Made by a program: the position numbers and the translations under genes
In this document: positions 1-50,048 of the stretch, piece after piece
Layout of the letters: the number at the start of each line of letters is the position of its first letter
How positions within the stretch are numbered: the stretch's first letter is position 1
Notes under the pieces: generated by a model
Databases searched by the model: none
The model's input: the letters and a program-made list of their open reading frames with translations, nothing else
What the model was told of the DNA's origin: nothing
IMG/VR virus record: IMGVR_UViG_3300027917_000005
Location: 1-50,048 of that record
From: a virus
Taxonomy: Duplodnaviria > Caudoviricetes
Length of the DNA stretch: 50,048 nt
Reading direction: 5' to 3' (one strand)

Positions 1-99
1 TCATTCAGCTCTGACCAGTCCGCCGAGAATAGCGAAGCCAGATCGTAGGATCCTGTCAGGCCGGACGGCAATGTAACCGTGGCCATGCCTGAGTCGGTG
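1..99 (+). repeat. Terminal direct repeat, left copy (probably assembly overlap)
   Basis: Identical to 49950-50048; lies inside a gene that reads through the junction. Confidence 0.95.
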
Positions 100-140
100 T
101 CCAACTTCCAACTTGCCTTCTGGGGGGTAGCCTCTGACAT
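1..140 (-). CDS. 5' part of a 142-aa early protein that spans the circular junction (continues in 49661-50048)
   Basis: ATG at 140 preceded by AAGGAGGTGA; reads MSEATPQKASWKLDTDSG in frame into MATVTLP of the 49661 ORF. Confidence 0.85.
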   Translation of the reverse strand, partial: MSEATPQKASWKLDTDSGMATVTLPSGLTGSYDLASLFSADWSELN

Positions 141-261
141 ATTATATCACCTCCTTTCTGCGATAGTCTTGGACTAGATGCCAGATGCCTGAGCAGGGGC
201 TTTTGAAAGGATCAAGATATTTATTGATGGAAGATTAATCAATCATCCAATTGTTGAAAAC

Positions 262-291
262 ATCTTACCATATCGTGGGTCGATTTGTCAA
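262..291 (-). promoter_or_regulatory. Leftward sigma70-type early promoter
   Basis: TTGACA-18 bp-TAAGAT with extended TG, upstream of the gene starting at 140. Confidence 0.6.
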
Positions 292-400
292 GTTTTCACT
301 ATTCATGCACCTTGACAAAGCACCAGACCCCCCTATGACCCCACTTGGGTCGTGATTGTTTATTGACTTAGACTCGTTCTACTCGAATGAAAATTTTAAG

Positions 401-421
401 AAACGTCAATTTTTGACACTT
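401..421. repeat. Dispersed palindromic site, copy 1 of 9
   Basis: AAACGTCAA-TTT-TTGACACTT. Confidence 0.9.
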
Positions 422-458
422 TGACTGAAAAAAAATGAGGGAGGATGTGAAATAACTC

Positions 459-487
459 TTGACATCTGGGGAAAGGTGTGGTATGAT
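459..487 (+). promoter_or_regulatory. Rightward sigma70-type promoter (TTGACATCTGGG class)
   Basis: TTGACA-17 bp-TATGAT with extended TG; AAGGAGGT RBS and ATG 523 downstream. Confidence 0.8.
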
Positions 488-522
488 AGGATAATGATGG
501 GTGTCCTGGTTAAGGAGGTGTT

Positions 523-984
523 ATGGGCAGACCGATGATTGATGTAGATGCTGAGACCCTGTATGATCTGGCTACGAAGGGACTGAACTTTAAAGAGCAG
601 GCGGAAGAGCTGGGGATTTCGGTTCCCACGCTCTCTAAGCGAATTGCAGACATTCAGTCGAAGCAGGGACTGCTGATGCAGTATAGGGTCTTGCAGAGTT
701 TACAGTTGACTGAGTTACAAGCTAGAGTATTAGAGGCTATTACCCCAGAGAAGATTGAGGAGGCTCCTCTGGGAGAGCTGGTAAAGGCGTACAAGATTTT
801 GAAGGACAAGGAACTTGTAGTCGAAGGCAAACCTAGTGATATTAAAGGGCTTGTTGGATTTCTGATTGAACTGGAAAAGGAAGAGGCAGCTTTGAATGCT
901 GAGGTCGTGACAGATGTGGAACATGAGGAGGTGACTAGAGTTTCTCGTGACTTACACAATTCTGAGTACGTGCCTAAATTATAG
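523..984 (+). CDS. HTH protein, putative terminase small subunit or late regulator
   Basis: N-terminal HTH (FKEQAEELGISVPTLSKRI) followed by helical region; first gene of the packaging/structural strand. Confidence 0.55.
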   Translation: MGRPMIDVDAETLYDLATKGLNFKEQAEELGISVPTLSKRIADIQSKQGLLMQYRVLQSLQLTELQARVLEAITPEKIEEAPLGELVKAYKILKDKELVVEGKPSDIKGLVGFLIELEKEEAALNAEVVTDVEHEEVTRVSRDLHNSEYVPKL

Positions 985-1011
985 GTTAGCTACAGAACTG
1001 ACTAGAGGTCT

Positions 1012-1050
1012 AGGGCTAGTAGAGTTATCTGCTGGCCCTTTTCTTTCTTC
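1012..1050 (+). terminator. Intrinsic terminator
   Basis: AGGGCTAGTAGA-GTTA-TCTGCTGGCCCT stem-loop followed by TTTCTTTCTT. Confidence 0.7.
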
Positions 1051-1134
1051 TTCCTGAGCGGGGGCTTTGGGGATCTGGAGCATGGTGGGGTCTGGGTAGC
1101 CGCAGCCCAGGCCTCACCTCCTAGGGGGCATCTT

Positions 1135-1287
1135 ATGAAGACACAGCTACAGCATCTGCTCCATCCTATGCATCTCTACTGTAGAGCAAATAGGTGTAAT
1201 TACTGGGTGTTCTATCTCTATGAAAGGACTCTCTGGGTGTTGATAAGGAGAATACTCCGTGGCAGACGAAATTCATGGCGTTACTAG
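1135..1287 (+). CDS. Small hypothetical protein, 50 aa (below ORF-track cutoff)
   Basis: MKTQLQHLLHPMHLYCRANRC...; AGGGGG upstream; fills the gap before 1259. Confidence 0.5.
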   Translation: MKTQLQHLLHPMHLYCRANRCNYWVFYLYERTLWVLIRRILRGRRNSWRY

Positions 1288-1723
1288 TGGGACTCTGTCA
1301 GCTTACTATGCAGCGCTGGCAGAAGTGGATAAGAAGAGGAAGGAGCAAGGGCTTGAACCCCTTGCCTCTAAGTATGCTATGGTCCAAGTGCCCTATGCTG
1401 TTGCTGGTAGGAGATACGGAGATCGCTTTGCAGTTCCTGGCGGGGGTCCCAGAGTGGTCCGTAGTGGAAGACTTACTACTGCTGGAGAAGAACCCTATGA
1501 TGTTGCAAGTCCTCGTAACAACCCATTGGTCTGGAGGAATCCTACCCTCTTATCTTCCCAAATACCTGATTACTCTCCACACTGGTATTTTGATATAAAG
1601 GCAGCAATGAGGGCTCACAGAAAGGCATTTAGGCCTTCATTCTCTGTAAGGCCTTCGTTTGCCATGCCTAGAGGAAGATGGAGTGGTGCTTCTGTGCGAA
1701 GGACAGGAGGTGTTAGCTTCTAA
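1259..1723 (+). CDS. Hypothetical protein with Arg-rich C-terminus
   Basis: GTG start after AAGGAG; stop overlaps next ATG. Confidence 0.65.
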   Translation: MADEIHGVTSGTLSAYYAALAEVDKKRKEQGLEPLASKYAMVQVPYAVAGRRYGDRFAVPGGGPRVVRSGRLTTAGEEPYDVASPRNNPLVWRNPTLLSSQIPDYSPHWYFDIKAAMRAHRKAFRPSFSVRPSFAMPRGRWSGASVRRTGGVSF

Positions 1724-1881
1724 TGCCTAAGTGGCTTCACGACAAACTAGCGAGAGCTGGCAGAAAGAGAGGCCTTAAGGGAGATGCTCTTAAGGGATAC
1801 ATCTATTCTGTCTTGAAAGACTATAAGCATAAGAAACCTAAGAAGAGTACTTCAAAGGGAAGGAGAGTAGCGAAGCCATGA
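1723..1881 (+). CDS. Small highly basic protein, 52 aa
   Basis: MPKWLHDKLARAGRKRGLKG...; AGGAGGT upstream; overlaps both neighbouring genes (TAATG, ATGA). Confidence 0.65.
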   Translation: MPKWLHDKLARAGRKRGLKGDALKGYIYSVLKDYKHKKPKKSTSKGRRVAKP

Positions 1882-2345
1882 AAAAGCTGATAGTTCTAAT
1901 TGTTATCCTTGGACTTTTACTGGTTCCAACTCTGTCTCCTGCTCAGATTGGCTGGGTAACTGCTAATCAGGCAACTGTACAGTGGGATGCAGTCACTGCT
2001 GATGTTGATGGAGACCCAATTCCTGCAGGAACTCATGTAGAGTATGAAGTGTGGCTGGTGAACAAAGTCACTGATCCTGGGAAGACTAATCCTGCTAAAG
2101 TAGCAACAACTACTGCTACTGAATTTACAATTACTCTTGGTGTAAAAGGGCAGTATTTGGTCGGGGTTTTAGCTGCGCACGTTGAAGATGGCACTAATGA
2201 AAAGCTTGCTGAGAGTACAATTGCCTGGTCAGACATCCCTGACGACTGTCAGGATATGAATGGAGATGGCACAGGAGACCCTTTCGGTATAAGGTTTTTC
2301 GCTGCCCTCCAAAAGACAAAGGTAGGCCCAAAACCTGCTCCGTGA
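1878..2345 (+). CDS. Secreted fibronectin-III/Ig-like protein
   Basis: Sec signal MKKLIVLIVILGLLLVPTLSPA; beta-sandwich pattern ATVQWDAV...YEVW...YLVGV. Confidence 0.6.
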   Translation: MKKLIVLIVILGLLLVPTLSPAQIGWVTANQATVQWDAVTADVDGDPIPAGTHVEYEVWLVNKVTDPGKTNPAKVATTTATEFTITLGVKGQYLVGVLAAHVEDGTNEKLAESTIAWSDIPDDCQDMNGDGTGDPFGIRFFAALQKTKVGPKPAP

Positions 2346-2352
2346 GAATAGA

Positions 2353-2547
2353 ATGGCTGAAGTAATTAATATAAATTATTCAAGGAGAAAAAGAAAGGAG
2401 GTAGATGATCACTCAGTGAATGCAGATAGAATTCTGCTCAGACTGTACCGAAGAGGAATTGATCAGATCTACTGCATGGATTGTATTAATCGCTGTGACA
2501 AAAGAGGAACAGCACATTGTTGGTGGAACTTTGTTAGTGTTAAGTGA
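2353..2547 (+). CDS. Small Cys-containing hypothetical protein
   Basis: CxxCxxxC...C pattern; in operon orientation. Confidence 0.5.
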   Translation: MAEVININYSRRKRKEVDDHSVNADRILLRLYRRGIDQIYCMDCINRCDKRGTAHCWWNFVSVK

Positions 2548-2568
2548 AAACGTCAAAAATTGACGTTT
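2548..2568. repeat. Dispersed palindromic site, copy 2 of 9
   Basis: AAACGTCAA-AAA-TTGACGTTT (perfect arms). Confidence 0.92.
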
Positions 2569-2586
2569 CTGACAAGGAGGTTAAGA

Positions 2587-3060
2587 ATGATCAGAGAGCC
2601 TGTTAAAATTGAGGGATTCAGCCGGGTTCAGATCGAGGAGAATGGCAAAATAGTTGGGGACTCCGGCTGGGTTGGACCAAACCAGATTACGAACCTTGGG
2701 TATCTGAACTATCTGGTGAATCTGCTTGGTGCAGGTGCTGGTTCTAAGTATGTGAGCTATGTAGCTCTGGGTACTGGAACTGCACCCAATGCTACCCATA
2801 CCACTCTTGACGGAGAGATCATGGATAGCACTCAGCGGAAGTCAGTAACATTTGCCAGTAATGGCAGTACGACTGCTGAGTTCACTGCAACCTTTGCCAG
2901 TTCAGATAACTTCCTAACTGCTGCAGCTAACCTGAGCAACATTGGGCTGTTTGCAGCTACAACAACCAACGACACCTTGTTTGCTGGGAATACTTACACC
3001 TCGAGTTCCTGTGATACGAACCAGAATGTCAATGTGACATATCAGATTAGGTTCTCCTAA
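2587..3060 (+). CDS. Putative structural protein (fibre base/attachment-like)
   Basis: ATG after AAGGAGGT; NQITNLG...VALGTG...LDGE...IGLF pattern resembles phage fibre-base proteins. Confidence 0.5.
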   Translation: MIREPVKIEGFSRVQIEENGKIVGDSGWVGPNQITNLGYLNYLVNLLGAGAGSKYVSYVALGTGTAPNATHTTLDGEIMDSTQRKSVTFASNGSTTAEFTATFASSDNFLTAAANLSNIGLFAATTTNDTLFAGNTYTSSSCDTNQNVNVTYQIRFS

Positions 3061-3071
3061 GGAGGTTATTT

Positions 3072-3719
3072 ATGCAAGTAGATGATTTGAGTCAGTCCCA
3101 AGGAATCCTTATTGATTTAGGCTGCGGAGAGAATAAGCAGAAGGGATTCGTGGGAATTGATGCCAGAGATGTTGAGGGAGTAGATATTGTCCATGACTTG
3201 GAAGTATTTCCCTGGCCTTTGCACGATGAGTGTGCATTGACTGTGATTGCAAGTCATCTTATTGAACACATAAAGCCCTGGCTCTCTATTCAGTTTATGG
3301 ATGAAATATGGAGAGTTTTGAAGATGGGAGGAGATGTAGCATTGTCCACTCCGTATGCAGGGAGTGCTGGGTATTGGCAAGACCCTACTCATTGCAATGG
3401 CTGGACACAGGCCAGTTTCCAGTATTTTGATCCTAGGTATCCGTTATACCAGATATATAAACCAAAACCTTTCTTGATTAGGAAGGGATATCCGGTCTGG
3501 CAAGCAGCAGGAAATATGGAGATTGTTCTCACAAAGATTGCTGAGGACACAGTTGATCATTGGAGAGAGAAAGGGTTTACTATTATCCCTGAATCTGCTG
3601 ATGAGGCCACTGAGGAAGTCATTGCTAAGGAAATTACAAAGTCTGCTCCAGACCTTGGGATTTGTGTATCTGATGAAATTAAGATAACGGATAAGATGGG
3701 AGGTGGTAAAAATGGCTGA
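3072..3719 (+). CDS. Class I SAM-dependent methyltransferase (Methyltransf_11-like)
   Basis: IDLGCG motif I, SHLIEH, EIWRVLKMGG, DPTH. Confidence 0.85.
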   Translation: MQVDDLSQSQGILIDLGCGENKQKGFVGIDARDVEGVDIVHDLEVFPWPLHDECALTVIASHLIEHIKPWLSIQFMDEIWRVLKMGGDVALSTPYAGSAGYWQDPTHCNGWTQASFQYFDPRYPLYQIYKPKPFLIRKGYPVWQAAGNMEIVLTKIAEDTVDHWREKGFTIIPESADEATEEVIAKEITKSAPDLGICVSDEIKITDKMGGGKNG

Positions 3720-4665
3720 TACTCCGATCCCTAAGGCTGAGGAAACCAAACGGCTCCAAGATGGGTACAGAGCTGGGGTTGAAGTAATTTCTAAGAACAC
3801 TCCACCTACCAGTAGAATTATGGTGGGGATTCCAATGACTGGATTGTTGCGGTCTGAGTGGGTATTGGCTCGATATGGGCAGGTGATTCCTTGCAACTGG
3901 AGCCAACTTGATGCCATTCAGTGGTTAGACCAAACCAGCCCGATTGACTTCATGGTGGCGGACGCCAGGAATATTGTTGTACAGCAATTTATTGAGCACG
4001 GCTACGACTGGTTGTTCTTCTTAGATCATGATGTAGTCATTCCTCCGGATACTGTCCTGAGGCTCAATCAGCGGATGCTGGAAGCAACTGTTCCTGTTTG
4101 GAGTGGGCTGTATTTTACAAAGTCTAGGCCCTCAGAGCCTTTGATCTATCGAGGTAGAGGTACAGGATACTATGCTAACTGGAAGTTTGGAGATGAGGTG
4201 TGGGTAGATGGTATCCCAATGGGCTGTACTATGATTCACAGGTCTATCCTGAAAGTCATGTGGGATGAATCTGAGCAGTATAGCGTTGTCCCTGGAAGGG
4301 TCGTAAGAAGGGTGTTCGAGACTCCAGCTAAGGTCTGGTGGGACCCTGAGAAGAGATACTGGTGGACTATGACTGGTACTGAGGATCTGGCATGGTGTAC
4401 AAGGATCATGAATGAAGGGATATTTGGGAAAGCTGGATGGCCACAGTATGAAGGAAAGGAATACCCTTTCATGGTAGATACTGAGATATTCTGTCGTCAT
4501 ATTGACTTTGATGGAATACAGTACCCCGCTGCTTTGGAGCAAGTTCAGTTCATTCCTGACAAGGAGGAAGACAATGAACGTAAGAAAGGGACTATATTTG
4601 ATCCCCGCTTTGGTGTTCGTCCTGCTACAGTGCGCTCATCTCCAGACTCACCAGGGAAAGTGTGA
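3712..4665 (+). CDS. GT-A fold glycosyltransferase (GT2-like)
   Basis: VGIP, ARN, FFLDHD (DxD), GCTMIHR, TED motifs; ATG after GGAGGT. Confidence 0.8.
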   Translation: MADTPIPKAEETKRLQDGYRAGVEVISKNTPPTSRIMVGIPMTGLLRSEWVLARYGQVIPCNWSQLDAIQWLDQTSPIDFMVADARNIVVQQFIEHGYDWLFFLDHDVVIPPDTVLRLNQRMLEATVPVWSGLYFTKSRPSEPLIYRGRGTGYYANWKFGDEVWVDGIPMGCTMIHRSILKVMWDESEQYSVVPGRVVRRVFETPAKVWWDPEKRYWWTMTGTEDLAWCTRIMNEGIFGKAGWPQYEGKEYPFMVDTEIFCRHIDFDGIQYPAALEQVQFIPDKEEDNERKKGTIFDPRFGVRPATVRSSPDSPGKV

Positions 4666-4900
4666 CGAGGCACTGAAGAAGTACAACAATGCTATGGCAA
4701 CGTACAGGACTTATTACCCTGTCCAAACTCCGGAGACTCAAGCTAAATGGAAGCAGGATATTGCTCCTAAACTTGATACAATGAGTAAAGCTGTTGATCT
4801 CTGTCCACAGGATGTCACTGGCTATGACTCAACTATGCTGCTGTATGGAGAGGTAGAGAAGCTGCTTCTTCAGTATAGTATAAAGATGCAAGGAGGGTAA
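4574..4900 (+). CDS. Putative lipoprotein (possibly spanin-like)
   Basis: MNVRKGLYLIPALVFVLLQC lipobox-like signal; AAGGAGG RBS. Confidence 0.55.
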   Translation: MNVRKGLYLIPALVFVLLQCAHLQTHQGKCDEALKKYNNAMATYRTYYPVQTPETQAKWKQDIAPKLDTMSKAVDLCPQDVTGYDSTMLLYGEVEKLLLQYSIKMQGG

Positions 4901-4901
4901 T

Positions 4902-5090
4902 ATGGACTTGGTACTAACTCCAGAACTTATTCTGGCACTCTCATTTGCAGTGAGAGATATGATTGGAAGTCTCCTCCAGGATCTTTCAGCTATGACACCC
5001 GAGGAGAGAGAGGCTTGGAGAACACGCCAGTTGATCAAGAAGGCTGAGCACGATGCCTGGCTAGAGCAGCATCTGAGAGGAGGAGATTAA
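4902..5090 (+). CDS. Small hypothetical protein with hydrophobic N-terminus
   Basis: AGGAGGG RBS; coupled to neighbours. Confidence 0.6.
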   Translation: MDLVLTPELILALSFAVRDMIGSLLQDLSAMTPEEREAWRTRQLIKKAEHDAWLEQHLRGGD

Positions 5091-5365
5091 TGGAAATATC
5101 CTTTGGTGGATATGCTATGCCCTTGGTTCTGTCACTGATTCTAGCATTTGCTTATAAACTGACTGGAGAAGCAATAAGTGACAGATGGAAGGCCCTTATC
5201 TCTGTAGCTGCGGGACTACTTCTTGGCAATCTTGGAATAGCCTATAATGGAATGGAGTGGACTATTCAGAATGTAGTAGACTTCAACATCTATGGCTTTG
5301 CGGTTGGGTTATCAGCTATTGGCCTGTATGAGCTGCAGAGAACAGTAACAAACCCGAGGGGCTAG
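5090..5365 (+). CDS. Putative holin
   Basis: 91 aa with three hydrophobic helices and GLSAIGLYE C-terminal pattern. Confidence 0.6.
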   Translation: MEISFGGYAMPLVLSLILAFAYKLTGEAISDRWKALISVAAGLLLGNLGIAYNGMEWTIQNVVDFNIYGFAVGLSAIGLYELQRTVTNPRG

Positions 5366-5366
5366 G

Positions 5367-5666
5367 ATGAAAGTTGTCCTTGATGGAATAAAGATGCTGG
5401 CACTTCAGGATATTGACGGCATCTGGTGGAAGGTTGTTCAAGACTGTGTTCACTGTATGGAGTGCTGTTTGGATAAAGGGGTTATGTGGCCATTTGCTGA
5501 TAGCGAAGGCAGATGCAAGTACATAGATGAGGATACTAAGCTCTGCTCATTAAAGTCAGAGAGGCCACTTAGTTGCTGCCTTAATCATCCAACTGCTAAA
5601 GATGAGTACTGCAAAGTAGTTCTAAGAAGGATGAGTATAGTCGAGAAATGGGAACTTATTACTTAA
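5367..5666 (+). CDS. CxxCxxCC (YkgJ-like) metal/Fe-S cluster protein
   Basis: CVHCMECC...CKYI...LCSLKSERPLSC. Confidence 0.7.
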   Translation: MKVVLDGIKMLALQDIDGIWWKVVQDCVHCMECCLDKGVMWPFADSEGRCKYIDEDTKLCSLKSERPLSCCLNHPTAKDEYCKVVLRRMSIVEKWELIT

Positions 5667-8600
5667 ATACTCTTGGAACTGATGGGACTTATAATGCCCA
5701 TGTAAGTGCTGATCTGAGCACTCCGGCTAAGCATGCCAGCTCCCCGGACCTCACTGATTGGGCTAAGGGTAATAAGATTTGGATTGGTATCAAGCTTAGT
5801 TGTAATAACTGTACCAAGAATCCAATTGCTGAAACTCTATATCTCGAAGTCAGGAAGGACGGTGGAAGCTGGCTTAGCTTAGCTCTATCTGATTTAGCTC
5901 CTCCAGGCAGTGGACAGATGCAGTACACTGATATGACTCCGCCTAATTCTGCTTGGTGGACAGCAAATGATACTGGTCTGTGTGGCACTAACAAAGCTGA
6001 TGGAGGAGCAACAGATACTGGAGATTCTGTTGTAATTGATGTTACGACTGATGAGAAGGCAGAGGCTTGGTGGGCAATAGACTTTGCAGGTGCTGCTGAT
6101 TCCAGTCTGTATGAATTTGGCTTCTATGATGCAAGTGGAAACCATGGTTCTGCTGGAAGCCCCACTGTCCTTGATGTCTCTGTTACAATGGCAGAGGGCG
6201 CGGTTGACAGAAACATTAACATTGATGATGAAGAAGCTACCATTGTAGTGACTGATGTCCCATCTGTTGCTCTCCCCGATGCCTTAGAAATTTCTGTCCA
6301 AGAGCCTCTAATTACAGTTGCTGATGAAGAGACTGTTAGAGTTCATAGTGATATAAGTGTCTTTGAGACTGCTATAACTGTTCAGGAAGATGTGACAGTA
6401 TCCCTTCCAGATCCTCTGGAAATTACTGTTCAGGAAGCATTAATTTCTGTCTTAGAGGATGCAACTGTAGAACTCCCTGATTCCTTAGAAGCATCTGTCT
6501 TTGATTCCGCAGGTGTCACTTCAGTATTAGATGATATCTTGGTCTATCAAGAAAATCTAGAAATCAACATCTCAGAACCCCTCATTACAACTACCGATGT
6601 TCCAACAGCAGAGCTTCCAGATGATCTGGTCATTGCTATTGCAGAGGGACTCATTACAGTCACTGACGTTCCTACTGCTCGATTACCAGATGATCTTGAG
6701 GTCTCTATTGCTGAGGCAGCTATTACGGTTGCTGATATTGTAGATGATATTGTTGTAGAAGCTGCAGAAGAAGAAGCTCTTAGCATTGATGTCTACGATG
6801 AAGTGACAGTAACTGACACAGTAGATCATATTGGTCTGTCTGGTAAGTGGTGGACTACCTTCTCTGAATATTCGCTTGGAGTTCCTGGGGATTGGACTGA
6901 ACGCTGGAACTTGGATGGTGCTAACAGTGAGATTGTTGCCAGTACTGATAAGATGAGTGATAAGGAATTGCTTGTTGATTTGGTTGGTGGTGATGATACA
7001 GGCATATCCTGGGATGCTGTTGGAAATCCTAGAAATGTGGAACTCCTTATACTATTCAGAATGATAAATAACAATAGTCACTGCACAACTATAAGAGGCA
7101 GTGGAGATGAGGGTTCTGAGAATTGTTACTATGTTTATGGTTCTGCTTCAATGAACCAGCTGTATCTAAGGAAGAAGGTTGCTGGTGTTGATGGTGGTTT
7201 AGATTCTACTGCAAAGAGCCAGTCTGTAGGAGGTGTGTATTGGCTGCGATTCCAAGCTCTGGGTAACCAGATTAAGGCTAGAATGTGGGGTTGGAGTGCT
7301 GCTGAACCTGATACATGGGATTTGGAATCTACAAACTCTGAAGTAACAGAGGGCTGGGTTGGTGTACATGAGCGGGGAACAGGTGATGCTGGAGCACTAT
7401 TCTTCAGTGTTGGTACTTATGGTGAATCTCCAATTGAGCATCCTCTGATCTTTGAATCAGATACTACCACAGTTACTGATGTTGTTGATAATATAGAAGT
7501 TGTGGAAGTTGCAGAAGATTATAGTATCAACGTCTATGATGAAGTAACTGTTACTGATGTAGTCTACTGTCTAGATGTAGAGTATCATTATTGGACAGAC
7601 TTTAGTGAGTACTCTCTTGGTGTGAAGCCTTCCGGCTGGACTATAGATGTAGGAGGCACATATGATGTAACTGCAGGAGTAAAAACTTTAGGTGGTAAGT
7701 ATGTTGATAATGATGGAACACTTACTCCTGGTATCTTATATCCAAATAATGCTCCTGAAGTGGTAGATGCTGAGATATTAGTCTTAGTAAATGTTGATAA
7801 TGCTGGCTCAGTTTTTCAAGGCCTGGTAGCCATACGGTGGCAGGTAGTAGGTAACAAAGGCTATGGGTTGATCAGGGTTATAACTGATTCAGTAGCCATG
7901 TACTATCTTGATGGTAGTGCTGCACCTGACCTTATAAATCAGGGCAACCAGAACATGAACACTACAGCTCAGTATTGGGTCAGATTTCGTCTGGAAGGAT
8001 CAACACTGAAGAGCAAGGTTTGGCTGAAAGGCAGTACTGAACCTGGAAGCTGGGGTACTACTGATACTGACAGTACAATTACTACTAAGGGCCGCTGTGG
8101 ACTATGTGGCTATTCGGAACGATCAGAGATTGATTATTTTTCAATAGCTACTGCTGGAGGAACTGCAAAATTTCCTCCATTTATGAGTGTCTATGATGAA
8201 ACAACTGTAACAGAAGATGTTACGACAGAGGTTCTTGATGCAGGTCTTAGCATAGATGTCTTTGACAGTGTAACAGTAACTGATGTTGTAGATGACATTG
8301 GTGCATCTGAATTCTTTTATACCTCTTTTGAAGAGTATAGCCTTGGGACTCCACCAGATTGGACTGAGAGGTGGCACGTTGATATGGCAACTCCATCTAT
8401 ACAGTCTGGTGGACTTCTGATGGGTCAAATGCTTAGACTTACTCATGATGCTTCACAGAGGTATGAACTCAGCTGGGATGCTCCAGGTACTCCAGTAGAT
8501 GCTGAAGTGCTTTATCTTTGCGAGCCACAAGGTGATGACAGTATGCGTCTCCTTTTGCGTGGTTCTGGTGATGATACTAGCGAAACTGGGTATTACGTTT

Positions 8601-10774
8601 ATGGACTCACTTCTACTGATAGAGTATATCTTGGATATTATAACAATGCTGCTGGGACTGAGATTACCAATTTTGTTCATACTCTTAGTGCTGGACAGGC
8701 TTACTGGATAAGATTTAGGGTAGAAGGAGATCAGTTAAAAGTAAAGATCTGGGATAAGGGTGATCCTGAACCTGGGTCTTGGAACCTTGAAGAGACTGAT
8801 GGAACACTTACTTCTGGAGGCTGGGTTGCTGCTGGAAAGTGGGGAGCATCATCTGAAATCTCTTTCTTTAGTGTTGCTACTCGTGGTGCAACAGCTAGAA
8901 TGTTCCCTCTTCCAGATGTATATGAGTCAGTTACTGTAACAGATGTAGTTGATAATATAGTTATAGCTGACGCTCCCTTTGATAATATCAGCGTCTTTGA
9001 TTTAACAACTGTAACTGAGGATGTTACAGTCAGTTTACCAGACCCGCTTACTGTCAGTGTATTCGATCTAACAACTGTAGAGGATGCGCCAGTAATTGAG
9101 GTAGGTGCTTATGTTGTTAACGTCTATGACGAGGTCACTGTTGCGGATGAGGAAACGGTTTCTATATCTGCCCCTGCAGATTTTGAGATAAGTGTCTTTG
9201 ACACAGTTACAGTTGAGGAGAATGTCTCCTGTTGTAAGTATGATATATACTGGACAGACTTCACTGAGTACACAATTGGTCAGCAGCCTAGTGATTGGAC
9301 TGAACAATGGGATGTTGATAAGGCGACTTCATTAGTCACAGCAGGAGGGGAATTTGGAGGGAAGTTTGTCAGGATAGATCACACAGAGACATTTCCATCA
9401 GGTAGTAGGTATGCTCTTAGCTGGGATGACCCAGGTACTCCTACAGATGGAGAGATACTAGCCTTAGTAAGATCATCTACCCCTCATAATCATTGCTCTC
9501 TTGTGCTAAGAGGTAGTGGAGGGCTCAATACTGAGAATGGATATCAGGCAGACCTTAATTTCTGGGATGAAGAGATTAGAATCCTGAGGTGGCTGAATGG
9601 TGGTTATAGTGGGCTTATAGCTGCAACATCTAAGACCTTAGACCTAGACACTTGGTATTGGGTCAGGTTCCAAGTGAGAGGAACAGCTCTGAAGATGAAG
9701 GTATGGGAGTATCAAACAAGTGAACCAGAGTCCTGGGACCTTTCTACTTCAGACTTACAACTTGCAAGTGGTTGGGTTGGTATATTCTCTAGTTATGATG
9801 ATGCTCGAGATTTTGATTACTTTGCCTATGTCCCAGGAACTTGTGCTTCTGTTCCAGTTCCAATAGATATAGAGCTTTCTCCGTTAATCTATGAGACTGT
9901 TACTGTACTAGAAACAGTGACTGTTCGTCTTCCTGACTCTCTAGAGATTAGTGTAGAAGAGACTGCAGTTGCTGTTACTGATGTACCATCAGTTGGGTTT
10001 GGCAACTTCATAAGTGTCTTTGACACTGTGACAGTTGAGGATGCACCGACTGTTATTGTGCATCCAGCAGTAAGCGTGTTTGACACTGTTACTGTTACCG
10101 AGACAGTAACTGCATCATTACCAGACGATCTAGAAATATCTGTAATTGATGAGTCGACAATTCTTGAGTGGGTTCATGTTACAGTTGGTGTTCCTTCTTA
10201 CCTCCTAATTCAGAAGGATGAAAATGTAGTTGTACAGGAATATGTAGCTGTAGCGCTGTCTGACCTTGAATCATCTGTATACGATGAAGCTACAGTAACT
10301 GAACAAGTAGCTGCAGAGCTTCCAGATGCTCTAGTTGTATCAGTATTTGATCTAATAGTATTGACTGAAGATGTTGAGGTTGCCCCTGAGCTCAAGCTAA
10401 GTGTGTATGACTCAACCTCAGTTCTTGAGTCAGTCTCTATAGAGATCCCTTTTGTGACAGTCAATGTGTTTGACTCTGTTACTGTTACAGAAGATGCCAC
10501 TGTAGCTGTTCTAGTTCCAGAGTTTCTTGAGGTAGTTGTCTTTGATGTTGTGACAATTACTGAGAGCACAGCTGGGATTGTCAGTGCTGTAATTCTAAGC
10601 ACATTTGATACTATAACAGTAACTGAGAGTGTTTCCCTGTACTGGCTAATTGCTGCTGGTATTGCAAGGCTTGACTTCTCAGAAAGAAGTCCATCTATTG
10701 ACTGGATGGCAAGGGAGCCACATATTCACTACAATGAGCGAGCACCAAGAGTAGACTATGAGGCAAGAATATAG
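5648..10774 (+). CDS. Giant repeat-rich fibre/adhesin with four lectin-like beta-sandwich domains
   Basis: Dozens of ~22-25 aa repeats (L-x-I-S-V-F/Y-D/E-x3-V-x-D/E) interrupted by four homologous ~200-aa domains (F-x-EY...YWxRF...EPxxW). Confidence 0.8.
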   Translation: MGTYYLNTLGTDGTYNAHVSADLSTPAKHASSPDLTDWAKGNKIWIGIKLSCNNCTKNPIAETLYLEVRKDGGSWLSLALSDLAPPGSGQMQYTDMTPPNSAWWTANDTGLCGTNKADGGATDTGDSVVIDVTTDEKAEAWWAIDFAGAADSSLYEFGFYDASGNHGSAGSPTVLDVSVTMAEGAVDRNINIDDEEATIVVTDVPSVALPDALEISVQEPLITVADEETVRVHSDISVFETAITVQEDVTVSLPDPLEITVQEALISVLEDATVELPDSLEASVFDSAGVTSVLDDILVYQENLEINISEPLITTTDVPTAELPDDLVIAIAEGLITVTDVPTARLPDDLEVSIAEAAITVADIVDDIVVEAAEEEALSIDVYDEVTVTDTVDHIGLSGKWWTTFSEYSLGVPGDWTERWNLDGANSEIVASTDKMSDKELLVDLVGGDDTGISWDAVGNPRNVELLILFRMINNNSHCTTIRGSGDEGSENCYYVYGSASMNQLYLRKKVAGVDGGLDSTAKSQSVGGVYWLRFQALGNQIKARMWGWSAAEPDTWDLESTNSEVTEGWVGVHERGTGDAGALFFSVGTYGESPIEHPLIFESDTTTVTDVVDNIEVVEVAEDYSINVYDEVTVTDVVYCLDVEYHYWTDFSEYSLGVKPSGWTIDVGGTYDVTAGVKTLGGKYVDNDGTLTPGILYPNNAPEVVDAEILVLVNVDNAGSVFQGLVAIRWQVVGNKGYGLIRVITDSVAMYYLDGSAAPDLINQGNQNMNTTAQYWVRFRLEGSTLKSKVWLKGSTEPGSWGTTDTDSTITTKGRCGLCGYSERSEIDYFSIATAGGTAKFPPFMSVYDETTVTEDVTTEVLDAGLSIDVFDSVTVTDVVDDIGASEFFYTSFEEYSLGTPPDWTERWHVDMATPSIQSGGLLMGQMLRLTHDASQRYELSWDAPGTPVDAEVLYLCEPQGDDSMRLLLRGSGDDTSETGYYVYGLTSTDRVYLGYYNNAAGTEITNFVHTLSAGQAYWIRFRVEGDQLKVKIWDKGDPEPGSWNLEETDGTLTSGGWVAAGKWGASSEISFFSVATRGATARMFPLPDVYESVTVTDVVDNIVIADAPFDNISVFDLTTVTEDVTVSLPDPLTVSVFDLTTVEDAPVIEVGAYVVNVYDEVTVADEETVSISAPADFEISVFDTVTVEENVSCCKYDIYWTDFTEYTIGQQPSDWTEQWDVDKATSLVTAGGEFGGKFVRIDHTETFPSGSRYALSWDDPGTPTDGEILALVRSSTPHNHCSLVLRGSGGLNTENGYQADLNFWDEEIRILRWLNGGYSGLIAATSKTLDLDTWYWVRFQVRGTALKMKVWEYQTSEPESWDLSTSDLQLASGWVGIFSSYDDARDFDYFAYVPGTCASVPVPIDIELSPLIYETVTVLETVTVRLPDSLEISVEETAVAVTDVPSVGFGNFISVFDTVTVEDAPTVIVHPAVSVFDTVTVTETVTASLPDDLEISVIDESTILEWVHVTVGVPSYLLIQKDENVVVQEYVAVALSDLESSVYDEATVTEQVAAELPDALVVSVFDLIVLTEDVEVAPELKLSVYDSTSVLESVSIEIPFVTVNVFDSVTVTEDATVAVLVPEFLEVVVFDVVTITESTAGIVSAVILSTFDTITVTESVSLYWLIAAGIARLDFSERSPSIDWMAREPHIHYNERAPRVDYEARI

Positions 10775-10783
10775 GAGGCATCT

Positions 10784-11203
10784 ATGCCTAGACCAGAGAT
10801 TCTGGAGACTATTGCTGAGGAACAGGGGACTTATATCATAAATCTTTCTTTTCTGGATGAAGATGATCTCCCAGTGACTCCTACCAGTATTAAGTGGACA
10901 TTGACTACTGTTGGAGGAGAAGTGGTTAATAGCAGAAGTGATGTCAGTATTGCTATTCCTGCCTCCTCTGTTGATGTAGTCTTATCTGGATCAGACCTGC
11001 AGTTATTGAGTCATAAGGAGAGCTTCTCCTGGAGAATATTTACAGTTAAAGCTGTCTATAACTCTAGCCTTGGGAATGGTCTTCCTCTTAATGGGGCTGT
11101 TAAGTTTAGGATTAGGAATCTGAGACTGATTGCTCATACTCTTGAAGTAGATGTTTACGAAGGATTGTTTACTGGCGACTTTGTACAGGTATCTTTATCA
11201 TGA
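10784..11203 (+). CDS. Beta-rich putative structural/adaptor protein
   Basis: AGGAGG RBS; Ig-like strand pattern; ends in one fibre-type repeat. Confidence 0.55.
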   Translation: MPRPEILETIAEEQGTYIINLSFLDEDDLPVTPTSIKWTLTTVGGEVVNSRSDVSIAIPASSVDVVLSGSDLQLLSHKESFSWRIFTVKAVYNSSLGNGLPLNGAVKFRIRNLRLIAHTLEVDVYEGLFTGDFVQVSLS

Positions 11204-12672
11204 GTCTTCCTCCTATAATAAGAGATAAGTTAAGAGCTTGGAGAGATCATCCTCTTCTATTTGTCAATGACTGTATTGAGGTTACTCCAACTACGCAACA
11301 AGCGGAGCTACTTAGAGCAGTTCCTAAGCAGAGGAGAATCTCTGTCAGAAGTGGTCATGGTACAGGAAAGGATGCTTGTGCTTCATGGATCATTCTCTGG
11401 TTCATGACAACTAGACCATACCCAAGGGTCATATGTACTGCACCAACTAACAGGCAGCTGGCAGATATCCTGTGGAGTGAGCTGTCAAAGTGGTTAAGGA
11501 GATCCATTTTAAAGGATGAATTTGTACTTCAGAAAGACAAGATGTTCCATAAAGATGCTCCAAAGGAATGGTGGTGCAGAGCAGTCTCTCCATCAGTCAA
11601 AGCATCTAAAGAGGAGCAGGCTGAGACCTTAGCTGGCTTCCATGCTGATCATATGCTGATAGTAGCAGACGAAGCCTCTGGTATTCCAGATCCTGTCTAT
11701 ATCCCACTTGAAGGAGCAATGACTCAGGAGGATAATAAAGTCTTACTAATAGGCAACATGACTAGGAACTCTGGGTACTTCTATGATACTCACTTCCACG
11801 CTGATCTGAAACAGCCGTGGACTAGGTTGCACTGGGATTCCAGACAAAGCACTAATGTAGAACCAGGGTATCCTGAGTACATGTCTACTAAGTATGGTGA
11901 GGACTCCAGTGTCTTCAGAATACGTGTTGCTGGTGAACCACCACTTGAGGATGAAAGGACACTGATACCCCTCGCCTGGGCAATACAATGTATAGGGGGT
12001 GAACAGCAGGCAGCAGAAGACGAGCCACTATATCTTGGCGTTGATGTTGCTAGATATGGGGAAGACAAATCAATAATCTTGCCTAGGCGAGGGCTTCAGA
12101 TTTTCCCCTGGCAGAGCTTTCAGGGCATGAACACAATAACTCTTGGTGGTCACGTTATGCAGACATTTGCTGAGTTAGAGGCAGATGGTGTTGCTACTGA
12201 CGTAATTGGTGTTGGAGCTGGTGTTACTGACTGGTTACAGAAGCGTCCTGGAGGACACAGAATAGTTCATGGAGTAAATGTCTCCTCATCCTCCAGTGAC
12301 ATTACCAGATACCATCGTCTGCGTGATGAGCTTTGGGTAGGGATGAGAGATAAATGTATGCAGGCTCAATACTGTTTCCCTGATGCGACAAGGGAGGAAA
12401 GGGAGATGTCTAATGAGCTCTGTAATGAGCTAGCTTCTCTCACCTATGACTTTAATAATCATGGAGGTATTCAGGTGGAGAGTAAGAGGCAAGCTAAGCT
12501 TCGTGGAATTGCCTCCCCTAACATTGCAGATGCCCTTGCTCTAACTGAATACTTTCATACATTTGCATATAAGGTCTGGATGAAACCAAGTGCTGCTCAG
12601 GACAAAAGCAGATGGAAGACAACAGCATCACAGGAGGCTGCTGGTGGTCGTCACACCTGGCAGGTTCATTAA
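11200..12672 (+). CDS. terL: Terminase large subunit
   Basis: Walker A SGHGTGKD, Walker B LIVADEA, LIGN coupling motif, nuclease LGVDVARYGED and SPNIADAL. Confidence 0.95.
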   Translation: MSLPPIIRDKLRAWRDHPLLFVNDCIEVTPTTQQAELLRAVPKQRRISVRSGHGTGKDACASWIILWFMTTRPYPRVICTAPTNRQLADILWSELSKWLRRSILKDEFVLQKDKMFHKDAPKEWWCRAVSPSVKASKEEQAETLAGFHADHMLIVADEASGIPDPVYIPLEGAMTQEDNKVLLIGNMTRNSGYFYDTHFHADLKQPWTRLHWDSRQSTNVEPGYPEYMSTKYGEDSSVFRIRVAGEPPLEDERTLIPLAWAIQCIGGEQQAAEDEPLYLGVDVARYGEDKSIILPRRGLQIFPWQSFQGMNTITLGGHVMQTFAELEADGVATDVIGVGAGVTDWLQKRPGGHRIVHGVNVSSSSSDITRYHRLRDELWVGMRDKCMQAQYCFPDATREEREMSNELCNELASLTYDFNNHGGIQVESKRQAKLRGIASPNIADALALTEYFHTFAYKVWMKPSAAQDKSRWKTTASQEAAGGRHTWQVH

Positions 12673-12676
12673 GACA

Positions 12677-12697
12677 AAACGTCAATAATTGACGTTT
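12677..12697. repeat. Dispersed palindromic site, copy 3 of 9
   Basis: AAACGTCAA-TAA-TTGACGTTT. Confidence 0.92.
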
Positions 12698-12713
12698 CTT
12701 AGGAGAAGTAAGT

Positions 12714-14576
12714 ATGCCTAGTGCACAGAGAATGCCATTTAAAGAGGCAGAGGCCAGAGCTGAGAGTGAAGAACTTACTAAGCTTCTCGATTGGCTACGA
12801 GATGCTGAGTCCTGTACTCCTGAAACCCTCTGGAGAAGGGAGGCAATGGAGGACTACAGGTTCTATGCTGGTGATCAGGATACACCGGAGATAAAAGCTC
12901 TACTCGAAGGACAGAAAAGGCCTGCTACAGTATATAATGAGGTTAAGCCTAAGATAGATATGCTGATAGGTTTAGCTGCTCAGAGCAGGTATGAGCCAAC
13001 TGTCTTCCCTGTTGGGGTGGAGGATGAGCCTCTGACAGAGGTAATTAATGGAGCACTGAAGCACTATGCTAAGAAGATAAAGTTCACACGGGCAGAGACT
13101 GAGTGTTTTGAACATACTGTTAAGAGTGGAAGGAGTTTGTTATACTTCTGGATTGACAGGTCTAATCCTTTTAAGCCTCAGATCAAGTGCAAGAGGATTC
13201 CTGGATTTAACTTCTGGGTGGACCCTGATTCTACTGAATATGATATGAGTGATGCTAGGTTTCTTTTCATTGATAAGTGGCTTACTGAAGAAGAGATTAA
13301 GGTATTCTGGCCTAATATAGATGTGTCAGCTATTAAGGGATACCATGACTCAACTGCTGCAGGTCCAGCATTCTTCAATGAGGCTAAGGATAAGTACAGG
13401 ATTGTAGAAGCTTGGTACAGGAAGTGGGTTAAGGTAAGATGGTTTGTGAATCCACTTACTGGTGAGTCTGAAGGTCTTAGTGTCAAGGAGTTTAAGGAGT
13501 TGGAGAAGGCTTTAGCAGCTGGGATTCCCAATCCTCAGAATCCTCAAGAAACGATTACTCCTTCCATTGATAGGTATCTTGATACCTTTCAGGAGAGGAT
13601 TCACTACAGATTATTTACAGGACATATAGATCTGGAAGGAGATGTTACTCCATATGGAGGATATCTGGAAAAGAGCTTTCCAGCTGTTCTCTTTGGCGCA
13701 TATAAGGATGATGATAACAACAGATGGATGAGTGTCATCCAAGCGATGAAAGACCCTCAGCGGGCAGTAAATACTATGAGAAGGCAGCTGAGCCACTTGT
13801 TGCAGACCTTGCCTAAAGGCTTACTGGTTCATGAGGTAAATGCCATTCTTAATGTAGAGGAGTATGAAGAGAAATCTGCTGATCCAACATTTCACTTAGA
13901 GGTAGCAGCAGGAGCTATTGATAAGGTTAAGTTTGAGAAGCAGCCAAGTATTAGTCCCATTTATCAGACATTTGATGCTACTGCAAGTCAGGGAATGAAG
14001 ACAGCATCAGGCATTGAAGACGAGATGATGGGGATTCAGAAGACTTCTAGAGAGCCTGGAGTAACAGTCAGGATGCGTCAGGAGCAGGGTATGGCGGTAC
14101 TCTATCTGCTGTTTAATAACTTCAGGGACAGCAGGATTGAGGCCTCTAAGAAGTTACTTTCTCTTATTCAGCAATACATGACTGAGGCTGAGCTCATCAG
14201 GATTGAAGGTCCTGGAGGTGCTCAAATGATTGCTGTTAACACCCAGATGAATCCGCAGTCTAAGGGATTCAATGACTTAACTGCAGGAGAGTTTGATCTG
14301 GAAATGGATGAGAACCTGGAGAATGCGACAATGAGAATGGCAATAGCTCAGATTCTGACTGAGTTCAGCCATAACAATCCAGGATCAATTCCACCAGACA
14401 TTGTGCTTGAATACTCAAGCGTCCCGTATTCAGCTAAGACTAGAATCAAGCAGTTCTGGGAAGAGCAAAGAGCTCAGGAACAGGCTAACCTTGAGGCTGA
14501 TAGGGAAATCGAGATGATGAAAGCACAAGCGGCATTAATCAAGGCTAAACAGCCAACAGGTAAGCAAGGAGATTGA
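12714..14576 (+). CDS. Portal protein (P22-like)
   Basis: 620 aa after TerL; FYAGDQ, RP-x-x-V-x-N, DPDS...DARF, MKDPQ...N motifs. Confidence 0.88.
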   Translation: MPSAQRMPFKEAEARAESEELTKLLDWLRDAESCTPETLWRREAMEDYRFYAGDQDTPEIKALLEGQKRPATVYNEVKPKIDMLIGLAAQSRYEPTVFPVGVEDEPLTEVINGALKHYAKKIKFTRAETECFEHTVKSGRSLLYFWIDRSNPFKPQIKCKRIPGFNFWVDPDSTEYDMSDARFLFIDKWLTEEEIKVFWPNIDVSAIKGYHDSTAAGPAFFNEAKDKYRIVEAWYRKWVKVRWFVNPLTGESEGLSVKEFKELEKALAAGIPNPQNPQETITPSIDRYLDTFQERIHYRLFTGHIDLEGDVTPYGGYLEKSFPAVLFGAYKDDDNNRWMSVIQAMKDPQRAVNTMRRQLSHLLQTLPKGLLVHEVNAILNVEEYEEKSADPTFHLEVAAGAIDKVKFEKQPSISPIYQTFDATASQGMKTASGIEDEMMGIQKTSREPGVTVRMRQEQGMAVLYLLFNNFRDSRIEASKKLLSLIQQYMTEAELIRIEGPGGAQMIAVNTQMNPQSKGFNDLTAGEFDLEMDENLENATMRMAIAQILTEFSHNNPGSIPPDIVLEYSSVPYSAKTRIKQFWEEQRAQEQANLEADREIEMMKAQAALIKAKQPTGKQGD

Positions 14577-14578
14577 TT

Positions 14579-15499
14579 ATGGCTACAGCACCCGAGATAG
14601 AAGCGCTAGAGGCTGAAGAGACTGAAGAAGAAAAGACAATGGATGAACTTAAGTCAGCGCTAGAGGCTTCAAGGACAGGAGACAGGGCCAATGAGCCAGA
14701 GGTTGACGGGGCAGGAAAAGAAACATCTACAGAGGTGGTTGAAGGAGAACCAGGAGAAGATACTGACAAAGAAGTCACTGAGGGAATTGAAGAGGTTCCG
14801 GAGAAGGATGAAGTTAAGGAGCCTGCTCCAGATGATTCGAGGGAGAACAGAGAGTTAAGACAGATTCTGCGAGAGCAGAAAAGAGAGTTAGCTTTAATGA
14901 AGGCAAAGCTCGCCCGGATGGAGAAGGGTGTAGCTGATATTCAGGACGAGGATGATAAGGCTGCAGTAGAGTTATCTAAAATCGAAGCTCTTGAAACTCA
15001 GATAGCTGCTATTGGGCAACAGAAAGGTCCTATCTTTGACACACTGATCGAAGCAATGGAGGCGAATCCTAAGTATGAAGACATTCGTGAGGTTTGCTCC
15101 CGCGAGCACTTTGACGATATCTTTGAGGAATTAGCTAGAGTTATTTCTCAGAAGGAGGGTCGTGACCCTACAGAAGTGGCGTTGGAGATAGAAGCAGAAG
15201 TCTGGCTAATGGGCAATCCTTATAAATTTATGTATGGAATTATCAAGGATAATCATCCAAGATACGCCAGTACGAATAAGGAGAAGGAAGTAGCCACTCC
15301 AGATAAGGTGAAAGAGCCTGAGAAGAAGCCAGTAAAGGAACCTCCAAAAGCTCCGACCAGTATTGCTAGTGTGGGAGGCAGTGATGCAGATTCTAAAAGT
15401 GGGTGGACTGCAAAGAGAATTGATGAACTCCCAGAACAAGAACTTAGCAAAGTTCCTGAGGAGGTATATCAGAAATATCTCCGAGGAGAACTTGACTGA
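14579..15499 (+). CDS. Capsid scaffolding protein
   Basis: Acidic coiled-coil protein between portal and capsid. Confidence 0.7.
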   Translation: MATAPEIEALEAEETEEEKTMDELKSALEASRTGDRANEPEVDGAGKETSTEVVEGEPGEDTDKEVTEGIEEVPEKDEVKEPAPDDSRENRELRQILREQKRELALMKAKLARMEKGVADIQDEDDKAAVELSKIEALETQIAAIGQQKGPIFDTLIEAMEANPKYEDIREVCSREHFDDIFEELARVISQKEGRDPTEVALEIEAEVWLMGNPYKFMYGIIKDNHPRYASTNKEKEVATPDKVKEPEKKPVKEPPKAPTSIASVGGSDADSKSGWTAKRIDELPEQELSKVPEEVYQKYLRGELD

Positions 15500-15511
15500 A
15501 AGGAGTAGTAA

Positions 15512-16555
15512 ATGACTGCACCAAAGACTCTTTTTGTTACATCTAACAATTTGACCAGGAAACGCTGGGCGAGAGATCTGTTTAAGATAATTCTCCCAGC
15601 AGTCGAGTTCAATGATCTGACTGGCACTGGATCTGATTCCATTGTCCAGCTGAGGACAGAACTTGGCAAGGGTCAGGGTGATCAGATTACCTTCGGTATT
15701 CGTCTGCCCCTCACAGGAGAAGGTGTAGTGGGCAATGATACCTTAGAAGGCAACGAGGAAGGCCTAGTCTTCAAGGACTTCAATGTGACCATTGAAGAGC
15801 TGAACCATGCTGTTGATACTGGTGGCAGGATGGAGCAGCAGAGGATTCCTTACAACCTTGTCATGGAAGGTAAGGATGGCCTTGCGGACTGGTGGGCTGA
15901 CCTACTGTCTGAGTATCTGATCAATACTCTGTGTGGCAACAGTGCTTATCGCATTGCAGGCAAAATATTTGCCCAAGCAATTGATGAGCCAGACACTCAG
16001 CACTTAGTGCCGGTGAATGATGTAGCTGAGGCATCTCAGACTTCTGCTGATGTCCTTGATCTTACTCATCTGGATAGGATGAAGCAGAAGGCAGAGCTGA
16101 TGAACAAGCAGGGGAGTAACTACTTCAAGATTCGTCCTCTCCGGCTGAAGGGCAAGAGCTATTACCGAGTGATCCTCCACAACTACGTCTTTGACAATCT
16201 GAGGCAGAATACCAACGTAGGCCAGTGGGGCGACCTGCTCAGGAGTGCTAACAAGCTGCAAGTTCCCAATGTGGAGATTGAGTACAATGGAATGCTGATC
16301 TCTAAGTCAGAGCGGATTCCATCTCCTACGACTAATGTCTACAGGAACATTCTACTGGGTGCTCAGTCAGCATGTTGGGCTTGGGGTGGTGCTGGTGAAT
16401 CTAAGTCGACCACAATGGCCTTTCATCCCTACACTCGTGATGCTGATAGGTTCCTTATGATCAGGGGTGGAGGAATCTTCGGGGTGACCAAGACTCGGTT
16501 CACCAGCATTGATTACGGAATCATTGTGGGTCCCAGCTACGCAACAGCTTTATAA
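15512..16555 (+). CDS. Major capsid protein (N4-gp56/DUF4043-like)
   Basis: ELGKGQGDQITF...LTGEGVVG...LEGNEE and LLGAQS motifs; size and position. Confidence 0.88.
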   Translation: MTAPKTLFVTSNNLTRKRWARDLFKIILPAVEFNDLTGTGSDSIVQLRTELGKGQGDQITFGIRLPLTGEGVVGNDTLEGNEEGLVFKDFNVTIEELNHAVDTGGRMEQQRIPYNLVMEGKDGLADWWADLLSEYLINTLCGNSAYRIAGKIFAQAIDEPDTQHLVPVNDVAEASQTSADVLDLTHLDRMKQKAELMNKQGSNYFKIRPLRLKGKSYYRVILHNYVFDNLRQNTNVGQWGDLLRSANKLQVPNVEIEYNGMLISKSERIPSPTTNVYRNILLGAQSACWAWGGAGESKSTTMAFHPYTRDADRFLMIRGGGIFGVTKTRFTSIDYGIIVGPSYATAL

Positions 16556-16570
16556 AGGAAGGAGGTACGC

Positions 16571-16981
16571 ATGACTGATTATTTCAGCAATATGGCAGCG
16601 GATAACCTCCGCTTCATGAGGAGCAGGCCTCTCCTGTCGCTGGCTAATGGGACCTATGACTTGTTCAGGATTCCAAAGTTTGCTTTCATTGATGAAATCT
16701 GGCTTTGGATTACAACAGCTTATGCTGGTGGTGCTACAGGTGTAGCTACCGTTGGCTTCAAAGGCAATGGAGAGACTGCAGACGCAGACGGATTTATGGA
16801 TTCTACTTATACTGACGCAGAGTCTACTGGTATGAAGAGAATGACTGGCGATGCTCAACCTGGTTCTCAAGGCAAGTGGTTCAATGATGCCAGTGGCATT
16901 GTCACCATAACTCTGTCTGCAGGAACTAACACGACCTTACTGATAGGTCATGTGTTTGTCAAGTACTACGTGCTTCACTAA
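16571..16981 (+). CDS. Putative capsid decoration protein
   Basis: Small Gly/Thr beta-rich protein directly after capsid gene. Confidence 0.5.
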   Translation: MTDYFSNMAADNLRFMRSRPLLSLANGTYDLFRIPKFAFIDEIWLWITTAYAGGATGVATVGFKGNGETADADGFMDSTYTDAESTGMKRMTGDAQPGSQGKWFNDASGIVTITLSAGTNTTLLIGHVFVKYYVLH

Positions 16982-17022
16982 CTATGATGCAGGGTGGAAT
17001 TCCCTGAGAAAGGAATTGAAGA

Positions 17023-17547
17023 ATGTCAACAACTGAAATGATTGATTACAGAAGAATGGATCAAAGACGCTACATCTACCAGCCTTATTGGATCAGCTCC
17101 AGTGAAGTCTGTGCTGTTGCATCTGATGATCTGGCTGCAGTACTGTTCTCCTTCCCAGCAGCAAAGTACGGAGACAGTCATATTATCGTTGAGAAGATTG
17201 GTTGTCAGGTAGTAACTGCTTTGGCTGGTGGTACCTGCACAGTGAATATTGGTACTTGTACAATTGCCACAGATGATGTTACTACTGGTGGGGATACTAC
17301 TGATGTAGACGCAGATGATTATGTTCCCACAGCAGATGTTACCGTTGGCACACCTGCAATGTACTTTGCTGCAACTGGTGACTGGATCACTGCGAAGCTG
17401 TTGATGACTGAACTGACTCCAGTTATCATTGTACCAGCAGATACTACAGTTCCCTGTATTGCTGCGTACATCGGAAGTGATGGTACAATTACTGCTGGTA
17501 TTGTCAGAGTTCATGCTCTGATTACTGAGGTACCACTGGCAGCATAG
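17023..17547 (+). CDS. Putative minor capsid/decoration protein
   Basis: Beta-rich Thr/Val protein; position. Confidence 0.5.
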   Translation: MSTTEMIDYRRMDQRRYIYQPYWISSSEVCAVASDDLAAVLFSFPAAKYGDSHIIVEKIGCQVVTALAGGTCTVNIGTCTIATDDVTTGGDTTDVDADDYVPTADVTVGTPAMYFAATGDWITAKLLMTELTPVIIVPADTTVPCIAAYIGSDGTITAGIVRVHALITEVPLAA

Positions 17548-17551
17548 TAAG

Positions 17552-17572
17552 AAACGTCAATAATTGACATTT
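17552..17572. repeat. Dispersed palindromic site, copy 4 of 9
   Basis: AAACGTCAA-TAA-TTGACATTT. Confidence 0.92.
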
Positions 17573-17591
17573 TGACTGGTGAGGGGTTCTT

Positions 17592-18248
17592 ATGAAATTA
17601 GAAGCTATCAGGAACGAAGTAGAGAATATAGTGGATGATGCTTCCTTCGATGCTGATACTATAGACGGCTATATCAATGATACTCTTGCATTAGTTGCAG
17701 GTCAAATAAATCTGCCGTCACTCAAGAGGATTGGTACAGTTGATACTGTAGTGAGTCAAGCATATACATCTTTGAATGGTGTCAGCCGAAGCTTTTCTGG
17801 TGTCCTAAGACGGGTTAAAAAAGCGGATGGGTCCGAACCGACAGTCTATCCGGACTTGGAGAGGTTGATGGATGACTACTATGATATGGATGCAGAAGGA
17901 GCTGTTGAAGCAGTAACTCTCGAAGGGTCAGTTCTGTGGTACCAAAAGGTGCCTTCCATTCCTGAGACACTTACTATACTATACTATGAGAACCCCTCAC
18001 CTCTTTTTAAGGATGAAGATGAACCTTCTGACTTTCCAGCCTATCTGCATAGGAAGTTGTTCGTTCATGGAACTGCGTTTATTATCTTTGATAAGATAGA
18101 GGATGGGGTGGAGGGAGAGAAGATTAATGCCAAGAGCCATTACTTTCATTCCCTTGACTCAAGGAATAGAGACTCTGGAATAAATAAGTTAAGGGAGTGG
18201 CTGGCAAGGACAACCCCTCATCACATTAGCAGCGTCTGGAGGTACTAA
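17592..18248 (+). CDS. Head-tail adaptor protein
   Basis: N-terminal helix pair ending in YIN, D-x-P-x-x-P-x-x-x-H C-terminal pattern; position. Confidence 0.6.
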   Translation: MKLEAIRNEVENIVDDASFDADTIDGYINDTLALVAGQINLPSLKRIGTVDTVVSQAYTSLNGVSRSFSGVLRRVKKADGSEPTVYPDLERLMDDYYDMDAEGAVEAVTLEGSVLWYQKVPSIPETLTILYYENPSPLFKDEDEPSDFPAYLHRKLFVHGTAFIIFDKIEDGVEGEKINAKSHYFHSLDSRNRDSGINKLREWLARTTPHHISSVWRY

Positions 18249-19159
18249 TGTCGAAACCTGTGGTATGGCTTAGAGGCGCGAAGGGGCTGAACAATAGAGT
18301 TGATCCTCTTAGGCTGGAGTTTGATCCTGATACAGGTCTTCAGGACCTTGCTGTCGCTGTTAATGTAGATATTGATCATACAGGGAGAATTAGTAGAAGG
18401 AGAGGATGGGAGGCGACTGATATTACTGATCCCTGTCACAGCCTGTTTGCTCATGGGACTACAGCACTATTTGTGACAGGTACTAACTTGTGTGTGCTTG
18501 GAACAGACTTCAGCTATGCAGCCATTAGGACTGTTACTGCTGGTGCAAGGATGAGTTATGCTGTCTTGAATGATAGAATCTTCTATGGCAATGGATTCGA
18601 GACTGGTTATGTACGAGCAGGTGTATCGTATGCCTGGTCTATGCCAAGTAGTGTCCCTGGGGTTAGGAGCCTGAAGGAGTATTCTGATCCGCCTGTTGGG
18701 CATCTGCTGGCATATTACAAAGGAAGAATGTATGTTGTTCAAGGAGATATAGTCTGGTATAGTGAGTCCTTTGGTATCAATCTGTTTAATAGAGCTAGGA
18801 ATTATCTAGCTTTTGATTCGCATCTTCGTATGTTCCACCCAGTCAGAAGAGGAATCTGGATGGGCACACATTTTGAGACTTATTTCTTAGAGGGAGATAC
18901 CCCAAAGAACTTCACACTTCACAGAGTAGCTACATATCCTCCTATATTTGGAACTGATGTTGATATAGATTCTTCTAGAGTTGGTCGTGGAGAGTATAAA
19001 GGGATTGGAGTGATATGGACAAGCAGTGAAGGGATATGCTTAGGTACATCTGAAGGAGAGTTTATTAACCTTACTGAACGGAGACTTACTTACCCTAATG
19101 CTCTTGAAGGCACAGGAATCTACAACGGGTTTAAGTATATCTCTGTACTGGAGCCGTAA
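18248..19159 (+). CDS. Tail nozzle/stabilisation protein (beta-propeller-like)
   Basis: GLNN, NVDID-x-x-G-x-x-x-RR-x-G N-terminal motif, YKGRMYV...VWYSE. Confidence 0.55.
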   Translation: MSKPVVWLRGAKGLNNRVDPLRLEFDPDTGLQDLAVAVNVDIDHTGRISRRRGWEATDITDPCHSLFAHGTTALFVTGTNLCVLGTDFSYAAIRTVTAGARMSYAVLNDRIFYGNGFETGYVRAGVSYAWSMPSSVPGVRSLKEYSDPPVGHLLAYYKGRMYVVQGDIVWYSESFGINLFNRARNYLAFDSHLRMFHPVRRGIWMGTHFETYFLEGDTPKNFTLHRVATYPPIFGTDVDIDSSRVGRGEYKGIGVIWTSSEGICLGTSEGEFINLTERRLTYPNALEGTGIYNGFKYISVLEP

Positions 19160-19160
19160 T

Positions 19161-19646
19161 ATGGCAACAGATAGACTTACATTATGTATAGCCTTGGAGA
19201 CATTAGCTCCTAGTCAGTACTCCAACTATAACTTCAACAGTATGTGCAGATTTGGTTCAAGAGTCCTTGGTGCTAATGAGGATGGTATTTTTATAGTTGG
19301 AGCAGCAGAGAAGGATGGGGAAGAGGATATTAATGCCAGATTCCGTACTCCATTAACTGACTTCAATGCTATCAATCAGAAGAGGCTGCGTAGACTTTAT
19401 GTTGGCTATCAGACTGATGGAAAGCTTGAGGTTAGTGTCAGAGCGGATGAGGGTACTGCTCTGGTTAGAGAACTGCATCCAAGGCATGAGGATGAGCGTC
19501 AGCATAGTCAGAAGGTCTCTATTGGAAGAGATAGGAAGGGAAGGTACTGGGATGTAGAGATCAGTAATGTCAATGGTGCTGACTTTGCTGTGGATGAAAT
19601 AACTGTAATTCCTATTGTTCTTGGCCCAAAACCTGAGGACGCATAA
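19161..19646 (+). CDS. Tail structural protein (resembles C-terminal part of nozzle proteins)
   Basis: TDF...KRLRRLYV...GRYW pattern; ATG after 18248 stop. Confidence 0.5.
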   Translation: MATDRLTLCIALETLAPSQYSNYNFNSMCRFGSRVLGANEDGIFIVGAAEKDGEEDINARFRTPLTDFNAINQKRLRRLYVGYQTDGKLEVSVRADEGTALVRELHPRHEDERQHSQKVSIGRDRKGRYWDVEISNVNGADFAVDEITVIPIVLGPKPEDA

Positions 19647-19657
19647 AGGAGAAACTA

Positions 19658-20398
19658 ATGGCTCTAAAATTTTCAACAGGTTTACGAGATATGCTCAATG
19701 GGCTCCAGGCTGAAGTGGTTGGGGCTATCATTGGAGTTGGCCTGACCTTTGTAGATGGTGGTGGGAGTGATGACAGCATCACTGACAGTGGTAATGGATT
19801 TGTGAGTGCAGGATTTGCCCCTGGCCAGAAGATCTTTGTTCAAGGATCCACCAGCAACGATGGTATATCAGGGACTAGGATTACTACAGTTGCAGCTGGA
19901 GCTATTGGACTACCAACTGGAACAGTTGCAGCCGAGGCTGGTCTTGCAGGAACAGTTGTAGCTGTTGCAGAGGGCGGTTCTCTCAAGGATATTATGAGGG
20001 ATGGGGCTATTCATATTTATTCTGGGTCTCAACCATCTTCACCAGATGATGCTGTGACTGGGAGCCTATTAGTTACTGTCACTGTATCTAGTGGATCCTG
20101 GGCTCATGGAGCATTTGCTAATGGCCTGGAGTTCGAGAACGATCCTCTGGATGGTGAGCTGGAGAAAAACTCTGATGTCTGGTCAGGGGTTGGAGTACAG
20201 GCAGGTACAGCAGGCTGGTTCAGGTTTGTTGCTAATCCTTCTGATGCTGGTGCTATTAGCACTATCCTAGCCAGGATGGATGGAAGTGTAGGAATCTCTG
20301 GAGCAGACCTGAATATGGCTCAGACCCAGATCACTGTGGGGAACACCTATACCATTGATGCTTTCAAGCTGACGTTACCTGAATATTACGGAGCCTAG
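19658..20398 (+). CDS. Virion structural protein
   Basis: Gly-rich beta protein; IYSGSQP...GTAGWFR...DGSVG pattern; AAGGAG RBS. Confidence 0.55.
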   Translation: MALKFSTGLRDMLNGLQAEVVGAIIGVGLTFVDGGGSDDSITDSGNGFVSAGFAPGQKIFVQGSTSNDGISGTRITTVAAGAIGLPTGTVAAEAGLAGTVVAVAEGGSLKDIMRDGAIHIYSGSQPSSPDDAVTGSLLVTVTVSSGSWAHGAFANGLEFENDPLDGELEKNSDVWSGVGVQAGTAGWFRFVANPSDAGAISTILARMDGSVGISGADLNMAQTQITVGNTYTIDAFKLTLPEYYGA

Positions 20399-20401
20399 TA
20401 G

Positions 20402-21241
20402 ATGGCCTTTGATCCGAATGTCTATGATGAGGTAACTGTTCAGGAGTCAGTAACTGCAGAGTTACCTGATGCCCTGGGAATCTCAGTATATGATACCGTA
20501 TCTGTTACTGATTCAGTAGTAATGGGTGGGATCACTCGAAGGATCTCTGTCTATGAATCAGTAGCAGTCACTGAGTATCTTAAAACATTCAGTCTACGTA
20601 TCTATACTGACCCAAGACCTGATCGTAATCCTAGGTGGCCAGTCTGGGAGCTTGAAGCATCTACTCAGACTGTGCTAAGATTCCATCAGCATATGCCTGG
20701 GAGGACGATAGAAGCCCATTCTGGTGCCAATCTTAAATCTACTAGGATTCCAGTGCGGTCTTTGGAAGGGAGCGGTGAATCCCATCCGCTCCTAACCCTA
20801 GACAGTACTATGCCTACATATAGTCTTACAGGTTATCTTGGAGCTAGATTAAATAAGATCATACCATGCTGCAGATTTGAGGGGACATTTGTAGATTTTG
20901 TAATTGTCCGTCTAGAGAAGACTGCGCCTGGATGGGAAATTGATGCAGCAATGATCATTGAGGTTGATCTTAGAGTCAGCTCTAGGATTCCAAGATGGAA
21001 AGTTGCAGCAACTCTTAGCTCAGAGGATACTGCCTCAGTTAACAAGAGAATACCTTACTGGACAGTAACTTCAACACTCTTAGCTGGACTAGATATGGAA
21101 ACTGATGGGAAGGTTCCAGTGAGAGCAATAGATGCTTCAGTGTATTCTGATGGGATGATACTGGATACTAATATACCAATCAGAGATTTATCTGATGCCT
21201 CTGCAGCTGATCGCAGTCGGTTTACAGGTATTGTTCTATGA
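20402..21241 (+). CDS. Structural protein with three N-terminal fibre-type repeats and a second C-terminal repeat type
   Basis: VYDEVTVQESV / ISVYDTVSVTDSV / ISVYESVAVTE then ~22-aa repeats with IP-x-W/R. Confidence 0.6.
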   Translation: MAFDPNVYDEVTVQESVTAELPDALGISVYDTVSVTDSVVMGGITRRISVYESVAVTEYLKTFSLRIYTDPRPDRNPRWPVWELEASTQTVLRFHQHMPGRTIEAHSGANLKSTRIPVRSLEGSGESHPLLTLDSTMPTYSLTGYLGARLNKIIPCCRFEGTFVDFVIVRLEKTAPGWEIDAAMIIEVDLRVSSRIPRWKVAATLSSEDTASVNKRIPYWTVTSTLLAGLDMETDGKVPVRAIDASVYSDGMILDTNIPIRDLSDASAADRSRFTGIVL

Positions 21242-22884
21242 CTAAGCTTCTTTACCATGAAGTAGCCCCACATACTGGACACAATCTTGATGGATTCGAT
21301 CCTGTTACCTCTCCTATAGAATCTGAGGTAAGATTCAGGGGTTGTATAGTACGCTCAGCAGGTGGGGGAATAGTAAATGCTATGCAGTATGCAGGGCAGG
21401 CCTATGCTTTACTACAAAAGCAAAAGCTCCTAGTTGGTGAAGATCAAGATGTTGTTGTAACAAGTAGATCATTTCCATGGGCTGCCTATACAGTCCAAAG
21501 CATAGCTGGAGTTGACATAATAACAATCTGGACTCCTCCCCCAGAGTATGTACCTCCAGAGCCTGAGCCTGAACCAAAGATAGTTAGTGAGATAGAGGAG
21601 TTTCTTGCTTGGGATTTAATAGGGTCTATAGAAATATTCAGTCTTGAATACGCAGAAATGATACCTTACGAGTATATGCTGATTGAGGATGTAAGAACCT
21701 TAAAGATTGCAGATCGTCTTCCTAATCCTTATGTTATGACTACTGCTATGGCTCTTGTAGGTGCTGCTAGTTTTCCTACTCCGCTCAGGTTTAAAGAGTT
21801 AGTTCCAGTTGTACCACTTCAGCGTGAGGGCTTAAGGACCTTCTATCCACACCATCTGGGATATAGCCTATACGAGTGGAATAAGTTCAACATCTTCTCC
21901 CAGCTTCATGCTCCTGATATAGATCCCTGGGGAATATTTCGTCCTTGTATACAAAACTGGGGATCTGAGGAGAATCCAGTGAAGGGCCCAGGTATAGCCC
22001 GTGTTGCGGAGAATATAGATACGACTACTTTAGAGTGGCCAGCAGGTTATATGGCAGAAAGTATGTACTGGATAGAATGCTGCACTTCAGGTAGGAATGT
22101 AATAATTTGGGATGCTACTGCCTGGGCGTGTCCTGCAGGAGTTACCTGTACTTGGTGTGCAATAAATGTTATAATGCCAGCTCTAGGTCCTAACTCTGGT
22201 ACGTGGATAGGCTCATGGGACACAATAACTATTGGCATCTGGCATCCACAGGCGATAGAACGTGGAGATGGAGAATTTGTATTTGAGCTTGATGATCCTG
22301 AAGTACCTTATGTCAAGCTTGCCTATACATCAGAAGATAGATTTGCCTATGGAGCCACCTCTGAGGATGGAAGACTTTCATGTACCTGTTACCAACTTAC
22401 CCATGATTGGACTGAAGATTGGGAGGTGAGAGAATATTTTATACTATGCAAGGCTGAAGGATCAGAGTATTTGTATAAGGCCTTTGAGGATCACACTTAC
22501 AGTGAATCTGAGAGAATGGATAAGCAGGGTGCTATAAGAGAGTGTACTATATATGAATCAGGGAGCAGAGCTTACTTCCTATTCACCACTGTAAGGAAGG
22601 AGTTTCCCTGGGATGGGGATCACAACGAGCAATACTTCCTTCAGTATCATGTTATAACCTTTTATGATAAAGAATTCGTGCATTATCAGAGTCGTGAACT
22701 TCAAGGTTCCTTGGAGTCTTATCCTGATCCTCCTCCTGGATCAGTTCCAAGTGAGGACGGGGTAACTGGTGAGGGATTAGTACCCTACACTTTCAGAGAT
22801 CCAATTACTGGTGCGGATATAACTAAATATAATCCAGGAACATTCAGGTTAGTTAGAAGAATACCTACTGGTATGTCTTTCTAA
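21238..22884 (+). CDS. Hypothetical tail-associated protein
   Basis: 548-aa ORF in tail region; Pro/Glu linker after N-terminal domain. Confidence 0.55.
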   Translation: MTKLLYHEVAPHTGHNLDGFDPVTSPIESEVRFRGCIVRSAGGGIVNAMQYAGQAYALLQKQKLLVGEDQDVVVTSRSFPWAAYTVQSIAGVDIITIWTPPPEYVPPEPEPEPKIVSEIEEFLAWDLIGSIEIFSLEYAEMIPYEYMLIEDVRTLKIADRLPNPYVMTTAMALVGAASFPTPLRFKELVPVVPLQREGLRTFYPHHLGYSLYEWNKFNIFSQLHAPDIDPWGIFRPCIQNWGSEENPVKGPGIARVAENIDTTTLEWPAGYMAESMYWIECCTSGRNVIIWDATAWACPAGVTCTWCAINVIMPALGPNSGTWIGSWDTITIGIWHPQAIERGDGEFVFELDDPEVPYVKLAYTSEDRFAYGATSEDGRLSCTCYQLTHDWTEDWEVREYFILCKAEGSEYLYKAFEDHTYSESERMDKQGAIRECTIYESGSRAYFLFTTVRKEFPWDGDHNEQYFLQYHVITFYDKEFVHYQSRELQGSLESYPDPPPGSVPSEDGVTGEGLVPYTFRDPITGADITKYNPGTFRLVRRIPTGMSF

Positions 22885-22894
22885 AGGAGGAAAC

Positions 22895-24829
22895 ATGGCC
22901 ACAACTGATACTACTGATATTCTAGCAATATTACAAGCTGTGTTAGATGCTGCTGCATTGTCTAGAGAGGAGGCATATGCTGCAATGGCTGAAATGATGG
23001 ACTATATACAGAATTTGCCTCCTTCAGAGGGAATAAGCCCAGAAACTGATCCTCCTTCAGAGGCAGCAGCAAGTCTTAACGCTCTTTCTCTTACATTTCC
23101 TGGGTCTCCTCTTGTCAGAGATACTCAGATGGCTAGTGTTCCATTCACTCAACCTATTCCAGATTTCACTGAGCCTATCATAGATGATTCTGATCCTCCT
23201 CCATTCAATGTTCCAGATCCTGGGTTCCAGATTCCTCCTCCTCCTAATGTCGACTGGCCTATATATACTGAGACCCCTCCGAGTCTAGATACCGTGGAGA
23301 TTCCAGGTGCTCCTTCAATTGAGCTTCCTGTAATACCAGATATATCTGATATATCAGTTCCATCTCCTCCAAACTATAACATTCCAGATTTTGAGGGAGA
23401 GCTTCCTGTAGATGATCTGACTCCTCCTACTCCTACGTTTTCGTGGAGTGAAGAATTATACAACAGTGCACTTAAGCAGCGACTCTCATCTCATCTCTAT
23501 GATCAGCTAGTTGCAGGAGGTACTGGATTAAATGAGGAAACTGAGCAGGCTATCTATGATAGGGCAGTATCTCGATTGAGAGAGAAAGAAGAGGAGTTGG
23601 TTATTGAGGCTACTGACTACTTCGCAGCCAGAGGATTTACATTGCCTCCAGGAGTATTAAGTGGCAGGTTGCTAGAGATAAACAATGTCATACTACAATC
23701 AAGGGAGGATCTTAACAACGATATCTTAGTACAGCAAAGTAACCTTGCCCAGAAGAATACCCACTTTACTATTGATCAGTCGAGACAATGGGAGAATACT
23801 CTAATAGCGTTTCATAATCAGGTACAGCAGAGAACATTTGATGCTGCAAAGTTCACTCTTGAAGCTGCTCTCCTAGTATATGCAAACAGAGTAGAAGCAT
23901 ATAAGGCAAGATTACAAGCCTATAGAGCTCAGGCTGACATCTACGTAGCTCGTATTCAGGGAGAGGCTGCCAAGGCAGAGTTCTACAAGGCTCAGATAGC
24001 TGGAGTGCAAGCATCTGTTGAAGTTAAGAAGGCTCTAGTAGATGCCTATACTGCTCAAGTAAACGGCCTACAGGCTCTGATGCAGCTCTATAGGACTGAG
24101 ATGGAAGGTGCTCGTATCCACTCTGAGATTGAGAGAAACAAGATAGAAAACTTCAGAGCTCTTGTCCAAGCCTACGTTGCTCGTGTAGAAGCAGCCACCT
24201 CCAGATATGAAGGGTATAAGGCACAGATTGAAGGTGAGAAGGCCAAGGCTGATTACTACCAGTCACGTGTCCAAGGCTACACGAGTATGGTACAAGCATA
24301 TAAGGCTAGAGCTGATATTGATATTGCAAGAGCTACAGCTCTGGTAGAGTTTAACAAGGCACAAGTAGCAATCTATGAAGCAGCAGTTAGAAAGTATGCA
24401 ACTGACGTAGAGTATGCTTATAGATCTGCTGACACTATAATTAAGGTAGATGGATTGAGAGTAAACGTATTCAGTACAGAGGGGCAGATATATGGGTCTG
24501 AACTTGATGCTGCTGCTCGTGAGTTTGCAGCTAGAATACAGCAACTAATTGCTGAGATAGAAGCAGCAGTAAGAAGATATGATATTGCTACAAGAGCACA
24601 GGAAACTAATCTGGAGCAAGTACAGGAAACTGCCAGAACTATGGCTAGGACGGCAGCGCAAGTAAATGCTGCTGCTATAAGTACAGTGACTAGCTCGACT
24701 CATCATGGCTATAATTGGACAACAGCCTCATCTAAGGTTGAGTCTGAGGTAAAAAGTAGCGTGACACAGGATATAACACAAAATCACTGGCTATGGCAGT
24801 ACATCCATACTTTTGAAGAAGGTACTTAA
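22895..24829 (+). CDS. Pro-rich plus long helical virion protein
   Basis: Pro/Asp-rich N-terminal third then Ala/Tyr periodic coiled coil; AAGGAGG RBS. Confidence 0.6.
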   Translation: MATTDTTDILAILQAVLDAAALSREEAYAAMAEMMDYIQNLPPSEGISPETDPPSEAAASLNALSLTFPGSPLVRDTQMASVPFTQPIPDFTEPIIDDSDPPPFNVPDPGFQIPPPPNVDWPIYTETPPSLDTVEIPGAPSIELPVIPDISDISVPSPPNYNIPDFEGELPVDDLTPPTPTFSWSEELYNSALKQRLSSHLYDQLVAGGTGLNEETEQAIYDRAVSRLREKEEELVIEATDYFAARGFTLPPGVLSGRLLEINNVILQSREDLNNDILVQQSNLAQKNTHFTIDQSRQWENTLIAFHNQVQQRTFDAAKFTLEAALLVYANRVEAYKARLQAYRAQADIYVARIQGEAAKAEFYKAQIAGVQASVEVKKALVDAYTAQVNGLQALMQLYRTEMEGARIHSEIERNKIENFRALVQAYVARVEAATSRYEGYKAQIEGEKAKADYYQSRVQGYTSMVQAYKARADIDIARATALVEFNKAQVAIYEAAVRKYATDVEYAYRSADTIIKVDGLRVNVFSTEGQIYGSELDAAAREFAARIQQLIAEIEAAVRRYDIATRAQETNLEQVQETARTMARTAAQVNAAAISTVTSSTHHGYNWTTASSKVESEVKSSVTQDITQNHWLWQYIHTFEEGT

Positions 24830-24849
24830 CAGATGTATAGGAGGAGATA

Positions 24850-25695
24850 ATGAAGTCCTACTTTGAAGACAATCCCTGGTTGGCAGGGGAGCTAGGTTTC
24901 CGTGACTTAAGCGAAATTCTTGGAAAAGGAGGAGGAGTAGGGGCACTGACTGAGAATGAGACAATTCGAGGTCTTGGAACTTCTAGTATAAGAGCACTCA
25001 TGAAGGACTGGACTTCTAAAGGAGACTACTGGTCTGGAACTCATCCAGGACTGAAAATAGAACCAGGGAAGAGAGTAGTCGCTCCTTCTGGCGGGGCCGT
25101 TCCTGAGAAGGCAGCCCAGCCTCGTTATGCTGCAGAGACGCACCCCGCAGCTATCAGAGATGTGACAACTGGACTGCTCCGTATCCCTACTAAGCGTGAA
25201 GATTTAATAGAGTCTCTACGAGTGATGAGCGGAAATCAAACAGTTTCCCCAAGACAATACTTCAATCCTCATACAGGCATTAACTACCCAAATATTCTTG
25301 AAGGTATGTGGGGAGGGATTCCCAAGACTGATCCTGAGAGGATCAAGGCTCAGGCAGATATTGCAACAGCTGGTATAGGTGCTGGCTTTCAGAAGGACTT
25401 AGTAGGTCAATTACAACAGGCAATCAAAGATCTTAGTCCCACTGATACCACAACTAGTACTACAGCTCCTCCTGCTGAAGTGGCTAGACCTGGTGGTTAT
25501 GCAATGTCAGCAGCTGAACGAGCAAAACTTGGTACCTTCGAAACTCCAGAACCACCAGAGAATGAGCCTACAGATTACAGCGAGGAGATACTAGAAGAAA
25601 TAGCAGCCCAGACCAACCTCAGGCGTTACAATGAAGAGGAGCGAAGGCGCAAGAAAAGATTAGCAGAATGGCCAGCTTATCTTGAAGGATTCTAA
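24850..25695 (+). CDS. Putative internal virion (ejection) protein
   Basis: Position before the largest ORF; AGGAGGAG RBS. Confidence 0.5.
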   Translation: MKSYFEDNPWLAGELGFRDLSEILGKGGGVGALTENETIRGLGTSSIRALMKDWTSKGDYWSGTHPGLKIEPGKRVVAPSGGAVPEKAAQPRYAAETHPAAIRDVTTGLLRIPTKREDLIESLRVMSGNQTVSPRQYFNPHTGINYPNILEGMWGGIPKTDPERIKAQADIATAGIGAGFQKDLVGQLQQAIKDLSPTDTTTSTTAPPAEVARPGGYAMSAAERAKLGTFETPEPPENEPTDYSEEILEEIAAQTNLRRYNEEERRRKKRLAEWPAYLEGF

Positions 25696-25699
25696 GTGA

Positions 25700-25720
25700 A
25701 AATGTCAATTATTGACGTTT
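25700..25720. repeat. Dispersed palindromic site, copy 5 of 9
   Basis: AAATGTCAA-TTA-TTGACGTTT. Confidence 0.92.
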
Positions 25721-25741
25721 CTTAGTAGTAGTGGAGGTGAA

Positions 25742-28700
25742 ATGGCAAGTAGTGCATTCGGAGTATATCTAGGAATGTTGATGGGCGAGTTACAGGAACG
25801 CCAAAAAGCAGAAGCGGAGAAAGTCAAGCTTCTGGGCGATCCTGAGAAGTCGGACAAACTCGTAGCCTCTTTTGCAAAGGTACTGTCTCCAGTAAAGAGG
25901 GCTCCAGCTAAGGGGAAGTTTGCTCTTGAGACTGAGGGTCTGGATTATGTTATCCCATCTGATCATCCTATGAAGGGATACGGCCTCCAGCTTCGGGAGA
26001 AATTTACTCAAGCCCTTGCTGATCCTAGGTATCGTGGTGAGCGGGCACATAAGATTCTTAAGGGCCTAGCAGAGGGTATGTACACTGCTAAGGATCCAAC
26101 AACCGGAGAGTCCAGATACACTGAATCACTACGATATAAGCATATGGCAGACACCTCTCTATTTCAAATTGGAGATGATGAGAGGTTTACTAAGCCACCT
26201 TTATATGATCAGTACAGGACAGCTGTAAAAGAAGAGTTCAAGAAGGCTGCAGCAAAGGAGGACTGGTTTGCAAGCCCGAGAGATATAGCTACATCAGCAG
26301 GGGCCTTTGGTGCTATAACTGCTCTCCCTCTCAGCATAACTGGTCCAGCATCTGGGGCTGCGGGGTTTGTCACTGGTGCAGTTACAGGTGCATTAGTTGA
26401 GACTTTGGCTCATCCATTAAGGAAGTTTGTGCATAGTACTGAATGGGGACAGACCAGGATGCACTCTGACAAACTTCTAGATAAGGCTAAGGTACTAGGA
26501 GTTGATTTAGCCCTGGAGCTGCCAGCAGTTGTTAGGGGTGAGGCAGTTGCTAGAAGGCTGTTCACTATTCCTAGACTTGCTGCAAGACAAATGGTTGCCT
26601 CTCCGACTGCTGCAAATGTGCTTAATATGTCTAGGCTCACAGCAGCGGCTAAGGCTGGAGCTACGTCTGAGGAACTGGCTACTATGCTGTCTGGTGCAGT
26701 TAAAGCGAAGTATGACTTGGGCCTTGGAGTTGATAGCTTTAAAGAAGCTCTTGCAGTTCTTAAGAGTGGTTTCTCTCCGAGGATAGGTGGTGCTGCTGAT
26801 CCAAGGAGAATACTGTTTAAGGCACTTGATCGTCCCCCACTGTCAAGACCTAGAGGTACTACAACTGGACTAGGCCCAACTCCTGAAATATCAGCAGAGG
26901 TAGGAATGGCAGAAGAAGCTGCATACAGAGGACAGAGGGAGATACTGGATATCACTGGAAGTGATATGACTCATGAGCAGGTTTACAAGGCATTTAGTGG
27001 ACTTGACGATGTAGGATTAGAGGAGGCATTGAATAATCCTAGTGGTATCCGAGTAGGTACTCTCCACGCAGCAGATAGACAATCTGCTAGAGAGCTAGTC
27101 ACTGGTGTTACTCCTACCACTGTAGCTGAAAAGGTTTCCGCACTTCGTGCTGCCAGAGTTGAAAAGACTCAGGCCAAGTCTGGAGTAAAGGTACTTGACA
27201 GAATGGAGGAGGAGATTGGGAAGATAGAGGCTTGGTCTGAGAGGCAGGCTGAGAAGTTTCCAGAGAAAGCAGAGGAGATTAGGGGCAGGACAGCAGAACT
27301 TGTCACTAAGACAAGGGAGCTTCATGCTCAGACTGCTGCTGCACTTGGGGAAGTGGCTACTCCAGATAATGCCTTTAAGGTTAAGAATCTTGCTCTGCTT
27401 ATCAGGAAGCGAGAAGCCTTAAAGGACCAGATTCGTCAGAGTGTTTCTTTGCAAGCTAGACACAGAGAAGGACAGATGGTAACCCTTGCAGATAGGGCAA
27501 AGCTTGGTTCTATCCAAGCAGAAGTGGATAAGTTGAATAGATATATAAGATCTATTGAGCTTGAGCTTGATCCTGCATCTAGTGAAGTAGTTAAGAGAGG
27601 GACTGGTGTATCTGCTGGAGAGCTGGATCATGGAAATGCCAGAGCTGCTTTGTCAGAGGTTCAGAAAGAAGCCTACGATGCTGCTGTTTACTCACTTAGT
27701 CAGGGGGAGGGTGGCCTTCTAAAGAACGATCCTGAGGCGGTGAAGAAGCTGCTTGGACGTAGGGTTACTTACGCAGGACCAAGAGAAGCTGAGAAGCTCC
27801 TAACCAGTGAATCTAAGAAGGTTCAGGAGAAGCTTGCTGCAATGTATAAGGTTGACCCAGAGAAGACCCCTGCTGCCATTACTAAGGAGATGGAGGGACT
27901 TAGTCATCAGGAGGCCTATGATGCTGTAGATGAGCTGCATGAGAGGCTCTGGACAAAGTATTTTCCTGATCGTCCGTATACTGAAGTTCCTACAGAGGCA
28001 GTTGTTGAGATACCTGAGGGTCCTCTGACAGTCAAGATGACTGGAGAAGAGGTGCTGACAAAATATGCAGACACCTCTGAACTGTATGCTAAGATGTCTG
28101 CAAAGGAGAATGCTGCTTTAGATGCAGCAATAGCTGTTGAAGAGAAGAAGGCTATAGCAGAGGGAATAGTTTCTCCTGGTGAGAGAGTTCCAGGGATAAC
28201 TAGTCTGGAGCATTATAAGAGGATTAGGACAGGAAAGGATTTGTTTACTGAACATACTGGCTGGAGACCTGTACCAGCAGGAGCAAAGGAAGCAGAGGCT
28301 GCAGCTGCTCTTGAGGGCAAGTATCTTCCTATTACAAGAGATGATGCTTATGCACTTGTTAAAGAGATAGGAACGAAGCATACTGCTGGAGACATCGGTA
28401 ATGAGGAAGCTCTACATATGATGATCCAGTTGGATGAGGCAATTGCTGGATCAAGGAATATATCTGATATAGACAAGATGCTTCTAAGAGAAGGTATAGT
28501 GACTGGTAGAGATTTCACTGGACCAACAGCTGCTCTACCTACTTCCACAGGTGTTATAATATCACAGCTAAAGAAGAGAATATCTCTAATATCTTTCTTT
28601 GCTGCCCTTGGTCTGAGTCCTGCCTTATTCAATCTCTTCTCTCCAAGGGAAGCAGAGGCAGGTGTTATTAGCTCAGCAGCCAAGGCCGTTCCTACAGCAA

Positions 28701-31036
28701 TTAAGTTTGCCAAGCAGGTAGTAACTTCTGAGGCTTTGATGAAGGAGCTGGCTGATACATCACTCATTGTCCCAAAGGTTATGGACCCGAACAAGGTGCT
28801 CATGACTTTTGGAGAGTTCATGAGAGGGCTCCCCGGAGATAAGGCTGTCGGACGAATTCTCAAGAATATAGGATCATGGTCTAAGGATGTAAAACCTGGT
28901 ATCCGTCATATCTTCATGAGTCCTTATCAGAAAGCAGAGGAAGCTCTTAATATAGGAAAGTTTCTCATGAACAATCCTGCAGTGTTTAGAGCTTCTTATC
29001 AAGCAGCTGAGTATGTAAACAGGACAAACATGGAGACTATCCTGACTAATATGTTCAGGGAATCTGGTATAGTTGCAGCTCCAAAGGAGGTTGCAAACAG
29101 ATTCAAACACCTGATTCCTTATATGAAGGATCAAGTTATCTTTGAGCATCATACTGCTGAAGTAGCTAGGCTGACACAAGCCTTAGAAGATGTAGGTAAG
29201 GGACATGGAAAGAAGTTGTCTGAGGACATCTTAGCTATAGATAAGGGCAATATTGAGAAGGCCTTAGCCAGTAGTCAAGAAATAGTACAGAAACTTGAGG
29301 GATCAGTTAACGAGTTCCATACGAGATGGGCACAGACTGCTGAGCAAGCAGCCAGAGAGCTTCCCACAGTAAGAGTTTACCTGTCTGTCTGGGATGGTCC
29401 AGAGTTTAAGAAAGCCCCATTTATGAAGAATATTACTCTCAGTACCAATGAGCAGGTACTGGCTGGAAGGCTAAGGAAGCAGCTCCTTGAGTATAAGACA
29501 AGGCTTGATAAGGCAGGTGTTGATACTATTAAAGGCCCCTATATGCCAGTAATCATGCATCCAGAATTCCGAGCAGTCTTTAAGGATATGATCAAGGGAA
29601 TGGATGAGAATACTGTAGCTTATATGAGATTCTTTAGGAGGTCTCCACATTCAAGACCTTTAATGCCTGCATCTGAAACCTCTATGCTATATTATGTTGG
29701 AGATACAGAGAGGCGACTTCAGAATAGTCTCTTCTGGAATGATGGCTGGAACGAAGTAGAGAAGAGAACCTCTCATCTACCTTTGATGGCCCAAGTATTC
29801 AAGGACCTAAGAGATGGCATTAAACCAGTTGATATGTATGGAACTAATAGATTTGCCAACTGGTATGTACAGTTTGAAGCAATGAAGAGGCTATGGGGTA
29901 ACCCTTCAGCAGGAGGGAAGCACTTGATGAAGATGACTGGCACCATGATCAGTGCTGGATTCAAGCAGAGTCTTACACAAGTTCCTAAAGCCTCTAGGCA
30001 TCTTATGAAAAGAGCACTGGACTTGACTGAAACAACTAGGGGCGCTTTAAGTAGAGCAGGAGTCAGTGGGATGAGAAGGCAGGATAAGCTCATTGACTCC
30101 TTTCTACATTCCATGATTCCTGCTCGAAATGCTAGACACAGACTTATAGATATGGGTATCCACGCTGATGAAGAAGTATTCTCTCTATGGAAGAATATGT
30201 GGCATTCTGGTCAAAATATCGGGGCAAGTTGGATCAATATGGCAGAGGTAATAGACAGGGGAGTCTCTTCACTCTCAGGCTTAGAGATGGCTGCAAAGAG
30301 AGGAATGACAGCGGAGCAAGCATACTATGGATCTTGGGATTTGCTAATTAAGAACAACTTCCTATCAAGAGAACTTAATCCTGGGTGGTTAAGAGACCCA
30401 AAGATTAGAGCTCTACTTATGTTCCAGAGCACCCCATACAAGATATTCGAGAGGAGACTTGTCACAGCTATCAGAGGTACCAGGGCCATAAAGAACATGG
30501 GTAAGGCAGTATGGGAAGCTACTAGAACTCCACAGGGCAGGACTGAACTATTAGAAAGTCTTAGGACTCTAAGAGGGACCATGAAGAGTACTGAGCAGCA
30601 GTTTAAGGTAAACCTTATTGCAGATGCTCTAAAGTCTGAGGTTGACTTCTTTGGGACTCCTGTAGTAAATCAGTTTGCAAAGGATATCCTTACAATTGGT
30701 GCTGTAACTATGGGAGGGGCTAGTGCAGGCATGAATCTTAAGCATCATATATTCCACCTTCCATTCCTATCTGGTATGACTTATGATCCAACTGTGGCTT
30801 TCAGCCCCGGCATCCTAGCTGCATGGCGTGCTCATACAGCACATCAGCACAGGGAAGCTGGAGATGATGAGTGGCTGATGACTAGGGTTCTTAAGAAGTG
30901 GCTAGGACCAACTTGGATAGCTCCAGATGTTATATGGAAGGGAAAGAGAATAACTGAGGGAGACATTCCAGAGATGTATAGAGATTCTAAGTTCAAGTAT
31001 CTATTCGCTATACCTCATGTAGAGCGAAAGTTGTAA
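25742..31036 (+). CDS. Large internal virion/DNA ejection protein (~1764 aa)
   Basis: ATG after GGAGGTGA; helical Ala-rich giant ORF at end of structural module; Gly-zipper segment. Confidence 0.65.
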   Translation: MASSAFGVYLGMLMGELQERQKAEAEKVKLLGDPEKSDKLVASFAKVLSPVKRAPAKGKFALETEGLDYVIPSDHPMKGYGLQLREKFTQALADPRYRGERAHKILKGLAEGMYTAKDPTTGESRYTESLRYKHMADTSLFQIGDDERFTKPPLYDQYRTAVKEEFKKAAAKEDWFASPRDIATSAGAFGAITALPLSITGPASGAAGFVTGAVTGALVETLAHPLRKFVHSTEWGQTRMHSDKLLDKAKVLGVDLALELPAVVRGEAVARRLFTIPRLAARQMVASPTAANVLNMSRLTAAAKAGATSEELATMLSGAVKAKYDLGLGVDSFKEALAVLKSGFSPRIGGAADPRRILFKALDRPPLSRPRGTTTGLGPTPEISAEVGMAEEAAYRGQREILDITGSDMTHEQVYKAFSGLDDVGLEEALNNPSGIRVGTLHAADRQSARELVTGVTPTTVAEKVSALRAARVEKTQAKSGVKVLDRMEEEIGKIEAWSERQAEKFPEKAEEIRGRTAELVTKTRELHAQTAAALGEVATPDNAFKVKNLALLIRKREALKDQIRQSVSLQARHREGQMVTLADRAKLGSIQAEVDKLNRYIRSIELELDPASSEVVKRGTGVSAGELDHGNARAALSEVQKEAYDAAVYSLSQGEGGLLKNDPEAVKKLLGRRVTYAGPREAEKLLTSESKKVQEKLAAMYKVDPEKTPAAITKEMEGLSHQEAYDAVDELHERLWTKYFPDRPYTEVPTEAVVEIPEGPLTVKMTGEEVLTKYADTSELYAKMSAKENAALDAAIAVEEKKAIAEGIVSPGERVPGITSLEHYKRIRTGKDLFTEHTGWRPVPAGAKEAEAAAALEGKYLPITRDDAYALVKEIGTKHTAGDIGNEEALHMMIQLDEAIAGSRNISDIDKMLLREGIVTGRDFTGPTAALPTSTGVIISQLKKRISLISFFAALGLSPALFNLFSPREAEAGVISSAAKAVPTAIKFAKQVVTSEALMKELADTSLIVPKVMDPNKVLMTFGEFMRGLPGDKAVGRILKNIGSWSKDVKPGIRHIFMSPYQKAEEALNIGKFLMNNPAVFRASYQAAEYVNRTNMETILTNMFRESGIVAAPKEVANRFKHLIPYMKDQVIFEHHTAEVARLTQALEDVGKGHGKKLSEDILAIDKGNIEKALASSQEIVQKLEGSVNEFHTRWAQTAEQAARELPTVRVYLSVWDGPEFKKAPFMKNITLSTNEQVLAGRLRKQLLEYKTRLDKAGVDTIKGPYMPVIMHPEFRAVFKDMIKGMDENTVAYMRFFRRSPHSRPLMPASETSMLYYVGDTERRLQNSLFWNDGWNEVEKRTSHLPLMAQVFKDLRDGIKPVDMYGTNRFANWYVQFEAMKRLWGNPSAGGKHLMKMTGTMISAGFKQSLTQVPKASRHLMKRALDLTETTRGALSRAGVSGMRRQDKLIDSFLHSMIPARNARHRLIDMGIHADEEVFSLWKNMWHSGQNIGASWINMAEVIDRGVSSLSGLEMAAKRGMTAEQAYYGSWDLLIKNNFLSRELNPGWLRDPKIRALLMFQSTPYKIFERRLVTAIRGTRAIKNMGKAVWEATRTPQGRTELLESLRTLRGTMKSTEQQFKVNLIADALKSEVDFFGTPVVNQFAKDILTIGAVTMGGASAGMNLKHHIFHLPFLSGMTYDPTVAFSPGILAAWRAHTAHQHREAGDDEWLMTRVLKKWLGPTWIAPDVIWKGKRITEGDIPEMYRDSKFKYLFAIPHVERKL

Positions 31037-31040
31037 TCAG

Positions 31041-31061
31041 AAACGTCAATTATTGACATTT
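31041..31061. repeat. Dispersed palindromic site, copy 6 of 9
   Basis: AAACGTCAA-TTA-TTGACATTT. Confidence 0.92.
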
Positions 31062-31079
31062 TAACTGAGGAGGATTCAG

Positions 31080-31403
31080 ATGGCTAACACGATTACTAGA
31101 AGCAAGAACGTGATCAGTCTGAGTGCTATGGACTCTAACTACTTGTGGTCTGAGTCCTTGCCAGGTCACGTGAATGGAGTACCTGTCTTCGCTGTCATGT
31201 TCCGAGCAGGAGGCACCAGTGCTAATACTCTTATCCTGAGGGATGGTGGTACTACTGGTGCAATCTTCCTGAGTGTGACATTGGCTGCTACTGTGACAGA
31301 GACATTCCCGTTGGTGGGAGCAATTCTACGACCGGCTATGTTATACTCGGAGCAGACCTTCACAACAGGCGCCATGTGGAGTTTCCTGTTCGGAAGAAAC
31401 TAG
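31080..31403 (+). CDS. Small beta-rich hypothetical protein
   Basis: GAGGAGG RBS; 107 aa. Confidence 0.6.
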   Translation: MANTITRSKNVISLSAMDSNYLWSESLPGHVNGVPVFAVMFRAGGTSANTLILRDGGTTGAIFLSVTLAATVTETFPLVGAILRPAMLYSEQTFTTGAMWSFLFGRN

Positions 31404-31412
31404 GAGGAATGA

Positions 31413-31805
31413 ATGGAGGAAAGTGAAATGGAGAGAGGGGCATCTCGTCTTGTAGTATCAAAGTGCCCTGCAGAATGTAGAACTGAGTTAAACCACCTAG
31501 CAAAAAGGATAGATAGACTGAGAGACATGGAGAAAACACAGTGGGAAGAGATTGACAAGAGGGTTAAGCTTCCACTGTTTCTCTGGGTTATAGGCGGAGC
31601 CCTGACTATATTACTGAGTCTACTAGCTCTAATATATAACCAGACAAGTGATACTCACAGTGAGGTTGTGGACCTGATGATTCAAACAGAGAGGATGGAA
31701 ACGAAGATCGAGCACAATACTGATATGCTGAGAGATGAGTCTAACAACAGGCATAGGAGCAGAGCTAGTGGTTCCCGTTCTCGAGTTAACCCGGATGGAG
31801 GATAG
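31413..31805 (+). CDS. Single-pass membrane coiled-coil protein (lysis-associated?)
   Basis: TM segment LFLWVIGGALTILLSLLALIY; adjacent to putative lysin. Confidence 0.55.
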   Translation: MEESEMERGASRLVVSKCPAECRTELNHLAKRIDRLRDMEKTQWEEIDKRVKLPLFLWVIGGALTILLSLLALIYNQTSDTHSEVVDLMIQTERMETKIEHNTDMLRDESNNRHRSRASGSRSRVNPDGG

Positions 31806-32172
31806 CCCAGAAGGATGCTTTGGAGTTCTTAGAATCCAGAAGCAGTTGTTCTGTTTAACCCTTGAGCCTCCAGATCAGGCCAATAAACCCTGGACTAGCT
31901 GTATCCCTCCGCAGCAGTATATCTGCTCCACACACAGCAGTGATAGGTTTGGGCAGACGTACGTGGTAGAGGGTGTGCCTGATAGGGAGGCCATTATATT
32001 TCACTGGGGGAATTGGATAACTGATACTAATGGATGTATTCTACTTGGTGATTCCCTCCTCCATGATGCTGGGAGGAGAGGAATCGCCAACAGTAGGAAT
32101 ACTATGAAGAGATTTATGGATACTCTGTCAGGTAGTAAATATGTCCATCTTACTATCTCAACTGGGTATTAG
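31735..32172 (+). CDS. DUF5675-like protein, putative endolysin
   Basis: TLEPP...SCIP...VPDR-x-x-I-x-x-H-x-GN...DT-x-GCILLG. Confidence 0.7.
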   Translation: MSLTTGIGAELVVPVLELTRMEDSPEGCFGVLRIQKQLFCLTLEPPDQANKPWTSCIPPQQYICSTHSSDRFGQTYVVEGVPDREAIIFHWGNWITDTNGCILLGDSLLHDAGRRGIANSRNTMKRFMDTLSGSKYVHLTISTGY

Positions 32173-32178
32173 TACAGC

Positions 32179-33378
32179 TCAGTTCCAGTGATACCAAATT
32201 TCTTGTTTTTTGTTAGTTGGATCAACGTACTTCCTTGTAACATCACCACTTCTGATAAGGGTAGAGATAACGTTATCGAACTTCTTGGCATCTACATCTC
32301 TCCATACCATATGAAGTAGTCTCTTTTCAGAGATAGCCGAATGTCTCTGTATTACATTCCTGACTAAATCAACATCTGCAGTTATATCACTTCTACCAAC
32401 AGCTGTGAATGTCTTCCCCATAAGGGATTCTGCCTCCTCCAGGTAATCTAGGGCACGCTCCAAATCACGAATCTCCACCTTCCTTTCATTGTGTCTACTA
32501 GCAGCTAGGATGGTCCCTAGCTTTATCATGAAAAGAGGCTTCCTAGAGTACCAGCCATTAAAGGCAGGGTCCTTACATATCCTAGTAGGATCACGTTCAT
32601 CATAGCTGTTATAGAATTCAGACCACCATTTTCTGCTTTCCTTGTTAAAGTTATAAGACCCTGCTATTCTAGCAATAACACTGAGATCTTGAATAAGAAG
32701 ATGCTTAAGCTCCCTCATTCTCTGAGTGAGTTCAGGAACATCTACTTTCTTCTCTTTATCATCAGCCCAGATAAATATCATTCTTGTAGTAAGGCCTCCT
32801 CCAATAGCACTACTGGGAAGACAGCTGGCTAAGCTCTCTGGAGTAGTCGCTGCTAATAGGTTAAGAAACACATGAGGTACTACATTAGTTCCAGCGTGTT
32901 TAGTCCTATACTTGAAGGGCCTACTCTTGCAGTCGAACAAATCAGTTAGTGTGACTAGCATCTTAGTATTCTCCTTCTTCTGTCCAAGAAAGCTTTCAAA
33001 CTCCCCAGATAGAATACTAAGTGAGCTATGTCTGAAGACTGTATTGTCAGGCATGAGAGCATCGTCTCCTGCTTCTTCTAAGTCTTCAAGAAGAGCCTGA
33101 GGCGTGATGGCATCTGCAGATATGTTTATACCTGTGACTTCATTGAGAATGTCCTCCCCAAAACTGATTGCCTGAGTCTTGCGAGCAATTCCAGGCTCTG
33201 CAACTAAGACAACGAAAAGATTAGGATACACCCGTATCCTGCCAAAGTGAAAGTGTACCTTTCGCCTCAGAGCTGAGGCTATCATACTTATCCCTACCCA
33301 CTTGTGGAATATAGCAGCACTTTCAGTTTCCTTGGTAAAATTTATATAGCCTCCTAACCAATCAGATAATTGGCGCAT
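32179..33378 (-). CDS. DUF3987-like AAA+ ATPase, putative replicative helicase
   Basis: Divergent P-loop AEPGIARKT, acidic Walker B region, GGGLTTR, C-terminal winged-helix-like segment; near PolA. Confidence 0.65.
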   Translation of the reverse strand: MRQLSDWLGGYINFTKETESAAIFHKWVGISMIASALRRKVHFHFGRIRVYPNLFVVLVAEPGIARKTQAISFGEDILNEVTGINISADAITPQALLEDLEEAGDDALMPDNTVFRHSSLSILSGEFESFLGQKKENTKMLVTLTDLFDCKSRPFKYRTKHAGTNVVPHVFLNLLAATTPESLASCLPSSAIGGGLTTRMIFIWADDKEKKVDVPELTQRMRELKHLLIQDLSVIARIAGSYNFNKESRKWWSEFYNSYDERDPTRICKDPAFNGWYSRKPLFMIKLGTILAASRHNERKVEIRDLERALDYLEEAESLMGKTFTAVGRSDITADVDLVRNVIQRHSAISEKRLLHMVWRDVDAKKFDNVISTLIRSGDVTRKYVDPTNKKQEIWYHWN

Positions 33379-33790
33379 CTCCTATTTGTCCTATCTTATG
33401 TGCTAATTCAACTCCACCATCCCTGACTTCATTGAAGATTACCCGCTTCCCCAGCTCTTTAGCATAGGCTATCTCTGCAGTGACTCCCTCAGATTGTTCC
33501 CATCCTGGAATACACAGTACATAAAGCTCATCACACCATTCTATGAAGCTATTGTTTATGTATCTCCAGAATTTGTAGGTTAGAGGCATTGGAGTATAGG
33601 AAGCAATAGCATGACCATGAGTGATAGGACTAAATACTAGCTTGCCCAAGGAGATCAGTTCTCCAGCAAATCTTGTGGCAAGAGCAAATCTAGATTTGCG
33701 CTCCTGTTCTGTACCTGAATAAGGACAAGCAAGAAATATCTTGCCTCCTGGAGTTTCAGCTATAATATCTTTTAACTTTCCTTCCTTCAT
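33362..33790 (-). CDS. DUF1937-like / nucleoside 2-deoxyribosyltransferase-fold protein
   Basis: IFLACPYS, FSPITHGH, CDELYVL...GW-x-x-S-x-GV-x-x-EI-x-x-A. Confidence 0.75.
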   Translation of the reverse strand: MKEGKLKDIIAETPGGKIFLACPYSGTEQERKSRFALATRFAGELISLGKLVFSPITHGHAIASYTPMPLTYKFWRYINNSFIEWCDELYVLCIPGWEQSEGVTAEIAYAKELGKRVIFNEVRDGGVELAHKIGQIGDAPII

Positions 33791-33969
33791 GACTCTCCTC
33801 CTAATTTGAATATATGCGTAATGCCAGTGTACATAGCATCAAGAACTGCCTCCTCAGCCTTAGTTAGAGAAGGAAGCACCTTCTCTTTATAGCCCCCTAA
33901 CAAGCGCCCTAAAAGGACCAGATCTTGCATTGAGTATTCGACTGTATATACTACCTTAATTACTCTCAT
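33787..33969 (-). CDS. Small hypothetical protein
   Basis: Bridges PolA and DUF1937 genes with overlapping ends. Confidence 0.45.
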   Translation of the reverse strand: MRVIKVVYTVEYSMQDLVLLGRLLGGYKEKVLPSLTKAEEAVLDAMYTGITHIFKLGGES

Positions 33970-36343
33970 AGTTCTGTAGCTCCCCCCAACTAGGTCCAAT
34001 AGCAAAGTCAATATCAATGAAGAACTCCTCTCCGTCTACCTGCAGAGGCACAGTCATAGATTCCTTAAGGAGAGATATAGTTCTGTCAAGTTCCTCTTCC
34101 TTAACAATAGTATAGATAGCATCATGCAACTGCAAGGCTAGATGGATTTCTTCTCCATACTCATTGTAGATAACTACAAGAGATTTATTGAGTAAGTCTC
34201 CAACAGTAGATTGTGGCTTATACGAGTAAGCACTTCTAAATAGATTATCTCCCCACCTTTCCAGGAATCTATGAGGCCTGCCAAGGAGGTTAGTCAACAT
34301 ACGAGTCCTTCGCAGTTCCTCTTGAATTCGCAGATGCCACAGTCGTAGCTGAGGACAAGTATCATGGAACTGTTCCAGCAGCTTCTTAGCCTCTGACATA
34401 GAACAGCCTAGCTTTGCAGACAGTACCCCTGGACCTGCAGAGTAGTTAGTAGCATGACGGATTGCTTTACCTACATCACGCTGAGCCTCAGTTACTCTCT
34501 CCAAAGGAATACCGAAGTTAGTATGGGCGGTGAGCTTATGAATGTCGTAGTTATTCTCTGCTCGCTGAGACTTGGTTAGCCCATAGGATTTCCTGAACAT
34601 CTCCTTCATAGGCTCATCACCTATAAGGAAAGCAACTACAACTGCCTCCGCCTGGACATAGTCAGCCTGAAGAAATAAGTGTCCCTTTGGAGCAGTATAG
34701 ATAGTTCTTGCTGTATACGGAACGTTCTGAAGATTACCACTTCCATAAGGAAGGATGATAGACTGACTAGAACTCCATCTACCAAAGGACTTGTACTGAT
34801 CTTCATCGTCAACAACTAAGCCCTTCTTCTGCCGCTGCATTGTAGCCCCTGTGACATTGTAGCTGGTATGTACTCTTCCCTCTGGAGATACCTCTATATC
34901 AATGAAGCTATTTAACAGTTTAGTAAGCTTCTTAGCCTCCAGTATCTTCTTTAGGAGTGGATTGCTAGTAGTCCTTAATAGCTTAGTCAGCGCCTCTGCG
35001 TCTGCAGTAATCTTTCTATTGTCATACTTAGACTTCCTCCGCTTATACTGAACAGGTAAACTCATATCTATGTACAACAGATTCTGCAGTTGTTTAGGAG
35101 AGTTAATGTTTACTTCCCTCCCGAAGTCCTGAGTAAGCTCCTCATTCAGTTGAGCTATTCTAGTCTTAATATTAGCCTTAATAGTATTCCTCCGACCTAG
35201 ATCCACTTCAACACCCTGGAGTTGTAGCATAGTAGCTGGCCATACCTGAGACATCTCGAACTCATAGGTGTCCCTGACGCTTAGCTTATCAATCTCATTC
35301 TGCATTACTTCCCAGACACCATAGGTATTGGCTGCATCAGCACAGTTGTACAGGGAGGGCATAGTAGCTGCGGTATGTTTCCAGGGAGGGACGTTTAAGC
35401 AGATAGAAGTCATATAGGCAAGGCTGCGAGGAACTTCAGGCCAGCATACATGACCAGCTATCATGGTATCATGTCTGAACTTACGACAGAGGATGCCAAG
35501 GTGATGCCACAGAACTGCAATATCATACAGACCATTGTGAGCTATCACTTCTAGCTTATCCAAGACTTTTGCAAGCCACAACCAGACTTCTCTTTCCTTT
35601 GCTGGATCTAGGCGGGGCTTTTTATTAGACAGGAAGGTAAATGATAAGGCATGATTAGGGTTATCAGCAATCCCAAGAATGTCTATATGACACCCAGGCA
35701 TTACAGTTTCGATGTCTAGAGCTATTGGAGCTTCATGTTCAAAGTAGAGATACTTTAGGTATTCTAAGAACTCTAGCCTGCTGGGATAGGCATTAAGCCT
35801 CCTGCTATCAACAGGCATGGATGGACCTTCAGAATTAATCCTGGCCTTTCTAAGATCCATTATAGCAGTAAAACCTAGCCTCCACTCATAATTTACTTTC
35901 TGAGGGTGATAAGTTGCTATTATTTTTTGGCCAGGAACTAGGGTGCTTTCAGTAATGTACCCCCGCTTGTCTTTGATTCCCTTCTCTCCAGTCAATGCCC
36001 ACAGTGCTGTCCCACCAAGAGCAACAACTATGTTGGGCTTGTAGGTCTCGATCTCTTTCTTGAGGGTTGCAATCCAGTCCTTTAGAATAGGCTTTGGCCT
36101 AGTCATTTTCTTATCTTCGAAGTAAAAGCTTATCTTATTACCAGGAGGTCTCTCCCGAGCCACATTAGCAACAAGACATTCTGCACGGGTTATCTCAGCC
36201 TGCGCCAGCAACTGGTTAAGAGTCTTTCCAGCAGGGGCATTGGGCCGAAAAGGTTTCCCTGTTCTATCTTCTTCTTCTCCAGGAGCCTCTCCGACCAGCA
36301 TTATCTTTGCAGTCAGCGGGCCCTCAGTTCTTACGTAGGTCAT
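33956..36343 (-). CDS. Family A DNA polymerase with N-terminal uracil-DNA glycosylase-like domain and 3'-5' exonuclease
   Basis: UDG motifs GEAPG, RPPGN, TYHP; exo DIET, HNGLYD, YNCAD; pol motifs ADYVQAE, R-x3-K-x7-Y, LHDA. Confidence 0.92.
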   Translation of the reverse strand: MTYVRTEGPLTAKIMLVGEAPGEEEDRTGKPFRPNAPAGKTLNQLLAQAEITRAECLVANVARERPPGNKISFYFEDKKMTRPKPILKDWIATLKKEIETYKPNIVVALGGTALWALTGEKGIKDKRGYITESTLVPGQKIIATYHPQKVNYEWRLGFTAIMDLRKARINSEGPSMPVDSRRLNAYPSRLEFLEYLKYLYFEHEAPIALDIETVMPGCHIDILGIADNPNHALSFTFLSNKKPRLDPAKEREVWLWLAKVLDKLEVIAHNGLYDIAVLWHHLGILCRKFRHDTMIAGHVCWPEVPRSLAYMTSICLNVPPWKHTAATMPSLYNCADAANTYGVWEVMQNEIDKLSVRDTYEFEMSQVWPATMLQLQGVEVDLGRRNTIKANIKTRIAQLNEELTQDFGREVNINSPKQLQNLLYIDMSLPVQYKRRKSKYDNRKITADAEALTKLLRTTSNPLLKKILEAKKLTKLLNSFIDIEVSPEGRVHTSYNVTGATMQRQKKGLVVDDEDQYKSFGRWSSSQSIILPYGSGNLQNVPYTARTIYTAPKGHLFLQADYVQAEAVVVAFLIGDEPMKEMFRKSYGLTKSQRAENNYDIHKLTAHTNFGIPLERVTEAQRDVGKAIRHATNYSAGPGVLSAKLGCSMSEAKKLLEQFHDTCPQLRLWHLRIQEELRRTRMLTNLLGRPHRFLERWGDNLFRSAYSYKPQSTVGDLLNKSLVVIYNEYGEEIHLALQLHDAIYTIVKEEELDRTISLLKESMTVPLQVDGEEFFIDIDFAIGPSWGELQNYESN

Positions 36344-36657
36344 ACTCCCTCCTTATTCCAGAGGCATTTATCTCTTACAACTGGGTCTATCTTTCCGTCA
36401 TATAACCTGCACCATAAGGGCCGATCTTCGTATGACTTGCACCCAAGAGGAGATAGCTCCGGACAGGGATATGGGACCACAACTATAGCTACGCTGTTGT
36501 CCAGTCCTCCTTTCTTAATAGAACAGCCTCTTATTGTATAGAAGTGGATCATTTGATCGTATTCTGGGTTATAGATAGATGGAATCCCAATAACTTTACA
36601 GCACTCCATACATCTAAGGCATAACTCCTGTTTCCGAGAAATGTCAATTTTTGACAT
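36340..36657 (-). CDS. CxxCxxCC (YkgJ-like) metal/Fe-S cluster protein
   Basis: CLRCMECC...CPEL...CKSYEDRPLWCRLY. Confidence 0.8.
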   Translation of the reverse strand: MSKIDISRKQELCLRCMECCKVIGIPSIYNPEYDQMIHFYTIRGCSIKKGGLDNSVAIVVVPYPCPELSPLGCKSYEDRPLWCRLYDGKIDPVVRDKCLWNKEGV

Positions 36658-36659
36658 TT
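36639..36659. repeat. Dispersed palindromic site, copy 7 of 9 (overlaps start codon of the 36340-36657 gene)
   Basis: AAATGTCAA-TTT-TTGACATTT. Confidence 0.9.
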
Positions 36660-36669
36660 TGACTCCGTT

Positions 36670-36984
36670 CTAATGTTTCTGCTCTCCCTCAGGGGCTGCA
36701 CCACTTTGGAAGGCTGGAAGTCCTGAGACATCAAATTCATTTATCTTCTCACAGGTAGAACAGTAGAATCCTAGTGGAACCTGAACTAATGTAGGCCCAC
36801 CAGACACTGCTTGGAGAGGGCTAGCATAATAGACATTAGAGGCCTGGAGGAATAAGGCATTTCCACATTTACAGAGTAAGGGCTTTAGCTGATCTACAGT
36901 TACCCCTGGATTAACACCAGGTGCAATCTGAGGCTTGCCACCAAACAGACTGTGTACCGATCTACCCTTCTTGGGTTTTTGCAT
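36670..36984 (-). CDS. Small zinc-ribbon protein
   Basis: CKCG...CSTC; AAGGAGG RBS. Confidence 0.65.
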   Translation of the reverse strand: MQKPKKGRSVHSLFGGKPQIAPGVNPGVTVDQLKPLLCKCGNALFLQASNVYYASPLQAVSGGPTLVQVPLGFYCSTCEKINEFDVSGLPAFQSGAAPEGEQKH

Positions 36985-38278
36985 AGTAATCCTCCTTCAG
37001 TCCAGCCATGCGTTTGCAGGCATTAGAATATGCTTCCATTGAGTTGTCAACTCCAATGCAGAAAAGTCTTTGTCTTACTCCAGCCTCAATAGAAGAGGCA
37101 CTTCCCATAAAGGGATCGTAGAGGGACTGCCCAGGTAGTGCTGATCTTTCTAGGAGATTTGTTAGGAGTGGAACTGGCTTTTCAAAGGGATGAAGCTTTT
37201 CACTTGGTAGGACAGGAGAGCATTCTATCCAGTCAGGCATACCTTCCCTAACCAAGCGGCTTTCGTCTTTTCTGATATACATAATCATCTCATAGCAGGA
37301 TGCAGGCCAGGCAGTTGGAACATTACACTGACCTACCTCTCGCTTAATCCAAATGATGGGCTTAATGTGAACTCGCCAGCCTTCCTGCATGAACATCTGA
37401 CGCAGAGTCCAAAAGTGCTCGGGACCAACAAAGACGTACCCGTGACAGGTAGGGGTGGTAATTCTGAATCCTTCCCGAGCGAGAACAGAGTAATAGAAAA
37501 GGGCAGGCTCCCGACTATCTTCAATTTTATACCCACTGGTTGTAAGTTGTCCACCAGTCTTACCTCCTATTCCCTGCGTTAGAAGGTCTGCCTCTATACC
37601 ATAGATGGGATCAGTAAGAAGAATATCAATAGAGCCTTTATTCACAGATACCATGTGTTCCACAGCATCTCCATGAATAAGCTCAAAGGTACTCTTCCTA
37701 TCCTTAATAGCCTCCTCGTGCTTCTTCACTCCATCCATAGCAGCAGTTAATTTCTGCAGTGCCTGTCCAGCCTTCTTTATCTCAGACTTCTTTTTTGCTT
37801 GCTTCAATTGAGGGAAGGCACGAACCAAGGATGCCATCTCCATAGCATTATAGACAGAGCCTCGGGTCTTTCCAAGGAGTTCAGCAGTCTGCTCTATTGA
37901 CCATCCTTTTGTGCTACCTGATATAGAGGCTCCGTGGCGGGATTGCTTAAGGCGATGGAGTTCATCTATGGCAAGGGCTTCTTCGGCAGGAGTATAATCT
38001 TTTCTGTGGAGGTTGGCTTCAAGTTCTAGCTCCCGCATTTCATAGTCATCAACAACATCTTCATAGACTGCCTTGACTTTGATTCCAGCCAATAAGCAGG
38101 CAGCAAGCCTACGTCCTCCATCTACAAGTTCATTATCTCTTGTTATAACAATAGGCAGAATCTGCCTAGTTCTTACGAATGAGTCCGCAAGAGCTTGGAC
38201 ATCCCCGACCTCTTGTCTGAAGCGTTCCAGGCCTTCACGGACTTTTATTTCAGTTGGAGCAAGTTCTACAACCTGCAT
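36962..38278 (-). CDS. ParB-like domain + HTH fused to an amino-(N6A/N4C) DNA methyltransferase domain
   Basis: LVDGGRRL and EANLHRKD (ParB), TAELLGKTRGSV (HTH), TDPIYG, HPFEKP, DPFMGSAS (beta-class motif order). Confidence 0.85.
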   Translation of the reverse strand: MQVVELAPTEIKVREGLERFRQEVGDVQALADSFVRTRQILPIVITRDNELVDGGRRLAACLLAGIKVKAVYEDVVDDYEMRELELEANLHRKDYTPAEEALAIDELHRLKQSRHGASISGSTKGWSIEQTAELLGKTRGSVYNAMEMASLVRAFPQLKQAKKKSEIKKAGQALQKLTAAMDGVKKHEEAIKDRKSTFELIHGDAVEHMVSVNKGSIDILLTDPIYGIEADLLTQGIGGKTGGQLTTSGYKIEDSREPALFYYSVLAREGFRITTPTCHGYVFVGPEHFWTLRQMFMQEGWRVHIKPIIWIKREVGQCNVPTAWPASCYEMIMYIRKDESRLVREGMPDWIECSPVLPSEKLHPFEKPVPLLTNLLERSALPGQSLYDPFMGSASSIEAGVRQRLFCIGVDNSMEAYSNACKRMAGLKEDYYAKTQEG

Positions 38279-38289
38279 TGCATTTCTCC

Positions 38290-38505
38290 TTATACTAGCC
38301 CTATCTTCCGTAGGAGTTCTAGCTGGTCAGGGGTTACAGGTATCTTTCTCTCAGAAATCCTCTTTCCAACAGCTCTCTTTAAAGGAACTTTCACAACCAC
38401 CTGGTCTAAATCCCTCTGCCTAATAAGACAGTAGCGGTGGAATATCTCCTCCTGCTCCGCCTCAGAGCTGGTTAGGAAGTTCTTTCTTAACTGTTCAAGT
38501 TTCAT
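38290..38505 (-). CDS. Small hypothetical protein
   Basis: MKLEQLRKNF...LLRKIGLV; start uncertain. Confidence 0.5.
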   Translation of the reverse strand: MKLEQLRKNFLTSSEAEQEEIFHRYCLIRQRDLDQVVVKVPLKRAVGKRISERKIPVTPDQLELLRKIGLV

Positions 38506-38598
38506 GGTTAAACCCTTAAAAAGGCTGGCGATTACTGCCTGCAGCCTTATCCTATGGCCCTTCGAGTAAAGCTCCAAGGTTCATCGCCAGCCCCCTAG

Positions 38599-39117
38599 TT
38601 AGAAGGGAATGTCATCTTCTGACCCATCAGACTCAGAAGCCCTACGAGCCATACTGGAGACACTATTCCTTGTGCGACCCTGATACTCCTCCATGGATAA
38701 GCTAACAACTACATCAATGCCTACCCAATCACCTGACTCAATAAAGGCCATAATCTGAGTAGGACTATCCATGTTGATCTGCATACTATCTGCAAACTGC
38801 TTCATCATGTTGATCTTGGCTTGCCGCTTAGTGCTTCTGCCTGAGGCAGTCATCTTGTTCTCATCACCAATCCTTGGAAGCCAGTTGCGATAGGTAAATG
38901 CTTGGCCGTCAATAGGAGTCTCTCCATCAGACATTACCCCACCATTGTCTGCTAGGACAACCCTCCAGGCTATTGCCTGGTTGGCCATCTCAAATGTGAC
39001 ACCAGCCACACTACCAAGATAGTTACCTTGCGGGGCTAACGGGTCTGGCTTGTACTCATCTTCCAGACTAAAGTCTGTCTCGATGTGCGCTCCTTCTTGG
39101 GGTTCTAGTTCTGTCAT
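38599..39117 (-). CDS. Putative single-stranded DNA-binding protein (DUF669-like)
   Basis: P-x-G-x-Y start, EEYQG-x-x-RN, acidic DDIPF tail. Confidence 0.7.
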   Translation of the reverse strand: MTELEPQEGAHIETDFSLEDEYKPDPLAPQGNYLGSVAGVTFEMANQAIAWRVVLADNGGVMSDGETPIDGQAFTYRNWLPRIGDENKMTASGRSTKRQAKINMMKQFADSMQINMDSPTQIMAFIESGDWVGIDVVVSLSMEEYQGRTRNSVSSMARRASESDGSEDDIPF

Positions 39118-39944
39118 TTCTGTTCTCCTTCTGTTTCAATAGTTGGTGGGTCTTCCTCCTTACTAAATTTCTCTGCAAGGAGTTGTTCTCGCTTGTCCTT
39201 TATTTCTTCCTCCTTTCTTGCTCCTGATTCTAAGTGTCTAATCAGGGCAGGATAGTTGTTGGGGATTTCATCTGGTAGAATTCTGTGCACTCCAGACAGT
39301 CTGCTGCGAGCCTTGTAAAATCCCTTGGTCACAGTCCTGATATAGAATCTCTCCTTCCCTTCCTGCATCTTAGTGAAGGCCGTGTAGACTTCGTCAAAGT
39401 AACCTGGGACCTTTTCAGATAACTGACCAGTAAGAAGGGGATCAACACTCAGGATTGCTCCTGTCTTCTGATCAGTTGTTACTTGCCAGTGTCCACAGAC
39501 TACAATGTTGGTAGGGAAGGTGAGGATGTTGTTCAGGCGTGGAGCCATGAGATTCCTGACTATCATGTAGTGGACGTTCCAGATGGGTCCTCCCTCTGCT
39601 GATCTTTTTGGGTCAATCTGTAAAGCACGCTCCATTGCACAGTCAGTCATAGCTGTTGAGCTGTCTATAACTATAGTCTTGTACTTCCCATCATCAGCTG
39701 CCTGTTTAACAAAGCGATAGACCTTTTCAAACTGAACCCAACCTTTGCCTGACTTCTCAAATGTCTCGTAGTCCCAGTCTCTACCACGATAGGTAAGCAT
39801 TCCATCATCAAAGTCAAAGACAAATCCTGGAGTTGGAAACGAGCTGGCAAATACTGACTTACCTGTCCCATACCCTCCGAGGACAAATACCTTCAGCAGA
39901 GGAGCTGAACTTATGGTCATCTCTTTCACACTCTTAAATTCCAT
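39114..39944 (-). CDS. AAA_24/Sak4-like ATPase (recombination)
   Basis: GGYGTGKS, IVIDS, YFDEVY, KARSR; between SSB and nuclease. Confidence 0.8.
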   Translation of the reverse strand: MEFKSVKEMTISSAPLLKVFVLGGYGTGKSVFASSFPTPGFVFDFDDGMLTYRGRDWDYETFEKSGKGWVQFEKVYRFVKQAADDGKYKTIVIDSSTAMTDCAMERALQIDPKRSAEGGPIWNVHYMIVRNLMAPRLNNILTFPTNIVVCGHWQVTTDQKTGAILSVDPLLTGQLSEKVPGYFDEVYTAFTKMQEGKERFYIRTVTKGFYKARSRLSGVHRILPDEIPNNYPALIRHLESGARKEEEIKDKREQLLAEKFSKEEDPPTIETEGEQK

Positions 39945-40899
39945 AAGTGTCCTCCACAACTACTATATCCTTCTCATCGACTTCCTTAGTCACGTCCCAG
40001 GGATCAGGATCAATGAAGTAATTGTCCAGTATCTCTTCTCCCGCAGGTCTGTTCTGCTCACAGATATTTAGGTAGGCACAAGCTCCATATGTATAGCAGG
40101 AAGACAAGTTTACAGGAAAGTAATCGTTATCTATGCAGTATTGGAGAGCATTAGCAGCCCTGAACATATGATGCCTCCAACTTATCAGATCAGCCTCAAA
40201 GAAGACTTGTGGTACACGCTTGAAGTCTATCTTGGGGCTGCCATACTGTCCAGTGGTTCTGGATTTGTATGCTGATAGGTGATGAAGCACAATTAGAGAA
40301 CCCTCCGGAATCGTCTTTAGAATATGGGAGGCGGCATAGTTATAGCCAATTACTTGTGGACTTCTGTGTAGCCTGGCAGCTTGTAGTGCTAAGGCTTGTC
40401 CTGTAGACTTGAACTCTTTCAGCCATGGACGCCCTGATAGATGTACCTCCAGATCGCAGCGACCAGTAAAGAAAAAGGGTCTTAGAGTGGGGAAGTATTT
40501 CTTTTCTATCTCGGTGGGAGTCATCTTAATCTTGAACACCTTCTCTGACTCTAGGATCTTCATCAATCCTTCATCATGAGCAAAGTGATCTACATAAGAG
40601 ACTAAGGCTAAGAGTAGGTTTTCTATGGTTCTGTAATCATCTACCCAGGTCTGTCTAGCAGTAACCTCATTCCATTTCTTCTGGGCAAATTGTACTGCCC
40701 TCTCAATAGCTCTTCCATCCCTAGTCCAGCCATTTTCTGCTATGTGAGAGTAGAATCCCTCCATAGCTGAGTGCCATGCAATACCATAGCGGAGAGCTGT
40801 TGAGCCTTTAATTGGAATGATATGTCTGCGGTAGTTTAATTCATACTTTCTAGGACAGGAGTCGAACGTATCTCTCTTGGTGTGATCTAGTTCGATCAT
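39934..40899 (-). CDS. PD-(D/E)xK exonuclease, Cas4/RecB-like
   Basis: CPRKY, G-x-x-x-H, GRCDL, EFKST, Q-x-x-x-Y and three C-terminal Cys. Confidence 0.85.
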   Translation of the reverse strand: MIELDHTKRDTFDSCPRKYELNYRRHIIPIKGSTALRYGIAWHSAMEGFYSHIAENGWTRDGRAIERAVQFAQKKWNEVTARQTWVDDYRTIENLLLALVSYVDHFAHDEGLMKILESEKVFKIKMTPTEIEKKYFPTLRPFFFTGRCDLEVHLSGRPWLKEFKSTGQALALQAARLHRSPQVIGYNYAASHILKTIPEGSLIVLHHLSAYKSRTTGQYGSPKIDFKRVPQVFFEADLISWRHHMFRAANALQYCIDNDYFPVNLSSCYTYGACAYLNICEQNRPAGEEILDNYFIDPDPWDVTKEVDEKDIVVVEDTYGI

Positions 40900-40959
40900 G
40901 TATCCTCCTTTGCCTCTATCAGGCTGGCGTGGTTGTAACCACTTACGGGGATTCAGTCA

Positions 40960-40980
40960 AAATGTCATTTTTTGACGTTT
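40960..40980. repeat. Dispersed palindromic site, copy 8 of 9
   Basis: AAATGTCAT-TTT-TTGACGTTT. Confidence 0.88.
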
Positions 40981-40983
40981 CTT

Positions 40984-41064
40984 AAAAAAGGGCCCTGAGA
41001 GGAAAGATCAGTTGGACCTTTGCCTAGTATTCGGGGCTACTAAGCTTAACCGCTCCCAGGGCCC
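40984..41064 (-). terminator. Multi-stem RNA structure ending in U6 (terminator-like or ncRNA)
   Basis: GGGCCCTGGGAG...CTCTCAGGGCCC-TTTTTT enclosing hairpin GCTTAGTA-GCCCCGAA-TACTAGGC. Confidence 0.55.
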
Positions 41065-41075
41065 CCGAGAGGAGG

Positions 41076-41507
41076 CTACCCCTCGTCATCAGTAATGCCA
41101 GGAATCTTCATTCCAAGGTCGCCCAGCAGCTTCTTAGCTGTAGCCTTCTCATCGTCAGACAGGAGCTCGTAATTCTCAATGATGGCTTTGATGGGAACCT
41201 TAGGAACAGCAGGGGCTCTGACTGTCCAGTCACCAGCCTTGAGGCCATCCCACACCTTGTTGATAGCTTCCTCTGCCTCAACGCCCTTGCGTCCAGCAGC
41301 AGCATCACCAAGCTTGTGACCAAGCCCAAAGGGTCCAAGGCGATCCTGAATATCCATCGGGAGATCAAGGATGCTAAAGACCATTTGACCTTCATTGCCT
41401 CCAAGGACAGTGATCTTGACCAGGGGATGATCAGTCAGATCCTTCTCCAGTTTCTTGCGGGACTTTTTCTCTGTGTCCGGGGTCTGAGTCGTTGTCTCTT
41501 CTGCCAT
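41076..41507 (-). CDS. Hypothetical protein, paralogue of the junction-spanning gene
   Basis: FGLGHKLGDAAA...VWDGLKAGDW; GAAGGAG RBS. Confidence 0.75.
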   Translation of the reverse strand: MAEETTTQTPDTEKKSRKKLEKDLTDHPLVKITVLGGNEGQMVFSILDLPMDIQDRLGPFGLGHKLGDAAAGRKGVEAEEAINKVWDGLKAGDWTVRAPAVPKVPIKAIIENYELLSDDEKATAKKLLGDLGMKIPGITDDEG

Positions 41508-41667
41508 GGTGTTCTCCTTCTTTGTCAAGTTGGTTTACCCATTCCTCTACGATCTCTCGCAGAAGATCTCCTAAAGGCTTATCTTGGTAGATGGCTTCAA
41601 CTTTCAGCCGCTTGAAAGTTCCGCTGTCTAGAACAGTTTGGACATATCTTGAAGCCATCTCAGACAT
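41431..41667 (-). CDS. Ribbon-helix-helix transcriptional regulator
   Basis: YVQTVLD strand, FKRLKVEA helix, LGDLLREIVEEW helix; AAGGAGGTGA RBS; first gene after promoter. Confidence 0.65.
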   Translation of the reverse strand: MSEMASRYVQTVLDSGTFKRLKVEAIYQDKPLGDLLREIVEEWVNQLDKEGEHHGRRDNDSDPGHREKVPQETGEGSD

Positions 41668-41725
41668 AGTGTTCACCTCCTTTCATCTGGAGTTTATGTT
41701 ATCATCAGTTTATGATACAATAACT

Positions 41726-41754
41726 ATGGTAACATAATAATTCCCAGATGTCAA
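41726..41754 (-). promoter_or_regulatory. Sigma70-type promoter (TTGACATCTGGG class) for the replication operon
   Basis: TTGACA-17 bp-TACCAT with extended TG; overlapped by inverted repeat CCCAGATGT-N14-ACATCTGGG (41743-41774). Confidence 0.75.
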
Positions 41755-41792
41755 TTAAAAAATGCACATCTGGGTGGATGCCTTGAAAAAAG

Positions 41793-42005
41793 TTATCGGG
41801 GCCTGAATCCATCTGGAGTTGGTAGATGACCCCTTGAATGTTGAGAGAACCATCGAGGGAAGACAACCTCATGCATCAGCTTTAGAATATACTTAGCACA
41901 TTCCTCATTACTCCTGCTTAGGGAGATGATGAGTACGATAGCTGTCTCAGTTGTCAGACCCTCATTGTAAAGGCGACACACCCTCTTGAAGTTAGTCTTG
42001 TTCAT
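41793..42005 (-). CDS. Hypothetical protein
   Basis: ATG overlaps ligase stop; GGAGGTGA upstream. Confidence 0.55.
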   Translation of the reverse strand: MNKTNFKRVCRLYNEGLTTETAIVLIISLSRSNEECAKYILKLMHEVVFPRWFSQHSRGHLPTPDGFRPR

Positions 42006-42865
42006 AATTTCTTCACCTCCACAGCTACAGCACAGATAGGAACACCGCCAGAAGTGGTTATCTTCTCATGCTTGACAATCAGGATTCTTCCTGGAAGATT
42101 GTCCCTATCCTTCCAGATTGCATCCCTCTCAGGATGAGTGAGCTTACCTGCGCCGACATAGAATACGTCATCATCACTTGTCTTGACCAAGAAAGAACCA
42201 AGGGTATCTTTAGGATATCCGTTCTTATCTATGGCCTCTTTGAGTGCTACAATCTCATACTCATCTATCTCTGTGGGCTTGTACTTCAGCATTGAGACAG
42301 ATCGCTTTGGGGCATATGGAGTGAACATAGCCCGCAGTATTATTCCCTCATAGCCCTGATCAACATACTCCTGCGCAGCTATTCTCCATGTGTCAAAGTC
42401 TGCAGTTCCAGGTCTTACAAAATGAAGTGGGGGAGCAAAGATTGATCTGGATGAGAGGTTATCAAGTATCCAGAATCTAGCTGCCTGGTCTGGTCCAGGG
42501 TCTTCAGTGGCTATGTCAAAGATGTGATATTCAAGACTAGTCACCTCTGAACTGATATTGACTGTCCTCCTGAGAGCTGAGTCAATTCTCTCCCTTGGCC
42601 AGCCATGCTTATAAATCTCTCCATCAAAGGGGACAGCACCAAACGCTCTCCAGACATCCTTGATAGCATCCTTAATATGATCAAGGAACTGGAACTCGTT
42701 TCCATAGCTTGATAGGAGTACAGGCTCACCCTTGAATTCTTCAGTTCTGCATCGCTCCCCATTGATCTTGGGTTGAACGAAGAAGGTAGGCCCGAGGCGG
42801 GCTATCCGCCCCGAGTCTACAGGGTAAGCTAACATCACTCCTTCTCGTTTGGGTCTTTCTGCCAT
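42002..42865 (-). CDS. ATP-dependent DNA ligase
   Basis: QPKINGER (motif I), FDGEIY, HIFD, EGIILR, LKYKP, C-terminal OB fold. Confidence 0.9.
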   Translation of the reverse strand: MAERPKREGVMLAYPVDSGRIARLGPTFFVQPKINGERCRTEEFKGEPVLLSSYGNEFQFLDHIKDAIKDVWRAFGAVPFDGEIYKHGWPRERIDSALRRTVNISSEVTSLEYHIFDIATEDPGPDQAARFWILDNLSSRSIFAPPLHFVRPGTADFDTWRIAAQEYVDQGYEGIILRAMFTPYAPKRSVSMLKYKPTEIDEYEIVALKEAIDKNGYPKDTLGSFLVKTSDDDVFYVGAGKLTHPERDAIWKDRDNLPGRILIVKHEKITTSGGVPICAVAVEVKKL

Positions 42866-43084
42866 TTAATACCTCCCTATCTTCTCAAGATGTTCCCTCA
42901 TTTTCTTAAAGAACCTGTCTCCTGCGGTAGAGTACGGCTCTATAGTGTCAAGGACTATTCCAGTCACATGAGTAAGAGCTGCATGGGACATCTTGGGATA
43001 GTGTGCTGACATAGTGTCTAAGAGCTTACGGGCAAGCCACCTTGGGCTGTGCTTAGTAGGTCTTCCCATTCTTGGTCTAGACAT
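42866..43084 (-). CDS. Small basic hypothetical protein
   Basis: Abuts neighbours; GRP motif. Confidence 0.55.
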   Translation of the reverse strand: MSRPRMGRPTKHSPRWLARKLLDTMSAHYPKMSHAALTHVTGIVLDTIEPYSTAGDRFFKKMREHLEKIGRY

Positions 43085-43662
43085 TATGTCCTCCTCTCAT
43101 GAGGCTTCGTCACAAATTCAGCAACGTCCCCAAACTTGAAGGTGTGGTTCCCAGTTTTACGAACCCTCTCCCTCATGTTATCATTGATGGTTTGAAGCTC
43201 CCGTATCTTATCCCTGAGTTGTTTTATCTCATGCTGGTGAGTCTTCTTCTGGTTAGAGATGGTGCTTTCAAGGGTTAGAATCTGGCTTGATTGGGAGCTG
43301 ATCTTCTTCTTCATGTTCTCAATGACGCTGATGAGAGCAAGGCCAACTTCTTCTGGATGCCATACAGTATCTGGAGACTTAGTCTTCTTCTCAAGAGTTG
43401 TTCCTTCTGGAACGGTCCAGCGGAATCCCCTCTCTCCCTTAACAGCAGGATGGCTTAAGACTTGATCCTTCTTCTTTAATATGCTAAGAGCATTGCTTAT
43501 CGTACTGGCATCAGCACGGGGGAATTCCTCTGTCACTTCTGGAAGGATCTGGGACACAGTAAGTGGCCCTGTTGGGGAGGTCTTTAGTACCTCCAAGATT
43601 AACTCACTCACTCCGATGTTAGCCATACGCTTTTCTGTCCTACTTAATTTCTTCAGACTCAT
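43084..43662 (-). CDS. Winged-helix plus coiled-coil protein
   Basis: ILEVL...LTVSQI...STISNALSILKK wHTH pattern; heptad C-terminus; AAGGAGGT RBS. Confidence 0.65.
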   Translation of the reverse strand: MSLKKLSRTEKRMANIGVSELILEVLKTSPTGPLTVSQILPEVTEEFPRADASTISNALSILKKKDQVLSHPAVKGERGFRWTVPEGTTLEKKTKSPDTVWHPEEVGLALISVIENMKKKISSQSSQILTLESTISNQKKTHQHEIKQLRDKIRELQTINDNMRERVRKTGNHTFKFGDVAEFVTKPHERRT

Positions 43663-44080
43663 CGCTCTTACCTCCTTCTATGAAGAGGAGTTCCTCGGCA
43701 GTTAATTCTCCCTCGATAGCTTCTATCTCCTCAAGGGTTAGCCCATCCTTCTTCATTAGGGTTAGCCTCCTCCATCTATCTCTTTCCTGTTTAATCTCTA
43801 CCCTCTCAGTAGTGCCATCAGACCTCTTTATAAAGCCCACTAAAGGAGTTGTCATAACCTTTCTGATTCCTACCCATAGCAGGCCATCAGCTACCCTCTT
43901 GAATGGGACCAGGGTAGAGGCAGTTACAGGGTCAATCCCCTTGAGAATTTCAACTTCCTTCTTGATAGACTTAAGAAGCTGTTTTTGTTGCTCCTTGCTC
44001 TCAACAGGAAGGTGGAGTTCCTCTCCTGTTTTAGAAGTAAGGACTTTCTCTATCCAGCTTATCAGTATATCTCTATTCAC
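43640..44080 (-). CDS. Hypothetical protein, paralogue of 44395-44850
   Basis: GTG start after AGGAGGG; LMKKDGLTLEEI. Confidence 0.65.
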   Translation of the reverse strand: MNRDILISWIEKVLTSKTGEELHLPVESKEQQKQLLKSIKKEVEILKGIDPVTASTLVPFKRVADGLLWVGIRKVMTTPLVGFIKRSDGTTERVEIKQERDRWRRLTLMKKDGLTLEEIEAIEGELTAEELLFIEGGKSDESEEIK

Positions 44081-44090
44081 CTTCCCTCCT

Positions 44091-44423
44091 TTAGAATTGG
44101 GAGTAATAGTCTCCCTCATCTGGAAAATATCCATCCTCGTAAGGATCATGAGATGCCTTATCAAAAGCTGCATCATAAGCCTCTTCATCTTCCATAAGCT
44201 TTTCGACAAAGTCCTCACTACACTTAACCCACTCCCCTTTATCATCTTCTGCGTAGGCTTCCAAGATCTCAAGGAATGGAGGCTCCTCGGGAGAGTGCTT
44301 TGTCTGTCTGATCCTTGGATAAAGGATAAACTTAGTTAACGCCACCTGCTTCCCAAGGAATGATATCTGGGGAGCATCATCAGGACTATAGGTCTCAGGT
44401 CTGTTCTTGGGAAAGGTTATCAT
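44091..44423 (-). CDS. Acidic hypothetical protein
   Basis: In operon orientation; GAGGAGG upstream. Confidence 0.55.
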   Translation of the reverse strand: MITFPKNRPETYSPDDAPQISFLGKQVALTKFILYPRIRQTKHSPEEPPFLEILEAYAEDDKGEWVKCSEDFVEKLMEDEEAYDAAFDKASHDPYEDGYFPDEGDYYSQF

Positions 44424-44850
44424 TTTTAGCCTCCTCCCCGAAGTATGCAGCTATCTCCTCCTCAGATATTCCATCCTCTCGCATCAATTGTTTCTGTCTT
44501 TCCTTGTCACTGAGGAACTCAACAGTGATACGAGTGTCATCTGTGGATTCTGTTACTTCCTCCCTTACAGTGAGATCAACCAGCTTCTTAACCTTACCAT
44601 CCTTATCAAAGATGACAGGAGGAGGAACAGGGGCTAGCTTCTCAAGGACTAAGATATGCTTACCTCCCTGAGAACTTCGGGTGACTCCAATATCAGAGCC
44701 GTCTAATGATTGTTTCTGCCATTGAACCCTCTCTCGATAGAGGGATGCCCTGAGAGATTCCATTTGCTTGAAGCTAGTGCAAGTGATTAACATCTTCTCC
44801 CCTGCCTCTAACTCCAAGGCATTATCAAAGATGATCTTCGCTCTTGACAT
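44395..44850 (-). CDS. Hypothetical protein, paralogue of 43640-44080
   Basis: AAGGAGGT RBS; LMREDGISEEEI. Confidence 0.7.
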   Translation of the reverse strand: MSRAKIIFDNALELEAGEKMLITCTSFKQMESLRASLYRERVQWQKQSLDGSDIGVTRSSQGGKHILVLEKLAPVPPPVIFDKDGKVKKLVDLTVREEVTESTDDTRITVEFLSDKERQKQLMREDGISEEEIAAYFGEEAKNDNLSQEQT

Positions 44851-44872
44851 CTGATTTACCTCCTTTCTTCCT

Positions 44873-44974
44873 TTAGAATAGACTGTGCAGAATATGGGCT
44901 CCGAAGTACAGCAGCGCCAATACTATAGTAATAGCCGATACCAAGTCCAGAATCCTATCTCTCTCATTATCCAT
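44873..44974 (-). CDS. 33-aa membrane peptide
   Basis: MDNERDRILDLVSAITIVLALLYFGAHILHSLF; AAGGAG RBS. Confidence 0.5.
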   Translation of the reverse strand: MDNERDRILDLVSAITIVLALLYFGAHILHSLF

Positions 44975-45028
44975 ACTTTCTCCTTTTAGGGGAGGGTAGA
45001 TGTCAAGCACCCACCCACCCGCCTTGGA

Positions 45029-45214
45029 TTAGAGTCCCAGGTCGATCTCGGGGAGCTTAATAGTTATCTCCTTCGGGATATTACTGGTTGGAATCAGCTT
45101 ATCAACATAGATTCCTATAGAGTAGCCCAATGTCTCAGCTTGGAACTTCCTCTTCTTTGGGGTGCTGGGTTTCTGTACAGCTTTCACTTCTAGGTTCTCT
45201 GTTATTTTGTCCAT
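45029..45214 (-). CDS. Small hypothetical protein
   Basis: ATG after AAGGAGG (MDKITENL...). Confidence 0.55.
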   Translation of the reverse strand: MDKITENLEVKAVQKPSTPKKRKFQAETLGYSIGIYVDKLIPTSNIPKEITIKLPEIDLGL

Positions 45215-45512
45215 AATCCCCTCCTTGTCTTGGAAACTCGGAGTCATAAATATCCCATGACTCCTTATCCTTTGCCTTATAATGTCCTATTACTAGATGA
45301 AACTCAGGACCTCCTCCAAAACAGATGAAAAAAATATCTCCGAAGAACCCAGGCCCATCGGAGATATAGTTTCTAATAACTCTCACTCGAGGATTATCTC
45401 TTAGCTCAGCATGAAGCTCTACTTTTTCAGATAAATCTAAGCCCCAATTCTCAGCTAATAAAGATGCAATCTTCTCGAGCTCATCCTTCTTTGGGATATA
45501 TAACTTACTCAT
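45135..45512 (-). CDS. Hypothetical protein
   Basis: AAGGAG RBS; YISDGPG motif. Confidence 0.6.
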   Translation of the reverse strand: MSKLYIPKKDELEKIASLLAENWGLDLSEKVELHAELRDNPRVRVIRNYISDGPGFFGDIFFICFGGGPEFHLVIGHYKAKDKESWDIYDSEFPRQGGDYGQNNREPRSESCTETQHPKEEEVPS

Positions 45513-45705
45513 TCCAGGCTCCTTCCCTTTCTACCTCATCATGGTGCTTGCATCGGCTTCCGGCTTTCCTAAGCCGCCAGAGCCAATGAGGTCAAGTGCA
45601 GGTGTGCTTACCTTTCTTCAGCACAGTTTTATATGGCTCAGCTAGTCCCTCATACCAGAGAGAATAGGAGCCATCCGGCATCAGGGTAATCAAGTATTTG
45701 CTCAT
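45505..45705 (-). CDS. SWIM-type zinc-finger protein with in-frame TGA (candidate selenoprotein, Sec38)
   Basis: MSKYLITLMPDGSYSLWYEGLAEPYKTVLKKGKHTCT-U-PHWLWRLRKAGSRCKHHDEVEREGAWNE; AGAGGT RBS; TGA at 45592-45594 occupies the second Cys of CxC...CxH. Confidence 0.7.
45551..45588 (-). promoter_or_regulatory. Putative bacterial SECIS element
   Basis: CATTGGCT-CTGG-CGGCTT-AGGA-AAGCCG-GA-AGCCGATG hairpin starting 3 nt after the TGA. Confidence 0.6.
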
Positions 45706-45847
45706 AGCGAATACCTCTTGTTAAGAGCAGCTGCCTGTAATATGTAGCTAGATGGAAATCACAGACGCAATACCCCTCTTGTACAGGATCAGCCATCCAA
45801 CTAAAGGAAACTACTCGAAGACAATTTGGGCAGGTTACTGAGATCAT
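45650..45847 (-). CDS. Small zinc-ribbon-like protein
   Basis: CPNC...CVC; AAGGAG RBS; ATGA overlap with upstream gene. Confidence 0.55.
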   Translation of the reverse strand: MISVTCPNCLRVVSFSWMADPVQEGYCVCDFHLATYYRQLLLTRGIRYEQILDYPDAGWLLFSLV

Positions 45848-46035
45848 TTATACTCCTTGTGGGTATCATAATCTCTGTGGTGGGTTTCATAATCCTTGAA
45901 TGCAGAGTCAATGTTTTCAAGCCCGTTCTCCTCCAGAAAATCATCTAGTATCTGAGCAGCCTGATCTTCTGACCCCGCCAGGACACTAACAGAGCCATGC
46001 TCTGTGTAAGTATATCCTATTCTCCAGAGTTTCAT
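45844..46035 (-). CDS. Small acidic hypothetical protein
   Basis: AAGGAGG RBS. Confidence 0.65.
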   Translation of the reverse strand: MKLWRIGYTYTEHGSVSVLAGSEDQAAQILDDFLEENGLENIDSAFKDYETHHRDYDTHKEYK

Positions 46036-46063
46036 AATTCCTCCTTTAGCATAGACCCAGTCA

Positions 46064-46084
46064 AAACGTCAATTTTTGACGTTT
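46064..46084. repeat. Dispersed palindromic site, copy 9 of 9
   Basis: AAACGTCAA-TTT-TTGACGTTT. Confidence 0.92.
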
Positions 46085-46091
46085 CTGAGTA

Positions 46092-46182
46092 GCGGGCAGG
46101 TGGTGGGCTAGCGCCAGAGGTTTACCATCCCTGCTTGGTTCATAGGCTGGGCGCCATCACCTAGGCATCCCTGCCTGCCCGC
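46092..46182 (-). ncRNA. Candidate structured RNA
   Basis: Intergenic; 9-bp closing stem GCGGGCAGG/CCTGCCCGC with nested GGTG/CACC and GCGCC(C)AG/CTGGCGC stems. Confidence 0.35.
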
Positions 46183-46190
46183 GTTGAAGG

Positions 46191-46376
46191 TTAGCGGTTA
46201 TCTCTCCTTGCACGCCTCGCCAGTTTATTCCTCCGTCTAGCTTTCGCTAGGACTCTTGTCATGTACGGAGTTGGTGCGTGCGGGCCTGCCGCATACATCA
46301 GGAGAAGCTGTTCCTGATGCTTGTTTGGGGCAGGTGCTGCCATTGCCTTTCTTAATGCCTTCTTAAGAGTACCCAT
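46191..46376 (-). CDS. Small basic protein
   Basis: AGGAGG RBS; RRRNKLARRARR tail. Confidence 0.6.
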   Translation of the reverse strand: MGTLKKALRKAMAAPAPNKHQEQLLLMYAAGPHAPTPYMTRVLAKARRRNKLARRARRDNR

Positions 46377-46609
46377 TAGAGATTCCTCCTATTCGAAGTC
46401 TTGCACCATCCGGCTGCTGCCTTGATACAATCTTCACAGAACTTCAGTGATGCCATCGAGTCAGTTGTTGCGATGGCTATGTGGTAGGTTCCCTTGGGGA
46501 TAGAGATTCTGCATCCTCGACAGATTCTCTTGGCCTTTCCTAATTCAACAGTAAGGAAACCAAGGATGCAGACCTTGTCCGGTCTTGGTTTGTCGTGTAA
46601 GCCTATCAT
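46376..46609 (-). CDS. Small zinc-finger protein
   Basis: CRGC-x-x-x-IPKG...CEDC. Confidence 0.6.
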   Translation of the reverse strand: MIGLHDKPRPDKVCILGFLTVELGKAKRICRGCRISIPKGTYHIAIATTDSMASLKFCEDCIKAAAGWCKTSNRRNL

Positions 46610-47050
46610 TTAGCACCTTACCTTTCTGGTGACCTCACAAATACTTCCCTCCACGGGGAATCCAGCCATCACCAGAATGTTCTTGACTATATCAACACTC
46701 TGGTAGTGCTTCTCCAGCTCGTGATTGTAGGTGCGAATTATTACCTTGCATCCGGAGGAAGTTGAACAGAGGTCGTACTTGTTGGAGCCTATCCTGATGG
46801 TTGATGAAGCAATGTAGGTTCCGTCAGATTTGATGTAGTTGAATCTGCCGGGGATGGATCGCCTGATGTTATCAAGCATTGTAATTGTCTCGCTCCATGG
46901 GTCAGTCTCATAATGAATGAGCTTCCCATCGAAGAAGACTTCAATTTGGGTCTGGTGATAGGTTACAGGAAACTTGCTAGAGATCTCCTCTCTAGGGCAG
47001 TTGATGTTGATTTCTGTCTCTAACTTCTCGAACTTGCCAAAGCCTGACAT
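46610..47050 (-). CDS. Hypothetical protein
   Basis: AGGAGG RBS; abuts neighbours. Confidence 0.6.
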   Translation of the reverse strand: MSGFGKFEKLETEININCPREEISSKFPVTYHQTQIEVFFDGKLIHYETDPWSETITMLDNIRRSIPGRFNYIKSDGTYIASSTIRIGSNKYDLCSTSSGCKVIIRTYNHELEKHYQSVDIVKNILVMAGFPVEGSICEVTRKVRC

Positions 47051-47061
47051 GGTAGCCTCCT

Positions 47062-47448
47062 CTACAAAATGGTTACTAGCACGCCCTTCTTTCTGGCGTA
47101 TCTAACAGTTGCCCATGTTCCTGATCTTAGTACCTCCTTTCTTGTGTGTGGGCAGGCGATGAGGCGGTCAACTTCATCAACCATCTCTTTGTTTCTGATG
47201 AGATAGTCCTTCGGTTCTCTTGTCTCGTCCCCATCTAGGAATGCCCGGAAGTTGGGTTTAGTGGGCGGATGGATTATGAGCTTCAGCTTGAATAGTCGTG
47301 CCAGATTGTGAAAGCTCTCATCTGCCCCAACACAGTCACCATGGTGACAGCTGTCTATCTTGCTCCTTAGTTGAGCCAGGAGTTGACGCACTGCCCTGTA
47401 TTGGACAGGCGTCATTCCCAGCCGGGAGCCTGTGAATCCTATTTTCAC
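47062..47448 (-). CDS. SLOG-superfamily (YspA/DprA-like) nucleotide-binding protein
   Basis: IGFTGSR, HGDCVGAD, RNKEMVD, SGTWATVRYA. Confidence 0.8.
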   Translation of the reverse strand: MKIGFTGSRLGMTPVQYRAVRQLLAQLRSKIDSCHHGDCVGADESFHNLARLFKLKLIIHPPTKPNFRAFLDGDETREPKDYLIRNKEMVDEVDRLIACPHTRKEVLRSGTWATVRYARKKGVLVTIL

Positions 47449-47970
47449 TTAGTGCTCCTTTATCCATTGCTTGAATACATTCCTGACTTGCTTAGCCTTT
47501 GGGTGACGCCAGTGAACCATGTTGCCCAGGATGTACATTAACCTCTCCTTGAGCTCATGATCTGGGGCTATGAGAGCCATCATGACTCTCCTGATTGCCC
47601 AATTAAGGGATGTGGCGTGGGACTTGGTGTCAGAGACCATTATTCTCAAGTGCTCCCTCACGTCCTCTGCTGATGGGCTAATCTGTACATCAGCAGTTAC
47701 CTCTTCCCAGTCAAACCTAATGATCCTGTCCTTGAATGTATCTCCGGTGTTGCAGCGGAGGGTCGCTATTGCTCTTCTTTGCATCATCCTGGATGGTGGG
47801 TACTTACTTCCGGCACTTCCAATGTATCTCCACTTGCCTACACAAAATGCCTGGATCAGTTTGTCTCTGACTCTTGCTTTGAGAATGCACGGATTATCTG
47901 TCCTCGGATCACAGCCGCCGTACTCCTCCTTGACAATCTTGTCCAAGGTGGCTTCAATTAAGTTTTCCAT
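47449..47970 (-). CDS. Hypothetical protein
   Basis: GGAGG RBS; YILGNM-x-HWR motif. Confidence 0.6.
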   Translation of the reverse strand: MENLIEATLDKIVKEEYGGCDPRTDNPCILKARVRDKLIQAFCVGKWRYIGSAGSKYPPSRMMQRRAIATLRCNTGDTFKDRIIRFDWEEVTADVQISPSAEDVREHLRIMVSDTKSHATSLNWAIRRVMMALIAPDHELKERLMYILGNMVHWRHPKAKQVRNVFKQWIKEH

Positions 47971-47990
47971 GAGCAGCCTCCTTATTGAAT

Positions 47991-48464
47991 CTAGAATTTA
48001 CCTAAGAGTTTCTCAGCAATCTTTCTTTCTTCATCACTTAATAAGTCCATATTCTTCTCTATTGTATCCCTTGTGCTCTCCTTTCTGCCTGATGTCCCAG
48101 GCCTTATTTTGTTTATCTTGGCCAATGACCTTTCTGCTAGGTCAAGGCGATGATAATGAAAGAGGTATGACATTTCCAGTCGTTTCAGGGTATCCCTGAC
48201 TTCGACCAGATGTCCATGCAATCTCTTCATTTCCTCCCTGCTGCCTGCTGCCAGGGCTCTCAAATCATCCTCTCCCTTTTGCTTAATCTCTTGATAGGCA
48301 GCTGCCCGAGAGAATCTTGCTGCCTCGAAAGAGATTGTTCTGTCCCGCTCCATAGCGTGGTGGACTGGTCTAGGAAGCTTTACCAATGGGGCAGCTTCCC
48401 TCAACTTCTCAGCCATGGTCTTCGCCCTGGGCTTTTTGTTGTTACCAAATACAGGCCATTTCAT
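47991..48464 (-). CDS. Helical hypothetical protein, first gene after the 48533 promoter
   Basis: GGAGG RBS. Confidence 0.65.
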   Translation of the reverse strand: MKWPVFGNNKKPRAKTMAEKLREAAPLVKLPRPVHHAMERDRTISFEAARFSRAAAYQEIKQKGEDDLRALAAGSREEMKRLHGHLVEVRDTLKRLEMSYLFHYHRLDLAERSLAKINKIRPGTSGRKESTRDTIEKNMDLLSDEERKIAEKLLGKF

Positions 48465-48504
48465 GATTTCTTCCTCCCTTTTAAGACTTTCTGATTATAC
48501 CACT

Positions 48505-48533
48505 ATTTTAACACGAAACGTCCCAGATGTCAA
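48505..48533 (-). promoter_or_regulatory. Sigma70-type promoter (TTGACATCTGGG class)
   Basis: TTGACA-17 bp-TAAAAT with extended TG. Confidence 0.8.
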
Positions 48534-48543
48534 CCGTAAAATT

Positions 48544-48860
48544 GAAGGCGTAACACTCGCCTGTAACATTTTTTGTGTAGCTGTATGTGTAACAGAAACC
48601 GTAACCGTAACGGTAACATTCCTAAACCCTCTCTTTTCCCGACCCTAAAAAATCATCCCCTTTTTTTAAGCTGGCTCTTTTCCTTTTTCTTATTATTTTT
48701 TTTTCTTTTTTTTTTTTAAGAAGAGAAGAAAGAGAAAGCTGAGAAAGAAATAGCTGAACAGGGGGTGATTTTTGGACGGATAAAAACAGGGGGACAGGGA
48801 AAGTTACCGTTACCGTTACCGCTGCTGTTACACTTACACCTTGGATTTTACGCCCTTTAG
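48544..48860. other. Symmetric non-coding region, putative replication origin
   Basis: GTAAC repeats left, GTTAC repeats right, internal inverted repeat, pyrimidine tract switching to purine tract near the axis. Confidence 0.55.
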
Positions 48861-49124
48861 AATAAGAAGATTTGGGGATTAGGCTGGGGTATTGTTGCCC
48901 CTCCCACAAAGAAGAAATGTCAACAAGGAAGCTGCCCGTTTGGGGACAGCTTGGCGTGAATTTTCGCCTTTAGAATATGGAGAGTTTATATCTAGCCTGG
49001 AAGGGGAAAGAAGATGGGATTAGGGGAAGCTGGATTATCGAGATTTCTGCCCGATTTGGGCGCCTTTAGCATATGAGAAGTTGTATATATAGCTTAAAAA
49101 TAAAATTTCTTCCTCGGAAACAAA

Positions 49125-49151
49125 GAAAAAAAAGAGGGGCTTTCGCCCCTC
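49125..49151 (-). terminator. Intrinsic terminator
   Basis: GAGGGGC-GAAA-GCCCCTC followed by T tract. Confidence 0.85.
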
Positions 49152-49323
49152 AGTCATCCATCTCCTTTCTCTTGATCATTAACTCCACTATCAGGCGGTC
49201 CAGCTCCTGCTTAGTCAGGAGTAGGCCAGCGATCCTGATTCCCTTGCCTCTCTTGCGAAACTGGAGCCTGAGGCAGCCGCCACTGATCTGAAAACGCAGG
49301 GTCAATTCTGAAATCTTAATCAT
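49150..49323 (-). CDS. Small basic hypothetical protein, 57 aa
   Basis: AAAGGAGGTTTATC-ATG; MIKISELTLRF... Confidence 0.65.
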   Translation of the reverse strand: MIKISELTLRFQISGGCLRLQFRKRGKGIRIAGLLLTKQELDRLIVELMIKRKEMDD

Positions 49324-49337
49324 GATAAACCTCCTTT

Positions 49338-49363
49338 AGGGGGGGGGGCTTTCGCCCCCTCCT
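49338..49363 (-). other. GC-rich intergenic hairpin
   Basis: GGAGGGGGC-GAAA-GCCCCCCCC without U tract. Confidence 0.55.
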
Positions 49364-49364
49364 C

Positions 49365-49601
49365 TTACGGGTGGATGTGTAGAGCCTGCTCATCAGGCTC
49401 AGGTTGTACCTTGTCAGGGTAGGTGGGAAAGTGGCTGACGTCCTCATGAGGACCGTAGTACCACTCTTCGTAGTGGTTCAGCTTGATTCCCATGACTTTA
49501 CATCCGGAGACGTCATGGTAGCCGCCTTCGTAACCGTCCAGGATTACCCTCATGTCAGCCGGGAACCTTTTAAGTTCCTTAATCAGTTCAGCGATAGTCA
49601 T
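49365..49601 (-). CDS. Hypothetical protein
   Basis: AAAGGAGGTTTATC-ATG; MTIAELI-x-x-L-x-x-x-P...GYEGG. Confidence 0.7.
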   Translation of the reverse strand: MTIAELIKELKRFPADMRVILDGYEGGYHDVSGCKVMGIKLNHYEEWYYGPHEDVSHFPTYPDKVQPEPDEQALHIHP

Positions 49602-49660
49602 GATAAACCTCCTTTGTGGTTGTCTTGATCCCTCCAAACGCCCCTGCTCAGGGAACGTGT

Positions 49661-50048
49661 CTACTCGCCTTCCCGGCGCAGGAGCTCCCGAGCGACGTCT
49701 TCAGCGGTGACGTAGGGGAGCACTTTCTCCAGCACTCTCATCTCCGCCTCGCTGTCGCATCGCTTCAGGGCTGCCGCAGCGCGGTCGACGGACGTGACCT
49801 TGGCGTTCCAATCACCTGCGAGCAGGCGCTGGTAGACCGCCTCGAACACGTCCAACCGCTCCTGGTCGGTGAGCTTAGCAGGGGCAGCAACTGCCGTAGC
49901 ATCCGCTGCTTTCTGCTTGAAGCCGTAGTACACTAGGTACTTGTCGACCTCATTCAGCTCTGACCAGTCCGCCGAGAATAGCGAAGCCAGATCGTAGGAT
50001 CCTGTCAGGCCGGACGGCAATGTAACCGTGGCCATGCCTGAGTCGGTG
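49661..50048 (-). CDS. 3' part of the junction-spanning 142-aa early protein
   Basis: YGFKQKAADATA...VYQRLLAGDW; frame open to window end and continues to ATG 140. Confidence 0.85.
   Translation of the reverse strand, partial: TDSGMATVTLPSGLTGSYDLASLFSADWSELNEVDKYLVYYGFKQKAADATAVAAPAKLTDQERLDVFEAVYQRLLAGDWNAKVTSVDRAAAALKRCDSEAEMRVLEKVLPYVTAEDVARELLRREGE
49950..50048 (+). repeat. Terminal direct repeat, right copy
   Basis: Identical to 1-99. Confidence 0.95.

Follow-up and report, generated by a model that had tools for sequence, protein, structure and literature searches.

A TGA codon in place of an invariant cysteine in a small phage SWIM-type gene: null allele or selenoprotein candidate

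In bacterial selenoprotein genes of the fdhF type, an in-frame UGA aligns with a Cys in homologous proteins and a stem-loop directly 3' of the UGA fits the bacterial SECIS (bSECIS) consensus. As given in the legend to Fig 2 of PMC13188914, the consensus comprises a loop of 3–9 nt, an upper stem of 4–16 bp, a G within the first two loop positions, a spacing of 16–37 nt between UGA and loop, and a minimum free energy (MFE) of −7.5 kcal/mol or lower. The same source places selenocysteine (Sec) mainly in redox active sites and mentions it as possibly binding metal in a few families associated with transport (PMC13188914). In the metagenome screens described in PMC1976440 and PMC1088965, a gene that has Cys homologues and a SECIS-like fold but is known from one sequence only ranks as a ‘selenoprotein candidate’, whereas a ‘new selenoprotein’ takes two or more different sequences in which the in-frame TGA is conserved.

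Among viruses, the available text of a review on recoding gives no cases but two glutathione peroxidases of poxviruses, those of molluscum contagiosum and fowlpox, which are virus-encoded and carry a UGA for Sec, the fowlpox gene having its SECIS within the coding region (PMC8310308). Full-text literature searches turned up no phage selenoprotein.

The phage open reading frame (ORF) described here resembles the bacterial genes in that its in-frame TGA aligns with a Cys of its homologues and in that a consensus-fitting stem-loop follows directly; it differs in being known from a single TGA-bearing sequence, in that the TGA falls on a presumed structural zinc ligand, and in being phage-borne. 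From the poxvirus enzymes it is further removed, since these belong to eukaryotic viruses, use a eukaryotic SECIS and are captured cellular redox enzymes, with a sequence, fold and decoding machinery unrelated to those of the phage ORF. The reading favoured here, with moderate confidence, is that of a lone opal (TGA) null allele in a small accessory early gene.

The SWIM-type ORF and its family

The window, by which is meant the whole stretch of DNA analysed, is a complete, stand-alone virus record of 50,048 bp from an uncultivated tailed phage and has direct terminal repeats. The phage encodes a large terminase, a portal, a major head protein, a family-A DNA polymerase, a primase, an exonuclease, a ligase and a ParB-methyltransferase fusion, and the ORF of interest (the SWIM ORF) sits among small orphan genes, in a block without any Pfam match. 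The minus strand is the coding strand for the genes at 32–48 kb. The features of the locus, from upstream to downstream, are:

45650–45847, minus strand: upstream 65-aa orphan ORF (CPNC...CVC), no Pfam family; overlaps the SWIM ORF start by its final 56 nt
45713–45718, minus strand: Shine-Dalgarno-like AGAGGT, 7 nt 5' of the ATG (45705–45703)
45505–45705, minus strand: read-through SWIM ORF of 66 sense positions and a TAA, its codon 38 being TGA
45595–45705, minus strand: 37-codon piece read in the standard code, MSKYLITLMPDGSYSLWYEGLAEPYKTVLKKGKHTCT; table 11 lists the ORF as 45592–45705 (37 aa)
45598–45600, minus strand: Cys36 codon TGC, first presumed zinc ligand, an invariant column
45592–45594, minus strand: in-frame TGA, codon 38, on the second CxC Cys, next base C (TGAC)
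45551–45588, minus strand: hairpin starting 3 nt past the TGA, with an 8-bp lower stem, an internal loop and a 6-bp upper stem
45544–45552, minus strand: Cys52-Lys53-His54 codons TGC AAG CAC, third and fourth presumed zinc ligands, 3' of the TGA
45135–45512, minus strand: downstream 125-aa orphan gene with its own GGAAGGAG site; no Pfam family and no IMG/VR relatives

The first-pass annotation had proposed a minus-strand ORF with the ribosome-binding site AGAGGT and an ATG at 45705, open for 28 further codons beyond the TGA and ending over the start of the next gene, and all of these elements are present. The read-through translation is MSKYLITLMPDGSYSLWYEGLAEPYKTVLKKGKHTCT[TGA]PHWLWRLRKAGSRCKHHDEVEREGAWNE, in which the 37 sense codons before the TGA end in ...GKHTCT, and the TAA (45507–45505) lies within ATGAGTAA, whose ATG (45512) opens the 125-aa ORF. 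Under table 11, the ORF listing used here shows only the 37-aa ORF at this locus.

An HMMER search of 1.84 billion representative sequences with the SWIM ORF product gave 67 matches at E ≤ 1e-3, ten of them at E ≤ 1e-10, most being free-standing proteins of 57–120 aa. The 30 homologues inspected align with the SWIM ORF end to end and share a stretch that runs from an N-terminal (D/K)Y-x-I-T-x-x-P-D-G-x-Y-S-V-W through to a C-terminal GAWNE. When 46 homologues were aligned with the phage sequence left out, just two columns proved invariant, both of them Cys of CxC, and C52 and H54 were conserved in at least 90% of sequences. The column opposite the TGA is Cys in 46/46, which bears out the proposed position of the TGA at the second Cys of the SWIM CxC...CxH, and the count is biased at this column because the set consists of predicted proteins, in which TGA-interrupted members cannot appear. 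The nearest homologue, P0071 (69 aa), starts with MSK and ends with GAWNE, as does the SWIM ORF, and is identical to it at 26/37 positions ahead of the TGA and 20/28 beyond it, with Cys opposite the TGA. It clusters with P0003 and P0072 as the nearest homologues, on Logan contigs of up to 6.1 kb.

If codon 38 is read as Cys, the 66-aa product matches the Pfam SWIM family (PF04434) at E 8.4e-4 and 19.3 bits, just below the cut-off of 19.6 bits; 28 of the 46 homologues match the same family at E ≤ 0.01, with a top E of 2.6e-7. SWIM zinc finger membership is thus borderline by Pfam score and, judged by family context, appears clear. The ORF has the C-x-C-x13-C-x-H spacing of the family, with C36, C52 and H54 encoded and TGA at position 38, so that the CxC-xn-CxH signature is complete only with the TGA read as Cys or Sec. 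An AlphaFold model built from the family alignment (pLDDT 91.2) predicts four strands (residues 5–8, 14–17, 25–30 and 33–36) followed by two helices (39–45 and 53–61), and puts the CxC at the junction of strand 33–36 and helix 39–45. Apart from the TGA as second ligand and the score, the phage ORF differs from PF04434 in being a free-standing protein of ~66 aa with a conserved GAWNE tail rather than a domain of a larger protein, and in having no solved-structure relative in the PDB, either by fold (Foldseek, none at E ≤ 0.001) or by sequence search. Because the homology runs end to end, the CxC is invariant and the model is confident, the SWIM ORF is a real gene of a real family in which the TGA replaces an invariant, presumably zinc-binding Cys.

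These comparisons bear on two readings. That all 46 homologues, the nearest one included, have Cys opposite the stop fits a null allele. The principal rival is a phage-encoded selenoprotein, in which host SelB and Sec-tRNA(Sec) would use the hairpin 3 nt past the UGA and Sec would serve as the second ligand; this is possible but, in our view, doubtful. It gains from the pairing of the TGA with an invariant Cys and from the conservation of both flanks with the natural stop kept, and it is weakened by the Cys of the nearest relatives and by the position itself, where a structural zinc ligand is presumed and not a redox-active Cys; zinc fingers are also absent from the roles of Sec described in the available text of PMC13188914, a point in favour of a null allele. 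A plain null allele, for its part, sits less easily with the 28 codons after the TGA being as conserved as the 37 before it, and with the natural stop still overlapping the next start.

Provenance and rarity of the TGA

The TGA is real DNA. The same base is found in the IMG/VR record, in a JGI metagenome contig (L089) identical over 201/201 bases that is probably the same assembly, and in the independently built Logan contigs of three runs (X1, X2 and X3), which were compared over 45000–46200 as consensus contigs in which minority alleles are invisible. Two of them, X1 and X2, derive from what is probably the source sample, with word depths of 21 and 17 and zero differences; the third run, from another sample and another study, has a word depth of 7 and covers 45000–46060 with 0 differences. 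A check against sequencing error, advised in the first-pass annotation, therefore returns the same base in assembled contigs from three runs and two samples, at the level of the consensus. With zero differences in the contigs of three runs, an assembly slip is unlikely. A sequencing or assembly error over a true TGC or TGT has in its favour that all of the evidence comes from assembled contigs and that X1 and X2 share their probable source sample, and set against the agreement between separately built contigs, including those of a run from a separate sample and study, it is very improbable.

Both samples that hold the TGA allele are labelled marine sediment metagenome. Since it forms the consensus of two samples, each from its own study, the allele is no rare defective variant, which counts against a null allele and for Sec decoding; both samples carry one strain, so their agreement leaves the age of the mutation uninformed. 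Also in favour of Sec, a preprint reportedly connects genetic code expansion with deltaproteobacteria of marine sediment.

No close relative of this phage region lies within reach of the searches made. A megablast of 44000–47500 against 50,697 GenBank phage records and a tblastn search of GenBank phages gave no match, a word-index protein search gave no candidate relatives of the locus, and scans of IMG/VR with the read-through protein and two neighbouring proteins gave no relatives. In the 80 loci that have the 128-aa neighbour gene, neither the SWIM ORF nor any of eight other local proteins queried has a relative (best E 0.06). Portal relatives in IMG/VR amount to seven loci, the two closest being ~7-kb fragments, and a search of three of these records (the two fragments and a 41-kb contig) gave no match. 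Portal identity to cultured phages is 24–26% in the best 15 of 422 records and below 60% in all 422; at no more than 26% identity to cultured phages of various Proteobacteria, the portal is too distant for a host call. The window contains no tRNA genes and, over its whole length, no Rfam family at gathering score; the phage therefore has no tRNA-Sec, which is in keeping with a null allele.

Further TGA-bearing members were sought in DNA directly, because databases of predicted proteins cannot hold TGA-interrupted members. Two IUPAC DNA patterns were used, both validated on the phage window first and both covering the CxCPH[WYF]..R..CKH subtype only. The pattern TGA CCN CAY TDB ... MGN ... TGY AAR CAY gave six matches in IMG/VR, none of which is a family member on translation, and a fixed-spacing TGA pattern with an upstream Cys codon gave 0 matches in 185,579 species genomes. 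With TGY in place of TGA, the fixed-spacing pattern gave 19 matches in 17 loci of IMG/VR and 30 loci in the species genomes, and 49/49 TGY matches are open SWIM-type ORFs. With no family member from the TGA scans against these 49, the phage ORF is the only TGA case of its subtype seen. The lack of a second TGA member argues for a null allele and against Sec. The first-pass annotation had looked to homologues with Cys or TGA at this column for support, and had named a lone nonsense allele among Cys homologues as the outcome that would overturn it: Cys is there in 46/46, a TGA homologue is found neither in IMG/VR nor in the species genomes, and the overturning outcome is in part what is seen. 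Likewise, a conserved in-frame TGA in at least two sequences is not found, L089 being the same sequence.

Elsewhere in this genome TGA is a regular stop. Among 65 greedy gene calls, which cover 95% of the genome, the stops are TAA in 27, TGA in 22 and TAG in 16; the portal, primase and ligase genes are among those ending in TGA, usually with few codons to the next in-frame stop. A code with TGA reassigned (tables 4 and 25) is thereby ruled out, and a genome-wide code change is excluded, as the first-pass annotation had also maintained. The only other same-frame pair of ORFs across a TGA, 2353–2547 and 2560–3060, was rejected as two genes, the second having AAGGAGG and an ATG at 2587. The ORF at 3703–4665, with its 26-codon extension, was likewise set aside as an in-frame TGA candidate.

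The regular use of TGA, with five of the 22 TGA-terminated genes ending in TGAC, again suits a null allele. Among termination contexts UGA-C is the weakest in E. coli, and phage Qbeta makes use of readthrough at UGA. A leaky stop independent of Sec, at which near-cognate insertion (of Trp, possibly Cys) at UGA-C would make the allele a hypomorph rather than a null, accordingly draws on the C that follows the TGA, and residual use would be in line with the natural stop and the frame still intact downstream. This reading is improbable: a finger with Trp in place of an invariant zinc-ligand Cys would probably not function, no observation here needs readthrough, and TGAC is not special in this genome because it ends 5/22 of the TGA-terminated genes.

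The hairpin 3' of the TGA

The 8-bp and 6-bp hairpin with an AGGA loop 21 nt from the TGA, as first described from the sequence, exists. Its lower stem pairs 45588–45581 with 45558–45551, which are the codons for His40-Trp41-Leu42 and Ser50-Arg51-Cys52, and the loop lies at 45570–45567. Over the 50 nt after the TGA, this two-stem structure folds at −19.3 kcal/mol against −19.7 for the MFE alternative. Scored with our own implementation of the published consensus, the hairpin satisfies all four bSECIS constraints, with a 4-nt AGGA loop that has G at position 2, a 6-bp upper stem, a spacing of 21 nt and −20.6 kcal/mol over 60 nt. This is the outcome expected of a selenoprotein gene, and the fit to every published constraint counts against a null allele. 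A search of 45300–45900 against Rfam gave no SECIS or other relevant match at E ≤ 10, which is a point against Sec.

How far the hairpin departs from chance depends on the null model chosen. At 3,000 random positions of the genome the bSECIS pass rate is 32.4%, with 4.9% passing at −15 or below and 0.5% equalling the phage site, and 0.52% of the 33,330 50-nt windows genome-wide are as stable as the hairpin. Synonymous recodings fold at least as well in 4/5,000 cases when drawn from genome codon usage and in 1.8% of 17,973 when GC-matched, and dinucleotide shuffles do so in 21/200 (71 nt) and 12/200 (61 nt). The hairpin is also the stablest among 46 family sequences. This stability, in the top 0.5% of windows and the top 0.08–1.8% of synonymous recodings, speaks for Sec and against a plain null allele.

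The same structure is by several measures non-specific. It has no strand preference, because the antisense strand of the region folds at −18.0, and hairpins with a better z lie less than 300 nt away, at 45625–45700 (z −2.69) and 45320–45390 (z −2.09), compared with −1.64 for the TGA hairpin. The hairpin at 45320–45390 carries a U7 tail. Among 45 distinct Cys-coded relatives 15 pass bSECIS and three reach −15 or below; the stablest, L103 and L105, fold at −20.3 and −17.2, none exceeding the −20.6 of the phage, and L105, which has no TGA, gives a synonymous-resampling p of 0.005. In the printed folds, as read by eye rather than by script, some 7 of 15 distinct Cys-coded relatives have a stem closing over the interval that the lower stem spans in the phage. 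Taken as a whole, the hairpin is unusual, at about 1 in 25 to 1 in 200 depending on the null, and non-specific. The claim of a SECIS-like hairpin accordingly holds as a fit to the consensus, a test that discriminates weakly when 32.4% of random positions pass it and so do 15 of the 45 Cys-coded relatives. The comparable folds of neighbouring hairpins, the antisense strand, random positions and Cys-coded relatives support a null allele, and the lack of strand preference, the hairpin-rich surroundings and the contribution of the family's conserved codons to the fold all weigh against Sec.

Consequences of the TGA for the gene

The likeliest course of events, as we see it, would begin, in one member of a family whose proteins measure 65–117 aa, with a third-base transversion in the second Cys codon (TGY to TGA) that created the stop. 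Most ribosomes would then terminate after 37 residues, and the product, holding one of the four zinc ligands, would presumably be unfolded and non-functional. The downstream 125-aa gene would still be translated via its own ribosome-binding site, and polarity would be limited because that gene keeps its GGAAGGAG site a few bases before the ATG. The hairpin would be incidental and in part a product of conserved codons, those for Pro-His (CCN CAY) pairing with the Cys codon of CKH (NNA UGY), and the remaining pairing would be due to Arg, Gly and Ala codons rich in GC, in surroundings where hairpins abound. On this account termination presumably dominates and the SWIM gene is presumably dispensable.

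Because the part 3' of the TGA has not decayed, such a mutation would have to be recent. The unchanged 3' conservation leaves two options, a recent event or continued translation of the part past the TGA, and this ambiguity keeps the Sec reading alive. The null allele also has to absorb a coincidence. Single-base nonsense routes fall on the three Cys codons in 3/37 cases (8%) and on codon 38 in 1/37, and a Cys-codon hit (8%) together with a hairpin this stable (2–4%, the rate among family members or GC-matched recodings) would be expected a few times in a thousand under a plain nonsense allele, whereas both the TGA on a Cys codon and the stable hairpin are expected under Sec decoding. Against this, the locus was chosen for that very coincidence among very many windows, and it is a single sequence, with no second TGA member beside 49 Cys-coded matches.

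Of the selenoprotein anatomy set out in the first-pass annotation, the CxC...CxH finger, the TGA on an invariant Cys, the intact and conserved 3' frame and a hairpin of bSECIS consensus all hold, and a second TGA member is what is missing; the borrowing of host SelA/B/C/D that it envisaged is a conjecture. The field's own screen would list the locus as a ‘selenoprotein candidate’ (PMC1976440, PMC1088965, as far as their available text goes). As a selenoprotein gene, the SWIM ORF is then a candidate and not a demonstrated case: the Cys/TGA pair and the SECIS-consensus fold are found, and the TGA occurs in one sequence rather than two. The full form of this reading, a first phage selenoprotein consisting of a free-standing SWIM finger, with a SECIS in the coding region tuned by synonymous codon choice and decoded by host SelB, is tentative at best and, on present evidence, rather unlikely.

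If the TGA is a nonsense allele, the locus represents the ordinary loss of an accessory phage gene, as a broken member of a known family. It would then also serve as a caution that a TGA in a Cys column together with a ‘SECIS-like’ fold is easily obtained, when 8% of nonsense routes lead to the former and the consensus for the latter lets through a third of positions. If Sec were truly inserted, the product would be the first bacteriophage selenoprotein and the first case of selenocysteine at a zinc-finger ligand position, and its C-x-U...C-x-H site might be a more redox-sensitive zinc or metal switch. The TGA would in that case be a clue, obtained from sequence only, that the host of the phage decodes Sec, and an early phage function would be tied to the selenium or redox state of that host.

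Overlap at the start of the SWIM ORF

The SWIM ORF (45505–45705, minus strand), a small SWIM-type zinc-finger gene with TGA as codon 38, overlaps the upstream 65-aa ORF (45650–45847, minus strand), an orphan that carries a CPNC...CVC arrangement and ends at 45650, by 56 nt (45650–45705), with the two read in different frames. Phage genes that are coupled do not usually overlap by so much. Across the overlap the SWIM frame is coding, as is shown by its N-terminus KYLITLMPDGSYS, which is conserved in the family; the tail of the 65-aa ORF may therefore be non-coding.

Local hairpins around the SWIM ORF

Two local hairpins on the minus strand were compared with dinucleotide shuffles:

45633–45675, minus strand: the strongest hairpin of the locality (z −2.69, −21.8 kcal/mol)
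45330–45367, minus strand: 10-bp stem-loop with a U7 tail, inside the 125-aa ORF (45135–45512)

The first lies within and just past the 56 nt that the 65-aa ORF shares with the beginning of the SWIM ORF, was equalled in stability by 3 of 200 shuffles, and could affect expression of either ORF. The second, located in the orphan gene downstream of the SWIM ORF, has a 10-bp stem with arms AUAUCUCCGA...UCGGAGAUAU followed immediately by U7, and its minimum free energy of −20.1 (z −2.09) was matched in 8 of 200 shuffles. With its U7 tail it resembles an intrinsic terminator, placed here midway through coding sequence; it was not among the hairpins listed by a simple terminator scan of the minus strand.

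Neighbouring genes and related fingers

A small CxxC...CxxC protein is encoded upstream of a SWIM gene in the window and in two distant metagenome contigs, L090 and L091:

Window 46376–46609, minus strand
L090 565–768
L091 605–823

Pairwise BLASTP gave 33% identity across 39 aa (E 3e-5); the synteny of a zinc-ribbon gene with a SWIM gene is weak.

Further upstream is what appears to be an accessory gene exchanged widely:

47062–47448, minus strand: 128-aa protein, PHROG 289, labelled 'GTP-binding domain'

The protein has 104 IMG/VR relatives at 38–53% identity, and across 80 compared loci the contigs carrying them shared nothing else with the SWIM region of the window.

In L106, an IMG/VR giant-virus MAG contig, three tandem SWIM-type CxCPHF...CKHL units at 4711–5157 share one long ORF; a giant-virus bin therefore also holds the same finger, there in the form of a repeat array.

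A same-frame ORF pair

At 2353–3060 (plus strand), a Cys-rich 64-aa ORF closed by TGA precedes a 166-aa ORF that continues its frame. These are two genes and not one read across the TGA, because the second has its own start, AAGGAGG with an ATG at 2587.
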